A DNA stretch of 64,000 nt. It comes from an uncultured Actinomycetes bacterium (GTDB lineage Bacteria > Actinomycetota > Thermoleophilia > UBA2241). The stretch spans positions 192,001 to 256,000 of the forward strand of contig CAVRZA010000002.1 of assembly GCA_963725665.1 (NCBI GenBank), written 5' to 3'. This document shows positions 1-64,000 of the stretch, piece by piece (positions within the stretch are counted from its first letter, which is position 1; the number at the start of each line of letters is the position of its first letter). The notes under the pieces were generated by a model. That model worked only from the letters and a program-made list of their open reading frames with translations, was not told where the DNA came from and searched no databases. Both the position numbers and the translations under genes were made by a program.

Positions 1-510
1 GGCGGGCACCACGCCGACGCCGGCGCGCTGCGCGCCGTACTGCAGGCCGACGCTGGTCGGCAACCCGTAGGCGAAGCAGTTCTGTAGCAGGTCGTTCGGC
101 CGCAGGCCGACCATCCAGATCGAGCGTGCGTTGCGCGTCGCCCAGTCGTCCATGTCGCGCTCCGAGACCCAGATGGGCGTCGGCTTGCCGGTGGTCCCGG
201 AGGTGCTGTGCACCTCGATGATGTCGTCGAGGTCGCAGGTGCGCAGGCCCTCGGGGTAGACGTCGCGCAGCGTGGCCTTGTCGAGGAAGGGCAGGCGACG
301 GATGTCGTCGAGGGAGCACATGTCGTCGGGCGCGACTCTAGCGGCGCGACACAGCTCCCCGTACACGCGGCTGCGTTCGCAGGCGCGCGCGACGACGAGC
401 TTGAGACGCTCGAGCTGGAGCGCCCGCAGGGCGTCGAGCTCGAGCGTCTCAAGATCGGGCTCGAAGTAGACGTCCTGCCGCACGGCGCTGCTCGCGGCGC
501 TACCGCTCAT
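1..510 (-). CDS. paaK: Phenylacetate-CoA ligase family protein (5' part; runs off the window)
   Basis: Hand translation gives MSGS...LQLERLK...RLPFLDKATLRDVYP...EVHSTSGTTGKPTP...QNCFAYGL...LQYGAQRAG, which contains the AMP-binding motif. The ATG overlaps the iorB stop (ATGA). Confidence 0.9.
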   Translation of the reverse strand, partial: MSGSAASSAVRQDVYFEPDLETLELDALRALQLERLKLVVARACERSRVYGELCRAARVAPDDMCSLDDIRRLPFLDKATLRDVYPEGLRTCDLDDIIEVHSTSGTTGKPTPIWVSERDMDDWATRNARSIWMVGLRPNDLLQNCFAYGLPTSVGLQYGAQRAGVGVVPA

Positions 511-1211
511 CGATGCACGCCTCCTTCGTCTGTCTTCGCGACCGTCGCCGCCGCGCCGGCCGCCGCCTCTACCCCGGCTCGGGCCGCCGGGCCTACCCCG
601 ACTCCGGCCGCCCCGATGCGCTGCCCGGCGGCGAACGCGGCGAGGTTGAGCTCCAGCCAGCTCGCCGGGACGTTGCGGGCGATGGCTCGCTTCCAGGTCT
701 CGTCGGCGAAGGGCAGATGGGCCGAGAGCGCTCCGACCAGCACGACCCCGGCGACCTTCGCGTCGCCGATCTCCTCCGCGACCGCGTTGCCGTCGACGGC
801 GATGACCCTCACGCCTTGGTCGACCATTCGCTGGATCGCGTCGAACGGGTACGCGTGGGTCCCGGTCGATGCGACGGCGGCACGATCTGCTGCGTGTTGA
901 CGATAGCCAGGCCGTCGGGCGCCAGCGAGGGCGCCAGGCGCAGTCCCTCGGCGGCCTCGAAGGCGAGCAGATAGTCGATCTCGCCGGGGCTGATGCTGGG
1001 CGCCATGACTCGTCTCACCGATACGGATGTGCGAGCTCACGCTGCCGCCGCGCTGCGACATGCCGCGCGTCTCGCTCGTCTTCACCTCGAGGCCGCCGTG
1101 CAGCATCGCCGTGTCGGCGATGATCGCGGCGGCGACGATCACCCCCTGGCCGCCGACGCCGACGACCATGATGTCGTCGACCACGCCGCCGGCGAAGTGT
1201 CCGCCGTTCAC
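507..1211 (-). CDS. iorB: Indolepyruvate ferredoxin oxidoreductase beta subunit (frameshifted)
   Basis: Motifs GVGGQGV, SETRGMSQRGGSVSSHIRIG, DYLLAFEAAEGLR and NLAAFAAG are spread over two frames. GTGA overlap with iorA. Confidence 0.88.
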   Translation of the reverse strand: MNGGHFAGGVVDDIMVVGVGGQGVIVAAAIIADTAMLHGGLEVKTSETRGMSQRGGSVSSHIRIGETSHGAQHQPRRDRLSARLRGRRGTAPGALAGARRPGYRQHAADRAAVASTGTHAYPFDAIQRMVDQGVRVIAVDGNAVAEEIGDAKVAGVVLVGALSAHLPFADETWKRAIARNVPASWLELNLAAFAAGQRIGAAGVGVGPAARAGVEAAAGAAATVAKTDEGGVHR

Positions 1212-3076
1212 GCTCCACCCGCCTTCGCGATCGCGCCCGGCTTGCAGAGCTGCGCGCACAGCGAGCAGCCGGTGCACGTCTCGGCGTCGATCACCACCTT
1301 GTGGCGCGTCTTCACCATCGCCTCGGTGTGGCGCAGCGAGGGGCAGCCGAGCTTCATGCACTGCTGGCAGGCGGTGCAGAGGTCCTCGTCGACCTCGAAG
1401 TGGCCGTCGCCGGGGATCTTGCGCGGAAAGAGCATGCACGGCCGGTTGGTGATGATGACGGCCGGCCCGTCGAAGGCGAGGCCGGCCTTCAGCGCCGCCA
1501 GGCACGCCGCGTAGTCGTAGGGATCGACCGTCTCGACGCGCTCGACGCCGAGCGCCCGGCAGATCGCCTCGAAGTCGACCGGCTGCGTCTCGGCGCCCGC
1601 GAGACTCCTCTCGGTGCCCGGGTGCGTCTGGCCGCCGGTCATGGCGGTGATGTTGTTGTTCTGGATCAGGACGGTGACGTTCGTCCGCTGGTGGACGGCG
1701 TTGAGCAGCCCCGTGAGCCCGGAGTGCAGGAAGGTCGAGTCGCCGATGACGGCGATGGAACCCTTCGCGCTGCCGCCGGCGCGAGTGAAGCCCTGCTCGA
1801 TGGGGATGCTCGCGCCCATCTCGAACGCCGAGTGCATGTGCGAGACCGGCGGCAGCGTCGTCAGGTCGTAGCAGCCGATATCTCCGTGCACGTCGAGGTC
1901 GAGCTTCTTCATGGCCATGGCCATGCCGCGGTGCGGGCAGCCGGTGCACAGGACGGGGGGCCGCGGAATGACGCTCTCGTCTTCCGCGGCCTTCTCGCGC
2001 GCCCAGCGCGGCAGGTCGAGGCCGGCCGCCACGAACGCGCGCCCGACCCGTACCGGCGTCAGCTCGCTCCAGGAGGGGAACCAGCGTTTGCCCTCGACCG
2101 CGATGCCGGCCGCGAGGATCTGCTCCTCGAGGTATGGCTCGAGCTCCTCGACCACGAAGAGGCGGTCGACGGTGGCGGCGAAGCGGCGGACCGCCTCGAC
2201 CGGCAGGGGGTGGATCATGCCCAGCTTGAGGAAGGACGCCTCGGGAAGCGCCTCCTTGGCCGAGATGTAGGCGGCGCCCGCCGAGACGACGCCGACGCGC
2301 GCGAAGGCGCCCGTTCCGGGCTCTGCGCGCGCCAGCGGGCTCGCTTCGGCGTAGGCACGCAGGCGCTCGAAGCGAGCGATGAGGCTCCGGTGCAGCGGCC
2401 GCGAGAAGCGCGGCAGCAGGGAGTACTTCTCGGTGATGCGGTGCGGCGGCTTGCGCTGCGGCACAGTGCGCCGCAGGGCCGTCGGGTCGGAGCCGTCGCC
2501 GCCCTCGGCGAGCGCGCCGCCTTCGGTGGGCGGCTCGCCGTCACCCCCTTCGGTCTCCTCGAGCCGCACGATCGACTTCTGGTGCGCCGTCTGGATCGAG
2601 AGGCGCACCATGACGGGCACGTCGAACTCCTCGCTCAGATCGAAGGCCAGCTTGACGTACTCGTAGCACTCCTGGCTGTCGGCCGGCTCGAGCATGGGCA
2701 TGCTGCTGATGCGGCCGAAGTAGCGGTCGTCCTGCTCGGTCATGCCGCTCGCCATCCCGGGGTCGCCGGCGAGGCACACGACGAGGCCGGCGTTGATGCC
2801 CGTGTAGACGGAGCTGATCAGCGGGTCGGCGGCCACGCTGGCGCCCGCGCTCTTCATCGCCGTGAGGGCGCGGGCGCCGCCCATGGCCGCCCCGAAGGCG
2901 ACCTCGTAGGCGACCTTCTCGTTGGTCGACCACTCGGCGTAGACGCCCTCGTAGCGCGCCAGGTTGGTGACGATCTCGGTGCTGGGCGTGCCCGGGTAGG
3001 CGGCCGCGACCTGCACGCCGGCCTCCCAGGCGCCGCGCGCGATGGCTTCGTTGCCGAGCATCAGGAGCTGCTTCAC
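1208..3076 (-). CDS. iorA: Indolepyruvate ferredoxin oxidoreductase alpha subunit
   Basis: LGNEAIARGAWEAG, YPGTPSTEI, NEKVAYE, RPPVLCTGCPHR, GDIGCY, GDSTFLHSG and two C-terminal 4Fe-4S motifs. GTG start at 3076 after an RBS. Confidence 0.93.
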   Translation of the reverse strand: MKQLLMLGNEAIARGAWEAGVQVAAAYPGTPSTEIVTNLARYEGVYAEWSTNEKVAYEVAFGAAMGGARALTAMKSAGASVAADPLISSVYTGINAGLVVCLAGDPGMASGMTEQDDRYFGRISSMPMLEPADSQECYEYVKLAFDLSEEFDVPVMVRLSIQTAHQKSIVRLEETEGGDGEPPTEGGALAEGGDGSDPTALRRTVPQRKPPHRITEKYSLLPRFSRPLHRSLIARFERLRAYAEASPLARAEPGTGAFARVGVVSAGAAYISAKEALPEASFLKLGMIHPLPVEAVRRFAATVDRLFVVEELEPYLEEQILAAGIAVEGKRWFPSWSELTPVRVGRAFVAAGLDLPRWAREKAAEDESVIPRPPVLCTGCPHRGMAMAMKKLDLDVHGDIGCYDLTTLPPVSHMHSAFEMGASIPIEQGFTRAGGSAKGSIAVIGDSTFLHSGLTGLLNAVHQRTNVTVLIQNNNITAMTGGQTHPGTERSLAGAETQPVDFEAICRALGVERVETVDPYDYAACLAALKAGLAFDGPAVIITNRPCMLFPRKIPGDGHFEVDEDLCTACQQCMKLGCPSLRHTEAMVKTRHKVVIDAETCTGCSLCAQLCKPGAIAKAGGA

Positions 3077-3176
3077 ACGTCGTCCCTCTCGTCGGGCAGG
3101 TGGACAAACGATACGCAGCGGGTGCGCGGGGGCGCAACCCGCAGTGTATGCTGCGGCCGGCGAGAAGGAGGGTGCG

Positions 3177-4484
3177 ATGGCCGGACTGCAGTCAGCGCTC
3201 GAGGAGAGGGTCGTCGAAGACGTGCGGTCGCGGCGCGACGAGCTCGTCGACCTCGTCGGCGAGCTCGTCGCGCTCGACACGACCGCACGCGACGTCGACG
3301 ACCCTCCGCGCGACGAGGAGCGCTTGCAGCGGCTGCTGCAGGCGCGCCTCGAGGCGATCGGTGCCGCCACCGACCTCTGGGAACCCGAGCCGACCGTCGG
3401 CGATCGCTTCCTGCCCGACGGTCTGAGCTTCCGCGGCCGGCCCCAGCTGGCCGCGCGACTGGGCGGCCACGGGGCCGGCCGCAGCCTCCTCCTCCTCGGG
3501 CACATCGACGCCGTCTCGGCCGAACCGGTCGATCGCTGGACCTCCGACCCGTTCCAGGCCGCCGTGCGCGACGGCAAGCTGTACGGCCGCGGCGCCTGCG
3601 ATATGAAGGGCGGTCTCGGCGCGATGCTGGTCGCCCTAGAGACGCTGCACCGACTCGGCGTGCGTGCTGCCGGCGACGTCATCTGGTGCTCGGTCACCGA
3701 CGAGGAGTCGTCGGGCGCCGGCGGCGTGGCCGCCGTCGCCCGCGGTGTGACTGCCGACGCCGGCATCTGCGCGGAGCCGACGGGTTTCGACACGTGGGTC
3801 GCCTGTCGCGGCTCGCTCACGCCGATCATCACCATCGAGGGTCGGCCCGGGCACGCGGAGATGACACAGCCGCACTGGCGCGAGGGGGGTGCCGTCAACG
3901 CGATCGAGAAGCTGCCGCTGGTCCTCGCCGCGATCGAGCGGCTGCGCCACGAGTGGCGCAGCCGCCCCGACTGCCGGCATCCCTACCTCGACCCCGGCGA
4001 CATCGTGCCCACCGTGCTGCACGCGGGGGAGTGGAGCGTGACCTACCCCAGCGAGGCCGTCCTCACCTGCGAGGTCACCTACCTGCCGACTCAGGTCGAC
4101 GCCGAAGGCACCGGCAAGCGGGTCGAGCGCGAGATCTACGAGGCGATCACGGCGGCGGCCGCCGGGGATCCCTGGCTTGCCGAGCACCCGCTGAAGTGGT
4201 TCTGGGACAACGACGTGGTGCCGGCAGAGATCCCCGCCGACCATCCCCTCGTCGCGCTCACCATGCAAGCTGCGGTCGACCTGGACCGCGAGGGGACGCT
4301 CACGGGCTTCGAGTCCTGGCACGACGGGGCGACCTTCATCCGCGCCGGCACGCCGACGCTCTGCTTCGGTCCCGGCGACCGCGGGGCCCTGCACCGTCTC
4401 GACGAGTTCGCGCCGGTGGACGATCTGGTCGATCACGCCGCGGCGGTGGCGCTTGTCGTCATGCGCTGGTGCGGGGTGGCGTAG
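3177..4484 (+). CDS. ArgE/DapE-family M20 deacylase/peptidase
   Basis: GHIDAV, GRGACDMKGG, DEE, GHA and C-terminal H metal-binding motifs. RBS AAGGAGG before the ATG at 3177. Confidence 0.88.
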   Translation: MAGLQSALEERVVEDVRSRRDELVDLVGELVALDTTARDVDDPPRDEERLQRLLQARLEAIGAATDLWEPEPTVGDRFLPDGLSFRGRPQLAARLGGHGAGRSLLLLGHIDAVSAEPVDRWTSDPFQAAVRDGKLYGRGACDMKGGLGAMLVALETLHRLGVRAAGDVIWCSVTDEESSGAGGVAAVARGVTADAGICAEPTGFDTWVACRGSLTPIITIEGRPGHAEMTQPHWREGGAVNAIEKLPLVLAAIERLRHEWRSRPDCRHPYLDPGDIVPTVLHAGEWSVTYPSEAVLTCEVTYLPTQVDAEGTGKRVEREIYEAITAAAAGDPWLAEHPLKWFWDNDVVPAEIPADHPLVALTMQAAVDLDREGTLTGFESWHDGATFIRAGTPTLCFGPGDRGALHRLDEFAPVDDLVDHAAAVALVVMRWCGVA

Positions 4485-4654
4485 CACCTGGCGGGACCGC
4501 GCCGCGGCCGACCGGTGGCACCGGTGGGGGTGCCGGACGGCGGGTGTAGACTCGGGCGCGGGCGAGAGCCCCGAGAGCGAGCTGAGCAGCGCAGGACACG
4601 CGATGGCTGAAGAGGAGGCCATGAGCGGATCGGGCACACCGAGCACCGGAGGGG

Positions 4655-5497
4655 ATGACCGGTGCGGCATCGGCCAGGCAACGCTTCACGGGCAAGATAG
4701 CTCTCGTCACCGGCGGCGCACGCGGCATCGGCCGCGAGTGCGCCCTCGCGCTGGCGCGCGAGGGCGCCGACCTCATCCTTCTCGACCGTTGCGCGCAGCC
4801 GACGACGACGCTCTACGCCGGCGCCTCTGCCGACGACCTCACGGGTACGCAGGAGGAGATCCAGGCCCTGGGGCGGCACGCGCTCACCATCCAGGCCGAC
4901 GTGACCAAGGAGGCCGAGCTGCGCGTCGCCGTGGGCGAGGCGCTGGGCCGCCTGGGACGCATCGACATCCTCGTCTGCAGCGCCGGCATCTTCACGTGGG
5001 GAAGGCTCTGGGAGCTCACCGAGGAGCAGTGGGACGAGACCATCGACGTCAACCTCAAGGGCGTGTGGCTCACGCTCAAGACGGTCGTCCCGCACATGAT
5101 CGAGCGCCGCTACGGCCGCATCGTCCTCTTGGGCTCGACGGCCGGCCTGCGCGGGTGGGCCGAGGTCTCGCACTACGCCGCCTCGAAGCACGGCGTGATC
5201 GGCCTCGTGCGCAGCTTGGCGCTGGAGGTCGGTGAGTACGGCGTCACGGTCAACGCGGTCTGCCCCACGCGCGTGCCCACCGAGATGGTCACCTTCCCGG
5301 ACTACTACGAGCACGCGTGCGGTCCTGGAGCCACGCTCGACGACCTGGCGCGCGCGACGCGTGCCGAGCTGGTGCTGCCGACCGACTTCGTGCCGGCCAC
5401 CGCCATCGCCGACGCCGTCTCTTGGCTCGCTTCCGACGAAGCGGCCTACGTCACCGGCGCGGCCGTGGCGGTCGATGCCGGGGAGCTGCTGGTATGA
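4655..5497 (+). CDS. SDR oxidoreductase resembling the mycofactocin-associated SDR subfamily
   Basis: TGGARGIG and YAASKHG motifs, plus the insertion DLILLDRCAQPTTTLYAGASADDL typical of that subfamily. Confidence 0.85.
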   Translation: MTGAASARQRFTGKIALVTGGARGIGRECALALAREGADLILLDRCAQPTTTLYAGASADDLTGTQEEIQALGRHALTIQADVTKEAELRVAVGEALGRLGRIDILVCSAGIFTWGRLWELTEEQWDETIDVNLKGVWLTLKTVVPHMIERRYGRIVLLGSTAGLRGWAEVSHYAASKHGVIGLVRSLALEVGEYGVTVNAVCPTRVPTEMVTFPDYYEHACGPGATLDDLARATRAELVLPTDFVPATAIADAVSWLASDEAAYVTGAAVAVDAGELLV

Positions 5498-6489
5498 GCG
5501 CAGTGGGGAGCCTGGAGCAGGGTTATCCGGCGGCGTCGGCGGACTTCCCGGCGGTCCTCGACGGGACGATCTTGCGTGTCGGCGAGGCGTTCATCCCCGC
5601 GACCGACGACGGCCTGCTGCGCGGCGACGGAGCTTTCGAAGCCGTGCGTGTCTACCTCGGCCGCCCCTTCGCGCTGACCGCGCATCTCGATCGCCTCGTG
5701 CGCTCGTGCGGCATCCTCCTGCTCGACTGCCCGCGCGACGAGCTCGCGACGGAGATCGACGAGCTCGTCGCGCTCTGCGGCCACGCCAGCTACGACCTGC
5801 GCATCGTCGTGACGCGCGGCGGACACCGCTTGGCCTTTGCCGAGCCGTTCCTGGCGCCGCCGGTGACGGCGCGCCTCGGCCTCGTGGTCGACGTCCCGCG
5901 CCTGGTGCTGGTGGGCGCCAAGACGCTTTCGTACGCCGGCAACATGCTGGCGCGGCGGCGCGCGGTCGCGGCCGGCGGCGACGAGGCGCTCCTGGCGACG
6001 CCCGAGGGCCGCGTGCTCGAGGCGCAGACGGCGGCCTTCTTCTTCGTCGACGCCGCCGGACGGCTGCGCACGCCGCCGCTCGGCGAGGGCATCCTCGACT
6101 CGATCACGCGCCGCGTGGTCCTGCGACGCCTCGAGGTGGCGGAGGAGCCGTGTCTGGTCGACGAGGTCCTGGCCTGCCGCGAGGCCTTTCTCGCCGGCAC
6201 GAGGTTCGAGGTGCGGCCGGTCAGCGCCATCGACAGTAGGTCGCTGGAGGCGCCGGGACCGGTCACCCGCGGCGCCCGCCAGGACTACTGGCGGGCCGTC
6301 GAGGAGGAGACGGGCATCGGATTGGCGCGAGCACTGCCGCGTACCTGGAGCGCATCGGGCTCGGCTCGGCCGGATCCACGTGACTCTGGTGAATCGACAG
6401 GGGACTCGCTTCTACCCTGTGTCGCCCGGGGATTCGCGGGTCGTGCGGCCAGGTCCGAGCATCGGTTCCCGGGCAGCGGGAGCCGCTGA
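5494..6489 (+). CDS. Class IV PLP aminotransferase (branched-chain/D-amino acid/ADC lyase-like)
   Basis: DDGLLRGDGAFEAVR, HLDRL, AKTLSYA (PLP lysine) and ILDSITR. ATGA overlap with the SDR. Confidence 0.88.
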   Translation: MSAVGSLEQGYPAASADFPAVLDGTILRVGEAFIPATDDGLLRGDGAFEAVRVYLGRPFALTAHLDRLVRSCGILLLDCPRDELATEIDELVALCGHASYDLRIVVTRGGHRLAFAEPFLAPPVTARLGLVVDVPRLVLVGAKTLSYAGNMLARRRAVAAGGDEALLATPEGRVLEAQTAAFFFVDAAGRLRTPPLGEGILDSITRRVVLRRLEVAEEPCLVDEVLACREAFLAGTRFEVRPVSAIDSRSLEAPGPVTRGARQDYWRAVEEETGIGLARALPRTWSASGSARPDPRDSGESTGDSLLPCVARGFAGRAARSEHRFPGSGSR

Positions 6490-7400
6490 GGCTGCTTCGC
6501 GTTCGCCGGTGAGTACCACGATCACGCCCGCCACGATGATCAGCAGGCCGCCCAGCATCGTCCAGCCTGCAGGCACCTCGCCGACGAGCAGAAAGGCGTA
6601 CAGCGGTGCGACGAGCGGCTCGAGGTAGCCGAGTATAGGCACGTGCTGCACGGGGATGAAGCCCATCCCTTCCGTCAAGAGCATATAGGCGAGGGCCGTG
6701 CACACGATCCCCAGGACAAGACCGACGAGGAGATCGCGCCACGTGAGTCCGCTGCCGACGATCCACGTCTGCCAGACGGCCAGTGGCAGCAGGAAGAGTG
6801 CATCCAGGGTTCCTTCAGCGATGACGATCGTCGCGCTGCGCAACCCACGACGGCGCAGCGCACTCACCATCATCATGAACCCGGCGAGCCCGATGCCAGA
6901 GGCGAGGCCGCAGAGGATACCCCAGAACGACGGCTTCAGCTCGGTGCCTATGGCCGGTGGGACGATAACGAAGGCGAGACCAGCCATGGCCAGGCCCAGC
7001 CCCGGCCATACCATGCGGTCCGTGCGCTGATGGAGGATCGGCGGTGCCAGCAACGCGACCCAGAGCGGCGAGAGGAAGAGCAGGAACATGCCGACGGCGA
7101 CGCTGGTCAGGCGCATGCTGGTGAAGAAGAGCAGGAGGGTGGCCGAGTCGATCGCGGCCATCGCCAGCAGCGGCTGAGCATGCCCGGTCGTCGCACCTCT
7201 GCCCAGAGTGCGGAGCGTGCGAAGAAGACCGCCAGCGTCGCCGCGGCGATGCCCATGCGCAGCACTAGCAGCATGCTCTCCGGAGCCGACGCCCACGTGA
7301 CGAGGGCGCCGACCCCGCCCATGATCACGAACGACGTCGCGACCATGGCGTAGCCCCTGCGACGCTGGTTCAGTCTGCGGCTGGCGCCCTTCTGGTCCAA
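6412..7400 (-). CDS. DMT/EamA family transporter (one frameshift near 7170)
   Basis: About 10 hydrophobic helices, LSPLWVALLA and YLEPLVA. N-terminus is in ORF 7107..7400, the rest in ORF 6412..7446. Confidence 0.85.
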
Positions 7401-7613
7401 TGACTAGCCTCTCGCGGCTGCCTCGGCTCGGTCGTCGGCAGTGCACTTCAAGGACGATGTCAGGTATACCATGACATGTGTCGCAGTCGGACGGTCGAGT
7501 CGGTCGTTACCGGACTTCGCCACGCCTCCGTGTAACGTGCTCGGGCAGCGTGGTCGCGACCATCCGCTGTCGGCTTCGAACGCAGCGTCCCATCTGCCTG
7601 CTAAGCTGACTAC

Positions 7614-8432
7614 ATGCAGGACCTTTCGCTCACCTGGGAATCCTGGAACCCCGTCACCGGCTGCACCAAGGTCTCGGCCGGCTGTGCGCACTGCTACGCG
7701 GAGCGCTTCGCCGAGCGCTGGCGGGGCATCCCCGGCCACCACTACGAGCACGGCTTCGAGCTGCAACTGCGCCCCGAGCGCCTCGCGCTACCGCTGCGCT
7801 GGAAGAAGCCGCGGCGCGTGTTCGTCGACTCGATGTTCGACCTCTTCCACGAGGAGCTTCCCGAGGACTACATCCGTGAGATCTTCGCCGTCATGGAACG
7901 CGCGCCGCGGCACGTCTTCCACGCGCTCACGAAGCGCGAAACGCGCCTGCTCGAGCTGGCGCCGTCGCTGTCTTGGCCGGCCAACGTCTGGATGGGCGTC
8001 ACCGTCGAGAGCATGGACTACGCGCGGCGCGTCGCCGCGCTGCGCGCGGTGCCCGCCGCCGTGCGTCATATCAGCGCCGAGCCGCTGCTGGGGCCGCTCG
8101 ACGAGCTCGATCTCAGCGGCATCGACTGGGTGATCGCGGGCGGCGAGTCGGGACCGACTCGCCGCCCGCCGCGACCCGAGTGGCTGCGCGGGCTGCGCGA
8201 CCGCTGCCACGCGCAAGGCGTCGCCTTCACCTTCAAGGGCTGGGGCGGGCGCGTGCAGGGGCAGCTCGGCCGCGAGCTCGACGGCCGCGAGTGGGACGAG
8301 CAACCGCCCGTGCGCGCGCCCGGCGTCAGCCCCGCCGTCAGTCCCGGCGAACGGTCCGCGGCGCCCGAGACCGAGGCCGAGCGCGCGCCTGCTGCCGAAG
8401 AGACCTGGCAGCAGGCGCGCCTCTGGTCCTGA
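7614..8432 (+). CDS. DUF5131 (phage Gp37/Gp68-like) three-Cys Fe-S protein
   Basis: WNPVTGCTKVSAGCAHCYAE, SMFDLFH, LTKR, SAEPLLG, WVIAGGESG. Confidence 0.9.
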   Translation: MQDLSLTWESWNPVTGCTKVSAGCAHCYAERFAERWRGIPGHHYEHGFELQLRPERLALPLRWKKPRRVFVDSMFDLFHEELPEDYIREIFAVMERAPRHVFHALTKRETRLLELAPSLSWPANVWMGVTVESMDYARRVAALRAVPAAVRHISAEPLLGPLDELDLSGIDWVIAGGESGPTRRPPRPEWLRGLRDRCHAQGVAFTFKGWGGRVQGQLGRELDGREWDEQPPVRAPGVSPAVSPGERSAAPETEAERAPAAEETWQQARLWS

Positions 8433-8567
8433 CGGGCGGCCCCTTCCTCGGGCGTATACTGAGCCTGTCAGCAGGGGAGAGGTGGGGGCCTCTCCGGCAC
8501 GCCTGGTCGGGGAGATCCGGCGCCAGGGGTGGGGTCCTCCGTCTCTACCAGAGGCAAGGGGGAGACT

Positions 8568-9732
8568 ATGCCGTCCTCACGACTTGCAAGCCGCGCTGAG
8601 CGACGTCGCCCAGGGACGTATCACGCGCGCGGAGTTCCTCGCACGAGCGGTCGGCCTCGGCATGACGGTGTCTGCCGCTGCGGCGCTCGTGGCAGCCTGC
8701 GGCTCGGGCACCTCGAGCACTACCGCGGCGGGCAGCGCCTCGCCCACGCCGCTCGACTCCAGCAAGCCCGACCACATCATCCTGTTCAACTGGTCCGACT
8801 ACATGGATCCCGGCGTCCTCAAAGCCTTCCAGCGCGAGTACGGGGTGAAGGTGAAGGAGAGCTACTTCGAGGACAACGACACCATGCTCGCCAAGGTGAA
8901 GGCCGGGGCCACGGGCTACGACGTCATCGTGCCCACCGGATGGATGGTCTCGATCATGGCGAAGACGGGGCTCCTGCGACCGCTCGACATGAGCCTCCTG
9001 CCCAACTTCTCCGGCGTGATGCCGGCGTTCCAGAGTCCGTCCTACGACCCCGGCACCGGCGGCAAGCGCTACTCGGTGCCGTACATGTTCGGACGCACGG
9101 GCATCGACGTGCGCAGCGACAAGGTGAGCGAGACGATCACGAGCTGGCAGTCACTGTGGGACGATAAGTATAAGGACAAGATCATCATGCTCGCCGACGC
9201 CCGCGGCGCGCTCGAGGCGGCTCTCTATCTCATCGGCTCGGACTGCAACTGCACCGACATGGACGTGCTGCAGAAGGCCAAGCAGAAGCTGATCGAGCAG
9301 AAACCGCTGGTGCGCAAGTACGACGCGGTGCCGCTGCGCAACATCCTCGCCGGCAACCCATTGACGGAGGGCTGGGACGGCGACGTCGCGCGAGCACAGG
9401 GCGAGCTGGGCGCCGACAAGGTGGCTTTCGTCGCGCCCGTCGAGGGGTTCTCGGTGTGGACGGACACCTTCGTCGTGCCCAACACCGCCGGCTCACCCTA
9501 CTGGGCGCATATGCTCATCAACTACCTGCTCGATCCGCAGGTGGCGGCCAAGCTGAGCGCCTTCACCGGCTACCAGACGCCTGTGGCAGCCGCTGTGCCC
9601 TACGTCTCGGACCCCATCATGAAGGCGATGCGCCCGAGTGACGAGGTCATGAAGAGCGCGCACACCTACGAGGATCTGGGGGAGTTCAACAACGTCTACA
9701 ACCAGCTCTGGACGGAGGTGAAGAGCGCCTAG
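8568..9732 (+). CDS. Polyamine ABC substrate-binding lipoprotein (PotD/PotF-like); probable indel just after the start
   Basis: FNWSDYMDP, GYDVIVPT, YSVPYMFG and W-D-GD motifs, a Tat-like TRAEFL and a lipobox LVAAC. The ATG with RBS at 8568 is out of frame with the body. Confidence 0.85.
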
Positions 9733-9951
9733 AGCTGAAGGGGCCGGCCGGGTCGTTGTACTGGAGCACGCGGATGTCGGCGACGGCGGTGTAGGTCTCT
9801 TCCACGTCGAACCCCCATGGCGTTTGCGCTAGCGTTGTCGCGCCAGCTTTGACGGTGTTCCTCCCGTGCATGAGCGAGGAGTACCCTGCGACTAGCCGTT
9901 GCATCGTTCGCGCCTGCCGCGCTGGCGGCGGCAGACGTGGGAAGGGAACAG

Positions 9952-10569
9952 ATGCGGATCGCGTTCGTCGGCGACAGCCTCACGGAGGGGTGGCCGGGCG
10001 AGTCCTATCTGGAGCGCCTACGTGAGCTGCTGCCCGCCGACGAACTGCTGAACCGCGGGCGCGCCGGCGACACGATAGCCGGCGTGGAGCTGCGCATGCG
10101 CGGGGACGGCCTCGACCCGGTGGACCTGGCGTTCATCTGGGTGGGCGTGAACGACGCCTTCATGGGCGGCTGGTCGCTCCCCGGGGTCGAGGGGGGCGGC
10201 GCGCAGGCGGGCGAGCCCGGGCTCGCCCGCCTGCGCGCCGCCTACGAACGCCTTCTCGCCTTCACCCTCGCGGCGCGGCGCCAGGTCGTGTGCGTGCCGC
10301 CGATCCTCCCCGACGACGGCGTCGAAGGCCCGTTCAGGGCGCGCGTCGAGGAGATAGCGGGAATGATCGGCGACGTCGTCCGCGGCGCGGCCCGCGCACG
10401 GCTCTTCGACCTGCGCGACGACGTCGCCGCCGCGAAGCGCGACGATCCGTGGGCGCAGCTCACGATCGACGGCGTGCACCTGAGCGCACGCGGCGCGGAG
10501 GTGGTGGCCGCCGCCTTCGCGAACGTCATCGCCGAGGTGCGTTCCCTGCGCGACGGTGCAAGCCCGTGA
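9952..10569 (+). CDS. SGNH/GDSL hydrolase
   Basis: GDSLT, GRAGD, GVND and DGVH blocks. Confidence 0.88.
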   Translation: MRIAFVGDSLTEGWPGESYLERLRELLPADELLNRGRAGDTIAGVELRMRGDGLDPVDLAFIWVGVNDAFMGGWSLPGVEGGGAQAGEPGLARLRAAYERLLAFTLAARRQVVCVPPILPDDGVEGPFRARVEEIAGMIGDVVRGAARARLFDLRDDVAAAKRDDPWAQLTIDGVHLSARGAEVVAAAFANVIAEVRSLRDGASP

Positions 10570-10753
10570 GACAGCGACGAGGCACTCGAGCGTCGCCGAA
10601 CCAACGACCCTCGCCCAGTCAGGCTGAACCGACCTCCTGCCGGGAATCTAAGTAGCGACCGCTGACGGCCCCGCGTTGCGGCGCTTCACGGCCTGCGCGA
10701 GGCGGTGACGGTCGGCTATGCTAGTCATCTCAAGATCCGCTTGAGGAGAGGCG

Positions 10754-11758
10754 ATGCCGCTCGGAGGATACTGCGAGACCTGCGGCCGCTGGGTCTGGGT
10801 CAACGGCTACGGGGAGTGCCAGTTCGGCCACCCCGCCAGCGTCGTGCGCGACGTGCAGCAGTTGCGGCCGGCCGAGCAGTCTTCGCAGGAGCTAGCCCCG
10901 ATCGACCAGGCGCTCTCCCTCGCCGTCGCGAGGCGGCAGCGCAGGTGGTGGTGGCGTCACTCGCTGTGGCTCTTCTGGACCTTCACGCTCGGCTTCCTCA
11001 ACTGGCTGGCCTTCTTCTACATCGGGGTCAAGGCGCGGCGCATCGAGTGGATCGTCTCGGGCTTCGCTTACCTGATCCCGGTGATACTCACCGTTGGCTT
11101 CTTCGGCACGCCGTTCTTCTGGCTCTTCTTCGCCATCCAGCTCGCCGTGAGCGCGATCTCGGTGCTGCACGCCCTGCTCGTGCGGCCGCAGTACCGGGCG
11201 CTGATGTTCGGCGAGGGGGCGCCGGGCACGTTGCCGGCGCCGCCCCTGATGCTGCCCAAGGTCGACCGTCCGGCCCTGCCGAGAGGGATCGACGAGGGCG
11301 CCGCCGAGATCATCCGCGGCGCCGAGGCCAAGATCGACGAGATCCTGGCGGCGGCCGAGTCGATCGGCGACTCGGGCGTGCGCGACAAGATCGGCAGGCT
11401 GTGCACCACGGGCGAGAAGATCGTCGCCGAGCTGCGCGCCGAGCCGCGGCGCGTCGAGCTGGCGCGCGGCTTCCTCACGTACTACCTGGAAGCCGCGCAG
11501 AAGATCGTCACCGGCTACGCCGACCTGCTGCGGCGAGGCGTCGGCTCGCCCGAGGTGCGCAGCACCTTGGAGCGAGCGGCCGCCTCGCTCGACAGCGTGC
11601 AGCAGGCCTTCGACCGCGAGCTCGCGAACCTGGTGCAGAACGAGGTGATCGACCTCGACAGCGAGATCGCGCTGCTCGAGAAGACGGTGGAGATGGAGAA
11701 CCTGTTCCACGAGACGGGGCCCGCCGCGGGCGCCCGTGACAGCGGAGGGACCTCATGA
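10754..11758 (+). CDS. XpaC-like (5-bromo-4-chloroindolyl phosphate hydrolysis family) membrane protein with an N-terminal Cys/His motif
   Basis: C-terminal ARGFLTYYLEAA...DLDSEIALL, TM helices, and position directly upstream of telA. Confidence 0.8.
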   Translation: MPLGGYCETCGRWVWVNGYGECQFGHPASVVRDVQQLRPAEQSSQELAPIDQALSLAVARRQRRWWWRHSLWLFWTFTLGFLNWLAFFYIGVKARRIEWIVSGFAYLIPVILTVGFFGTPFFWLFFAIQLAVSAISVLHALLVRPQYRALMFGEGAPGTLPAPPLMLPKVDRPALPRGIDEGAAEIIRGAEAKIDEILAAAESIGDSGVRDKIGRLCTTGEKIVAELRAEPRRVELARGFLTYYLEAAQKIVTGYADLLRRGVGSPEVRSTLERAAASLDSVQQAFDRELANLVQNEVIDLDSEIALLEKTVEMENLFHETGPAAGARDSGGTS

Positions 11759-12867
11759 CCGATCCGGCCGAACCGACAAGGACCGCCCCGGGCCAGGAGC
11801 TCGCCCAGACAGAACAGCCGCTGGCTCTCCGGCTGAGCTCCGAGGAGCGTCAGCGCGTCGACGAGATCAAGCAGGCCGTCGACGTGACCGACTCGCAGCT
11901 GGTCATCCAGTACGGGCTCCCGGCGCAGAACAAGCTCTCGACCTTCGCCGACTCGCTCCTCAGCGACGTGCGCACGAGGAACACGGGCGAAGCCGGGGAG
12001 GCTCTCACGGAGTTGCTGGTGAACGTGAGAGAGCTCGACGTCGACGGTCTCTCCGCCGGCTCGCCGGGCTCGCGCATCCCCCTGATCGGGCGCTTCCTCG
12101 ACGCCTTCAAGCGCTTCAGCGTGCGCTACCAGAAGCTCTCGACCAACATCGATCGTCTCGTGAACTCGCTCGAACGGGCGCGCATGGCCCTCCTCAAGGA
12201 CGTCACCGTGCTCGACAAGATGTACGAGCTCAACCTCGAGTATCTGCGCCAGCTCGACCTCTACATCGCCGCCGGCGATGAGATCCTCGAGGAACTGCAG
12301 ACCAAGAAGCTGCCGGCGCTCGAGGTGGAGGCGCGCGCCTCGCAGGATCCCATGGTCGCCCAGCAGCTCACCGACTTCCGCAACTCGATCGCGCGCTTCG
12401 AGCGCCGACTGCACGACCTGAAGCTGACGCGCATGATCGCCATCCAGACGGCGCCTCAGGTGAGGCTCATCCAGAACAACGACCAGAACCTGGTCGAGAA
12501 GATCCAGAGCTCGATCCTCAACACGGTGCCGCTGTGGAAGAACCAGATCATCATCGCCATCAGCCTCTACCGGCAGCAGCAGGCCCTGGAGCTGCAGCGG
12601 GAGGTCACCGACACGGCCAACGAGCTGCTGGCCAAGAACGCCGAGCTGCTCAAGACGGGGTCGGGCAAGGTGGCGCGCGAGGTCGAGCGTGGCATCGTCG
12701 ACCTGCAGACGCTCAAGAAGGTCAACGACGACCTGATCGCCACGCTCGAAGAGACGGTGCGCATCCAGGAGGAAGGCCACGCCAAGCGGCTGGAAGCCGA
12801 GGGCGAGCTGACGCGTATGCAGGGCGAGCTCAAGCAGCGCCTGATCGACCTGCAGACTCAGCGCTGA
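11755..12867 (+). CDS. telA: Toxic anion (tellurite) resistance protein TelA
   Basis: YGLPAQ, LYIAAG, ERRLHDLKL, QTAPQVRLIQNN, PLWKNQ; coiled-coil composition. Confidence 0.92.
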   Translation: MTDPAEPTRTAPGQELAQTEQPLALRLSSEERQRVDEIKQAVDVTDSQLVIQYGLPAQNKLSTFADSLLSDVRTRNTGEAGEALTELLVNVRELDVDGLSAGSPGSRIPLIGRFLDAFKRFSVRYQKLSTNIDRLVNSLERARMALLKDVTVLDKMYELNLEYLRQLDLYIAAGDEILEELQTKKLPALEVEARASQDPMVAQQLTDFRNSIARFERRLHDLKLTRMIAIQTAPQVRLIQNNDQNLVEKIQSSILNTVPLWKNQIIIAISLYRQQQALELQREVTDTANELLAKNAELLKTGSGKVAREVERGIVDLQTLKKVNDDLIATLEETVRIQEEGHAKRLEAEGELTRMQGELKQRLIDLQTQR

Positions 12868-13020
12868 AGGCCGGCCCGGACATGGCGTAGACCGCCGTCG
12901 GGGTCTGGGCGTCGCCTTGCCTTATGGGCCAGCCGCGGCAACATCGGTCTCGGCGCGGCGCCCGGGGCGGCGACTCGAACGATCACAGCCGTCTCTCCGG
13001 GCTGGCGTCGCGGCTCGCGA

Positions 13021-13082
13021 TGTCAAGTCCACTTGACATCGGAGCAAGGTCGGGTCTATCCTTCTGTAAAGTGTCCTTTACA
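13021..13082 (+). promoter_or_regulatory. Sigma70-type promoter with two palindromic operators upstream of the XRE gene
   Basis: TGTCAAG-N4-CTTGACA (13021-13038, includes TTGACA -35), TATCCT -10 (13057-13062), and TGTAAAG-N4-CTTTACA (13065-13082). Confidence 0.8.
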
Positions 13083-13100
13083 TGGAAGGATTCCGCGTTG

Positions 13101-13298
13101 GTGAACCGTGTGCGTGAGTTGCGAACGGCGGCCGGTCTCCGCCAGGAGGATCTTGCGGAGCAGGTCGCGGTGAGCCGCCAAACGATCATCTCGATCGAGA
13201 ACGGGCGCTATAACCCGTCGCTCGAGTTGGCGTGGCGACTGTCCAGGGCACTCGGCACGTCCATCGAGGGTCTCTTCCGGTTCGAGGAGGTGGAGTAG
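13101..13298 (+). CDS. XRE-family HTH regulator
   Basis: NRVRELR...LRQEDLAEQVAVSRQTIISIENGRYNPSLELA. Confidence 0.92.
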   Translation: MNRVRELRTAAGLRQEDLAEQVAVSRQTIISIENGRYNPSLELAWRLSRALGTSIEGLFRFEEVE

Positions 13299-13675
13299 TG
13301 CGAACAGCGCGTAGGACCATGGCACTCGCCGTGGCGCTCGCCGCGCCCTGCCTGGTTGTGGGCGTGCTGTCGGACGGACCGTATGCTGGCCGGGTGTTGC
13401 AGGGAGGGCTCGTCCTTCTCGCCTTGGTCGGTCTTGCCGCGCTTTGGATGTGGCGGCGAGGTGCTCGCCTCGACCGCGAGCAGGACGAACGTGGGCGCCT
13501 GATTCTCGGCAAGACGGCCGTCTTCACCTGCCTCGTGGCCGCGGTCGCGATACAGGCCTACTGGGCCTGGAACTTCGCCGCCAAGGGCAACGCCGGGGAC
13601 GATTCCTTCTGGCTTCTGGCCGTCTTCTGGGGGGCGTTCGCCGGCTCGTATGTCTACAACAACTTGCGCACGTAG
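13298..13675 (+). CDS. Small 4-TM membrane protein (DUF2178-like)
   Basis: Hydrophobic helices with a central QDER motif; coupled to the XRE stop. Confidence 0.65.
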   Translation: MRTARRTMALAVALAAPCLVVGVLSDGPYAGRVLQGGLVLLALVGLAALWMWRRGARLDREQDERGRLILGKTAVFTCLVAAVAIQAYWAWNFAAKGNAGDDSFWLLAVFWGAFAGSYVYNNLRT

Positions 13676-13687
13676 AAGGGGGTGGCA

Positions 13688-13900
13688 ATGATGACCGGGG
13701 AGAACGACACTTCCGGGAAGAAGACTGCGAACGAGGCGCTGGGGGTCTGGATCGCCATCGGAGCGGGTCTGGGCGTCGCCTTGGGGGCCATCTACGGCAA
13801 CATCGGTCTCGGCGTGGCGCTCGGGGTGGCAGTCGGCGTAGTGATCGGTGCCGTCGAGCAGTCCCGGGCGTCGAGGCGCGACAGGGGCTCCAAGTCCTAG
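13688..13900 (+). CDS. Small glycine-zipper membrane protein
   Basis: GVWIAIGAGLGVALGAIYGNIGLGVALGVAVG; preceded by an RBS. Confidence 0.7.
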   Translation: MMTGENDTSGKKTANEALGVWIAIGAGLGVALGAIYGNIGLGVALGVAVGVVIGAVEQSRASRRDRGSKS

Positions 13901-13935
13901 AAGTCGCGTGTGCCGGACGCAAGGATAGGCATGTC

Positions 13936-14797
13936 GTGATCGGGGCAGGGACAAGCCTGACCATCGAGGTCGAACACCTCGCCAAGCACTACGGCGAGGT
14001 GCGCGCCGTCGACGACATCAGCTTCACGGCGCGCAGGGGGAGGTCTTCGGCTTTCTGGGCCACAACGGCGCCGGCAAGACGACGACCATCCGCGTGCTGA
14101 CGGGGCGGGCGCGGCCGACGGCCGGCCGCGCGCCGCGTCGTGCGGCCACGACGTCGTCCACGAGCGCGACGCGCATGAAGCCGCTCATCAACCTCGTCTT
14201 CGAGGAACAGAACCTCTACCCGCGGCTCAGCGGACGCGAGAACCTGCAGCTCTTCGCCGAGCTCTACGGCGTGCCGCGCGCGCGAGTCGACGAGCTTCTC
14301 GAGGCCGTGGGGCTCGGCGAGGCCGCCGGACGCAAGGTGAAGACCTACTCCAGCGGCATGAAGCAGCGCCTGCTGGTGGCACGCGCGCTGCTGAACCGGC
14401 CGCGCGTGCTCTTCCTCGACGAGCCGACGCGCGGCCTCGACCCGACCTCGGCGCGCGAGGTGCGCGAGATGGTGCGCGAGCAGGCGCGGCAGGGGACCAC
14501 CGTCTTCCTCACGACGCACTACATGGAGGAAGCCGACGAGCTCTGCGACCGCGTCGCCTTCCTCGCCTCGGGCCGCATCGTCGCCCTCGACACGCCGCGC
14601 GAGCTCAAGCTGCGCTACGGGGAGCGCACGCTGTCGTGCTGCTCGACTCGCGCAAGGAAGAGCGCCTGCGGCTCGACGACCCCGAGGACGCGGCTCGCCT
14701 CGAGCGCTGGATGGCCGAGGGCAAGGTCCTCACGGTGCACTCGCAGGAGGGGACGCTCGAGGACGTCTTCGTGAATCTGGCCGGCAGGCCGTTGTGA
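13936..14797 (+). CDS. ABC exporter ATP-binding subunit (frameshifted)
   Basis: GHNGAGKTT in a shifted frame, YSSGMKQR, LFLDEPT, TTHYMEEA. Confidence 0.85.
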
Positions 14798-15895
14798 GCT
14801 GGCGCCGCATCCGGGCCATCTACCGTAAGGACATGCGCGACGCCCTGCGCGACAGCCGCGTGCTCACGGCGATCATCTTGCCGCTGGCTGCTGGGGCTGC
14901 TCTACTCCTTCATGTTCTCCGACGAGAACGTCAGGACACAGAAGGCAAGGTGGGCATCGTCTCGAGCGGCCGACGAAGCTCACGACCTGTCCTTCCCCAG
15001 CTAGACCGGTCGCACCGTGCGCCTGACCTTCGTCACGATGCCCAATGCCAGCCCGGCTCGAGCAGCAGGTGCAGCAGAAGAAGGTCGACGTCGGTCTTGT
15101 GGTCCCGCCGGGCTTCGACGCCGCCGTCCAGACCGGCCGAATCGCCGCTGCTCACCGTCGTGCTGCCCTCCTCGCCGAGCTTCAGCGGCGATGTCGCCGT
15201 CGCGCTCCTCAGCCGCAGCGTCGATGCCCTCGCCGGGCGCGCGCCGCCGGCTCGCATCGTGCAGCGTTCGCTGCCGCCGGAGACCGGGCGGCAGCTCCAC
15301 GGCGCTCGATGTGCTCGGCGCGCGCGCGGACTTCATCCTCATCTCGATCATCCTGCTGCTGAGCATGATCGCCGTGTACGCGGTGCCGGCCGTGCTAGTC
15401 GAGGAGACCGAGAAGAAGACGATGGAGGCGCTCACGCTCATCGCCTCGACCGCCGACGTGATCGCCGCCAAGGCTCTGTTCGGCATCACGCTGAGTGTGG
15501 TCTCGGTGCCCGTGCTGCTGGCGATCACGCGCGGTCGTCCCGCCGACGCGGCGGCGCTGGCGGTGGCGATCCTGGTCTCGGCCGCGGTGCTGGTCGGCAT
15601 CGGGCTGCTGTTCGCGGGGCTCCTCAAGACCGCGCAGCAGGTCAACTCCTGGAGCACCGTCGCGCTGCTGCCTCTCCTCGTCCCGGTCTTCACGCTCGGC
15701 ATCCCGACGCCGGACGCCCTCAACTCGGCACTGTCGTTCATCCCCACGGCGCAGACCTTTCGCCTGGCGGCCAACGCCTTCTCCGGGCGGACGCTCTACC
15801 CGCACGAGTGGCTCTCGTACGCGGTGCTCTTCGCCTGGGGGGCAGGCGTCTACGCGCTGCTGTGGTGGCGGCTGTCGCGCCAGGAAGAGGCGTGA
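14794..15895 (+). CDS. ABC-2 permease (multiple frameshifts)
   Basis: MSWRRIRAIYRKDMRDALRD N-terminus, VEETEKKTMEAL and C-terminal TM helices. Confidence 0.8.
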
Positions 15896-15917
15896 CGGAG
15901 GTAGGTGGCCGCGACGC

Positions 15918-15960
15918 GGCGGGGGCGGGGAGCGCCGTTTCGGCGCTCCCCGCCCCCGCC
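15918..15960. terminator. Perfect GC hairpin between convergent ABC operons (bidirectional terminator or REP-like)
   Basis: GGCGGGGGCGGGGAGCGCCG-TTT-CGGCGCTCCCCGCCCCCGCC. Confidence 0.75.
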
Positions 15961-15977
15961 GCTGAGAGCGCAGTCGC

Positions 15978-16739
15978 CTACTGCCGTCTGAACGCCAGCG
16001 TCGCCAGCACGCCGCAGACGACGGCGATGGCGGTGAGGATGCCAAGCTGGGTGAAGTTCCAGCCGTAGCCGAGCCACGGGTCCTGGATCGCCAGCACGCC
16101 GTGGGGCAGGGGCAGGTAGTCGGCGATGGTGTTCATCGTCGGGGTCATGACCTCGCGCGGAGGTGCCGTCCCCGAGAGCATCATCATCACGAAGAAGAGG
16201 AGCACGCCGGCGCCCTGAGCGGCGCGCGGCGAGGGCATGACGGCGCCCAGCAGCACGCCGATGGCGGCGAAGGCGGCGATGCAGAATACGAACGCGACCA
16301 ACGCGGCGAACACATCGGAAGGGGCGGCGAGGTCGTAGATCGAGTACGCCGCCACGACGACCAACAGCCCGCCGAGCGCCGAGAGCACGAACTGCACAGC
16401 GATTTGCGAGCCGAAGACGGTCGACGCCGGGATCGAGGCGGCGCGGAAGCGTCGCAGCACGCCGCGCTCTCGATACGATGCCAGATGAGCGGGGATCATG
16501 ATGAGCCCCACGGCGGCGGCCGCGAGGGCGACGTATCCCGGGACGTAGTAGCTCAGCGGCGATGCCCCCCGCCAGGGCATGAGACCGGTCGCCGTAGGCT
16601 CGGTGCTGGGCTCGGTGCCGAAGACCCCGGCCAGCACGAGGAGCATGATCAGCGGGAAGCCGAAGGCGAAGACCACGGTGAGCGGCTCGCGCAGGAAGAG
16701 CTTGATCTCCCCCCAGGTCATCGTGCGCCAGAGCTTCAT
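15978..16739 (-). CDS. ABC-2 permease
   Basis: EIKLFLREP, YRERGVLRRFRA, six TM helices. Confidence 0.9.
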   Translation of the reverse strand: MKLWRTMTWGEIKLFLREPLTVVFAFGFPLIMLLVLAGVFGTEPSTEPTATGLMPWRGASPLSYYVPGYVALAAAAVGLIMIPAHLASYRERGVLRRFRAASIPASTVFGSQIAVQFVLSALGGLLVVVAAYSIYDLAAPSDVFAALVAFVFCIAAFAAIGVLLGAVMPSPRAAQGAGVLLFFVMMMLSGTAPPREVMTPTMNTIADYLPLPHGVLAIQDPWLGYGWNFTQLGILTAIAVVCGVLATLAFRRQ

Positions 16740-16754
16740 CGCCGTCCTTCCCGC

Positions 16755-17777
16755 CTAGTCGAGCTGGTGACCGGTCAGTTTGAGGAACGCCTCCTCGAGC
16801 GTCGGGCGTTCCGTCTGCAGGTCCAGCGGCGCGAGGCCTCTCTCCAGGAGCGCCGCGGCCACGTGATTGACGACGGGCCCCTCGCCGAGCACCTCGACCC
16901 AGGCGCCGTGGCGTCCGACCGAGTGCACGACCTCGAGCGCGGTGAGCCATTCGAAGTCTCCCTCGGCCGTGAAGGTGACGCGCACGGCGCCGGCGCTGGC
17001 GGCGATGAGCCGGGCCGGCGTGTCGAGGGCGACGATGACGCCGTTGTCCATCACGGCAACGCGGTCGCACAGGCGGTCCGCCTCATCCATGAAATGAGTG
17101 ACGAGGACGACGGTCGTCCCGCGGTCGCGGATCCGCTCGATGAGCTCCCAGCTCGTCCGTCTCGCCGCCGGGTCGAGCCCTGTCGTCATCTCGTCGAGGA
17201 AGACGACCTCGGGCTCGCTCACGAGGGCCAGCGCGACCAGCAGACGCTGGCGCTGGCCCCCCGACAGGTTGCCGAAGGCTGCCTTGCGCTTCGCCGTGAG
17301 GCCCCAGTCGTCGAGGAGCACGTTGTAGTCGATGGGATGGGGTGCGGCCGCCGCGAACAGGTCGAGCGCCTCCCAGACGCGCATGCGTTCGGGGAGATGG
17401 GACTCCTGGAGCTGGCAGCCGACCCTGCCGCGCAGCTGTTCGGGATGGGCGAGCGGATCGACGCCGAGGACGCTCACCCGGCCGCCGTCAGGCCGGCGCA
17501 GTCCTTCAAGACACTCGACCGTGGTGGTCTTGCCGGCGCCGTTCGAACCGAGCAGACCGAAGATCTCGCCGCGGCGCACCTCGAACGACACGTCGTCGAC
17601 GGCGACGGTGGAGCCGTAGGCCTTGTGCAGGTGCTCGAGGGCGATGACCGGTTCGGGCAGCGTCGTCTTCTCGACCGCTGCGGGAACATCGTGCGACAGT
17701 ACGGCGGTCTCCGGCGGGTCGGACGAGGCCACTTTGTCTCCGACCGGGGGTTCGCCAGAGTCGGCGCCCAGAGTCAC
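16755..17777 (-). CDS. ABC exporter ATP-binding subunit
   Basis: GSNGAGKTT, LSGGQRQR, FLDEMTTGLD. Confidence 0.92.
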   Translation of the reverse strand: MTLGADSGEPPVGDKVASSDPPETAVLSHDVPAAVEKTTLPEPVIALEHLHKAYGSTVAVDDVSFEVRRGEIFGLLGSNGAGKTTTVECLEGLRRPDGGRVSVLGVDPLAHPEQLRGRVGCQLQESHLPERMRVWEALDLFAAAAPHPIDYNVLLDDWGLTAKRKAAFGNLSGGQRQRLLVALALVSEPEVVFLDEMTTGLDPAARRTSWELIERIRDRGTTVVLVTHFMDEADRLCDRVAVMDNGVIVALDTPARLIAASAGAVRVTFTAEGDFEWLTALEVVHSVGRHGAWVEVLGEGPVVNHVAAALLERGLAPLDLQTERPTLEEAFLKLTGHQLD

Positions 17778-17810
17778 GAGCGAGCCTTCTCTGGACGGCT
17801 CAGCGCCATC

Positions 17811-18005
17811 TCAGGACGCAGGCCGACGCATCTTGCGCACGTCGTTCACGACGGTGACGGCAAACCCGAGGGTGATCAGGATAGGCATGAGCTGGTAGCT
17901 GACCCAGTGCGGAAAGTGAAAGAGGTAGTTGCACACGGCAACCACGATGGCCATTCATATGACGTAGCCGGCGACCCACTGGATGCTCTTGAGGACCCAT
18001 CTCAC
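17811..18005 (-). CDS. Small 2-TM membrane protein with an internal TGA (not in the ORF track)
   Basis: RBS AGAAAGGAG plus GTG; translates to MRWVLKSIQWVAGYVI*MAIVVAVCNYLFHFPHWVSYQLMPILITLGFAVTVVNDVRKMRRPAS. Confidence 0.55.
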
Positions 18006-18067
18006 GGCTGCTCCTTTCTCTGACTAAACCCCGCCAGAGTCTAGGTCCAATCGCAGGCGTTGCGCAG

Positions 18068-18104
18068 CCCTCTGTGGGGGGAATCTCGCTTCCCTCTGCG
18101 GGGG
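18068..18104. promoter_or_regulatory. Direct-repeat pair, candidate regulator site upstream of the 18005-15978 operon
   Basis: CCCTCTGTGGGGG (18068) and CCCTCTGCGGGGG (18092), 24 bp apart. Confidence 0.45.
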
Positions 18105-18138
18105 TAGACAGAAGTGCCGTCAGCGGTGCGGCGGGCGA

Positions 18139-19008
18139 TCAGGGTCGCTCGCGGTCGCGCCAGCCGCGCAGGAAGTCCTTGTAAGACTCGTCCATGGCTC
18201 GCTCGTCGGGGCCGGGCGGAAGCTGCGGCTCCTCCTCCGGTGTGGTGTCATCGGCCACTTCGTCGGGCACGTGGTCGAGGGCCGCAGCTGCGGTCGTGTC
18301 GGGCTCCTCGTCGGCGTCCTCGTCGGCTGTTTCATCGGTCGTCTCGTCTACACCTGCATCGCTCGCCTCATCGGCGGTCTCACCGGGCCCGTCGCCGTCC
18401 TCGACACTGGCATCCCCACCGTCACTCGCGTCGGCCTCGACCTCCTCTTCATCACCCCACACCTCAGTCTCCTCCGGGCCGTACAGCTTGGCCGGTGCGT
18501 AGGGAACGTCGAGACGGTCGAGAGCGGCGAGGGCCAAGTGCTGTGAGCGAGGCGTCTCGGCAGCGCTCTTGAGCGCTGCTGCGGCGTCTTCACCGATCGC
18601 CACGAGCGCTTCGACTGCCGCCCGTTTGACGAAGTCCTGGGCGTCACCTCCCAGTACCTCGATCATGCCCTGCACCACGTCCAGCTCGCCCATGCCGTCC
18701 AGGATCTCGAGCGCCCGGGGCTGCGCCGTATCGCCGCCATCAAGAGCGGTCGTCAGGAGCGCCTCGACGACGCCGGGCCCGCGGCAGGCAAGCTCGGCGG
18801 TCGCGGCGGCGCTGATGGGGTCGGTGTCGGTGCCGGGAGGGAGGTCGAGCAGTGTGATGAGCACGTCGTCGTCGAGGCGCTCGCCGTCGGACTTCAGCAG
18901 CTCGTGGATCTCACCGGCCAGCCGCCGCTGTTCCTCGCTGCCGTCCTCGGGGTCGTAACGATCGAGCAAGGCGATCGCTCGCGCGTTGAGCGCTTGTTCG
19001 TCGCTCAC
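18139..19008 (-). CDS. HEAT-repeat-like protein with a long acidic tail
   Basis: VVEALLTTAL and VKRAAVEALVAIG helices, then a D/E-rich low-complexity C-terminus. GTG start after an RBS. Confidence 0.6.
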   Translation of the reverse strand: MSDEQALNARAIALLDRYDPEDGSEEQRRLAGEIHELLKSDGERLDDDVLITLLDLPPGTDTDPISAAATAELACRGPGVVEALLTTALDGGDTAQPRALEILDGMGELDVVQGMIEVLGGDAQDFVKRAAVEALVAIGEDAAAALKSAAETPRSQHLALAALDRLDVPYAPAKLYGPEETEVWGDEEEVEADASDGGDASVEDGDGPGETADEASDAGVDETTDETADEDADEEPDTTAAAALDHVPDEVADDTTPEEEPQLPPGPDERAMDESYKDFLRGWRDRERP

Positions 19009-19137
19009 CGGCCGCGCTCCTGTGGTCGGTGTCTCTCGGGGGTCCTCGCCCGATGATACACAACATGCTGGAGTCGCCCTGGTGGCAGTGTCGAATCTTC
19101 GCATGCGCTCTAGATCGAGACACGATAGGCTGCCGCC

Positions 19138-20349
19138 GTGGACGTGCAGCACATATACGACGCCGGCCTCTGCGAGTTGTGCGGCACCTGCGCCGGCGTC
19201 TGCCCCGAGCGTGCGATCTCGATGGTGTGGGACCTCGAAGCCGGCTATGTGCTGCGCGTCGACAAGGAGCTTTGCAGCGATTGCGGCACCTGCGCCGATG
19301 TGTGCCCCGGCGACGGATTCGACTACTCCGACGGTGCGTGGTGGCGCGAGCGCAACGGCGACGCCCCCCGACGCGACTTCCTCGGCCCCTGGCTGAGCCT
19401 CTCCTTCGGCTGGGCGAGCGACCCCGCGGTGCGCTACGCCGGCGCGTCGGGGGGCGTCGCGACGGCCATCCTGCAGGGCGCTTTCGCACGAGACCTCATC
19501 GACGCCGCCCTCGTCATCGGCATGGACCCCGAGAACGCGTTGGCGGGTAAGCCCTTCCTGGCGCGCTCGGCCGACGAGGTGGCTGCGGCGCGGGGCTCCA
19601 AGTACACGACGGTGAACAGCAACCTCATGCTGCGCGCGATCCGCGAGGAGGCCGGCCGCTACGCCGTCGTCGGCCTGCCCTGCCACCTGCAGGGGCTGCG
19701 ACGTGCTCAGAAGCGTCTGCCCGTGCTGCGCGGCCGGATCGTCTTCGCGCTGGGCATCTTCTGCGGACTCACCAACGTGCCCAAGGCGACCTGGGTAGCC
19801 GCCCGCAGGGCGGGGGGCGATCCCGCCGCGCTGGCCTGCGTGGCCTATCGCGGACCAGGCTGGCCGGGGTCTCTGCGCCTGACCTCGCGTTCCGGCACGG
19901 TGACCGAAGTGCCTTACCCCGACTACTACGACGGTTTCGTCGGCGCATGGGTGCCGCTGCGCTGCCGATTCTGCCCTGACGCACTGGCGGAGCTCGCCGA
20001 CGTGTCCGTCGGCGACGCCTGGCTCGATCGTTTCAGCGGCAGCCCCGGGGTCTCCGATCTCATCGTGCGTACGGAAGCAGGACGTCGGCTCATGGACGAG
20101 GTGGCGCCGGACTGGCTGACCCTCACCGAGGCGACGCCCGACGAGATGGTGGCGTCGCAGCGCGAGACCTATCGCGTGAAGCGGGAGGTCATGCGCGGCC
20201 GGCTCTGGCTGCGCCGCAAGGCCGGCCGCGCCGCGCCGAGCTACCCCGGTCTGCAGCTTGAGGCGTCGGTCTCAGACAAGCTGGCGGGCGTGAAGGACCT
20301 TGCGAAAGAGGCGGCCTACAAGGCTGCCGGCCGCCTCCGCTACCGCTGA
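19138..20349 (+). CDS. Coenzyme F420 hydrogenase/dehydrogenase beta subunit (FrhB/FdhB)-family Fe-S flavoprotein
   Basis: Two CxxCxxCxxxCP motifs, ASGGVAT, GSKY, VGLPCH, GIFC, RCRFCPD, DVSVGDAW. Confidence 0.9.
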   Translation: MDVQHIYDAGLCELCGTCAGVCPERAISMVWDLEAGYVLRVDKELCSDCGTCADVCPGDGFDYSDGAWWRERNGDAPRRDFLGPWLSLSFGWASDPAVRYAGASGGVATAILQGAFARDLIDAALVIGMDPENALAGKPFLARSADEVAAARGSKYTTVNSNLMLRAIREEAGRYAVVGLPCHLQGLRRAQKRLPVLRGRIVFALGIFCGLTNVPKATWVAARRAGGDPAALACVAYRGPGWPGSLRLTSRSGTVTEVPYPDYYDGFVGAWVPLRCRFCPDALAELADVSVGDAWLDRFSGSPGVSDLIVRTEAGRRLMDEVAPDWLTLTEATPDEMVASQRETYRVKREVMRGRLWLRRKAGRAAPSYPGLQLEASVSDKLAGVKDLAKEAAYKAAGRLRYR

Positions 20350-20451
20350 CCGTGCGCAGGACGCCTCGTCTCCGTCGCTGCCGGCCGCGGCAGACGGCAT
20401 GGCCGTGTGGCCGCTCGACGTGATCGTCGAGTCAGCGACACCTCGGCGGCG

Positions 20452-20937
<486 letters not shown>

Positions 20938-21206
20938 CGGGTCCGTCCTCCCGTGAGTGGTCACGCCAGGGCCGTCTCGAGGCCGAGGGTGGCCACTGGG
21001 TAGTCTGCATCGTGGGGTTACCGCTTCTCACATTGTGCAAACACGGTCCGTTGTGGTCGGCGGCGCCGCGACCGATGGGGGTTGACGGCGGCGGTCTGCT
21101 CGCCGGGCCTGGCGGCGGCGCCGAAAGGCGCGAAACGCACCCGCGTGCGGTCGATCGTCTGGGCGGGAACACCGTATGGCACTGCCCGACGAGACGAGGA
21201 GTCGTC

Positions 21207-22122
21207 ATGACGGTTATGAAGGGATGGCCCGCGCTCGATCAAGCGCGCTGCCGCAGCACCCTGACGACCTTGCGCCACTACACCCAGGTCGTGGGCAAGA
21301 TCCGTCTAGCTCTCACGCTGGTCATGCCGCAGTGGGCCAACTCCCCTCTGCGAGTGACCTCACGGGGCCTGACCACCACGCCCATGTGGGCGAACGACCG
21401 TTCCCTGCAGATCGACCTCGACTTCGTCGACCACGCGGCGATCTTCACCTCGAGTGACGGGAGGAGACGCAGCGTGGGTCTGCAGCGAAACGGCAGCGTG
21501 GCCAGCTTCCACGACGAGACGATGGCCGCCCTCGACGCCTTCGGATTCGCGATCGGCCATCGATCCGAAGTCCCTCGAGGCACCGGGGGCGGTCGCCGGC
21601 GAGGGCGCGCCCTACGACACGGCCTGCGTCGAGTCGTTCTTCCAGGTGCTCACGAGGGTGTCGTCGGTCCTCGACGAGTATCGCGCCGGATTCTGGGGCA
21701 AGCAGACCGAGGTCTCGTTCTGGTGGGGGACCTTCGACCTCTCGGTGACGCGCTTCTCGGGACGTCCCGCGGAGCCGCCCGCCGGCAGCGGCTTCGTCGA
21801 GCGGGTGGCCCAGGACGCCGAGCAAGCGATGTGCGGGTTCTGGCCCGGCGACGAGCAAGCCGAGCCGGGGTTCTTCGCCTACACCTACCCCAAGCCTACG
21901 GGGATCGAGCAAGCACGAATCGCGCCCCCGACCGCGCACTGGAGCGACGCGGCCGGCGAGTTCCTCCTCTCGTACGCCGACGTGACCGCTGCCGCCGACC
22001 CGCGCGGGGCGCTCATGGAGTTCTTCAGGACGACCTACGAGGCGGGCGCGGAGCGAGCCGGTTGGGACAGGAAGACGCTCGATCGCGAGTCGCCCATCAA
22101 GCGGCCTCGAAAGGCAGCCTGA
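21207..22122 (+). CDS. DUF5996 family protein (one frameshift near 21560)
   Basis: QVVGKIRLAL, RGLTT, FWWGTFDLSVTRFSGR, GFWPGD, FFAYTYP, GEFLLSY. Confidence 0.85.
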
Positions 22123-22186
22123 ATCGCGCGACTGGGCGGGACTTGCGCCGCGCCACGCGCGAGCGGTTGGCCGCCTAGACGCATCG

Positions 22187-22513
22187 CTAGCCCGACCGCT
22201 CCTGGTTCGCGGGGACCACGAGCTCCTGATACTCAGGATGGCGCTCGATGTAGGCGGCGATGAAGGAGCAGAGAGGCACGACGTGCAACCGCTCGGTGCG
22301 GGTCTCGTCGAGCGCGAAGACGGCCAGAAGGCTGCCGAGTCCTCGGCCCTCGAACGCCGGGTCGATCTCGGTGTGCGTGAAGACCCTGCGTCCCGGCTCA
22401 TCCCTGTATGCGGCCAGGCCGACGCGGGTATCATCGACGAAGATCTCGAAGCGGCGCCGCTCCGGCTCGTGTACGATGCGCGGCTTGTCTTGTGGTGCGC
22501 TTGGCGCGCTCAT
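22187..22513 (-). CDS. Small GNAT acetyltransferase (YjdJ-like)
   Basis: FTHTEIDPAFEGRGLG...VVPLCSFIAAYIERHPEY. Confidence 0.9.
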   Translation of the reverse strand: MSAPSAPQDKPRIVHEPERRRFEIFVDDTRVGLAAYRDEPGRRVFTHTEIDPAFEGRGLGSLLAVFALDETRTERLHVVPLCSFIAAYIERHPEYQELVVPANQERSG

Positions 22514-22730
22514 GCTCCACTCCTCTCCATCTGTCTTGCTTGTGCCCCTCCTCCGGCTGGAACGAACGGGCGACGGGACGGCGGGGTCGCGGTGAGGGAA
22601 CCGTATCGGGTAACGAGCAGTGGTAGTACACTGGTGGACACCCCTCCGGCCGACGGCGGCGCTTGTCCAGGGCTCGCCGGCCATCACCCGAGCAGACGAA
22701 GGGATTCTCGTGGGCACGATAGGCTTGAGC

Positions 22731-23543
22731 ATGATCCACGCCGGCAAGGAACCGCTGTTGTTCCTGCTGATCGGCTTGTTGGCGGCTTTCTTCGTGGTGC
22801 GCTTGAGCACGAGGCTCATGCGCGCCAACGTGCGTTGGTGGTTCGGCGAGTTCAAGCCGCGCGGGCTACACATCCACCACATGGTGTTCGGCATCATCGT
22901 CCTGGTCGTCGTCGGCATCCTGCAGGTCGCACTGCAACCGTCTGGTCATCTGCTCGACGCGTTCGCGCTCGTGTTCGGCATCGGCGTCGCCCTCGTGCTC
23001 GACGAGTTCGCGCTCGTGCTGCACCTCGAAGACGTCTACTGGGGCGAGGAGGGCAGGAAGTCCATCGACGCCGTGGTCCTGGCCGCCACCTTCACGGGCC
23101 TGTTGCTGCTCGGTCTGGTGCCCGCGGGGTTCCCCGGGGGCACGAACTTCGTGCCCTCCTCGGCCCGCTGGGTCCTCACCGCCACGGCGGCGTTGAACCT
23201 CGTGCCGGTCGTGGTGGCGCTCCTCAAGGGCAAGCTCTGGACCGGCGTGGTGGGCATCTTCATCCCCGGCGTAGCGCTCATCGGCGCCGTGCGCCTGGCG
23301 AAGCCGCGCTCGCCTTGGGCGCACCTCCGCTACGCGGGTAACGCGGAGAAACTGCGTCAGGCGCGTCTGCGCTACGCTCGCCTGGCGCAGCACAAGCGGC
23401 GCCTCTGGGACCTCATCGGCGGCGCGCCCTCGCGCCTACCTGAGATGGCGACTTCACGGTTCCCTGAGATGGCGACCTCGCGGGTGCGCGGACTGGCGCC
23501 ATCGCGGTTGCGCGAGATGGCGCCGCCGGAGGCGGCTGACTAG
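22731..23543 (+). CDS. Conserved actinobacterial-type integral membrane protein
   Basis: GLHIHHMVFG, LVLDEFALVLHLEDVYW, LLKGK, RLAKPRSPWA. Confidence 0.8.
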   Translation: MIHAGKEPLLFLLIGLLAAFFVVRLSTRLMRANVRWWFGEFKPRGLHIHHMVFGIIVLVVVGILQVALQPSGHLLDAFALVFGIGVALVLDEFALVLHLEDVYWGEEGRKSIDAVVLAATFTGLLLLGLVPAGFPGGTNFVPSSARWVLTATAALNLVPVVVALLKGKLWTGVVGIFIPGVALIGAVRLAKPRSPWAHLRYAGNAEKLRQARLRYARLAQHKRRLWDLIGGAPSRLPEMATSRFPEMATSRVRGLAPSRLREMAPPEAAD

Positions 23544-23649
23544 CGCCGTCCGCAGGGCCGCCCGTTTTCGGGGCGGCCGCTACGTCTGCGGCTGGCCGTG
23601 TAGTCCGGTTGACGAGGGACCGACCGCCGTCGCCGCGCCTTCGTTTCTG

Positions 23650-24606
23650 TCACGCCGCCGCTCTCTGCGCCAGCTCTGCGGCAAAGCCTTGCCGCCAGGT
23701 CTTGAAGCAAGGATCGAAGTCCAGGTCGCGCTTGGCCTTCGCGTTGGAGGTCCCGCGCTGCTGCGTCGAGCGGTAGATGAAGTGCTCGCGTCCGAGCACG
23801 CGGATCAACAGGGTCGGCACGTGGTGCGGCGCCGGAGCGTGCAGCAGTTCGGCGTAGAAGGGCACCCACTCCGACCTGGACGCGGGCTCGTCGTCGGCGA
23901 TGTTGTAAACGCCGGTCGGGCCGCTCAAGGCCAGCACGGTCGCCGCCGCGGCGTCGTCGACGTGCACGAACGAGGTCATGCCGTGGCCGTCGCCGACGAC
24001 GGGAAAGTGCCTGATGCGAACGAGATTGGCGATCGAACCGTCGTCCGCGTAGGCGGTGCCGGGGCCGTAGATGGCGCCGTAGCGCAGGACCACGCCCTCG
24101 ATGCCCGGCGTCTCGAGCACCGCGCGCTCGAGGGCCTGCACGGCCTCGACGTTGCGACGGCGTGTCGAGGGCACGTCGGACCCGAGGTTCAGGGGGTCGT
24201 CCTCGGTCTTGATCCAGTCGCCCATGGGTGCGTAGATGTGCGCGTAGCTCTGGGCGACGATGCGGCGCGCGCCCGCGGCGCGCGCCGCATCGACGAGGTT
24301 GCGTGCGCCCTCGGTGCGCATGCGCTGGTTAGCGGCGAACTCGGCCTCGCTGCCGCTCGGACCGAGCTGACGCGAGAGGTCGGTCAGCTCGTCGATCACG
24401 ATCTCGGGCCCTTCGTCGTTGAGCAGCCCTTGCAGGGCCTCGCGGTCGTAGACGTCGCACGCGACGCCGCGAGCGCCGAGCTCCTCGAGGCGCTTGGCCC
24501 TCTCGGGGCTGCGGCTCATGCCGACGACTTCGTGGCCACCTTCGACCAACAACGGAACGAGCCGGCTGCCGATGACTCCGGTGGCGCCGGCTACGAAGAT
24601 CTTCAT
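23650..24606 (-). CDS. NAD-dependent epimerase/dehydratase family protein
   Basis: GATGVIG, LRYGAIYGPG, SFVHVDDAA. Confidence 0.9.
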   Translation of the reverse strand: MKIFVAGATGVIGSRLVPLLVEGGHEVVGMSRSPERAKRLEELGARGVACDVYDREALQGLLNDEGPEIVIDELTDLSRQLGPSGSEAEFAANQRMRTEGARNLVDAARAAGARRIVAQSYAHIYAPMGDWIKTEDDPLNLGSDVPSTRRRNVEAVQALERAVLETPGIEGVVLRYGAIYGPGTAYADDGSIANLVRIRHFPVVGDGHGMTSFVHVDDAAAATVLALSGPTGVYNIADDEPASRSEWVPFYAELLHAPAPHHVPTLLIRVLGREHFIYRSTQQRGTSNAKAKRDLDFDPCFKTWRQGFAAELAQRAAA

Positions 24607-24808
24607 GATGCTCTCCTTTGAGAACGTCAGTGTGAAGTATGCAGGACAAAATCTTCCCTGTTGGGGGACGGGTCATCGTTAAGGTTCGTGAAGGCTGCAG
24701 CCCGCGCGCTTGCCCATCTCCGCCTCCACACGGCTCCGCGAGGACGGTAGACTCTATCGTCAACTCGCGCTGTCTTTCACGCCACCTCGCTGAATGGAGG
24801 ACTCCGTC

Positions 24809-25147
24809 ATGGACGTGGTCAAGACCTTCGCGATCTACATCCTCGCGGCCACTGGGGAACTTGGAGGCACGTACTGCTACTGGCGCTGGCTCAAGGAACA
24901 CGGTACGTGGGGACTTGCCGTCGTGGGGCTCGCGGCACTCCTCGTTTACGCGGTCGTGCAGACGCTCCAGCCGGAGAGCAGGTACGGTCGCGTCTATGCC
25001 GCCTACGCGGGCGTCTTCCTGGTCGGAGCGATGCTCTGGGGTTGGCTGATCGACGGCAAGGTGCCCGACAGGTTCGACGTGATCGGAGCGGCGGTGGCCA
25101 TGGTCGGTGTGGTCATCGTGCTCTACGGGCGCACCGTGTTCGCCTGA
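24809..25147 (+). CDS. ynfA: YnfA-family SMR/DMT membrane protein
   Basis: GELGGTYCYW, GRVYAAYAGVF, PDRFDVIG. Confidence 0.88.
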   Translation: MDVVKTFAIYILAATGELGGTYCYWRWLKEHGTWGLAVVGLAALLVYAVVQTLQPESRYGRVYAAYAGVFLVGAMLWGWLIDGKVPDRFDVIGAAVAMVGVVIVLYGRTVFA

Positions 25148-25316
25148 GCGTCACGACAGCCGCGCCATCCTCGTAACCCCCGAGTCGTCTCGCGTTCGAC
25201 CTTGCCTTCCGTCGTCCTTCCGAACCTCCATCGCCCGTGCCGCGTCTCCCCCCACGATGCCGTCGGAGCCGGCGCCGCCCTGAGAGCAGGCGCGCGGGCC
25301 GATACTGGAGGTCGTG

Positions 25317-26595
25317 ATGAAGCGGATCCTGCTCGTGGTCCTCGTGGTAGCTGTAGCGGGCGCCGTCGCGGCGGCGATGGTGGCCTTCCTGCGCTCGGAC
25401 ACTAGCGTCGCGGCGGCAGTGCCGGCTAAGGGCCACCCCGATGTGCAGTCGCGATCGGCGAAAGCGCTGGCCCGGCCTCTCGACCGCTTCGGCCTAGCGC
25501 TCTTGCAGCGCCAAGTCGCCACGTCGCCGACCGGCAACGTGGTCGTCTCGCCGGTCTCCCTGCACGCCGTCCTCTCTATGGTCTTCAACGGGGCGAGCGG
25601 CCAGACGGCTGAGGAGATGCGGCGTGTGCTCGGTCTCGACCCGATTCAGGACTCGACGGAGCTCGCCGCGCTGAACCAGGGTTGGGCCGACTTGATCTGG
25701 CTGGCGCAGTCGGGCAAGAAGCACGAAGTCAGCATCGCCGACTCGCTGTGGCTGCGCGACGGCCTTCCCCTTCAGGCCGGCCTTCCTCGACACGAACCGC
25801 GACTACTTCGCCGCCGAGATGCGACCGCTCCCGAGCGACCCGGCTGCAGCGGCGAAGGACATCAACGCCTGGGTCGAGGAGCACACCGCCGGGCGCATCA
25901 AGGACATCGTGAGCCCGGACTCGTTCGACGCGCAGACGATCCTGGCGCTGTTCAACACGGTGCATCTGAAGGTCAAGTGGGACTACTTCGACAAGAAGGA
26001 CACCCGCCCGGCGTCCTTCACGCTGGCCAGCGGCGAGCGAGTCGAGGTGCCGATGATGAACGCCTCGGAGCTCGAAGCGCCCGTCGCGCAGACGGCGAGC
26101 TACGACGCCGTCGCCCTCAAGACCGACGGGCCGGTCACGGTGTGGGTGATCGTCCCCAAGGGCTCCGAGACGGCCGAATCGCTGCTCAAGGGTCTCGACG
26201 CGCGGCAGCTCGAGGCTCTGTACGGCAAGGCCACGACGGGCTCTGGCAGCCTCGAGCTGCCGCGCTTCACGACCAAGTACACCGCCGATCAGCTCAAGGA
26301 GAACCTGGCCGCGATGGGGATGCCGCGCGCCTTCTCACCGGACCGGGCGGAGTTCCCCGGCATCGCCGACGTGGCGCCCGAGCGCATCTTCATCCAGAAA
26401 GCGATGCAGAAGACCTACCTCGATCTCAACGAGGAGGGCGTGGAGGCGGCCGCCGCCTCGGGTCTCATCGTCGGCGTGACGAGCATGCCGGTAAGCCAGT
26501 TCCAGATCCGCGCCGATCACCCGTTCCTGCTCGTGCTGACCGAGAACGCGACGCGGGCGCCGCTGTTCATGGGTCTCATCCGCGACCCGAGGTGA
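25317..26595 (+). CDS. Secreted serpin (one frameshift near 25770)
   Basis: Signal peptide, NVVVSPVS, INAWVEEHTAGRI, VPMM, hinge EEGVEAAAAS and ADHPFL signature. Confidence 0.9.
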
Positions 26596-26626
26596 GGTTT
26601 CCTCGTCTGAGCCCTGTGCCCGACCC

Positions 26627-26666
26627 CGGTGCTGAGCCGCGGTGCTGAGCCGCGGTGCGGAGCCCT
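26627..26666. repeat. Tandem 13-bp repeat (about 3 copies) between convergent genes
   Basis: CGGTGCTGAGCCG twice, plus the variant CGGTGCGGAGCCC. Confidence 0.6.
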
Positions 26667-26684
26667 CAGTGCCGGGCTCCGAGC

Positions 26685-26978
26685 CTAACCGATGCCCTTC
26701 AGCAGCTGCGAGACCTGATCCTTGGAGAACGCCTTCATGGTGGTGGTGCGCACGTTGCCCCGCTTGGCCAGCTTGAAGAGGAACTTCATGGCCACATCGT
26801 CGCTCGGCGCTTCACCGATGCAGCAGTAGTCGTACTCGCCCATCGTCATGAGCACGGTCAGGTCTTGTCCGCCCACCTCCCTCCAGGCCTTCACGCTCTG
26901 ATCGATGCGTTCCGGCACGTTCGCGATGTCGGCCGCCCCCTTGTCCGTGAACTTGACCAGAAGCACGTAGGTCGCCAT
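26685..26978 (-). CDS. GYD domain protein
   Basis: MATYVLLVKFTDKG...MGEYD...GNVRTTTMKAF. Confidence 0.88.
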   Translation of the reverse strand: MATYVLLVKFTDKGAADIANVPERIDQSVKAWREVGGQDLTVLMTMGEYDYCCIGEAPSDDVAMKFLFKLAKRGNVRTTTMKAFSKDQVSQLLKGIG

Positions 26979-27141
26979 GATGCCTCCCTTTCGCATCGTC
27001 TCGCCGGTGTTCGGTCTCTGCGAAGGATGGTACGCCCGTCAAACGGTCGCCCATCGGGAGTCGCTCCGTGAGAAGAGCATGTGCGGCCTCTCGCTTCTGA
27101 GGGATAGGATGCGACCGGACCTACCGACGTCTGGAGGTGCC

Positions 27142-27741
27142 GTGGATCTGATCGCACCCGAGGTCAAGGTCGTCATGGCGCGGCTCGAAGAGGCCGACGC
27201 CCGCGACCGGGTCGACGGCACGCCGTACTTCGACCGCCTGCGTGCCGTCGATCGCCGAGACCGCCCGGTTCCTGCATCTCCTCGTGCTCGCCACGCGAGC
27301 GCGACTCGTCGTGGAGCTGGGCGCCTCGTCCGGGTACTCCGCCCTGTGGATGGCGACCGCCGTTCGCGCGAACGGCGGTCGCCTCGTGACCTTCGAGGTC
27401 AGACGAACGCAAGCTGGACATCGCCGCCACCACGTTCGCCGAGGCGGGGGTCGACCGACGTCGTCGAGCTGCGCGCGCAGGACGCACACGAAGGCCTCGC
27501 CGCCTTCGACGGCGAGGCCGACCTGGTGTTCATGGACCACGAGAAGGTGCTCTACGAGGCCGCGCTCGAGCCCTCGGTGCGCGCCCTGCGCCTCGGCGGC
27601 CTGCTCGTCGCCGACAACACCACGTCACACGAAGACGCCGTCGCGGGCTTCTGCGCGGCCGCCCTGGCGCACCCCAAGCTGACCGCGCACCTGGTCACCC
27701 TGGGACGCGGTCAGCTCCTCGCCGTGAAGGTAGGTCTCTGA
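27142..27741 (+). CDS. O-methyltransferase (compensating frameshifts)
   Basis: VVELGASSGYSALW in an alternate frame, DLVFMDHEK, GGLLVADN. Confidence 0.82.
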   Translation: MDLIAPEVKVVMARLEEADARDRVDGTPYFDRLRAVDRRDRPVPASPRARHASATRRGAGRLVRVLRPVDGDRRSRERRSPRDLRGQTNASWTSPPPRSPRRGSTDVVELRAQDAHEGLAAFDGEADLVFMDHEKVLYEAALEPSVRALRLGGLLVADNTTSHEDAVAGFCAAALAHPKLTAHLVTLGRGQLLAVKVGL

Positions 27742-27812
27742 CAGGCAGGTCCGAGGACGCTTGGTCGCCGGAGAGGGGGAGAGGGGCGGCCTTGAGCCGC
27801 CCGTCGCCGGGT

Positions 27813-28447
27813 CTACGCTCGCACGAACAGCGCTGCCCGGCTCATCACGACGCGCGGTCTCGACAGCTCCGTCAGGTGGTTCTCGCAAGGCGAGCCCCAC
27901 GGTCTTCTCGAAGGCCTTCGCCGACACGTGCCCCTTCGGCTCGACCAGCAAGAAGCGTCCCTCGGGCTTGAGAGCGCCGCTTACCTCCTCTATGAAGCGG
28001 CCCACGTCGGGCACCTCATGGACCATGTAGAAGGCCAGGGCGAAGTCGACAGGCTCGATGTCACCGATGGTCTCGGCGGTGCACTGTCGCGGCTCGAATC
28101 CGCGCGGAAAGGCCGCGACGTTCGGCTCGCGACTTGAGGCGCTGCAGCATCTCGGCCTGCAGGTCGACGGCGACCACCTTGCCGCGGTCGCCGACCATCT
28201 GCGCCAAGGGGAGGGTGAAGAAGCCCGGTCCACAGCCGAGATCGAGGGCGGTGTCTCCCTCGTGGACTAGCCCCCGCAGGATGCCGCTCGGGTTGGTGAT
28301 CAGGCGCCGCAGGGGGGTCGTCAGAAACCAGGCGTGCCGTGCCGGGCAGACGTGGGCGCCGCCCGGACTCGAATGTCGCGTCTCGACGCGAGGTCCGTGT
28401 CGTCGCCGGACGCGCGAGGAGTCGTCGGTGTCGTCGCTCGCCGTCAT
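27813..28447 (-). CDS. Class I SAM-dependent methyltransferase (frameshifted)
   Basis: HVCP, ALDLGCGPGFFT, VDLQAEML, FYMVHEVPD, LVEPKGHV. Confidence 0.82.
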
Positions 28448-28497
28448 CGAGACGCTCGCCTCCACCTCTTCTGTGGCCGACGTGGCGCTGCTCGCCA

Positions 28498-29898
28498 CTA
28501 GGCGTCGCCAGCAGGAGCGGTTCGTCTGCGAGCCTCTCCGGCGAGGCGGACCATGGCGCTCAGGCTGCGTTCGACGTCGTCATCGGTCGTCGCCCACGAC
28601 GAGACGCTGATGCGCATCGCCGTGTGCCCCTGCCAGACGGTCGGGCCGCACCAGGACGTGCCGTCGCGCTGGATCGCGGCCACGACCGCGCGCGTCGTCT
28701 CCTCGTCGCCGAACGAGACGAGCACCTGGTTGAGCACGACGTCGTTGAGGATCTCATAGCCCGCTTCACGCAGCCCCTCCGCGAAGCGCCGCGCGTGGCG
28801 GCAGCACCGCTCGACGAGCTCGGCGAGGCCGGAACGACCCAGCGAGCGCAGGGCCGCCCAGACCTCCACGCCGCGCGCCCGCCGAGACAGCTCCGGCGTG
28901 TAGAAGCTCGGCTCACGCTCGCCGCCCGTCGGCAGGTAGGCGGCGGTCACCGACATCGCCCTGGGCAGGATGCCGGGCTCGCGCACGAAGGTGAGGCCGC
29001 TGTCGTAGGGCACGTTGAGCCACTTGTGGGCGTCGGTCGCCCAGGAGTCGGCGTCGGCGATGCCCTCCACGAGGGGTGCGGTGAGCGGCGAGGCCGCGGC
29101 CCAGAGACCGAAGGCGCCATCGACGTGGACCCACGCCTCGTGCTCGTGAGCGTGGGCGATGATCGCGCTCAGGGGATCGAACGCTCCCGTGTTGACGTTG
29201 CCGGCCTGAACGCAGATGATCGCCGGTCGCGAGAGACCCGGGAGCGCGTCGGCGCGCATCCTCCCCTGCCCGTCGACGGGGATGGTCACGACCCGCCGCC
29301 GTCCGAAGCCGGTCAAGGCCAGGGCCTTGAGCAGGGAGGGGTGGGCCTCCTCGCCGACGACCACCGTGATGGCCGGGGCGCCGTAGAGCCCGTCGGCTTC
29401 GACATCCCAGCCCTCGCGCTGCAACAGCTCGTGGCGCGCGGCGGTCAGGGCGGCGAAGTTGGCCATGGTGGCGCCCGTGACGAAGCCGACGTCGGCTGCG
29501 GCCGGCAGGCCGAGCAGCTCGAGCAACCAGCGCCGCGCCACCGCCTCGAGAACGGCGCCGGTCGGTGAGGCGGCGACCAGGCCGGCCGGCTGATCCCAGG
29601 CCGAGGCCAGCATGGTCGCCGCGACCGTGGCCGGCAGAGAGCCGCCTATGACGAACCCAAAGAAGCGCGGACCGGCGGTGGCCACGGTGGCCGGTGAGCC
29701 GACCTCGTCGAGGAGGGCGAGGACGTCGTGCGGGTCGATGGGCTGAAGCGGCAGGTCTTCGTCGAGCCGCTTCAGCCCATCGAGCGCCTCTTGCGTTGGT
29801 GCGACGGACCGCTCCTGCAGGCCCTCGAGGTAGCGCGACGCACGCTCCGCGGCCTCGAGGAGCAGGTCGTTCGGACGCGGTTCTCCCTGTGAAGTCAT
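28498..29898 (-). CDS. Group II PLP-dependent decarboxylase
   Basis: RFFGFVIGG, GNVNTGAFD, HVDGAFG, TDAHKWLNVPYD (PLP lysine). Confidence 0.92.
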   Translation of the reverse strand: MTSQGEPRPNDLLLEAAERASRYLEGLQERSVAPTQEALDGLKRLDEDLPLQPIDPHDVLALLDEVGSPATVATAGPRFFGFVIGGSLPATVAATMLASAWDQPAGLVAASPTGAVLEAVARRWLLELLGLPAAADVGFVTGATMANFAALTAARHELLQREGWDVEADGLYGAPAITVVVGEEAHPSLLKALALTGFGRRRVVTIPVDGQGRMRADALPGLSRPAIICVQAGNVNTGAFDPLSAIIAHAHEHEAWVHVDGAFGLWAAASPLTAPLVEGIADADSWATDAHKWLNVPYDSGLTFVREPGILPRAMSVTAAYLPTGGEREPSFYTPELSRRARGVEVWAALRSLGRSGLAELVERCCRHARRFAEGLREAGYEILNDVVLNQVLVSFGDEETTRAVVAAIQRDGTSWCGPTVWQGHTAMRISVSSWATTDDDVERSLSAMVRLAGEARRRTAPAGDA

Positions 29899-30214
29899 CG
29901 CTCGCGGCCCTCCTGCGACATCGCTTCGCCGAACGTTGGATCGCTGCCGGCCGTACATACCCGGTGGGTGATACTACAGGACCGTTGTGGGTGGTTGACG
30001 AGCCCCGCGCGCCTGAAGCTCGAAGCGGCAGGAGTACACGATGGGGAGGGGCGGCTGCGCCGCCCCTCCCCGATGGTCGGCCGCCAGATGGCGGTCGAGG
30101 TCGGGCAGCTCAAGAGACTCAAGACCGTCCTCGAGTGGGCTGAGGGCGCCGGCTGAGCGGACCTCCGCCCGCGAGAGCAGCCCGGGGAGCAAGAGGAGCG
30201 AAGGCCGGCGCAGC

Positions 30215-31810
30215 TCAGGCGAGCACGCCGACCGGCGCCGGCGTCACCATGACGATCGCGACGTCGTCGGCAAGCGGTCCCCCGTTCATCTCGACGACAC
30301 TCGCGAGCACACGATCCAGGGCCGCCTCGTCGCAGGCACCGACACATTCGTGCGAGACAATGCCGGCGAATCGCTCGATGCCCAAGCGCTCGCTCGCACC
30401 CGGGGTCGTTCGACCCTCGATGACACCGTCGGTGAAGAACAGCAGCGAGGCCGCTGACGGCAGGGTCACGACCGTGGCATCGCACAGCAAGTGGTCGGCC
30501 AGCCCGAGCGGCGGTTGCGACGGTACCTCGACGCTGGTCGCCTGCCCGTGAGCGATGATGAGCGGCGCCGGGTGTCCGAGGCAAAGCACGTGGAGCTCGC
30601 CCGCCTCTTCGTCGATCACCGCCAGAACACAGGTGACGAACGTGTCCGCCGAAGGGGCCTCGCGCTCCAGTACGCGGCCCAGGGTCTCGATCGTCTGCGA
30701 GAAGCCGACGCCGGCGGTGGTCAGCGCCTGCCAGCCGGCGCGAAGCGTCGCGCCGAGGGCGGCGGCGTCGGGGCCGTGGCCGCTCACGTCGCCGACGAGC
30801 ACCCCGACACGCTGAGCGTCGATCTGGGCGAGGTCGATGAAATCGCCGCCTAGGAACAGACGCTCTTCACCGGGCTGGTAGCGTGTATGGAAGCGGAGTC
30901 CGGGATGCTCGAGCGGCAGGCTCGGGAGCAGGCTCGCCTCAAGACGCTGGTGCAGCTGCGCCGCCTCGCGCTGCGCTCGGTCACTCGCACGCAGGCTCTC
31001 GACGGCGAGGGCGTGCGGTTCGGCGACCTCGGCATGGACGACCGCCTGATAGACGAGCAGCGCCGAGAGCACCGAGAGCAGGTGTCCGATCAGGTTGGGC
31101 GTCGTGTAGACGCCGACATACAGCGTGAAACAGAGCTCCGAGACGATCCACACCAGGATGGCCGCCTCCATGAGCTGCCAGGTCGCGCCGGTCAGGCTGC
31201 GCCGCCGGCGCCAGAGGGCGCCGGCCGCGCAGAGCATGATCACGCAGATGACGTATTCGCTCACCCTCTTGAAGGGCGTCAGCCCCACGCCCGTTTCGTA
31301 GGCTCTGGGGAACACCGGCGCCACGTAGATGACGGTCAGGATCGCCGCCGCGACCGCGGCGTAGGCGCCCCCGACGAGAGCGATATTCATGCGCCGGCCG
31401 ATGAAGATGGGGGCGACGAGCAGGGAGACGGCCGCCAAGTAGCCGCAGGCGATCCAGAGCTGCGTCGCATGGTTGGCATCGACCGTCTGAAAGACGCCCA
31501 TGCCCTTGTAGTCGAGCATGTGGATCAGACGCAGCGTCCCCACGGTGGCCAGCGAGATGCCCAGAAAGAGCGGGTAGTCGTCGTCGAGGAAGGGGCGCAG
31601 GTTCCAGGCCATGACGAACACGGCGAAGGCAACGAGCATGAACACGAGTTCCGCCGCCGAGTGGAACAGGAGGTAGGAGTCGAAGCTCGTCACGTAGAGG
31701 CCGACGAGCGCAAGCGCCCCGATCGCGAGGCTCATTCCGTTGCTCAGCGTCGCTCCGCTGACCAGCGGCTTGCCGCCTGCCCCAAAGCTCCCTGTAGCCC
31801 GCTCGATCAT
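30215..31810 (-). CDS. MASE3 membrane sensor fused to a SpoIIE/PP2C phosphatase
   Basis: SYLLFHSAAE...HMLDYKGMG...ATQLWI (MASE3); GGDFID, GDVSGHG, FTDGVIE, DDVAI (PP2C). Confidence 0.9.
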   Translation of the reverse strand: MIERATGSFGAGGKPLVSGATLSNGMSLAIGALALVGLYVTSFDSYLLFHSAAELVFMLVAFAVFVMAWNLRPFLDDDYPLFLGISLATVGTLRLIHMLDYKGMGVFQTVDANHATQLWIACGYLAAVSLLVAPIFIGRRMNIALVGGAYAAVAAAILTVIYVAPVFPRAYETGVGLTPFKRVSEYVICVIMLCAAGALWRRRRSLTGATWQLMEAAILVWIVSELCFTLYVGVYTTPNLIGHLLSVLSALLVYQAVVHAEVAEPHALAVESLRASDRAQREAAQLHQRLEASLLPSLPLEHPGLRFHTRYQPGEERLFLGGDFIDLAQIDAQRVGVLVGDVSGHGPDAAALGATLRAGWQALTTAGVGFSQTIETLGRVLEREAPSADTFVTCVLAVIDEEAGELHVLCLGHPAPLIIAHGQATSVEVPSQPPLGLADHLLCDATVVTLPSAASLLFFTDGVIEGRTTPGASERLGIERFAGIVSHECVGACDEAALDRVLASVVEMNGGPLADDVAIVMVTPAPVGVLA

Positions 31811-31944
31811 GGCGCGGATTCTAGCATCGCGCCGGCAGCCTCTTCGCGTTCGACGAGCGTCTTCTGGGAGTCGAGCGGGGCGGGGGTGCGGCGGCTCTCA
31901 GCCGCCGCACCCCCGCCCCAGACCGCGCGACATAGCACACTGAC

Positions 31945-32479
31945 TCAGTTCGCCACCAACTCTCCGTCAACGACGAGGTCAAGGCGCGTCCGTCTCAGCA
32001 CGTGGCGCGCGAAGTCGGCCGCCCGCCGCAAGGCCGCCTCGCCCGGCTCTCCTTCGGCGCACGCCGACATCTCCGCGAACTGCACGAGCATCGGCACGCC
32101 AGACTCCGACATGTACTGCCTGACCGGCTCCGCGAGCTGCCCCTGGCAGTGGAAGAACCCGACGAGGTCGGCGGCTGACGGCGGCTTCCTTGCAGGCCTC
32201 GAGCCACGGCTGAACCAGCTCGAGATCAGTGGGAGCGGCGTGAGTCACGAACAGGGCCACCTGCCGGCCGGCGCACCTCTCCTCGATGAACTGCCGCACA
32301 GCGTCGGGCGGCCCGAACTTGACGATCGGCATGCCGATGAAGACGAGGCTGCAGTCTTCGAGGGAGGGCGAATCGTCAAGGGCTGAGAGGATGACCTGAT
32401 CACCGATCGCCTGAGCGATGGCGCCGCCGACTTTCGCCGTGTTGCCGGTCTCTGAGTAGTAGACGACTGCGATCCCCAT
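31945..32479 (-). CDS. Flavodoxin-family protein (frameshifted)
   Basis: YYSETGNTAKV, VALFVTH, FHCQGQL in a shifted frame. Confidence 0.78.
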
Positions 32480-32605
32480 GATGACTCCCTTCCGCTCGCC
32501 TCCCAGGCGAGCTCGTTTCTTGCTTGCGTTGGCTCCGGGGGGCGGGGTGCGGGCGGAACGCCCGCACCCCGCCCCACGTGCTGAGCAGCGGTCGGCCTGA
32601 TGCGC

Positions 32606-34081
32606 TCAGCCGATCATCCTCTCGTCGTCGCTCCTCACCGGGACGAGCGCCGGCTCGCCGAAGCGGGCCTCGAGCTCGTCACCGGTCGGCAGGTACGAGA
32701 CCGAGTCGGGCACGACGTCCTGGCGCGGCGGGATGGCGATCGCCGCGAAGGTCGCGAGTCCGACCGCCGCGGCACCGACCCAGAGGGCGGCGATGAGACC
32801 GTTGACGAACGATGCCGGCGTCAGGTAGCCGCCGACGGCGGAGAAGACGCTCGCCAGCACGGCCACGCCGAAGACGCCGCCGACCTCGCGCACGGTGTTG
32901 TTGACGCCCGAGGCCTTGCCTTCCTCCTCCCGGCGCACGGCCGAGAGCACCAGGTTGGCGACCGGGGCGAAGTAGAGCGACATGCCCACGCCCGCCATCA
33001 CGAAGGCCGGCACCAGGTCGCCGTAGGCCACGGTCACCGAGCTCACGACGGCCAGCCAGGCCAGCGCGCCGCTCATGAGCACCATGCCGGCGATCAGCAG
33101 CGGACGGCTGCCGATACGATCGGAGAGGATGCCGGCGATCGGCGCCACCAGGATCGGCATCGCCGTCCAGGGCAGCGTGCGCAGGCCCGCCTGCAGGGGC
33201 GAGTAGCCCTGCACGATCTGGAAGAACTGCGCCAGCAGGAAGATCGAGCCGAACATGCCGAAGCTCATGAAGAGCGACGTCAGGTTGGCGGCCGAGAAGG
33301 CGCGCCGGCGGAAGAAGCGCATGGGCACCATGGGCGCCCGCGAGCGCAGCTCCCAGGCGACGAAGGCGACGACCAGCGCGGCGCCGGCGATCATGGGCAC
33401 GAGCACGCCGGCGCTCGTCCAGCCGTGGGCGTTGCCGCGCACGAGCCCCCACACGAGGCCGAACAGGCCGGTGCTGATCAGGGCCAGCCCGGGCAGGTCG
33501 AGCGAGCGGTTGGGTCCGCGCGTCTCGCTCAGGCGGAAGAACGCGACCGGCAGTAGCGCGATGCCGATGGGCACGTTGAGCCAGAAGATCCACTGCCAGG
33601 AGAAGCCGTCGACGACGGCGCCGCCGATGACTGGACCGAGCGCCACGGCCAGACCGGCGGTGCCGCTCCAGATGCCGAGGGCAAGCCCTCGGCGGGCCGG
33701 CGGCACCGCCGCCGACAGGATGGTCAGCGTCAGCGGCGTGACGATGGCGCCGCCCACGCCCTGCAGGGCGCGCGCCGCGATGAGCGCCTCGATGCTGGGC
33801 GCCAGGGCGGCGAAGGCCGAGCCGGCGGTGAAGATCGTGAGTCCCACGAGGAACATGCGCTTGCGACCGAAGCGGTCGCCCAGCGCGGCGCCGGTCAGCA
33901 GCAGCACGGCGAAGGTGAGGGTGTAGGCGTTGACGGTCCACTCGAGACCGGAGAGCGACGCCCCGAGGTCGCGCTTGATCACCGGCAGCGCGGTGGTCAC
34001 GACGAGGTTGTCGAGCGACACCATGAAGATGGCGACCCCGGTGACGATGAAGGTCCAGATGGTCATGGCCCTCTTGCTCAT
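32606..34081 (-). CDS. DHA2 (EmrB/QacA) MFS efflux transporter
   Basis: LDNLVVTTALP, WTVNAY, GDRFGRKR, WQWIFWLNVPIG; 14 TM. Confidence 0.93.
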   Translation of the reverse strand: MSKRAMTIWTFIVTGVAIFMVSLDNLVVTTALPVIKRDLGASLSGLEWTVNAYTLTFAVLLLTGAALGDRFGRKRMFLVGLTIFTAGSAFAALAPSIEALIAARALQGVGGAIVTPLTLTILSAAVPPARRGLALGIWSGTAGLAVALGPVIGGAVVDGFSWQWIFWLNVPIGIALLPVAFFRLSETRGPNRSLDLPGLALISTGLFGLVWGLVRGNAHGWTSAGVLVPMIAGAALVVAFVAWELRSRAPMVPMRFFRRRAFSAANLTSLFMSFGMFGSIFLLAQFFQIVQGYSPLQAGLRTLPWTAMPILVAPIAGILSDRIGSRPLLIAGMVLMSGALAWLAVVSSVTVAYGDLVPAFVMAGVGMSLYFAPVANLVLSAVRREEEGKASGVNNTVREVGGVFGVAVLASVFSAVGGYLTPASFVNGLIAALWVGAAAVGLATFAAIAIPPRQDVVPDSVSYLPTGDELEARFGEPALVPVRSDDERMIG

Positions 34082-34106
34082 GCTTGTTCATCTCCTCTCT
34101 TCTAAC

Positions 34107-34120
34107 TTAGTAGTCACTTA
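34107..34120. promoter_or_regulatory. Putative TetR operator upstream of the MFS gene
   Basis: TTAGTAGTCACTTA, nearly identical to TTAGCAGTCACTAA upstream of tetR. Confidence 0.65.
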
Positions 34121-34171
34121 CTTTGCAGGACAAAAAAGGGGAAGCTGAAGGCCGGCCGCTGCCGGCTCGCG

Positions 34172-34738
34172 CTACTTATGCGCCTCCAAGATCTCGCCGC
34201 CGATGCACATCCTGGCCCAGTCCTCATCAACGTTGCTCAGGTCCATGGCGGCGGCCACGTTCATGAGCATGCCCTGCGCGAGCCACTCCCTGACGTCGTA
34301 GTCGGCGGCGCCCGAGGCGCCTTGCACGAAGCGCACCAGGCGCAGGAACTCCTCGCGCACCGCCTCGCGCACGTCCTCGTCGCCGCAGGCGGCGTAGGCC
34401 TGCATCTGCATGAGCAGGAGATTTCTGTCTGCGAGCAGACGGTGGTAGGCCAAGCCCATGGCGATCAGGACGGTCTTCATGTCGGCGTCCTCGCCGGCCT
34501 CGGCCGCCGCGGTGCGGAAGGTGGCCACGGTGCGCTCGAAGGCCCGCCGGACGGCGGCGATGAAGAGGTCCTTCTTGGTGCCGAAGAGCTGGAACAGGTA
34601 GGGCTGCGAGACGCCGACCCTCTTTGCGATCGCCTCGACGGGCGTGCCGTAGAGTCCGCCTACGGCGAACTCACGGGTCGCCGCCTCGACGATCTCGCGC
34701 CGGCGCTCTTCCTTGCTCAGTCTCGTCGTTGCCTTCAT
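34172..34738 (-). CDS. TetR-family regulator (probably leaderless)
   Basis: N-terminal HTH IAKRVGVSQPYLFQLFGTK. TACAAT lies 7 nt upstream of the ATG at 34738. Confidence 0.92.
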   Translation of the reverse strand: MKATTRLSKEERRREIVEAATREFAVGGLYGTPVEAIAKRVGVSQPYLFQLFGTKKDLFIAAVRRAFERTVATFRTAAAEAGEDADMKTVLIAMGLAYHRLLADRNLLLMQMQAYAACGDEDVREAVREEFLRLVRFVQGASGAADYDVREWLAQGMLMNVAAAMDLSNVDEDWARMCIGGEILEAHK

Positions 34739-34757
34739 GGCAGGCATTGTACCCTAG

Positions 34758-34771
34758 TTAGCAGTCACTAA
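34758..34771. promoter_or_regulatory. Putative TetR autoregulatory operator
   Basis: Imperfect palindrome TTAGCAGTCACTAA inside the tetR promoter. Confidence 0.65.
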
Positions 34772-34924
34772 ACAAGTGTTTGCGTCAAGGGGGTGCGCCA
34801 AGTGCTTGATCGGTCGCCCCACCGACGGGCGGGACTGGCGTCTGTCAAGGCGATGACCGGATGTCCCGCGCCTGCGGACTGGTCCCGCGGATGTGACCGT
34901 GAACCCTTCGTACACAGACTGTCC

Positions 34925-34953
34925 ATGACACCCACGCAACCTGGTGCTAGGGT
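34925..34953 (+). promoter_or_regulatory. Pc-like cassette promoter
   Basis: ATGACA-N17-TAGGGT with an extended -10 TG, pointing at the cassettes. Confidence 0.55.
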
Positions 34954-34958
34954 CCTCT

Positions 34959-35018
34959 GCATAAACAGGCGGTCGATGCCGAACACCATCCGCAGCCTGT
35001 CGAATCCTTGTTCGGCAT
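34959..35018 (+). mobile_element. attI-like recombination site
   Basis: Inverted simple site TGTCGAA-TCCTTG-TTCGGCA containing the GTT core (35010), preceded by related boxes GCATAAAC (34959) and TGCCGAAC (34977). Confidence 0.5.
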
Positions 35019-35036
35019 ACAGAGGAGGAGTAGGCC

Positions 35037-35245
35037 GTGGCCACCCAGTATGAGTACAAGTCTGTTTCCGGGAAATCAAAGGTGGGTGGCTGACCGGGAG
35101 ACTGAAGCCTGAGTATCGCGAGACAATCACACGGCATGCGCAGGACGGCTGGAGGTTTGTCCAGGCGTTCGCTCCCCCTGTTGGTGGCGTCGGTGAGGCA
35201 GACTACGTTGACCTGATCTTCGAGGGCCCATACGAGGAGTACTGA
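35037..35245 (+). CDS. DUF4177-like small protein, cassette 1 (one frameshift; not in the ORF track)
   Basis: RBS GAGGAGG plus GTG; MATQYEYKSV...GWLTGRLKPEYRETITRHAQDGWRFVQAFAP...YVDLIFE. Confidence 0.75.
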
Positions 35246-35246
35246 T

Positions 35247-35312
35247 GCCGAACAGGCAGATTGAACTGGCACACGGCTTCGCCGTGCGCAGCTCATCTGC
35301 TCAGCGTTGGGC
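35247..35312 (+). mobile_element. Complete integron attC site (66 bp)
   Basis: R'' GCCGAAC, 5-bp spacer, L'' GATTGAAC, central stem with TTC loop, L' GCTCATC, R' GTTGGGC; two extrahelical bases in the left arm. Confidence 0.85.
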
Positions 35313-35317
35313 GTACT

Positions 35318-36166
35318 ATGACTGAGTCGACGAACATGCCGGCGGACAAGAGTCTCTTCTTCTACGGGTCGGTCTATCACCGGCTGCTGGACCCGCCGCT
35401 CGCCGAAGCGCGACGCGTTGCTGTCGACCTCGTCGCGGACGGCAGTTCAGTGCTGGATCTCGGCTGCGGCACTGGAGAGCTGTGCTTCGATCTGCTGGAG
35501 AAAAAGCACTGCCGTGTCGTGGGCGTGGATTTGTCGTTGCGGATGCTGGACTTCGCCCGTAAGGCCACCAGGTCCGCAGAGATCGCCTTCCTGCACTTGG
35601 ATGCGACGGACCTTGTGGGGATCGAAGACCATGCGTTCGATGTCGCTACGATTCTTCTTCTGGTTCACGAGCTGCCGATTGAAGAACGCGTGCGAGTCCT
35701 CGGCGAAGCACTTCGTGTGGCCAGAGCAGTCCTGATCATCGATGCAGCGGCCCCGCTGCCTTGGAACGGCGGCGGCATTGGGATTCGGACTGTTGAGTAT
35801 TCGTTCGGCCACGCGCACTATCACCATTTCAGGGACTTCCTTGCGCGAGGGGGCATTGACGGCCTCCTCGCCGAGTACGGTTGCGCCGGGGCGGTGGTGC
35901 GGCGTGAGCTGTTCTGGCGCAACTGCCGGGAGGCCGTGGTCGTTGCAGAGCGGAGGCATGATGACCTGCGCGCCGCCCAACAAGGGTCTCAACCGGACGC
36001 GCCCAAGCGCTCCGAAAGGCTGAAGCCGCAGCCCGCGCAGGGTATCCGCCCGGCGCTGGGTGCAGCTTGCGTCGGATCCTCCTCGGGGGAGTCCGCGTCT
36101 ATTCGATCTCCGCGTGCGAGCTGTCGCAGAACGGGGGATTGCCGGTCAGGCCGCAGTTGCAGATAG
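35318..36166 (+). CDS. Class I SAM methyltransferase, cassette 2 (reads through its attC)
   Basis: VLDLGCGTG, GVDLSLRML, LLVHE. Lower GC. Begins just after R'; C-terminus after about 35970 is attC-derived. Confidence 0.82.
   Translation: MTESTNMPADKSLFFYGSVYHRLLDPPLAEARRVAVDLVADGSSVLDLGCGTGELCFDLLEKKHCRVVGVDLSLRMLDFARKATRSAEIAFLHLDATDLVGIEDHAFDVATILLLVHELPIEERVRVLGEALRVARAVLIIDAAAPLPWNGGGIGIRTVEYSFGHAHYHHFRDFLARGGIDGLLAEYGCAGAVVRRELFWRNCREAVVVAERRHDDLRAAQQGSQPDAPKRSERLKPQPAQGIRPALGAACVGSSSGESASIRSPRASCRRTGDCRSGRSCR
35975..36063 (+). mobile_element. Truncated attC site (left arm and central stem only)
   Basis: R'' GCCCAAC-AAGGG-L'' TCTCAACC, stem GCGCCCAAGCGC/GCGCTGGGTGC; L' and R' are absent. 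Confidence 0.65.
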
Positions 36167-36343
36167 CTTGTGCGATGGGCTCCTCGATCTTGAACTTGAC
36201 GGGGATGACCCCCGTCCCCGTGTGCGGCCGTCGCAATACGGGACTGTCCGCGTCCTGCCGCAACGGCACCATAAGTAGGTCCTTTTGCCGAGCTCGGTGA
36301 CCAGCGGGTGGCTTGTTGCCTCATCGTTCTCGAACCGCGTCAT
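36099..36343 (-). CDS. CDGSH iron-sulfur domain protein (frameshifted)
   Basis: WCRCGRTRTVPYCDG and ICNCGLTGNPPFCDSSH. Confidence 0.82.
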
Positions 36344-36463
36344 GGCGGGCTCCTTCCTCCAGGGCTAGGCGGTCAATCATACGGGTGCGTTGTACAACAC
36401 GCACGCCTAAGCACCGCATCGAGCGGACGCCGTCGGCTACACTTGTCCCACCAGGATGAAGGC

Positions 36464-36965
36464 GTGGATACCCAGATCGTCGTCACCGTAGTAGCCGGGC
36501 TCCTGCTGGCCGTCGCTGCGATCGGGACGGTCTACCCGGTGCTACCAGGCAGCCTCCTGGCCATCATCACGCTGATCGCCTGGGCCTGGATCATCGGTTC
36601 ACCCGAGGCGTGGACCGTCGCCGTGATCGGCTCGGTCATCGCCGGGATGGGCTGGTCGGCGAGCGCGGTGCTCACCGGTCGCAAGCTGAGACAACAGCAG
36701 GTCCCCAAGCGCTCCATCGCCGTGGCCGTGGTGTCGGCCGTGGTGGGCATGTTCCTGATCCCGGTGGTCGGTCTGTTCGTCGGCTTCGGCGCCGGGCTGC
36801 TGGCGAGCGAATACGCCCGGCGCCGGGACTTCCGTGCGGCTCTCGATTCAAGTGTGGAGACGTTGAAGGCGACCGGCCTCGGCATCCTGGTGGAGTTCGG
36901 CCTGGTGTGCCTGGCCGCCTCGGTGTGGATGATCGGCGTGATCGTCTCACTTCACGACCCGGTAG
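36464..36965 (+). CDS. DUF456 family membrane protein (indel near the 3' end)
   Basis: GTVYPVLPG, IPVVGLFVGFGAGLLASE. Confidence 0.82.
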
Positions 36966-39417
36966 GCTTGCGCGGCGACCGCCGGGCCGTGGGCTTGTCC
37001 TCCAGCGTCTTGCTCTTCTCGGCCAGCTCGGCCAGCCGGTCGGCGACCATGCGGTTCACCGTGCCCGTCGGGGTAGCGGCCGTCGCCGCCGGGCTCGCCC
37101 GCGGGCAGGCCGGTCAGCACCTCGATCCCCTCGTCGATCGTGGTGATGGGGTAGACGGCGAACTGCCCGGCGGCGACGGCCTCCACCACATCCTGGCGCA
37201 GCATGAGGTGCTTGACGTTGGCCTCGGGGATCAGCACGCCCTGGTCGCCGGTCAGTCCGCGCGCCTTGCACAGGTCGAAGAAGCCCTCGATCTTCTCGTT
37301 GACGCCGCCGATGGCCTGCACCTCGCCGGACTGATTGACCGAACCGGTCACCGCGAACGACTGCGTGATGGGCACGCGCGCGATCGCCGAGAGCAGCGCG
37401 TAGAGCTCGGCGGACGAGGCGCTGTCCCCGTCGACCCCGCCGTAGGACTGCTCGAAGACCAGGCTCGCCCCGAGCGACAGCGGATGCTCCTGGGCGTAGC
37501 GGCCGCGCAGGAAGCCGGACAGGATCAGCACGCCCTTGGAGTGGATCGGCCCGCTCAGCTCCACCTCGCGCTCGATGTCGACCACCTCGTCCTTGCCCAT
37601 GTGGACGGTGGCGCTGATGCGGCTGGCCTGGCCGAAGCTGAAGGTGCCCAGAGAGAGCACCGACAGCCCGTTGATCTGGCCGACCTTGGTCCCCTCGGTG
37701 TCGATGAGTACCGTCTTGCGCAGCACTTCTTCCCGCATGCGCGCGGGCAGGCGGTCCGAACGGTAGATCTGGGCGTCGATCGCCTGCTGCACGTGGGCGA
37801 CGCTGACCAGCTTCGGCGCTTCTCGCGCCGCGCGCGAGTGGTCGGCCTCCTCGAGCAGGTCCACGATGGCCCGCATCTGGGCCGTGACGCGCTCCGAGTC
37901 GCCGACCAGGCGCGACGCGTGCTCGACGACCCGGCAGACGGCGCCGCGGTCGAGCGGCAGCAGCCCCTCGCGCTCGGACGATGGCCGCGATCAGCCGCGC
38001 GTACTGTCGGGTGGTCTCCTCGTCGCGCACGAAGTCGTCGTCGAAGTCGGCCGCGATCTTGAACAGCTCGTTGAAGTCGGGGTCGCTCCTGGGCCAGCAG
38101 GTAGTAGAGCTGGCGGTCGCCCATGAGGATCACCTTGATGTCCAGCGGGATCGGCTCGGGCTCGAGCGAGACGGTGCTGGTGACGCTGAGCATCTGCCCC
38201 GGCGACTCGATGCGGATCTGCTGGAAGCGGAGGGCGCGCTTCAGTCCTTCCCAGGCGTAGGGATTGGAGAGCACCTTGAGCGCGTCCAGGATCAGATAGC
38301 CGCCGTTGGCGCGATGCAGCACACCGGGCTTGATCAGCGTGAAGTCGGTGACCAGCGCGCCCATCATGGAGCATCTGCTCCACGCGGCCCACCAGGTTGA
38401 GATAGGACGGGTTGCTCTCGTAGATGACCGGCGCTCCGGCGGCACCGCTGGAATCGATCAGCACGTTGACCCGATAGCGGCGCAGCGCGGGCGGCTTGCC
38501 CGAGGCGTCGGGGATGGGCAGGTTTGCCGCCGCGCCTTCCTCGGGCTTCTCCTCGCCGGTCTCCAGGAAGTCGCTCAAGTGGTCGCCGACGCTCCTCTGC
38601 ACTGCCGCGAGGTAGGCCGCACACGTCGGGCAGGTCCTTGTACTTGACCAGCAGGTCGTCGACCAGGTCGTTGACCACCACGGCGGTGACCTCGTTGTTC
38701 AGGTCGCGCAGGCGGCTGCCGAACTCACGCTTCCAGCGCGGCACCTGCAGCAGCACCTTCTGCAGCTCCCCCTGCAGCGACTCGATCTCGTCCTCGAGGC
38801 GCTTCTGCTCGTCAGCGGGCAGCTTCTGGAACTCCTCGGGGGAGACGACCTCGCCGTCCTTCATCGGGGCGAACGCGAAGCCGGTCGGCGCCTGCAGCAG
38901 GGCCAGGCCGCGCCCGCTGCGCCTGCTTCTGCAGCTCGGCGAGGCTCTCTTTCTGGCGCTCCTCGAATTCCTCCTCCAGGGTGCGACGGCGCGTCGTGTA
39001 CTCGTCACTCTCGAAGGCGGACGAGAGGCCGGTGCGCAGCTCTTCCACCAGGCGTTCCATGTCGCGTTTCAGTTGCTTGCCCATGCCGGTCGGCAAGCGC
39101 AGGGCGCGCGGTGTGGAGGGCTGTTCGAAGTCGTTGACATAGCACCAGTCGTCCGGGGACGGTTCGTCCGCGGCGCGCTGCTCCACGAAGCGCTGGATGA
39201 CGGTGTACTTGCCCGTGCCGCTGGGTCCGAGCGCGAAGATGTTGTAGCCCTGGCGGTCGATGGTGACACCGAGCTCGATGGCGGCGATGGGGCGGTCCTG
39301 GCCGATGAACTCGATGTCGGTCTTCAGGTCGGCGGTCGTGGCGAAGTCGAGATGGTCCAGAGTGCAGTGTCTGTAGAGGGCTTCGGGCGGCAAGGGTCGT
39401 ACGGAGGCCACGGTCAT
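36947..39417 (-). CDS. LonC-type ATP-dependent S16 protease (multiple frameshifts)
   Basis: [59 protein letters not shown] (catalytic Ser) and [10 protein letters not shown] (Lys). Confidence 0.88.
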
Positions 39418-39620
39418 GTCCTTTCCCTGGGTGCCGCCGGGCGGGCGACTGCCGCGGGGCGGGTGAGTGTCGGCGACGTGGTCATTCTACTCACCGGTCC
39501 GCTCCCCCGCGTGCATCGTGGTTCATCGCGGCGCCGACCGGCAATGATGCCAGGCGTACCCGGACGGCGGCGTCGGCGCTTGGGGGGACCTGAGCGCCTA
39601 GAGAAGGAGTCGATGACAAG

Positions 39621-40103
39621 ATGCCAAGGATCACCCCGTTCCTCTGGTTCGACACCCAAGCCGAGGAGGCAGCCCAGTTCTACGTGTCGCTCTTCAAGAA
39701 CTCACGGATAACCGAGGTCGTCCGCTACGGAGACGCCGGCCCCGGCCCCAAAGGTAGCGTTCTGACCGTGCGCTTCGAGCTCGACGGGCAGGAGTTCATA
39801 GGACTGAACGGTGGGCCGAGGTTCACGTTCACCGAGGCCGTGTCGTTCTCCGTGGACTGCACGACGCAAGAAGAGGTCGACGACTTCTGGGAGAAGCTCT
39901 CGGACGGTGGGGAGCCGGGACCGTGCGGCTGGCTGAAGGACAAGTACGGTCTATCGTGGCAGGTGGTTCCGAGTGTCTTGCCGCGGATGCTGAACGATCC
40001 CGATCCTGAGAAAGCGGACCGGGTCATGCGCGCGATGCTGCAGATGAAGAAGATCGACATCGCTGGGTTGCAGAAGGCATACGACGAACCGCAGGCCGCC
40101 TAA
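39621..40103 (+). CDS. VOC protein, PhnB/3-demethylubiquinone-9 methyltransferase-like family
   Basis: ITPFLWF, LNGGP, CGWLKDKYGLSWQV. Confidence 0.92.
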   Translation: MPRITPFLWFDTQAEEAAQFYVSLFKNSRITEVVRYGDAGPGPKGSVLTVRFELDGQEFIGLNGGPRFTFTEAVSFSVDCTTQEEVDDFWEKLSDGGEPGPCGWLKDKYGLSWQVVPSVLPRMLNDPDPEKADRVMRAMLQMKKIDIAGLQKAYDEPQAA

Positions 40104-40108
40104 CGTCC

Positions 40109-40157
40109 CAGGTGACCACGCGGCTGGTGACTTGACGCGGCAGGTGACCACGCAGCT
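40109..40157. repeat. Three ~16-bp tandem direct repeats
   Basis: CAGGTGACCACGCGGCT / GGTGACTTGACGCGG / CAGGTGACCACGCAGCT. Confidence 0.6.
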
Positions 40158-40255
40158 AAGGCCACAGCGTGCGTGGCTCGTGGCGCACGGTATGGACCGC
40201 CCCCTCGCCGGGAACGTTCCCGCCGACAATCCCTACGAAGGCGAGGGTGCAAGCC

Positions 40256-40675
40256 ATGTCGAACGCCACCGCAGTCGGCTCGGGCACCAAAGAGGATCCC
40301 TGGGTGCTCAAGACGCCACCCGGCACCTCGGAGTACCTCATGTACCGTGACGAGTCGGCAGACCCGCCGGCGCTGGTCTGCATCGTAGGCAAGACGACGC
40401 TCGGCTATCGCCTGCGCGCGATCGAGGACCTGCACGCGTGGCTGAAGGAGCGCGGCGACTGGGTACCGCTCGGCGCCGCGGACGAACAGAAGCCTGCCGC
40501 CCCCGACACCGTGGAGGCGTGGGGTCGCTCCGAGGCCAACCCTGTAGGAGGCTGGTACGGACTCAAGAAGGGTCTGCGCGGACGCTTCGCGATGTACCTG
40601 CCGCCCTTGCTCGAGGCACTGGGGCTCGCCGAGCTCGAGCACAACCCCCGCAACAACCGTATGCGGGCGCTCTAG
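40256..40675 (+). CDS. Conserved hypothetical protein (DUF6855-like)
   Basis: GTKEDPWVLKTPPG...LGAADEQK...NPVGGWYGLKKGLRGRF...HNPRNNRMRA. Confidence 0.75.
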   Translation: MSNATAVGSGTKEDPWVLKTPPGTSEYLMYRDESADPPALVCIVGKTTLGYRLRAIEDLHAWLKERGDWVPLGAADEQKPAAPDTVEAWGRSEANPVGGWYGLKKGLRGRFAMYLPPLLEALGLAELEHNPRNNRMRAL

Positions 40676-40761
40676 TCACCGGCTGCAGAGCGTATCGGCG
40701 TTCTTCGCGGAGTCGGAGCGCGAGCTCCCGAACGGAGCGCGCAGGCTTACGGAGGTACCGC

Positions 40762-41586
40762 ATGAGTGGTCGAGCAGCACAGGATCCCATCGAGCGTCCG
40801 CTGGCTCTGGTCACGGGCGCCTCGTCCGGCATCGGTCAGGCCCTGGCCGAGCGCCTGGCGCGCGACGGTCATGATCTCATCGTCGTCGCGCGCCGCCGCG
40901 AGCGCCTGGAGGCGCTCGCCGAGCGGCTCGCCGCCGAGACCGGGGCGAGCGTCGAGGCGCACGTGGCCGACCTCACCCGGGACGACGACGTCGCTGCCGT
41001 CGAGCGGCGCATCGCCGGCGAGCCGCGCCTGTCGCTGCTTGTGAACAACGCCGGGTTCTCCGGCTACGGACCCTTCACCGAGGTCGATCCGGCGACGTTG
41101 CGGGAAGTGATCGCCATCCACGCCGTGACGCCGATGCGCCTGACCCGCGCGGCGCTGCCGGGCATGCTCGCGCGCGGGTCAGGCGCGATCGTCAATGTCG
41201 CCTCGCTGCTCTCGCTGAGCGGCCCCGTCCCTCTACGCATGGGAGGTCGGGCTACCTACGCGGGCGCCAAGTCGTTCCAGCTCGTCTTCACGCAGTCCCT
41301 GGCGCAGGAGCTCGATGGCTCGGGCGTGCGCGCCATGGTCTGCCTGCCCGGCATGGTTGAGAGCGAGTTTCACGGCATCACGACGGGTAACCGGCCGCCG
41401 GGCATGCCGCCGCTGATGAGCTCCGAGGATGTGGCTACGGCGATCGTCGCAGGACTCGCCCGCGGCGAGGTCGTCTGCGTGCCTGGGCTCGAGGACGACT
41501 CGGTGTTCGAGGAGCTCGCCGAGCTACAGCGGGCCGCGCTCGCCGGAGGGAACATGAGCGGACAGCTGGCGTCGCGGTACCGCTAG
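40762..41586 (+). CDS. SDR oxidoreductase
   Basis: TGASSGIG, NNAG, YAGAK. Confidence 0.9.
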   Translation: MSGRAAQDPIERPLALVTGASSGIGQALAERLARDGHDLIVVARRRERLEALAERLAAETGASVEAHVADLTRDDDVAAVERRIAGEPRLSLLVNNAGFSGYGPFTEVDPATLREVIAIHAVTPMRLTRAALPGMLARGSGAIVNVASLLSLSGPVPLRMGGRATYAGAKSFQLVFTQSLAQELDGSGVRAMVCLPGMVESEFHGITTGNRPPGMPPLMSSEDVATAIVAGLARGEVVCVPGLEDDSVFEELAELQRAALAGGNMSGQLASRYR

Positions 41587-41797
41587 AGCGGGGAACCAGC
41601 TACCTGGCGAGCTTCGACAGGGCCCCCTGCTCGGCAGCTCTTCGTACCTCGACCAAAGCTGCCTGACTCTGCGAAGACGGCGCAAGCTCAGGGTGCGCGC
41701 GCAGCCGAGGGGTTTGAGCGCCTTCTCGGGGGGTGAAACGCGTGAAGGCACCGAATCTGTTTGAGAAGCCCACCTCGTCAATCGAAGACCGACTGTC

Positions 41798-42730
41798 ATG
41801 GACAACCACGGGACCGCAAACCCCAGCACGGCTCCGATCGTGCAAGGCGAAGCGCTGACCAAGCGCTTCGGGACGCTGCTCGCCGTCGATGATCTCTCGT
41901 TCTCGCTCGCGGCGGGGACGATCACCGGCTTTCTCGGCCCCAACGGTGCCGGCAAGACCACGACGCTGCGCATGCTGCTCGGCCTCGCTGCACCGACGAG
42001 CGGGCGGGCGCTTGTCTTCGGCCGGCCGTATGCGGAGCTGCAGCGGCCGGCCCTTCGCATCGGCGCGGTGCTCGAGGCCACCGACTTTCACCCCGGCCGC
42101 ACGGGGCGCGACCACCTGCGGACATTGAGCCGTTCGGTCGGCCTGCCCGATGCGCGGGTCGACGAGGTGCTGCGCCTGGTCGAGCTCGACGGCGTGGCTA
42201 AGCGGCGCGTCAAGGGCTATTCACTCGGTATGCGGCAGCGGCTGGGGCTCGCCTCGGCGCTGCTCGGCGACCCGGAGCTGCTGATCCTCGACGAACCCGC
42301 CAACGGCCTCGACCCGGAGGGCGTGCGCTGGCTGCGCGACTTCATGCGCGCCTTTGCCACCGAGGGCAGAACGGTCCTGGTCTCAAGTCACGTGCTCGCC
42401 GAGGTGGCGCAGACCGTCGATCAGGTGCTGATCATCAACCGCGGCCGGCTCGTGGCGGAGTCTCCGCTCTCGCAGTTGACCGCCCGCCTCGGCGGTTCCG
42501 TGCGCGTACGCACCCCCGAGCCAGGGCGCCTGCAGGAGGCATTGCGACGCGAACAGATCGAGACCGCCACCAGCAACGGACAGGCGCTGCTGGCCTACGG
42601 AACGACGAGCGAGCGCGTCGGCGACATCGCGTTCGCCGCGGGCATCCGGGTGCACGAGCTCGTCGCTCAGAGCTCCTCGCTGGAGGACGTCTTCCTCGAG
42701 CTCACCGCGGAGGAGGCGCCGCAATCATGA
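41798..42730 (+). CDS. ABC exporter ATP-binding subunit (BcrA-like)
   Basis: GPNGAGKTT, YSLGMRQR, LDEPANGLDP. Confidence 0.92.
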   Translation: MDNHGTANPSTAPIVQGEALTKRFGTLLAVDDLSFSLAAGTITGFLGPNGAGKTTTLRMLLGLAAPTSGRALVFGRPYAELQRPALRIGAVLEATDFHPGRTGRDHLRTLSRSVGLPDARVDEVLRLVELDGVAKRRVKGYSLGMRQRLGLASALLGDPELLILDEPANGLDPEGVRWLRDFMRAFATEGRTVLVSSHVLAEVAQTVDQVLIINRGRLVAESPLSQLTARLGGSVRVRTPEPGRLQEALRREQIETATSNGQALLAYGTTSERVGDIAFAAGIRVHELVAQSSSLEDVFLELTAEEAPQS

Positions 42731-43461
42731 TCGGCCAGATGCGGGCAGAGCTGCTCAAGATGCGTTCGACGCGCACGACGCTCGGGCTTGTGCTCGGCAT
42801 GATCGTGCTCATCGCGCTCCTGGCCCTTGTGACCGCGCTGCTCAGCAAGGGCGCCGTGCTTGCCGGCAGTGAGAACCAGCGCGAGCTCCTCAACGTGGGC
42901 GGCCTCGCGGGACTCTTTGCGGCGCTCGCCGGAATACTGCTCGTGACCGGCGAGTTCCGCTTCGGCACGATCCGGCCGACCTTCTTGTTCGAGCCGCGGC
43001 GCTCGCGTGTCCTCACGGCCAAGGTCGGCGCCGGCCTGCTCGCGGGGCTCGTCTTCGGTGTCGCCGGCGAGGCGCTCGTGTTCGTGATCTACTACGCGGT
43101 CCTTCGCGGTCGCGACATCCCGTTCGTTCTCGGCGCCGGTGAGGTGACGCTTCTGGTGCTCGGCACCCTGGCGGGGGTCGCGCTCTGGGGCGCGATCGGG
43201 GTCGGGATCGGCGCCGTCGTGCGCAATCAGGTCGCCGCTATAGTCGGTCTGCTGGCCTGGGGCTTCGTTGTCGAGAACCTGCTCTTCGGCTTCGTTCCAC
43301 GGGTCGGGCGTTTCGGCCCGACTCACGCAGGAGAAGCGCTTGGTGGCCTCGGCGGCCCGCACGACTTGTCGCCTGCGGCCGGCGCGGCAGTCCTGGTGGC
43401 CTGGACGGCGGCGCTCGCGTTCGCGGGCATCATGCTCACGGCCCGCCGCGACGTCGACTGA
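42727..43461 (+). CDS. ABC-2 permease
   Basis: AELLKMRS, GEFRFGTIRPTF, six TM helices, RRDVD end. Confidence 0.88.
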   Translation: MIGQMRAELLKMRSTRTTLGLVLGMIVLIALLALVTALLSKGAVLAGSENQRELLNVGGLAGLFAALAGILLVTGEFRFGTIRPTFLFEPRRSRVLTAKVGAGLLAGLVFGVAGEALVFVIYYAVLRGRDIPFVLGAGEVTLLVLGTLAGVALWGAIGVGIGAVVRNQVAAIVGLLAWGFVVENLLFGFVPRVGRFGPTHAGEALGGLGGPHDLSPAAGAAVLVAWTAALAFAGIMLTARRDVD

Positions 43462-43476
43462 GAGCCGGAAGCGCTT

Positions 43477-44275
43477 CTAGTCGCCTCCGCCCTTTCCCCC
43501 GGCGTGACAGTGAATGCAGTCCGCCAACGCGGCGAGGTTCTTGCCCTCATGTTCGCCAAGGACGTTGGCCGGCGTGTGCCGGTGGCATCCGTAGCAGGTG
43601 TAGGTGCTGAGGTTCGTCGGATGGCACGTCTTGCATGTGGAGGCTTGCTGGTCGGTGCCGTGGTTGACCGGGAAGATCTTGTGGTCGAACGTCGCGTCGG
43701 CCCAGCTCGTCGTGTTGTGGCACTGTCCGCACAGCTGCCCGAATGACCCCCCGTGCTTGTCGTCCTTGGCGTGACAGGAGTAGCAGTCCTGAGGTGCGTT
43801 GCGCAGGTCCTGCAACGAGGTGGCGCTTGCGTGACACTGCTGGCACGGCACGCTGGCGTGCTTGCCGGTGAGCTTGAACGGAAACGAGCTGTGGTTGAAG
43901 TTGGCGGTCAGCGGGCCGTTAGGCCCGAGGTGCTCCGAATGGCAAGCCTTGCAGCTCGATGACATCGCCCCGAGCATGCCGCCGTGGATGCCGCTGTGGC
44001 CCTGGACCTGCGTGCGCACATCAGTGTGGCAGGCCATGCACAGGTCGTCCATGGACTTGGAGCTCCAGGGGGCGGCGTGACAAGCGCCGCAATCACGCGC
44101 TAGCTGAGCGTGACTGGTGACACCGCCCAGCGTCTGGGCCTTGGCCTGCGAGTTCAGCGCCCCTGGGCTGAACAGGCCCGGACCCATGACCAGCATCCAG
44201 GCGAGGAGGCCCAGGAGGGTGACGACGGCGACCAGGATTCGTGCGCCGGAGAGGAAGACGCGGTCCGTCTTTCAC
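43477..44275 (-). CDS. Membrane-anchored nonaheme cytochrome c (probable indel in the first codons)
   Basis: Nine CxxCH motifs (CGACH, CMACH, CKACH, CQQCH, CYSCH, CGQCH, CKTCH, CYGCH, CIHCH), FNH..FPFKLTGKH repeat, N-terminal TM helix. Confidence 0.88.
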
Positions 44276-44295
44276 AGTCGCACCCTCACTTGTCG

Positions 44296-44946
44296 CTACC
44301 GGGCCGCGTAGTAGATGGCCGCGACCGTGTGGACGAGGGCGGTGATCACGAGCGCCCAGGTGAGGGGGACGTGGAAGGAACGCCAGGTCGCCAGTGCGCT
44401 CCTCCGCGCCGCGAGTCGATCAAACCGCTGGTCTGTGCCCGACGCCCCGTGAGGGGCGATGGGGGCTGTTTCGGGCGCAGTCGAAGCCATCGACAGCGCG
44501 GCGTACGAGCGTGCGAACCGGCGATCCAGCCCGATCACCTCAGGCTCTGCGCCTGCGACCACGCGAGGCACACTGGTGTAGATGTAGCGCCCCACGACGC
44601 CGCTGATCACCACGACGACGGTCAGGAGCATCGCCAGACCGGCTAGCCCCTGGAAGCGCATGGCCGTGTGCAGCAGCACCATGTAGGGGCCGACTATCCC
44701 GGTGACCATGTGGAACCTGAGCCAGCGCTCCATGCTACCCCAGCGGGCCTCGGTCGCGAGCTTGCGGATCGAGTACAAGGTCGCGGTCATCACCATGAGG
44801 ACGAAGCCCGCGATGCCGATCCCGTGACCCACGAGACCCGACGCCGAGGGGAACGTGCCCGCCTGCTGGTATGCGAGCACGTAGAGGCCCGTCGTGGCGG
44901 CGATCGCTACGAGTGCGTACCAGAGCTCCTGGTGTCGCCTAAGCAA
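44296..44946 (-). CDS. His-rich membrane protein (cytochrome b/ferric-reductase-like)
   Basis: About 5 TM helices with VGHG, WLRFHMVTG, LLHT, FHVPL and LVHT. TTG start overlaps the upstream stop. Confidence 0.65.
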   Translation of the reverse strand: MLRRHQELWYALVAIAATTGLYVLAYQQAGTFPSASGLVGHGIGIAGFVLMVMTATLYSIRKLATEARWGSMERWLRFHMVTGIVGPYMVLLHTAMRFQGLAGLAMLLTVVVVISGVVGRYIYTSVPRVVAGAEPEVIGLDRRFARSYAALSMASTAPETAPIAPHGASGTDQRFDRLAARRSALATWRSFHVPLTWALVITALVHTVAAIYYAAR

Positions 44947-46255
44947 ACTGCCACCTCGCGCTCGACCAGAAGTCGGCCACGATCTCGGCGATCGGAGCCG
45001 CCGGCTTCTGCAAGCTCGGCATGATGTCGGAGACGTCGGCGCGGGCGCCGACGAGCCCCTGCAGGGGGAAGGAGACCTCGTGGTCCCCCATGACGACGGC
45101 GCCGGCGATGGTGCTCTGCCCCAGAGCGAGCCGTATGTGGCTCTTGCCGCTGCGCGACTCGACGATCGACGCCTCGCCAAGCTCTGCCCACGTTTGGCTG
45201 TCGCCGCGGGAGAGTCCCTCCAGATCGGACCCCCGGCCTTCGCCGACGGTGCCGATGATCGTGATCTTGAAGCCGCCCAGACGGGTGACGTTCAGGGGGG
45301 TGCCCGTGTCGTAGACGTGGGCGGGTTCGGTCGCCATGTTGAGGCCGGCGATGCGGCCCTTGGCCACGGCCGAGCTCCACAGGACCTCCATGGTGCGCCG
45401 GTCGGTGCGCGCGGCGAGCACCTCGGCGACGTCGCCCGCCGCGAAGATGTCGTCGTCACTCGAGCGCAGGTACTCGTCGACGAGGATCCCGCGCCCGCAC
45501 TCGAGCCCGGCATCCTCGGCCAGCTCGATCTTCGGGCGGACGCCTACGGCCACGGCCACGAGATCGCAGGCGATCTGCGTGCCGTCGCCGGTCTCGACGC
45601 CTGTGACCCGGTCATCCCGACCGATGATCCGGGCAAGCTCGGTGAAGGTGTGGATCCGCAAGCCCCGCCCGACGAGCCCCTGCTCGACGAGGTGCGATTC
45701 GGACTCCGAGAGGACGTTGCTCCAGTAGCGGTCCTTGCGCATGAAGTAGTGCACCTTCATGCCACGGGCGCTCAGGCCTTCGGCGATCTCGAGGGCGGTG
45801 ATGCCGCCGCCGACCACCACCGCCGTCTTGGCGTGGCCGCTCCTGCGGATCAGATCGCGGGCGTCGTCCAAGTCGTCGAGCTTGACCACCCCGTCGAGTT
45901 GCGCGCCGGGCACGCTGGCGGTGATCGCCGTCGAGCCCGTAGCGATGAGCAGGCGATCGTAGGGAAGCTCTCGGGCGTTCTGCAGCGTCACCTTGTGGGC
46001 CGCGGGGTCGATGTGCACGGCGCGCTCGTGCAGCACCTGGAGGTTGAGGCGGGCGAAGTCCTGGGGTGTGAAGGGAAAGAGCCCTTCCTCGGGCAGCTCT
46101 TTGGTCAGATAGTAGGCGAGACCGGGGCGCGAGTAGTAGCCGTGGGGCTCGACGCCGACGATCACGATATCGGCCTGGTCGTCGCAGCGGCGGATCGTCT
46201 CAGCGGCCGATATGGCGCCGGGGCCACTGCCGATCAAGATGTGGCGCCTGGCCAT
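44939..46255 (-). CDS. FAD-dependent pyridine nucleotide oxidoreductase (NirB/rubredoxin reductase-like)
   Basis: IGSGPGA, YSRPGL, LIATG, GGGITALE, FAAGDVAE. Confidence 0.9.
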   Translation of the reverse strand: MARRHILIGSGPGAISAAETIRRCDDQADIVIVGVEPHGYYSRPGLAYYLTKELPEEGLFPFTPQDFARLNLQVLHERAVHIDPAAHKVTLQNARELPYDRLLIATGSTAITASVPGAQLDGVVKLDDLDDARDLIRRSGHAKTAVVVGGGITALEIAEGLSARGMKVHYFMRKDRYWSNVLSESESHLVEQGLVGRGLRIHTFTELARIIGRDDRVTGVETGDGTQIACDLVAVAVGVRPKIELAEDAGLECGRGILVDEYLRSSDDDIFAAGDVAEVLAARTDRRTMEVLWSSAVAKGRIAGLNMATEPAHVYDTGTPLNVTRLGGFKITIIGTVGEGRGSDLEGLSRGDSQTWAELGEASIVESRSGKSHIRLALGQSTIAGAVVMGDHEVSFPLQGLVGARADVSDIMPSLQKPAAPIAEIVADFWSSARWQFA

Positions 46256-46256
46256 G

Positions 46257-46541
46257 TCAGAGGACCTTCTTGCTCGGCCGGGCGAGCACCGCGGTGGCCC
46301 TGATCGGTTCGAAGCGCAGCAGTCTGCGGGGGCAGCGTCTCACGCACTCGCCGCAGGTCAGGCAATGGCTGTTCGTCACCGGTTCGCTCCGCCAGACGTG
46401 CCGCCGCACGTCGATCCCCATGGGGCAGCTGAACGAGCAGATCCCGCACTGGACGCAGCGGCTCGGCTCGGGCACGACCCATCCTGCCGCGAGGGCCTTA
46501 TGGTCTGCTCTATCGGTTGCGAACCAGCCGAGGGGGCCCAT
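46257..46541 (-). CDS. 2[4Fe-4S] ferredoxin
   Basis: CVQCGICSFSCP and CLTCGECVRRCP. Confidence 0.88.
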   Translation of the reverse strand: MGPLGWFATDRADHKALAAGWVVPEPSRCVQCGICSFSCPMGIDVRRHVWRSEPVTNSHCLTCGECVRRCPRRLLRFEPIRATAVLARPSKKVL

Positions 46542-46624
46542 GGTCACCCTTTCCACAGCGCGGGCAGTCGTAGGGCGAGACGTGGTGTGCAACGCACACC
46601 GCGCCTCGCCCCGTATTGCACATT

Positions 46625-47028
46625 CTACATCTGCGGCGGCTTATGTACACCGATGCGGTTGCCCTCGGTGTCCTTGAAGAAGCCGACGCTAGCCGACCAT
46701 ATCGCCCATGAACTGGCACCTCTTGCAGGATCTCCCCACCGGCGTCCGCGGCGCGCCGGAGCATGCCCTCCGGATCGCCGCCGCTGTTGAGGTAGATGGT
46801 GCAGCCGTCGGTGCTAGGCTTGTTAGCCGCCACGACGGCCAGGTCGAAGGCCACCGGGAACGGGGGCTCCATGGTCGAGGGGTCGAAGTCCGCGGGCGGA
46901 GCCTCGAGCGCGACGCCCTCCATACCCTCCATGCGCTTGAACTCACGTTGCAGGACCGCACCGTAGAACTTCATGGCGCGATCAAGATCAGTGACTGGGA
47001 TATCCGCCCAGACTACGGTGTTCTCCAT
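46625..47028 (-). CDS. VOC/glyoxalase protein (frameshifted near the C-terminus)
   Basis: WADIPVTDLDRAMKFY...FFKDTEGNRIGVH. Confidence 0.82.
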
Positions 47029-47136
47029 GTCTCATCCTTTGCTCGTGCCGCTTGCCTTGATGGCTACTGTCCGACAGCGGGAACATCCCCCGGTGGTCGA
47101 GACCGCCTAACCACTCAAGTCAGGCCGGCACGGCCC

Positions 47137-47915
47137 TCACTTCGCCAGGCGCCGGAACGCCAGCAGCGTGCCGGTCTGCAGGATCGCGCCGACGATGAGG
47201 AGCGACAGCACGGCCTTGCCGATCGCGCGCCCAGTCGTAGCCCACGACCATGAGCCTGCGGATCGCCTCGATCTGGAAGGTGACCGGGTTCCAGTCGTTG
47301 ACCGTCTGCATCCAGCCCGGCATGACGGCGCGCGGCACGAAGGCCGTCGAGATGAAGACCACTGGAAACATGAGCAGCGATATCGCGCTCGCCGCCTGCT
47401 CGCTCTTGGTCAGCAGCGCGGCCATGAAGCTCACGCCGGCAAAGGCGATGCCGAAGAGCCCCGACAGGGCCAGGATGAGAAGCAGCCCACCGACGCCCGT
47501 GACGAGCGACGCGCCGAGCAGCAGGCTCACGACCAGCAGGACGCCGGCCATGATGGCCGCCTCGAAGAAGAGCGGCACCATCTCGCCGGCGAGGATCGAC
47601 TGTCGACCGATGGGGCTCGCCCTGAGCTTGTCGAGGTAGCCGTTGCGATACTCGACCAGCATGCCGTAGCCGGCCCAGCCCACGGCCAGGAACGACGCGA
47701 ACACGATCTGCCCCGGCGCGAGGTAGGCCAGGTAGCGTCTGGCGACCGAACGCCGGCAACTGGACGATGTCCTTGTAGAGCTGGCTGAACACGAGGAGCT
47801 GGATCAGCGGGAAGAAGATGATGCTCAGCCAGTTCGACGGCACGCGGAAGAAGCGGTGGGTGGTCCGCAGTCCCAGCCAGTAGGTCTCGTAGCCGAAGGC
47901 CGTCAGCGTGTTCAT
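47137..47915 (-). CDS. ABC-2 permease, DrrB-like (frameshifted)
   Basis: YLAPG, GYLDKLRASP, STAFVP, WNPVT. Confidence 0.83.
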
Positions 47916-47922
47916 CGCTGCC

Positions 47923-48924
47923 TCACCATCCCATGATGATCGGTTGGTCGGCCGCCTCTTCGCGGATGTGACGGCCGGTGTACTTCAGGAACACGTCGTC
48001 CAGGCTCGGCTGATTCATCTGCAGTCCGGTGATGTGCAGGCCGTTGCCGTCGATGCGGCGCATGAGCTGCGGCACCGCCGCACTGGCGTTGGGCACCGCC
48101 AGGGCGACGCCGGCGGGGTGCGCCGTCACCGCCTCGCACGGGATCACGCCCTCGAGCAGGCGGCACACGGTGGCGACCTTGTCGCCGTTGCCGCCGTTGC
48201 TCGGCTCGAGCTGCAGCACGACCGAGTCGGCGCCGACCGTCTCCTTGAGCTCCTGCGGCTCGCCGTCGACCACGATCCTGCCGTTGTCGACGATGGCCAG
48301 CCGCGAGCAGAGCCGGTCGGCCTCCTCCATGTAGTGCGTGGTCAGCAGCATCGTCGTGCCCTCGGCGCTGATGCGTTCGAGCTCCTCCCACAGGGCGGTG
48401 CGGCTCTGCGGGTCGAGTCCCTCGGTGGGTTCGTCGAGGATCAGCAGCGGCGGCTGGTGCATCAGGGCGCTGGCCAGGTCGAGACGTCGCTTCATGCCGC
48501 CCGAGTAGGTGCCGGTGAGCTTCTTGGCCACCGACGCCAGACCCATCAGTTCGAGCAGCTCGTCGGCGCGACGGCGGAGCTGGCCGGCCGGCAGCCGGTG
48601 CAGCCGGCCGGCCAGCTCGAGCGTCTCGCGCCCGGTCGAGAAGGCGTCGAGGGTCGGCGTCTGCATGGCCAGACCGAGACGCTCGCGCACCTCGTGCGGA
48701 TGCGAAGCGACGTCGAAGCCGGCGACCCTGGCGACGCCCGAGGTCGGGCGCAGCAGGGTCGCCAGGATGCGGATCGTCGTCGTCTTGCCGGCGCCGTTCG
48801 GCCCCAAGAAGCCGAACAGCTCGCCGTGCGCTACGTCGAAGGTGATGCCGTCGAGCGCGCGCGTGTCGCGCCCGTAGACCTTCACCAAGTCGCGGACCTC
48901 GATGACGCTGTCAGCAGGTGTCAC
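47923..48924 (-). CDS. DrrA-like ABC ATP-binding protein
   Basis: GPNGAGKTT, YSGGMKRRLD, SLDDVFLKYTG. Confidence 0.92.
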   Translation of the reverse strand: MTPADSVIEVRDLVKVYGRDTRALDGITFDVAHGELFGFLGPNGAGKTTTIRILATLLRPTSGVARVAGFDVASHPHEVRERLGLAMQTPTLDAFSTGRETLELAGRLHRLPAGQLRRRADELLELMGLASVAKKLTGTYSGGMKRRLDLASALMHQPPLLILDEPTEGLDPQSRTALWEELERISAEGTTMLLTTHYMEEADRLCSRLAIVDNGRIVVDGEPQELKETVGADSVVLQLEPSNGGNGDKVATVCRLLEGVIPCEAVTAHPAGVALAVPNASAAVPQLMRRIDGNGLHITGLQMNQPSLDDVFLKYTGRHIREEAADQPIIMGW

Positions 48925-49034
48925 AGTGTCTCCTCGATGGCGCTGTCGCCGTCGTGATGGTGTTCTTCTGTACCGAGGCCATGCGGGAGGTTATGCCCCA
49001 GGACGCGCAGGCCAACCGGGGCGCCGCGCGGCCG

Positions 49035-49899
49035 TCAGGCCGCGCGGCGCCTGGCGTTGGCCTCCATCTTCATCCGCTGGCGCTCCTCCTGCTCCTGAAG
49101 CTCCGGCGTGAATGCCTCGCCGAACTCCTCCGCCTCGAACACCTGACGGATCTCGACCTCGGCTCCGTCGCCGAACGGAGCCCGCCTCATCCAGTCGATC
49201 GCCTCATCGAGCGACCTCGGTCTGGATGATCCAGTAGCCGGCGATCAGCTGCGTCGGCTCGGGGAAGGGTCCGCGAACGACACTCGGCGACCCGCTCGAG
49301 AAGACCACCCGCGCGCCGTCGGAGCTCGAGTGGAAGCCGTCGCCGGCCAGCATCACGCCGGCGTTGACCATCTCTTCGTTGAAGCGGACCATCTCGGCGA
49401 GCCCTTTCTCCTCGGGCATCGTTCCCGATTCGGTGTTCGCGTCGGACTTGACCAGGACCGCGAACCTCTTGGTGGCGGTCTCGCCTGCGCCGCTCGCTCT
49501 GCGGTCTGCTCCATGCGCTGGACCACGCGCAGCAGGTTGCCGTCGGGGTCGCGCATCTGGAACATCGGCGGCGAGTTCGGCCAGCGCAGGATCTCCGGGT
49601 CGACGTCGACGCCGCGGGCGCGCAGCTCGGCGTGGTCGGCCTCGACGTCGCCGGTCGTGAAGCGGATGCCGGTGTCGACGCCGGGGGCCTGTCCGGGGCC
49701 GGGAGGCGAGAGTGCGATCGTCGTCATCACTCCCGGCGCGGCCACCTCGATCCAGCGTCGACCTTGGCCGTAGGGCACGTCGATGCGCGTCTCAAAGCCG
49801 AGCTTGCCGCGCGTAGAACTCGAGCGCTCGGTCGACGTCGCTGACGGGTACGCTCACGGTGTGCACCTCTTCGATGTGCGTCCCGATCTTCTCGTTCAT
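49035..49899 (-). CDS. VOC domain followed by a YciI (DGPF) domain; probable fusion with frameshifts
   Basis: VPVSDVDRALEFY...RDPDGN has no stop before RFAVLVKSDANTESG...RFNEEMVNAGV...GPFPEP...AGYWII...EVEIRQVFEAEEFG. Confidence 0.7.
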
Positions 49900-50074
49900 G
49901 TCGTCCTCCGGTGGGTCGGAAGGGATTCGCTTCAGTGACGACCTGTTCCCGCTGCCCGACGCTTGTATGCCTCTCGTCAGGTACTTGTGCAGCCACCACA
50001 CGGCGATGCGTACATGTTTCCTCAAGGGGGCTCTTCGGTGACTAGGAAGAAGACGCCAACCCGGAGGATCCCAA

Positions 50075-50533
50075 ATGGACAGTGCGCCGGACTCGATCAC
50101 TCAGGCAGCGCAGGTCAGCGTGTCGCCGCAACTCTCCGTTCGCCGCGGCCGCGAGGCGATCGAGTTCTACAAGGCGGCCTTCGGCGCCGTCGAGATCTAC
50201 CGCGTGGGCGGTACCGATGAACACGAGTCGGTGGTCGCCCAGCTCGCCGTGGGCACTGCCTCCTTCTGGGTCTCCGACGAGTCACCGCCCAACAAGCACT
50301 TCAGCCCCGAATCGCTGGGCGGCAGCACGGTGCGCCTGCTCTTGATCGTCGAGGATCCACGCGCCACGGTCGCGCGGGCCGTGAGCTTGGGCGCCACGGA
50401 GGTCTACGCGGTCGAGGAGGCACACGGCTGGCTGCTGGGCCGGGTCGAAGATCCCTTCGGGCATCAGTGGGAGATCGGCAAGCCGCTGATCGACTGGCCG
50501 CCGCCTTCGCACGCGACCCAGGGGAGCGAGTGA
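50075..50533 (+). CDS. VOC protein (PhnB-like)
   Basis: AIEFYKAAFGA...GRVEDPFGHQW. Confidence 0.9.
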   Translation: MDSAPDSITQAAQVSVSPQLSVRRGREAIEFYKAAFGAVEIYRVGGTDEHESVVAQLAVGTASFWVSDESPPNKHFSPESLGGSTVRLLLIVEDPRATVARAVSLGATEVYAVEEAHGWLLGRVEDPFGHQWEIGKPLIDWPPPSHATQGSE

Positions 50534-50893
50534 GCGTGCCGACCAAGCGCGTCGCCTACCTGGTGCTGGGCGCGCTTCTGACGGCGCTTGCCCTGTTCGA
50601 GATGGTGAAACACGGAGGCACGACGTGGGCCGCGATCGCGTTCGTCTTCCTTGCCCGACGTGGCGCTGATCTTTGGCGCCGGGTCCGGGCTCGAGCGCGG
50701 CCAGCTGCATCCACGTGCCGTGCGCCTTTACAACGCCCTGCACAGCTTCGTCGTGCCGATCGCCCTGGTGATCGCCGGCATCTGGCTGCCCCCCGTCGTC
50801 TTCGCCGGTGGCCTCGCCTGGGGCGCGCACATCGCCTGGGATAGAGGCTTCGGGTTCGGGCAACGCACGCGCGAGGGCTTTCAGCGGCCGTAG
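50530..50893 (+). CDS. DUF4260-like membrane protein (frameshifted)
   Basis: PDVAL, YNALH, WGAHIAWDRGFGFG. Confidence 0.78.
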
Positions 50894-50954
50894 GGTTGTC
50901 GTCGCGATCGGAGCGGGGACACTTCTCATCGAAACTCATCATGGAGGCCTTGTC

Positions 50955-51788
50955 ATGATCCTCGTTACCGGAGGGACCGGCCGCGTCGGGCGTCAGGTCG
51001 TCGCCGAGCTGCGGCGACGTAGTGCCGCGTTCCGTGTGCTGTCGCGCGATCCCGCTCGGGCTCGCGAAGTGCTCGGTGATGTCGACGTTGTCGAGGGCGA
51101 TCTCGATCAGCCCGACTCGCTCGACCGGGCGCTGGCCGGCGTCGAGCGCGTGTTCCTTCTCTCACCGGGGGCTCCGAACCAGGTGGAGCAGGAGGGAAAC
51201 GTGCTCGCTGCGTCGTTATGGACCGGCGTGCGCTACATCGTCAAGCAGTCGGTCATGGGCGCCTCGGTGCAGTCGCCGTCGGCGCTCGTGCGCTGGCACG
51301 CCGAGGCGGAGCAGCTCATCGTCTCATCCGGCATCCCCTTCACCTTTCTGCGTCCGACGATGCTCATGCAGCTCGCCGCCGAGCTGGTCGGCCCCGACGG
51401 CGCGATCTATTCCTCGGTCGGCGACGCGCGGGTGGCGTTCATCGACACGCGTGACGTCGCCGCGGTGGCCGTCGCGGCTCTGACGACCGATGCGCACGAG
51501 TGGAAGACCTACGAGCTCACCGGCCCCGAAAGGCTGACCTGGTTTGAGGTGGCCGAGCGTCTGTCGCGCGCCGGCCCGCCCGTTCGCTACGTGCCGGTGC
51601 CCGAGGAGACGGCGCGCCAGAGCCTGGCGCAGCGCCTGCCGGCGTGGCGAGTCGAGCCCACACTCGAGTTCAACCGCGAGGTCGCCGGCGGCCTCTACGA
51701 CGTGGTCACCGGCGACGTGGAGTCGGTCACGGGGCGGCCGCCGCGGAGCTTCGACGACTTCGTCGTCGACCTCGCGGCGGCCGCCTGA
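50955..51788 (+). CDS. NmrA-like atypical SDR
   Basis: MILVTGGTGRVG, LRP, IDTRDVA, YELTGPE. Confidence 0.88.
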   Translation: MILVTGGTGRVGRQVVAELRRRSAAFRVLSRDPARAREVLGDVDVVEGDLDQPDSLDRALAGVERVFLLSPGAPNQVEQEGNVLAASLWTGVRYIVKQSVMGASVQSPSALVRWHAEAEQLIVSSGIPFTFLRPTMLMQLAAELVGPDGAIYSSVGDARVAFIDTRDVAAVAVAALTTDAHEWKTYELTGPERLTWFEVAERLSRAGPPVRYVPVPEETARQSLAQRLPAWRVEPTLEFNREVAGGLYDVVTGDVESVTGRPPRSFDDFVVDLAAAA

Positions 51789-51804
51789 GAAAGGACGGTA
51801 CGGC

Positions 51805-52209
51805 ATGGACTGGAAGCTTGAAGTGGTGGTCATCCCGGTCTCGGATGTAGACCGCGCGAAGCAGTTCTACAGCGAGAAGGTCGGCTTCGTCGTCGACAAC
51901 GACGTGCGCATGGGCGAGTCGTTCCGCGTCGTGCAGCTCACGCCGCCCGGTTCCGCTTGCTCGATCGCCATCGGCAGCGGGCTCGCCCAGATGCCGCCCG
52001 GGGCGGTCAAGGGCATGCAGCTTGTCGTCACCGATATCGAGGCGGCGCGGGCGGAGCTGGTCGAGCGTGGTGTCGAGGTCAGCCAGGTGCAGCACTTCGA
52101 CCAGGGTGCCCGCGTCGACGGGCCCGGTGGAGACTGGAACTCGTTCGTCTTCTTCAACGATCCCGACGGCAACGGCTGGGCCGTGCAGCAGGTCGGCCCC
52201 CGCGGCTGA
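51805..52209 (+). CDS. VOC/glyoxalase protein
   Basis: MDWKLEVVVIPVSDVDRAKQFY...QLTPPGSACSI...FNDPDGNGWAVQ. Confidence 0.9.
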   Translation: MDWKLEVVVIPVSDVDRAKQFYSEKVGFVVDNDVRMGESFRVVQLTPPGSACSIAIGSGLAQMPPGAVKGMQLVVTDIEAARAELVERGVEVSQVQHFDQGARVDGPGGDWNSFVFFNDPDGNGWAVQQVGPRG

Positions 52210-52245
52210 CGGGCACACGGAGCCGTGCCAGGCGGAAGGAATGCG

Positions 52246-52873
52246 ATGAACGACAGGCGCGTCGGGCGCGGCCTGCGTGACGTGATCCTGGCCTCGCCGC
52301 TCTTCATCACCGCGCCTCTGGTGCGCCGGCGGCATCTGCGCTGGGGAGCCACCGACGACGAGGTCGCCGGCGCCATGCCCGGTGACGAGATCGTCCCCAA
52401 GCCCTCGTTCAGCGCGACTCGGGCGCTCTCCATCGCGGCGCCGCCGGAGGCAGTCTGGCCCTGGCTCGTGCAAGTCGGATTCGGCCGCGCCGGCTTCTAC
52501 AGCTACGACATCTTCGACAACGCCGCCCGGCCGAGCGCCGACCGCATCTTGCCCGAGTACCAGGATCCGCGGGTAGGCGACTGGGTGCCGATGGCGAGCA
52601 AGGTCAACGAGACGACGGCTTTCGAGATCAAGGCCTTCGGACCCAACTCGTGGCTCCTGTGGGAGAAACCGAACAGCACGTGGTCCTGGAAGACTGACTC
52701 CCCTGGCCAGCGGCGGTACGAGGCTCGTCACGCGGCTGAAGCAGTACAACGATTGGAGCTCGCCCGGGATGGCGGCCGTGACGGTGATCCTGTTCGAGTT
52801 CGGCGACTTCCCGATGATGCGCAGGATGCTCCTGGGCGTGAAGTCGCGGGCAGAACGTCACAGCGCGCGGTAG
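52246..52873 (+). CDS. SRPBCC-like conserved protein (frameshifted)
   Basis: WGATDDEV..MPGD, VWPWLVQVGFGRAGFYSYD, MMRRMLLGVKSRAE. Confidence 0.75.
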
Positions 52874-52957
52874 GTGAGCGCGGAAAGTCGGGCTGCCGGT
52901 CTTGGGTGCATTTGCGGGCGATGGCTGTCGGCACGCCGAGAGGAGGAGGACGACGTC

Positions 52958-53340
52958 ATGTTGCGTGACTCACAGATGCTCTGCCTACGTGCGGGTATCG
53001 AACGTCGAGCGAGGACGGCAGTTCTACGAAGGCGTCTTACGGGCAGCAGCCGCGCGAGGTCGGCGGAGGCCGGCGTTTCCTGTACGAGTGCGCCCAACGA
53101 CTCGACCTTCTTCATGTACCTCGGCGAGGGAACCGGTCGCTCGCGCGCGAGTTGCGCCTTCTGGTCGGTCGACCGGATCATCGAGAAGGAAGTCGCCGAC
53201 TGGCGGAGCGCAGCGTCAGGTTCGAGCGCTACGACTTCCCCCGGCTCAACGTCGGACGACGACATTCGTCAGCAGCAGCAGGAGCGAAGGCCGCTTCGTT
53301 CAAGGACCCTGACGGTAGACATCCTTGCCCCATCCAGGTT
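52958..53340 (+). pseudogene. VOC/glyoxalase gene with many indels (sequencing error or decay)
   Basis: Fragments VSNVERGRQFYEG, SRASCAFWSVD, VRFERYDFP and AKAASFKDPDG lie in three frames. Confidence 0.6.
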
Positions 53341-53375
53341 CCGGCCCCACCGGCCGCCCGAGAGTGAGGACGCCC

Positions 53376-53738
53376 ATGCCTCCCACCCTGGCGCACGGCA
53401 AGGTGTGCTACATCGAGATCCCCGCCACCGATGCGCAGCGCTCGGCCGAGTTCTACGGTGAGGTCTTCGGCTGGAACATCCGGCGCCGCGGCGACGGGCA
53501 TCTGGCCTTCGACGACGGGGTCGGCGAGGTGAGCGGCACGTGGGTCGTGGGCAGGCCTCCGTCGGACCGGCCCGGCTTGCTCATCTACGTCATGGTCGAC
53601 AGCGTGGCTGAGGCCTGCGAGGCCGTGGTGGCGCACGGCGGCGAGATCGTGCAGCCGATCGGCGGCGACGCGCCCGAGATCACGGCCCGCTTCCGCGATC
53701 CCGCCGGCAACGTGATCGGCCTCTTCGAGGAACACTGA
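53376..53738 (+). CDS. VOC/glyoxalase protein
   Basis: GKVCYIEIPA, FYGEVFGW, FRDPAGNVIG. Confidence 0.9.
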   Translation: MPPTLAHGKVCYIEIPATDAQRSAEFYGEVFGWNIRRRGDGHLAFDDGVGEVSGTWVVGRPPSDRPGLLIYVMVDSVAEACEAVVAHGGEIVQPIGGDAPEITARFRDPAGNVIGLFEEH

Positions 53739-53894
53739 CTCGCGTACCTCACCCGCAGCCTGCGCCTCGTACGAGGTCCGTAGCGAACGGCGATGGGTGA
53801 CGGCTCTCGCGGGAATACCTTCGGTATCGGACTGGGAACCTAGGAGGCCCCGCGTGTCCGCCGTTCGCGGCGCGATGCGGGGGTAGGAGGAGCG

Positions 53895-55307
53895 ATGAGT
53901 GGACTCACCATCGACGCAGCTGCACGAGCGCGTGCGCGGCGAGATCATCACGCCCGACGACGAGGCCTACGAGGAGGCGCGCACGGTCTACAACGCCATG
54001 ATCGACCGGCGGCCGCGGGTCATCGTGAGGGCGGTGGACGTCGGCGACGTCATGGCGGCAGTCGACTTCGCGCGAGGGAATGGTCTCGTTCTCGCCGTGC
54101 GGGGCGCCGGCCACAGCGTACCTGGCTTCGGCACCTGCGACGACGGCGTCGTCATCGACCTCGGTGGCATGAGCAACGTGCGCGTCGATCCCGCAGGGCA
54201 GACGGCGCGCGCTGGAGGCGGCGCGACCTGGGGCGACGTCAACCATGCGACCTATCCGTTCGGCCTCGCGACGACCGGCGGCTTCGTCTCGACGACCGGC
54301 ATCGGCAGGCTTCACGCTGGGCGGCGGAATCGGCTACCTGTCGCGGAGGGTCGGCCTCACGATCGACAATCTCATCTCGGCCGACGTCGTGACCGCCGAC
54401 GGGCGTGTGCTCGTGGCCAGCGAAAGGGAAAACGAGGACCTCTTCTGGGCGCTGCGCGGGGGCGGCGGCAACTTCGGCGTCGTCACTTCCTTCGAGTACA
54501 AGCTGCATCCCGTCAAGGACATCTACGGCGGCCCCATGTTCTTCGAGCTCGACCACGCCGGCGACCTCCTTCGCTTCTTCCGCGAGTTCGTCGATGAGGC
54601 GCCGGAGGAGCTGGGCATGTTCCCGGGCTTCCAGATCGCACCGCCGCTGCCGTTCATCCCGGAGGAACGCCACGGCGACACGTTTATCATCATGGTCGCC
54701 GCTTGGGCGGGACCGGTGGCAGAGGGCGAGCGCGCCTTGAGGCCCATCCGCGACGTCGCTCCCGTGGTGGCCGAGCTCGTGGGGCCCATGCCGTACCCGG
54801 CGCTCAACGGCGCGTTCGACGCGCTGGTCCCGCCCGGGCTGCAGCACTACTGGAAGGCGAGGTTCGTCAGGAGCTTACACGACGAGGCGATCGCCGCGCA
54901 TCTGGAGCACGGGCCGAAGATCCCCACCGTGAACTCGGCGTTGCACATCTACCCCATCAACGGCGCCGTGCCAGCGCGTGGCTCGGACGCGACGGCCTTC
55001 GCCTACCGCGACGCCAACTTCGCCACCGTCATCGGCGGCATGTGGCCCGACCCGGCCGACAACGAGGCCAACATCAAGTGGGTGCGCGACTACTACGCGG
55101 CCACCGCGCCGCACTCGCAGGAGGGCGGCTACGTCAACTTCCTCGTCGGGCGACGACCAGAGCAAGATCCGTGCCAACTACCGCGGCAACTACGACCGTC
55201 TGGTCGATCTGAAGAAGAAGTACGACCCCGACAACCTCTTCCACCTAAACCAGAACATCAGTCCGACCGGCACCGTGCGTGGGGGGGCCGGAGGCGTGGC
55301 TGCCTAG
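53895..55307 (+). CDS. FAD-binding oxidoreductase with a BBE domain (frameshifted)
   Basis: VRGAGHS, TLGGGIG, DLFWALRGGGGNFGVV, YVNF, KYDPDNLF. Confidence 0.88.
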
Positions 55308-55331
55308 GGCGAGATCCTTCGGTCGCCTAGA

Positions 55332-55435
55332 GGGGCCGGGGCGAGGCGGCTGTGCCGCCTCGCCCCGGCCCTCGCCGCTTGCGCGGCGAGACGCGTCGGG
55401 CGCGGGCGGCGGCCTTTGGCCGCCGCCCCCGCCCG
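55332..55435. terminator. Two tandem GC hairpins between convergent genes
   Basis: GGGCCGGGGCGAGGCGGC-TGT-GCCGCCTCGCCCCGGCCC and GGGCGGCGGCC-TTT-GGCCGCCGCCC. Confidence 0.6.
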
Positions 55436-55451
55436 ACTGACTACCCACGTG

Positions 55452-55870
55452 CTAGGCGGCCTTTCTCAAGGCCTCCAGGCTGGGTGAGACGCACAAGATG
55501 TTGCCTCCCGGATCCTTGAACCAGGCTGCCTTGAAGGCGCCTTGCGTGGCGATCCCATCTACGGTCTTGATGCCGGGGAGATCGTACGTCCTCCAGCTTG
55601 ACGCCCTTCGAGCGCAAGTGACTGATCTGCGCTGTCGACGTCGTCGGTCAGCAAGCTCGCCGCCGTGTGATCGGACGTACTGGCGTGGTCGCTGCTGTGC
55701 AGGCCCAACTTGGTTCCGTGGCCGGCGTGGATGACGGCGTTGCCGGGCATTTCGGGGATCTCCTCTACCCTGAGCCCCAACGTGTCCCGGTAGAAGGCCA
55801 GAGCAACTGTCGTAATCCGTGCAGAACAGGTCGGGTGAGACTCGCTGCGCGAGAAGATGCTTTCAGCCAT
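55452..55870 (-). CDS. VOC/glyoxalase protein (frameshifted)
   Basis: AFYRDTLGL, DLPGIKTVDGIA, KAAWFKDPGGNIL. Confidence 0.78.
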
Positions 55871-55959
55871 GTAGTTCACCCCCTTTCATTCGTCACGCAT
55901 TTCCACTTTCTGCGCAGCGATAACAGTTCGAGCAGCGACGGTCGCCCGCTCCACCTCCC

Positions 55960-57569
55960 CTAACAGGTTCCCAGCACCTCGTCGCAGGGCTCTTCGCGGT
56001 CTTCATACACCGCCGAGGAGAGAGCGAAGCGACCCGGCGTCCGGGTGGTGATCAGCGCGACGACGAAGCCGGACAGGACGACTCCGGCGGCCACGAGCAG
56101 GCCGGTCGAGAACCCCACGGTCAAGGCGTGGTCCAGGACGGCCGTCGGCACGCCGGGGACGGCGCTCGACGCGCTCCCCGCGGCGCTACTGGCGGCCGTC
56201 CCGCCCGCTGCCGCGGCCGCCGCCATCTGGTGGGTGACGCTGTGCGCGACCGAGGTCCAGGCCATGGTGCCGATGGCCGCCAGGCCGATGGCTCCTCCTA
56301 TCTGCTGGCCGGTGTTCAGCATGCCGGAGGCGACGCCGGTCTCCTGGGAGCGACGTGCGAGACGACCATGAGCGTCAGCGGCACGAACATGAGCCCGAGG
56401 CCGCCGCTGACCATCAGCATGGGCAGCAGCAGGCTGGTGAGGTAGCTGCCGTCGACGCTGAGCCGCGACAGCCAGATGTATCCCGCCGCGGCGAGCAGGG
56501 GGCCGACCATGAGCATCGGGCGCACGCCGACGCGCGTCACGAGCACACGGGCGACGAGCGTGCTGACGATGATGATCGTGATGGGGAACGGCAGCCACGC
56601 TATGCCGGCCTTGACCGGGCTGTAGCCCCACACCGTCTGGATGTAGATGGTCAGGAAGAAGAACACGGCGAACAGGGCCGTGGCGATCAGCAGCATCATG
56701 ACGTAGGCGCCCGAGCGGCGGCGCGAGCGGAGCAGGTGCAGCGGCAGCTCGGCGTGCGAGCTGCGCCGCTCGATGACGAAGAAGCTCACGAGCAGCACGG
56801 CGGCGGCCACCAGCGAGGCGATGGTGACCGGGCTGCCCCAGTGCGAGACGCCGTCGCGGCCGGCGGCGGCGTGGGTCAGGCCGTACACGAGCAACGCCAG
56901 CCCGGCCGTGCTCGTCACGACGCCGGGAATGTCGAGGCGGCTGCGGAGCCGCAGCGAGGGAACCAGGGCGATCGGCGCCAGCGCGACGACGGTCAAGCCG
57001 ATGGGGACGTTCACGAAGAACACCCAGCGCCACGAGACGTAGGACGTGAGGATCCCCCCGAGGAGCAGCCCGATGGCGCCGCCGGCGCCGCTCATGGCGG
57101 CATAGACGCCGAGCGCCCTGTTGCGGGGTGGTCCCATGGGGAAGGTGGTGGCGATCAGCGCGAGGGCGGTCGGCGCGGCGAGAGCGGCGCCGGCGCCCTG
57201 CACGGCGCGCGCCGCGAGCAGCCACCACTGACTGGTCGCGAACCCGCCGACGAGCGAGGCGAGCGAGAAGACGAGCACGCCGGCGATGAAGATCCTGCGG
57301 CGGCCGTACATGTCTCCGAGCCGGCCGCCGAGCAGCAGCAGGCTGCCGAAGGCCAGCGAGTAGGCGGTGACGATCCATTCGAGGCCGGCGCCGCTGAAGC
57401 CGAGCGCGCGCTGCATGTGCGGCAGGGCGACGTTCACGATGGTGGCGTCGAGGACGATCATGAGCTGGGCCGCCGCGATCACGACGAGCGCCAGGCCGAG
57501 GTGGCGCGGCACGCGCGGTGCGGGCGGTGATTCCGCTTCCGGATCGACTGTGAGGGGTTCTGCAGCCAT
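55960..57569 (-). CDS. DHA2 MFS efflux transporter (frameshift near 56350)
   Basis: LDATIVNVALP, GRLGDMYGRRR, WRWVFFVNVPIG. Confidence 0.88.
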
Positions 57570-57699
57570 GGCTACTCCAGTTGCGAGGCCGCTGCCCGAG
57601 CAGTCGGAGGCCGGCGGCGGCCGTTTGCACGATTTCTCCGGTGGTACCTCGAGCGGGCGCAGACCAAAACCCTATGAAGCTAGTGTTTAGGCGCGGGCG

Positions 57700-58242
57700 T
57701 CAGATGGTTCGCGAGCTGAGCTCCACGAGCGTCGTCACCGTGCGCCAGTTGCGGGTGGTGGCCGCGGTGCGCAGGGCGCGCTCGAAGTAGGCGTTGCTGA
57801 GCTTCGAGCGTCCGTAGCCGTGCGGCACGTGGAGATAGGCCACCTGCTCGCCCAGCGCGGCCTGCTCGCCCTCTTGCGCGGGCAGCGCGAGCGCGGCGAA
57901 GCCGGACTCCGTCACGGGCTCGAAGAGGAACGTCGCGTGGAGGAATCTCGGGTCCGCGCCGGCAGCGAGGAACGGGTTCGCGCGCGCGATGCGCGCCAGC
58001 TGCGCCGCGCTGAGGACGAGCACCTTCACGTCGAGATCGAACGCGCGCGCGATCGCGCCCTGGATCGCCGCGGCGTGCAGCGCGGGATCGTCGTCGGCGG
58101 CGTCGAACACGACGTTGCCGCTCTGCACGTAGGTCTGGACGCCCGTCAGTCCGAGGCCCTCCAGGCTGCCGCGCAGCTCGGCCATGGCGACCTTCACTCC
58201 GCCCACGTTCACGGCCCTCAGGAGCGCGACGAACGTGCTCAT
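57700..58242 (-). CDS. DUF1697 protein
   Basis: VALLRAVNVGG, TYVQSGNVVF, TTRNWRTV. Confidence 0.9.
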   Translation of the reverse strand: MSTFVALLRAVNVGGVKVAMAELRGSLEGLGLTGVQTYVQSGNVVFDAADDDPALHAAAIQGAIARAFDLDVKVLVLSAAQLARIARANPFLAAGADPRFLHATFLFEPVTESGFAALALPAQEGEQAALGEQVAYLHVPHGYGRSKLSNAYFERALRTAATTRNWRTVTTLVELSSRTI

Positions 58243-58341
58243 CACAGCGCTCCTGGAGTCTGGTCCTCACCGTGCGAAGGACCTCCAGCAGGCGTGTGGG
58301 CGCTGGTCATCTCTTCTCCTCGCGTCACCCACATGGTCAGG

Positions 58342-58848
58342 TCACAGCTCCTTCAAGTCATCGGCGAACATGCGGGCAGGGCTCTCCCACAGGTGGCGAC
58401 CCTTCCGCAGGATGGCGACGCTCTTACGGATCCGGGCTGCGCGCGTCGCCGGCCGTTTGGCTTCGTCCAGGTAGAACACGAACTCCTTCTGATGCGAGGG
58501 GGGTAGTCCTGCGAACGTCTCGGACGCGGCAGCATCGCCTTGGATTGCTTCCAGCAAGTCGGTAGGGATCTCGATGTCGAGGATCGGCTCGTCGAGGACC
58601 TCGGCCTGGAGCTCGATCGCGACTGGACCATCGATGCCGAGAAAGGCCCGCATCTGACGGTTAACGGTGACCACGTGCGTGCCGTTCTTCCAGGGATTCG
58701 CGGTGGCAGCGAACGGTTTGCCGTTCAGTGTCCCCCGCAGCCAGACCCTCCTTCTGACGTCGCCGAGGAGCTCATCGGGGACGTGGAGAAAGAGCCATCC
58801 CTGACGCGGAACATCTAGCCTCGTGCGGAGAGAGAAGCGAGTGGTCAT
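58342..58848 (-). CDS. DUF1905 + YdeI/OmpD-associated domain protein
   Basis: GWLFLHVP...LRGTLNG; IPTDL...FAGLPPSHQKE...EAKRPATRAARI. Confidence 0.82.
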   Translation of the reverse strand: MTTRFSLRTRLDVPRQGWLFLHVPDELLGDVRRRVWLRGTLNGKPFAATANPWKNGTHVVTVNRQMRAFLGIDGPVAIELQAEVLDEPILDIEIPTDLLEAIQGDAAASETFAGLPPSHQKEFVFYLDEAKRPATRAARIRKSVAILRKGRHLWESPARMFADDLKEL

Positions 58849-59033
58849 GGCCTCGGTCCGTCGTCGCGGTCCAGATCTACTCGCCGTTGACGGCTTCTTG
58901 CCGCCGTGTGACGCTCGCTCTATTCCCTTAGCGGCGGCGTTTGCGAGCCTCTCCGTTCGTGCGGCGACGGGGGGACCGCTGACGTCGGCTAGTGGCTGAC
59001 GTCCGCACCGACCTTCGGGGGCGCATCGACAAT

Positions 59034-59069
59034 GGGGGCGGGGAGCGCCTTCCGGCGCTCCCCGCCCCC
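59034..59069. terminator. Hairpin downstream of the oxidoreductase; stem identical to the 15.9-kb hairpin
   Basis: GGGGGCGGGGAGCGCC-TTCC-GGCGCTCCCCGCCCCC. Confidence 0.72.
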
Positions 59070-59099
59070 GCGGGTGTTCCTTTTCGTGGGCGGATGCCG

Positions 59100-62000
59100 T
59101 TAGTCGGTCTTGGGCGTCTCGTCGCCGGCTTGCTGTCTCCGTGGCCGCATCCGCGACCTCGCCGGTCGCGGCGTCGGCGGCCACGGTCTCACCCGTCTCG
59201 CGGATCGTGCCCGTGCCACCGTCGCGGACGAGCCGCCGTTGCCGCCACCTGTCTTCGCTGTGGCGCTCGCATCCCCGGATGCGCCGGTCGTGCCGGGGGC
59301 GCTCGCGCTCGTCCGGCGCGCCGGCCTGCGCCGGCGCGTCCGCGTCGTCGGGTCCGGCGGACGCCGCGCTTGGCGCACCGCCGCCGTTCCCGTTCCGGGC
59401 CGCCTCGCTCTTGAGGTAGTCGATCATCGGGTCGGTCACCAGCGGCACGACGTCCGGGATCATCTGCGGCATCAGGTTGTCCATGACCTTGGGCATCAGG
59501 TCGGGCATCTGCTCCTCCATGTAGTCGGGCATCGGCACGCGCTCGGCGACCCGCTCGAGCATCGTCGGCATGACCTTGGGCATCATCATCGGCAGCAGCC
59601 GCGGGAAGAGGATCGGGAACATCGGCTTCATCGCCTCGAGCGCGCCCGGGCACCTTGCCCATCACGCGCATCATCGGCCCCATCCCGAACGGCATGGCGT
59701 CGATCAGCTCCGGCCACATCGTGCCCATCAGGTCGGCGAAGCCCTGCGGCGTCATCAGGGCGATCATCGCCTCGAACACCGCCCACTGCGCTCGCACCTC
59801 GGGGTTGGGGTCGGGCAGCTCGTAGCCCAGCGCCGTCGGCGCGAAGTGGGCCAGGTCCTCGACTCGACGATGTCCTTGCCTTCGTCTGCGCGCTCACGCG
59901 CAGCTGGAACTGGCAGCACGGGCAGAGCGCGAGCACTTCTCGGCGCCGACCTCCACGGCCTCCTCCAGCCGCATCGTCGCCGATCTCGTGCGCCACCGGC
60001 GGCTCCTTGATGCAGCGTGAGCACGCTGCCGCAGCAGAGCGCCTTCTCGCGGTTGTGCTCCATCTCGACGAACTCGACGCCGGGGATCGCCTTGATCAGC
60101 TCGCGCGGCGGCTCGTAGACGCCGCAGGCGCGGCCGATGTGGCAGGAGTCGTGCCAGGTGACCTTCTGCTCTTGGCGCCCGTCTTCGCCGGGGAACGTGA
60201 ACTCGCCCGCCTCGATCTTCTCGGCCAGGACCTCGCTGTAGTGCTTCGCCGTGATGCCGTACTCGATGCCGAGCTTCTTCGCCCACTCCGGGTAGACCTT
60301 GCGCCACATCATGTCGCAGGCCGGGCAGGAGGTGATCACCGTGTCCGCGCCGGCGTCCTTGACGTCCGCGATGTTCTTCGCTCATCGTCTCGCTCGAAGC
60401 GCTCCCACTTGCCGGCGACGAGCATCGGAGTGCGCGCAGCAGTTCTCCTTCTCGCCGAGGTAGGTGAAGTCGACGCCGGCCGCGTCGAGCAGCCGCACCG
60501 CGCCGATGCCGATGTCCTGCTCGACGTAGCTGAGGCGGTGCAGCCGGCGAAGTAGACGATCTCGGCCTTGTGCTCGGGGCCGTGCTTCTCGAGCAGGTCC
60601 TCGGGGAACCAGTCCGCGCGGTCCTTGCGGTAGCCGGCCCAGATGTTGCCCTCGGCGCGGAGCGCCGCGCCCATCATCTCGAAGGGCGGGAAGGTCATCC
60701 GCTTCTCGTCCGTGGATCAGCTTGCCGCGCAGCTTCATCCAGCGACGGCTCGATGGGCAGGGCCGCCGAGCAGCGGACGTTGCACAGCTCGCAGGTGGTG
60801 CAGGCGAGGAAGCGTGTCGACCATCTTCTGGTTCCACTTCTCGCGGCCTTCCATGTACTCGCGCAGCCAGTACCACTTGCCGCGCGGGCTCTGGCTCTCC
60901 CAGCCGCGGCCGTAGAACTGGTCGCACTCGTCGACGCAGTAGCCGCACTGCGAGCAGGCGTAGGCGTACCAGGCCACGTCGGCCGGGATGCCCTCGCACG
61001 GGCTCCGTCGGGCGCTCGCCGACCTGGGTGATGACGCGGTTGCCGAAGGGGCGGATCAGCGGCTCGAACGCGCTGGCCAGCGCCAGAGCGCCGTGCCCAG
61101 CAGGCCGCTGCCGAGCACCTTGCCCGGGTTCATGATGCCCTTGGGGTCGACCTGCTCCTTGAAGGCGCGCGATGCGCTCGACGCGCTCCGGCGCCCAGGA
61201 CCTCGGTCGGCCTTGCTCGTGAAGTAGAGGCCGGTGGCGTAGGCGCGGCCGCCGTTCTTCTCGGCGATCTTGATGACGGTGAGCGCCAGGCCGAAGACGA
61301 AGTTGTAGCTGAACTTGCGCTGGTCGGCGGGGATGAAGCCGAGGATGACGGCCTCCGGCTCGCCGCTCGCGGCCCTTGCGCGATGACGACGCCCTCCTTG
61401 ACGACCGGCTGATCGATCTTGCGCTCGATCTCGCTCCAGCACGTCGCCCAGGCTTGGCCAGCGGGACGACGACCTCGGTCGGCACCAGCGACGGGCCGAG
61501 CCGCTTGACGAGCATCAGCTTGAAGCGGTGCTCCCACTCGTGCTCGGCGATGCGCTCGCTCGAGGATCTCGCGCCTCGCAGGGCTTGACGAGCAGCTCGA
61601 GCTGTGGCCTCGATCCGCGCACGGTCGGCCTTGCGCGAAGGCGAGCGTGACGATGTAGGCGGCCGGGAGCAGGACGCGCTCCTCGACCGGGTGGCCGTGG
61701 TGCTCCATGAGCGGCGCGCGGTTCTTCAGCTCGGCCATGCGCGGGTTGATGAAGGTGACCGACCAGATGGGCAGCTCGGTCGGCGACGATGCGCTTGCAG
61801 CAGCTCGCTGCAGGTCGTGCGGCGTCGGAGCAGGCGACGGCCATGACGTCCGCATCCGTCCAGCGGCCTGCACCTTGCAGCGTGACCTGGCTGATGAGGC
61901 CGGTGATGCCCTCGGCGTCGGTGATCAGGTCGCAGATCGTCGCCGCGAGACGTCGCGCACCTCGCCGCTGGGCAGCACGACGCGCGCCGCGAGCACGTTC

Positions 62001-62513
62001 TCGCGATGAACCAGCCGTACTCGTAGGAGCCGATGCCCGCGCCGCCCTGGGCCAGCCAGCCGCCGACCGTGGAGCCCGGGTAGCTGGTGGGGTAGAGGCG
62101 CAGGGTCAGCCCCTGCTTCTTGAGCTCGCGGTCGAGCTGTCTCCCAGACGATGCCCGGCTGGACGGTGACGGTCTGGCGTCGGCGTCGACGGCGAGGACC
62201 TTCTTCATGCGGTAGAAGTCGACGACGACGCCGTTCTTGACGGGGATGACGCCGCCGTAGCCGGACGAGGCCTTGCCGCGCGGCGTCAGGGGAATGCGGT
62301 GCTCGTTCGCCCAGCGCGACCAGCTCGACGAGCTCGCTCCTCGCTCGCGGCTGGACGACGGCGTCGGGCGTCGTGTCGCCGCACCAGCGGCTTGATCAGG
62401 CTGGGCATCGCGGCGATGTCGTGGCCGTAGAGCTTGCGCTCGAGGCGCTCGAAGGTGACGCGCTCGCCGAAGAGCGCCTCGAGGTCTTGCTTTTGCGACG
62501 TCGAAAGGCTCAT
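59100..62513 (-). CDS. Large FAD-binding (GlcD/LldD-like) + 4Fe-4S + CCG (HdrD/GlpC-like) oxidoreductase with a Met/Pro-rich C-terminus; many frameshifts
   Basis: TPRGKASSGYGG, YPTSYPGSTVGGW, DPKGIMNPGK, CSQCGYCVDEC, YFAGC, ENCC, ITSCPAC, WHDSCH, LCCG, CPCC, MMPKVMP. Stop position is uncertain. Confidence 0.82.
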
Positions 62514-62525
62514 GGCTCGCTTTCC

Positions 62526-62912
62526 TTAGGAGTTGGCGGGGGAGGAGACGGGAGCGGATGGCGCGGCGAAGGCCTGCGCCAGCTGGGCCTGCTGCTCCAG
62601 CGCGCCCATGAGGACGCCGCGCAACAGGTCGAGGGCGTCGATCACGCGGTGGTCGCTGAGCGAGTAGCGCACGGACGAGCCGGAGCGCTCGGCGATCACC
62701 AGCGACTGGTCGCGCAGCACCTTGAGATGGCGGGACACGGTCGACTGCGGTGTGTCGAGGAACTCGGCGAGCTCGCTCACGTAGTGAGGTTCGTCGGCCA
62801 AGGCGTAGAGGATGAGGATACGCTTGGGGTCGGCGAGCGCTTGGCAGACGTGGGCGTGCAGCAGGTTGACTTCGGCTTCGAGGCGGGCGTCCAGCTTCGG
62901 GTGGTCCTCCAA
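62526..62912 (-). CDS. ArsR/SmtB-family regulator
   Basis: ALADPKRILIL...VSELAE...QSTVSRHLKVL; TTG start after GGAAAGGAG. Confidence 0.9.
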   Translation of the reverse strand: MEDHPKLDARLEAEVNLLHAHVCQALADPKRILILYALADEPHYVSELAEFLDTPQSTVSRHLKVLRDQSLVIAERSGSSVRYSLSDHRVIDALDLLRGVLMGALEQQAQLAQAFAAPSAPVSSPANS

Positions 62913-62989
62913 GGGGCGGCTCCTTTCCTCTAGCAGGCCGTCGCCGACGGCGTGCACATGCTGTCGTTCTGCCCGCATTTCGCGGAAGA

Positions 62990-63043
62990 ACATATGCGGA
63001 TAAGCGAATATGTGCACTGTAGCACAAGCGGCCTCGCTGTCAA
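62990..63043 (-). promoter_or_regulatory. arsR promoter with a downstream palindromic operator
   Basis: TTGACA (63043-63038), N16, TG-n-TACAGT (63021-63016); operator ACATATGCG-N6-CGAATATGT (62990-63013). Confidence 0.72.
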
Positions 63044-63173
63044 CGGCCCGAGTCCGCCGCCGCCGGTCGCCGACGGCCGACTATACTGTTCGTGCCCTGG
63101 GGTACAAAAAGGATGGCGCCTCGGACGCCCGGGCGCCGGCGGTCTCGAGAAGATGGACAAGGAAGGAGGGTCG

Positions 63174-64000
63174 ATGGCACTGCCAATGCGCAAGCTCGGC
63201 CGGGACGGGCCGCAGATCACGACCCTTGGCATGGGCACGTGGGCGCTCGGCGGAGGCGGCTGGGCGTTCGGCTGGGGCCCGCAGGACGACGCCCAGTCGG
63301 TCGCGGCCGTCAGACACGCGGTGGAGCGGGGTGTGAACTGGGTCGACACGGCGGCCGTGTACGGGCACGGGCACTCCGAGGAAGTCGTCGGCAGGGCAGT
63401 GCGCGCGCTGCCCGAGGCGGAGCGTCCCTACGTCTTCACGAAGTGCGGCCCGGCGTGGGATGAGAGCGACCCCATGAAGGACGCCCCCTCGGATCTCAGC
63501 CCGGACGTCCATCCGCCGCGCGTGTGAGGCGTCTCTGCGCCGTCTCGGCCTGGACCACATCGACCTCTACCAGTTCCACTGGCCCGACGAGAGCGGCGTG
63601 CCGGTCGAGGAGTCGTGGGCCACGATGGCGGCACTGGCCGACGAGGGCAAGGTGCGCTGGTGCGGGGTCTCCAACTTCTCGACCGAGCTGCTCGACCGCT
63701 GCGAGGCGGTCAGGCACGTCGACTCCCTGCAGCCGCCGTTCTCGCTCATCGAGCGCGAGGCGGCGAGCCGCGAGCTGCCGTGGTGCCGCCAGCACGACAC
63801 GGGGGTGATCGTCTACAGCCCGATGCAGTCGGGTCTGCTCACGAGCTCGTTCTCCAAGGAGCGCGTCGCGGCGCTGGCCCGACGACGACTGGCGCAAGCG
63901 TGACGACGATTTCCGCGAGCCTGCTCTGTCGCGCAATCTGACGCTGCGCGACCTGCTGCGATCGATCGCCGAGCGTCTCGGCGCGACGGTCGAGGCGGTG
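63174..64000 (+). CDS. Aldo/keto reductase (partial, frameshifted)
   Basis: GMGTWALGG, DTAAVYG, TKCG, IDLYQFHWPD, GVSNFS, YSPMQSGLL. Confidence 0.9.

Follow-up and report, generated by a model that had tools for sequence, protein, structure and literature searches.

An integron cassette array headed by a putative attI platform in an actinomycetotal genome assembly without an integrase gene

Organisation of the locus

The locus described here lies in a 64-kb window (the whole stretch of DNA that was analysed) and consists of a short platform and two gene cassettes, placed between a divergent tetR gene and a convergent gene for a CDGSH iron-sulfur protein. As the first-pass annotation of this DNA had described, the array coincides with a block of lower GC content (34650–35849; 0.587–0.62 in 300-nt windows, against about 0.65–0.75 on either side). 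Two models are referred to throughout: R1, a covariance model of attC sites made from an alignment of 46 sites that come from relatives only, none being from this genome, and R2, a sequence profile of the attI platform. The features of the locus are as follows.

34172–34747, minus strand: tetR gene, divergent and upstream of the low-GC block (Pfam TetR_N)
34913–35012, plus strand: putative attI platform ('element A'), by homology to intI-adjacent DNA of relatives (R2, 81.4 bits)
35011–35306, plus strand: cassette 1, beginning with the TT of the crossover GTT in attI and ending with the G of the attC1 R' box
35037–35245, plus strand: DUF4177 gene, frameshifted, in frames 35037–35093 and 35054–35245 (Pfam PF13783)
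35247–35312, plus strand: attC1, 66 nt, R'' GCCGAAC and R' GTTGGGC (R1, 47.2 bits, E = 3.5e-11)
35307–36055, plus strand: cassette 2, beginning with the TT of the attC1 R' box and ending with the initial base of the mutated R' box in attC2
35318–36166, plus strand: class I SAM-dependent methyltransferase gene, its frame reading through attC2 (Pfam Methyltransf_25, 66.3 bits)
35975–36061, plus strand: attC2, 87 nt, R'' GCCCAAC and R' GCTGGGT (R1, 46.1 bits, E = 7.3e-11)
36099–36343, minus strand: CDGSH iron-sulfur gene in two frames, convergent with and next to the array (two zf-CDGSH matches)

The strings on which the earlier annotation of an integron array relied, GTTCGGCAT (35010–35018), ATGCCGAAC (35245–35253) and CGCCCAAC (35974–35981), are present where it had put them, and so are its core boxes GCCGAAC (35247–35253) and GTTGGGC (35306–35312). 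Cassette 1 is flanked by an exact 11-nt direct repeat, GATGCCGAACA (34975–34985 and 35244–35254), which is not a target-site duplication, as the GCCGAAC box occurs in both the attI and the R'' of attC1. The tetR gene and an MFS gene are conserved in relatives, and synteny stops at the start of tetR in every locus compared. Farther along the window, a Lon-like protease gene (about 36947–39008, minus strand) is apparently broken into four or more overlapping frames, judging by eye from the list of open reading frames.

The two attC sites

In the alignment of the 46 sites of relatives, the L''/L' helix is 90.7% paired, and 10 of its 15 pairs carry compensatory changes. Only about half of the cells are paired at the outer R''/R' positions, as integron cassettes predict, because R' is part of the next cassette. 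The class 1 integron of a Citrobacter plasmid (12,960 bases) was used as a positive control, in which R1 found the sites after aac(6')-Ib, catB3 and arr-3 (E = 1.2e-4, 2.9e-7 and 1.8e-4, respectively) and weakly matched the site after blaOXA-1 (E = 0.31), with nothing else below E = 0.2; three of the four class 1 attC sites are thus recovered at E < 1e-3.

Run with filters off over the entire window, R1 produced two strong matches, at 35247–35312 (47.2 bits) and 35975–36061 (46.1 bits), the third-best match scoring 13.2 bits (E = 0.22). The best of them has exactly the coordinates annotated earlier for attC1, and in its alignment two positions are left unpaired, in agreement with the two extrahelical bases that had been proposed. 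A search with an attC covariance model had been suggested as a check, and with R1 as that model both sites are found. Because R1 was trained on other genomes and matches both, we judge the sites to be real, and the data support their assignment to the attC type, of the classical IntI/attC kind.

The two sites differ in their state of preservation. Compared with the core sequences RYYYAAC and GTTRRRY, attC1 (GCCGAAC and GTTGGGC) has a G instead of a pyrimidine at position 4 of R'', with one R''/R' mismatch among the four variable positions, and retains both conserved triplets (AAC and GTT). In attC2, R'' (GCCCAAC) agrees with the core, the R' GCTGGGT makes the agreement partial, the L''/L' stem is weakened, and the R1 alignment marks several positions as non-paired. 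The original description of an attC-type site after each gene stands in so far as R1 recognises both, and needs amendment for the mutated R' of the second. A BLAST comparison of the region with its own genome found copies of the second palindrome on contigs C11 and C1, with which attC2 can be aligned. In relatives, the palindrome profile picks out co-oriented arrays, such as the nine sites spaced 300–750 bp apart on contig C7 of genome G012.

The hairpins might instead be ordinary terminators or repeats unconnected with integrons, the complementarity of the cassette ends having arisen by chance. In the 1.7 kb from 34700 to 36400 there are 45 inverted pairs of at least 8 nt, and the 8–10 nt complementarities of the array, taken alone, are not beyond chance. 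At the first hairpin it is the bottom strand alone of 35240–35320 that outperforms its shuffles, at −18.4 kcal/mol (z = −3.12, 1 of 200 shuffles being as good), the top strand folding at −16.0 kcal/mol (z = −1.51, 12 of 200); the fold of the second site is no better than that of its shuffles (z = −1.51 and −0.73). Rfam gave no match to 34000–37000 at E ≤ 1, and we know of no attC family in it. Arguing against terminators and chance repeats are the R1 scores (46–47 bits, the best background match reaching 13 bits), the ability of the same model to find class 1 attC sites, the presence of the same sites in arrays beside true IntI genes of relatives, and the cassette-boundary rule described below, which holds. 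We give this explanation hardly any credence. A simple R''...R' regular expression was also tried as a site finder and abandoned, its 41 matches being mostly noise with few real sites.

Cassette-boundary footprint

The footprint of cassette insertion was evaluated in 81 R1 matches from 12 loci of relatives, comprising 70 neighbouring pairs. In 36 of the 70 pairs, all four variable positions in the R' of one site complemented those in the R'' of the next; the same agreement was seen in 4 of 81 comparisons within sites and in 7.9% of random pairings. The misses are partly due to match ends misplaced by one or two bases. Both cassettes of the window are perfect in this respect (four of four variable positions): GTTCGGC (35010–35016) is the exact complement of the attC1 R'' GCCGAAC (35247–35253), and GTTGGGC (35306–35312) that of the attC2 R'' GCCCAAC (35975–35981). 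The first-pass annotation had stated that the R'' of each cassette complements its own 5' end, and the comparison with relatives bears this out.

The putative attI platform

The element at 34913–35012 begins with CACAGACTG and ends with AATCCTTGTT, its crossover GTT being located at 35010–35012. Features common to it and to its counterparts in relatives are CACAGACTG on the left, further CAGACTG-type boxes, and ...TAATCCTTGTT on the right; it also has an inverse-core-like GCCGAAC box at 34979–34985. The element aligns over its full length with DNA that starts 10–25 nt after the intI stop codon (loci L048, L044 and L049), the adjacency to intI being present in relatives and absent in this genome. 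It is copied twice more in this genome, at C11:457762–457861 and on contig C4, where an IS110-like insertion splits it, and the similarity between the three copies ends exactly at the GTT. A solo platform on G012:C7 ends with GTTAGAG, and CTCTAAC opens the first attC that follows. The same architecture occurs after intI in metagenome-assembled genomes (MAGs) labelled Desulfarculus, Omnitrophota, NC10 and Coriobacteriia. On the left side, a contig of run X1 matches the window from 34913 onward and differs before that position, so the border of the platform is discrete there too. Its homology to intI-adjacent DNA, its GTT end and its pairing with the first attC identify 34913–35012 as a putative attI platform. 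A riboswitch or leader RNA had been considered for the same stretch and was dropped in view of the homology to intI-adjacent DNA.

Within the platform there is a promoter-like sequence, also common to it and its counterparts, ATGACA (34925–34930) and TAGGGT (34948–34953) with a 17-nt spacer, in which TAGGGT was read by eye as the −10 element from what we take to be the actinobacterial −10 pattern. A sigma-70 scan of 34600–36400 with an E. coli-type consensus returned no promoters and a single terminator at chance level. The cassette genes had been called promoterless; in their context they are not, since they lie behind a putative attI platform that contains a promoter-like sequence. This attI head had been missed in the first-pass annotation, along with the richness of the family in integrons and the decay of the array, both described below.

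Cassette genes and decay of the array

Both cassette genes are damaged. In the first, the DUF4177 domain (PF13783, 43 bits, E = 5.5e-11) is matched by 35054–35242 and is carried by the second frame (35054–35245), while the N-terminal MATQYEYKSV belongs to the first, which runs from a GTG at 35037 to a stop at 35091–35093; the frameshift is between 35054 and 35093. With no differences and no gaps, 34976–35126 is covered by a contig of run X3, whose study code is unlike that of the best-matching run. The methyltransferase frame encodes 282 amino acids, about 70 codons of which are extra and run through attC2; its homologues are mostly 205–215 amino acids long (the closest, 93% identical, has 215) and end 3–5 residues past CREAVVVA. 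Read by eye, the frame seems to lack one base near 35947; with that base put back, a stop in the register of the homologues would return.

Contigs of other runs support the defects outside about 35944–35984, the stretch in which the methyltransferase stop was lost. One of them, from run X2, covers 35985–36135 without a difference and has the same GCTGGGT in attC2. The window array is, as far as can be read from its sequence, decaying, with a frameshift in DUF4177, a lost stop in the methyltransferase gene and GCT for GTT in attC2. Both AAC and GTT are kept in 6 of the 11 R1 matches of this genome and in 59 of the 81 sites in the loci of relatives, the latter count being lowered by some misplaced ends; a greater decay of sites than in relatives is thus suggestive, not clear.

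The earlier annotation would have been contradicted by both genes being fixed loci, without the palindromes, in relatives. This was tested for the methyltransferase, which is no fixed gene of the family, being found in none of the 88 other family genomes at E ≤ 1e-15. Next to the array, the CDGSH gene (36099–36343) is likewise in two frames (zf-CDGSH, 31.7 and 29.9 bits), with one base apparently missing, by eye, in the first CDG(S)H motif near 36225–36229; this break seems real, because a run X2 contig covers 36175–36325 with no difference. Assembly error behind the DUF4177 and CDGSH breaks was rejected on the strength of such gapless 151-nt contigs of other runs.

Host and integrase genes

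The WhiB family (PF02467), which among 14 control genomes was present in Corynebacterium glutamicum alone, was found in 84 of the 151 genomes compared from the phylum (a count that includes seven flagged as unpublished) and in none of the 61 from the class to which the window belongs. By this distribution the phylum is Actinomycetota and the class a WhiB-less lineage. Depositors have labelled as Thermoleophilia both G012, of the same family, and five other close IntI loci. The actinobacterial host suspected initially agrees with both lines of evidence.

The assembly of this genome (12 contigs, 3.73 Mb) has 97.53% completeness and 5.04% contamination. Proteins were called IntI above the TIGR02249 cut-off of 265 bits, and the best match in this assembly scored 85.9 bits, so that the absence of intI noted earlier for the window extends to the whole assembly. 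Among the 89 genomes of the family, 47 have an IntI over the cut-off and 42 do not (in the first five relatives tested, four did), and 80 have attC sites (R1, E ≤ 1e-5), the highest counts reaching the ceiling of 49 scored candidates and so being at least that number per genome. Across an even sample of the phylum, IntI exceeded the cut-off in 19 of 401 genomes, concentrated in a few families; this count includes two genomes flagged as unpublished, G181 and G241. The IntI of G012 (P0001) shares 55.9% identity with IntI1 across 92% of its length and contains the segment ...ALARKYPNAPADWRWQWVFP..., presumably the IntI-typical signature. At all 14 intI loci with attC matches, the sites are downstream of intI and on the same strand.

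The family is integron-rich, though the phylum has been reported to be nearly without integrons. In the relevant passages of two reference surveys, Cury 2016 (PMC4889954) and Neron 2022 (PMC9024848), Actinobacteria have no complete integron, with one In0 and a few CALINs, and corresponding passages of a 2026 permafrost study (PMC13323075) put Actinomycetota at about 0.2 integrons per genome, a 'virtual absence of integrons'. Set against these surveys are IntI in 47 of 89 and attC sites in 80 of 89 genomes of a single family.

A two-gene module, by eye a toxin-antitoxin pair, directly follows intI in five relatives (G003, G020, G021, G099 and G101). The same module is found in this genome just past the third attC of the C11 array (C11:454400–456020, locus L022), where it is inverted and interrupted by about 900 bp; it may be what remains of the surroundings of an integrase gene since lost.

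Dispersed platforms and further arrays

With R2, the platform was detected in 55 of the 89 family genomes, usually in several copies. BLAST had been tried as a platform finder and discarded, since it reached only 3 of 89 family genomes; an exact pattern, also tried, was too strict. Five well-assembled relatives were inspected closely, counting the attC sites downstream of a platform on the same strand and contig.

G012: 30 of 30 attC sites downstream of a platform; 5 platform-led arrays
G100: 31 of 31 attC sites; 6 platform-led arrays
G021: 8 of 18 attC sites; 3 platform-led arrays
G084: 10 of 11 attC sites; 3 platform-led arrays
G072 (no IntI): 11 of 15 attC sites; 5 platform-led arrays
Total, five relatives: 90 of 105 attC sites; 22 platform-led arrays

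Four of these 22 arrays adjoin intI and 18 are far from it; arrays remote from intI are therefore normal.

Three attI-led arrays were found in this genome. Besides the window array with its two cassettes, there is one on contig C11 with three attC sites and one on contig C4, whose platform is split by an IS110-like element and whose first attC contains another IS110-like fragment, with three more attC sites behind this first one. Sites outside such arrays are two attC at 73 kb and one at 545 kb of contig C1. The cassettes at these other loci encode GNAT acetyltransferases, DUF1801 and RibD_C proteins, another methyltransferase and a YefM/YoeB pair. No empty site was found for the C11 array, the synteny of relatives having given out there as well. 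The IS110-like element in the C4 platform (transposase recognised by eye) occupies G000:C4:338290–339750, and the second fragment, in the attC of the following GNAT cassette, G000:C4:340340–341040; they recall the IS families that target attC sites.

Origin of the array

We consider it very probable that the locus is a satellite integron array, that is, an attI platform with two attC-ended cassettes whose integrase has been lost and which is now frozen and decaying. The first-pass annotation had proposed a CALIN or the remnant of a chromosomal integron, and it was right to do so because of the attC model, the footprint, the lack of IntI, the phylum of the host and a methyltransferase gene found in none of the 88 other genomes. 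In the sequence of events that we envisage, an IntI of the family type would have acted in trans from elsewhere in the chromosome of an ancestor, and circular cassettes would have been inserted at the G|TT of attI through recombination of this site with each attC, the latter taking part as its folded bottom strand. The methyltransferase cassette probably came in first and the DUF4177 cassette second, cassette 1 being the most recent insertion because it is adjacent to attI. Both would be transcribed from the promoter-like sequence in the platform. IntI would subsequently have disappeared, probably by loss and not through a gap in the assembly, leaving the array to freeze and decay, and attC2 would no longer be cleaved, having lost the GTT triplet needed for this.

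Another possible explanation is that the array is still active and is served in trans, like other platforms, by an intI located in unassembled or co-resident DNA. In relatives with one intI, 18 of 22 attI-led arrays are far from it, the attC1 and attI crossover sequences of the window are intact, and the completeness, contamination and 12 contigs of the assembly leave room for an unassembled intI. Such activity is difficult to reconcile with the lack of any IntI over the cut-off in 3.73 Mb, with GCT instead of GTT in attC2, which the run X2 contig confirms, and with damage to two of two cassette genes. The IS110-like insertions, which split one attI copy and one attC in this genome, also speak against it, as do the 42 of 89 family genomes that are likewise without an IntI over the cut-off. 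We therefore regard an active array as improbable and favour the satellite array with a lost integrase.

Relation to known integrons

Integrase-less cassette arrays are of a known kind, and what is new here is the putative attI head, the dispersed attI-led arrays throughout the family and the host phylum. Like a CALIN as defined in the passages of PMC4889954 concerned, the window array combines small accessory genes with two attC sites behind them, in the same orientation and about 0.7 kb from each other, and has no intI nearby or elsewhere in the assembly; that definition makes no provision for an attI, whereas this array is headed by a recognisable attI with a promoter-like sequence. The arrangement of a complete integron, with intI beside attI and cassettes, is absent from this genome and occurs in relatives (47 of 89 family genomes).

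The closest parallel in layout is the 'inverted integrase' group, in which, according to sections of PMC4889954 and PMC13323075, intI is on the cassette strand, as in Treponema. The cassettes of the relatives are likewise downstream of intI on its strand, the IntI encoded by a Treponema denticola MAG has 57% identity with that of G012, and an attI with CAGACTG-type boxes recurs after intI in the MAGs with Desulfarculus, Omnitrophota, NC10 and Coriobacteriia labels. In contrast to that group, as those sections portray it, the host here is an actinomycetote, several attI are present per genome and mostly far from intI, and this genome is without an integrase. With class 1 integrons the array shares the G|TT crossover, the RYYYAAC and GTTRRRY cores and an integrase relationship (IntI1 being 55.9% identical to the family IntI). 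In class 1 integrons, intI1 is divergent from the cassettes and the integrons reside on mobile elements with resistance cassettes, whereas the window array is chromosomal, carries DUF4177 and methyltransferase cassettes, and the intI of relatives is on the cassette strand. Archaeal integrons, in the parts of Ghaly 2022 (PMC9668308) that deal with them, also have a putative attI directly downstream of intI and are mostly CALINs in MAGs; they belong to a different domain of life, and those parts do not mention several attI per genome. Our literature searches yielded no account of Thermoleophilia integrons and none of genomes with several attI platforms; supplements may list such cases.

We tentatively suggest, as a possibility on which we remain divided, that the integron of the family is distributed, with one integrase serving scattered attI-plus-promoter platforms and the module of roughly 100 nt having spread as a unit; this genome would then be an integrase-lost descendant with frozen satellite arrays. 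If true, this would be an architecture that we have not found described, in a phylum repeatedly reported to be without complete integrons. The attI-led arrays far from intI make integrase action in trans and the origin of CALINs testable, and R1, being specific to the lineage, can serve as an attC model with which to mine soil and sediment Actinomycetota for cassettes.

Two integrase-less relatives, G024 and G085, have numerous partial platform copies (14 and 9 R2 matches, respectively). Two of those in G024 (L027:6853–6913 and 7884–7943) are in tandem ahead of unrelated genes, in a locus with no attC; the first box is absent from both and their GTT crossover is mutated. Such copies may have been kept as promoters.
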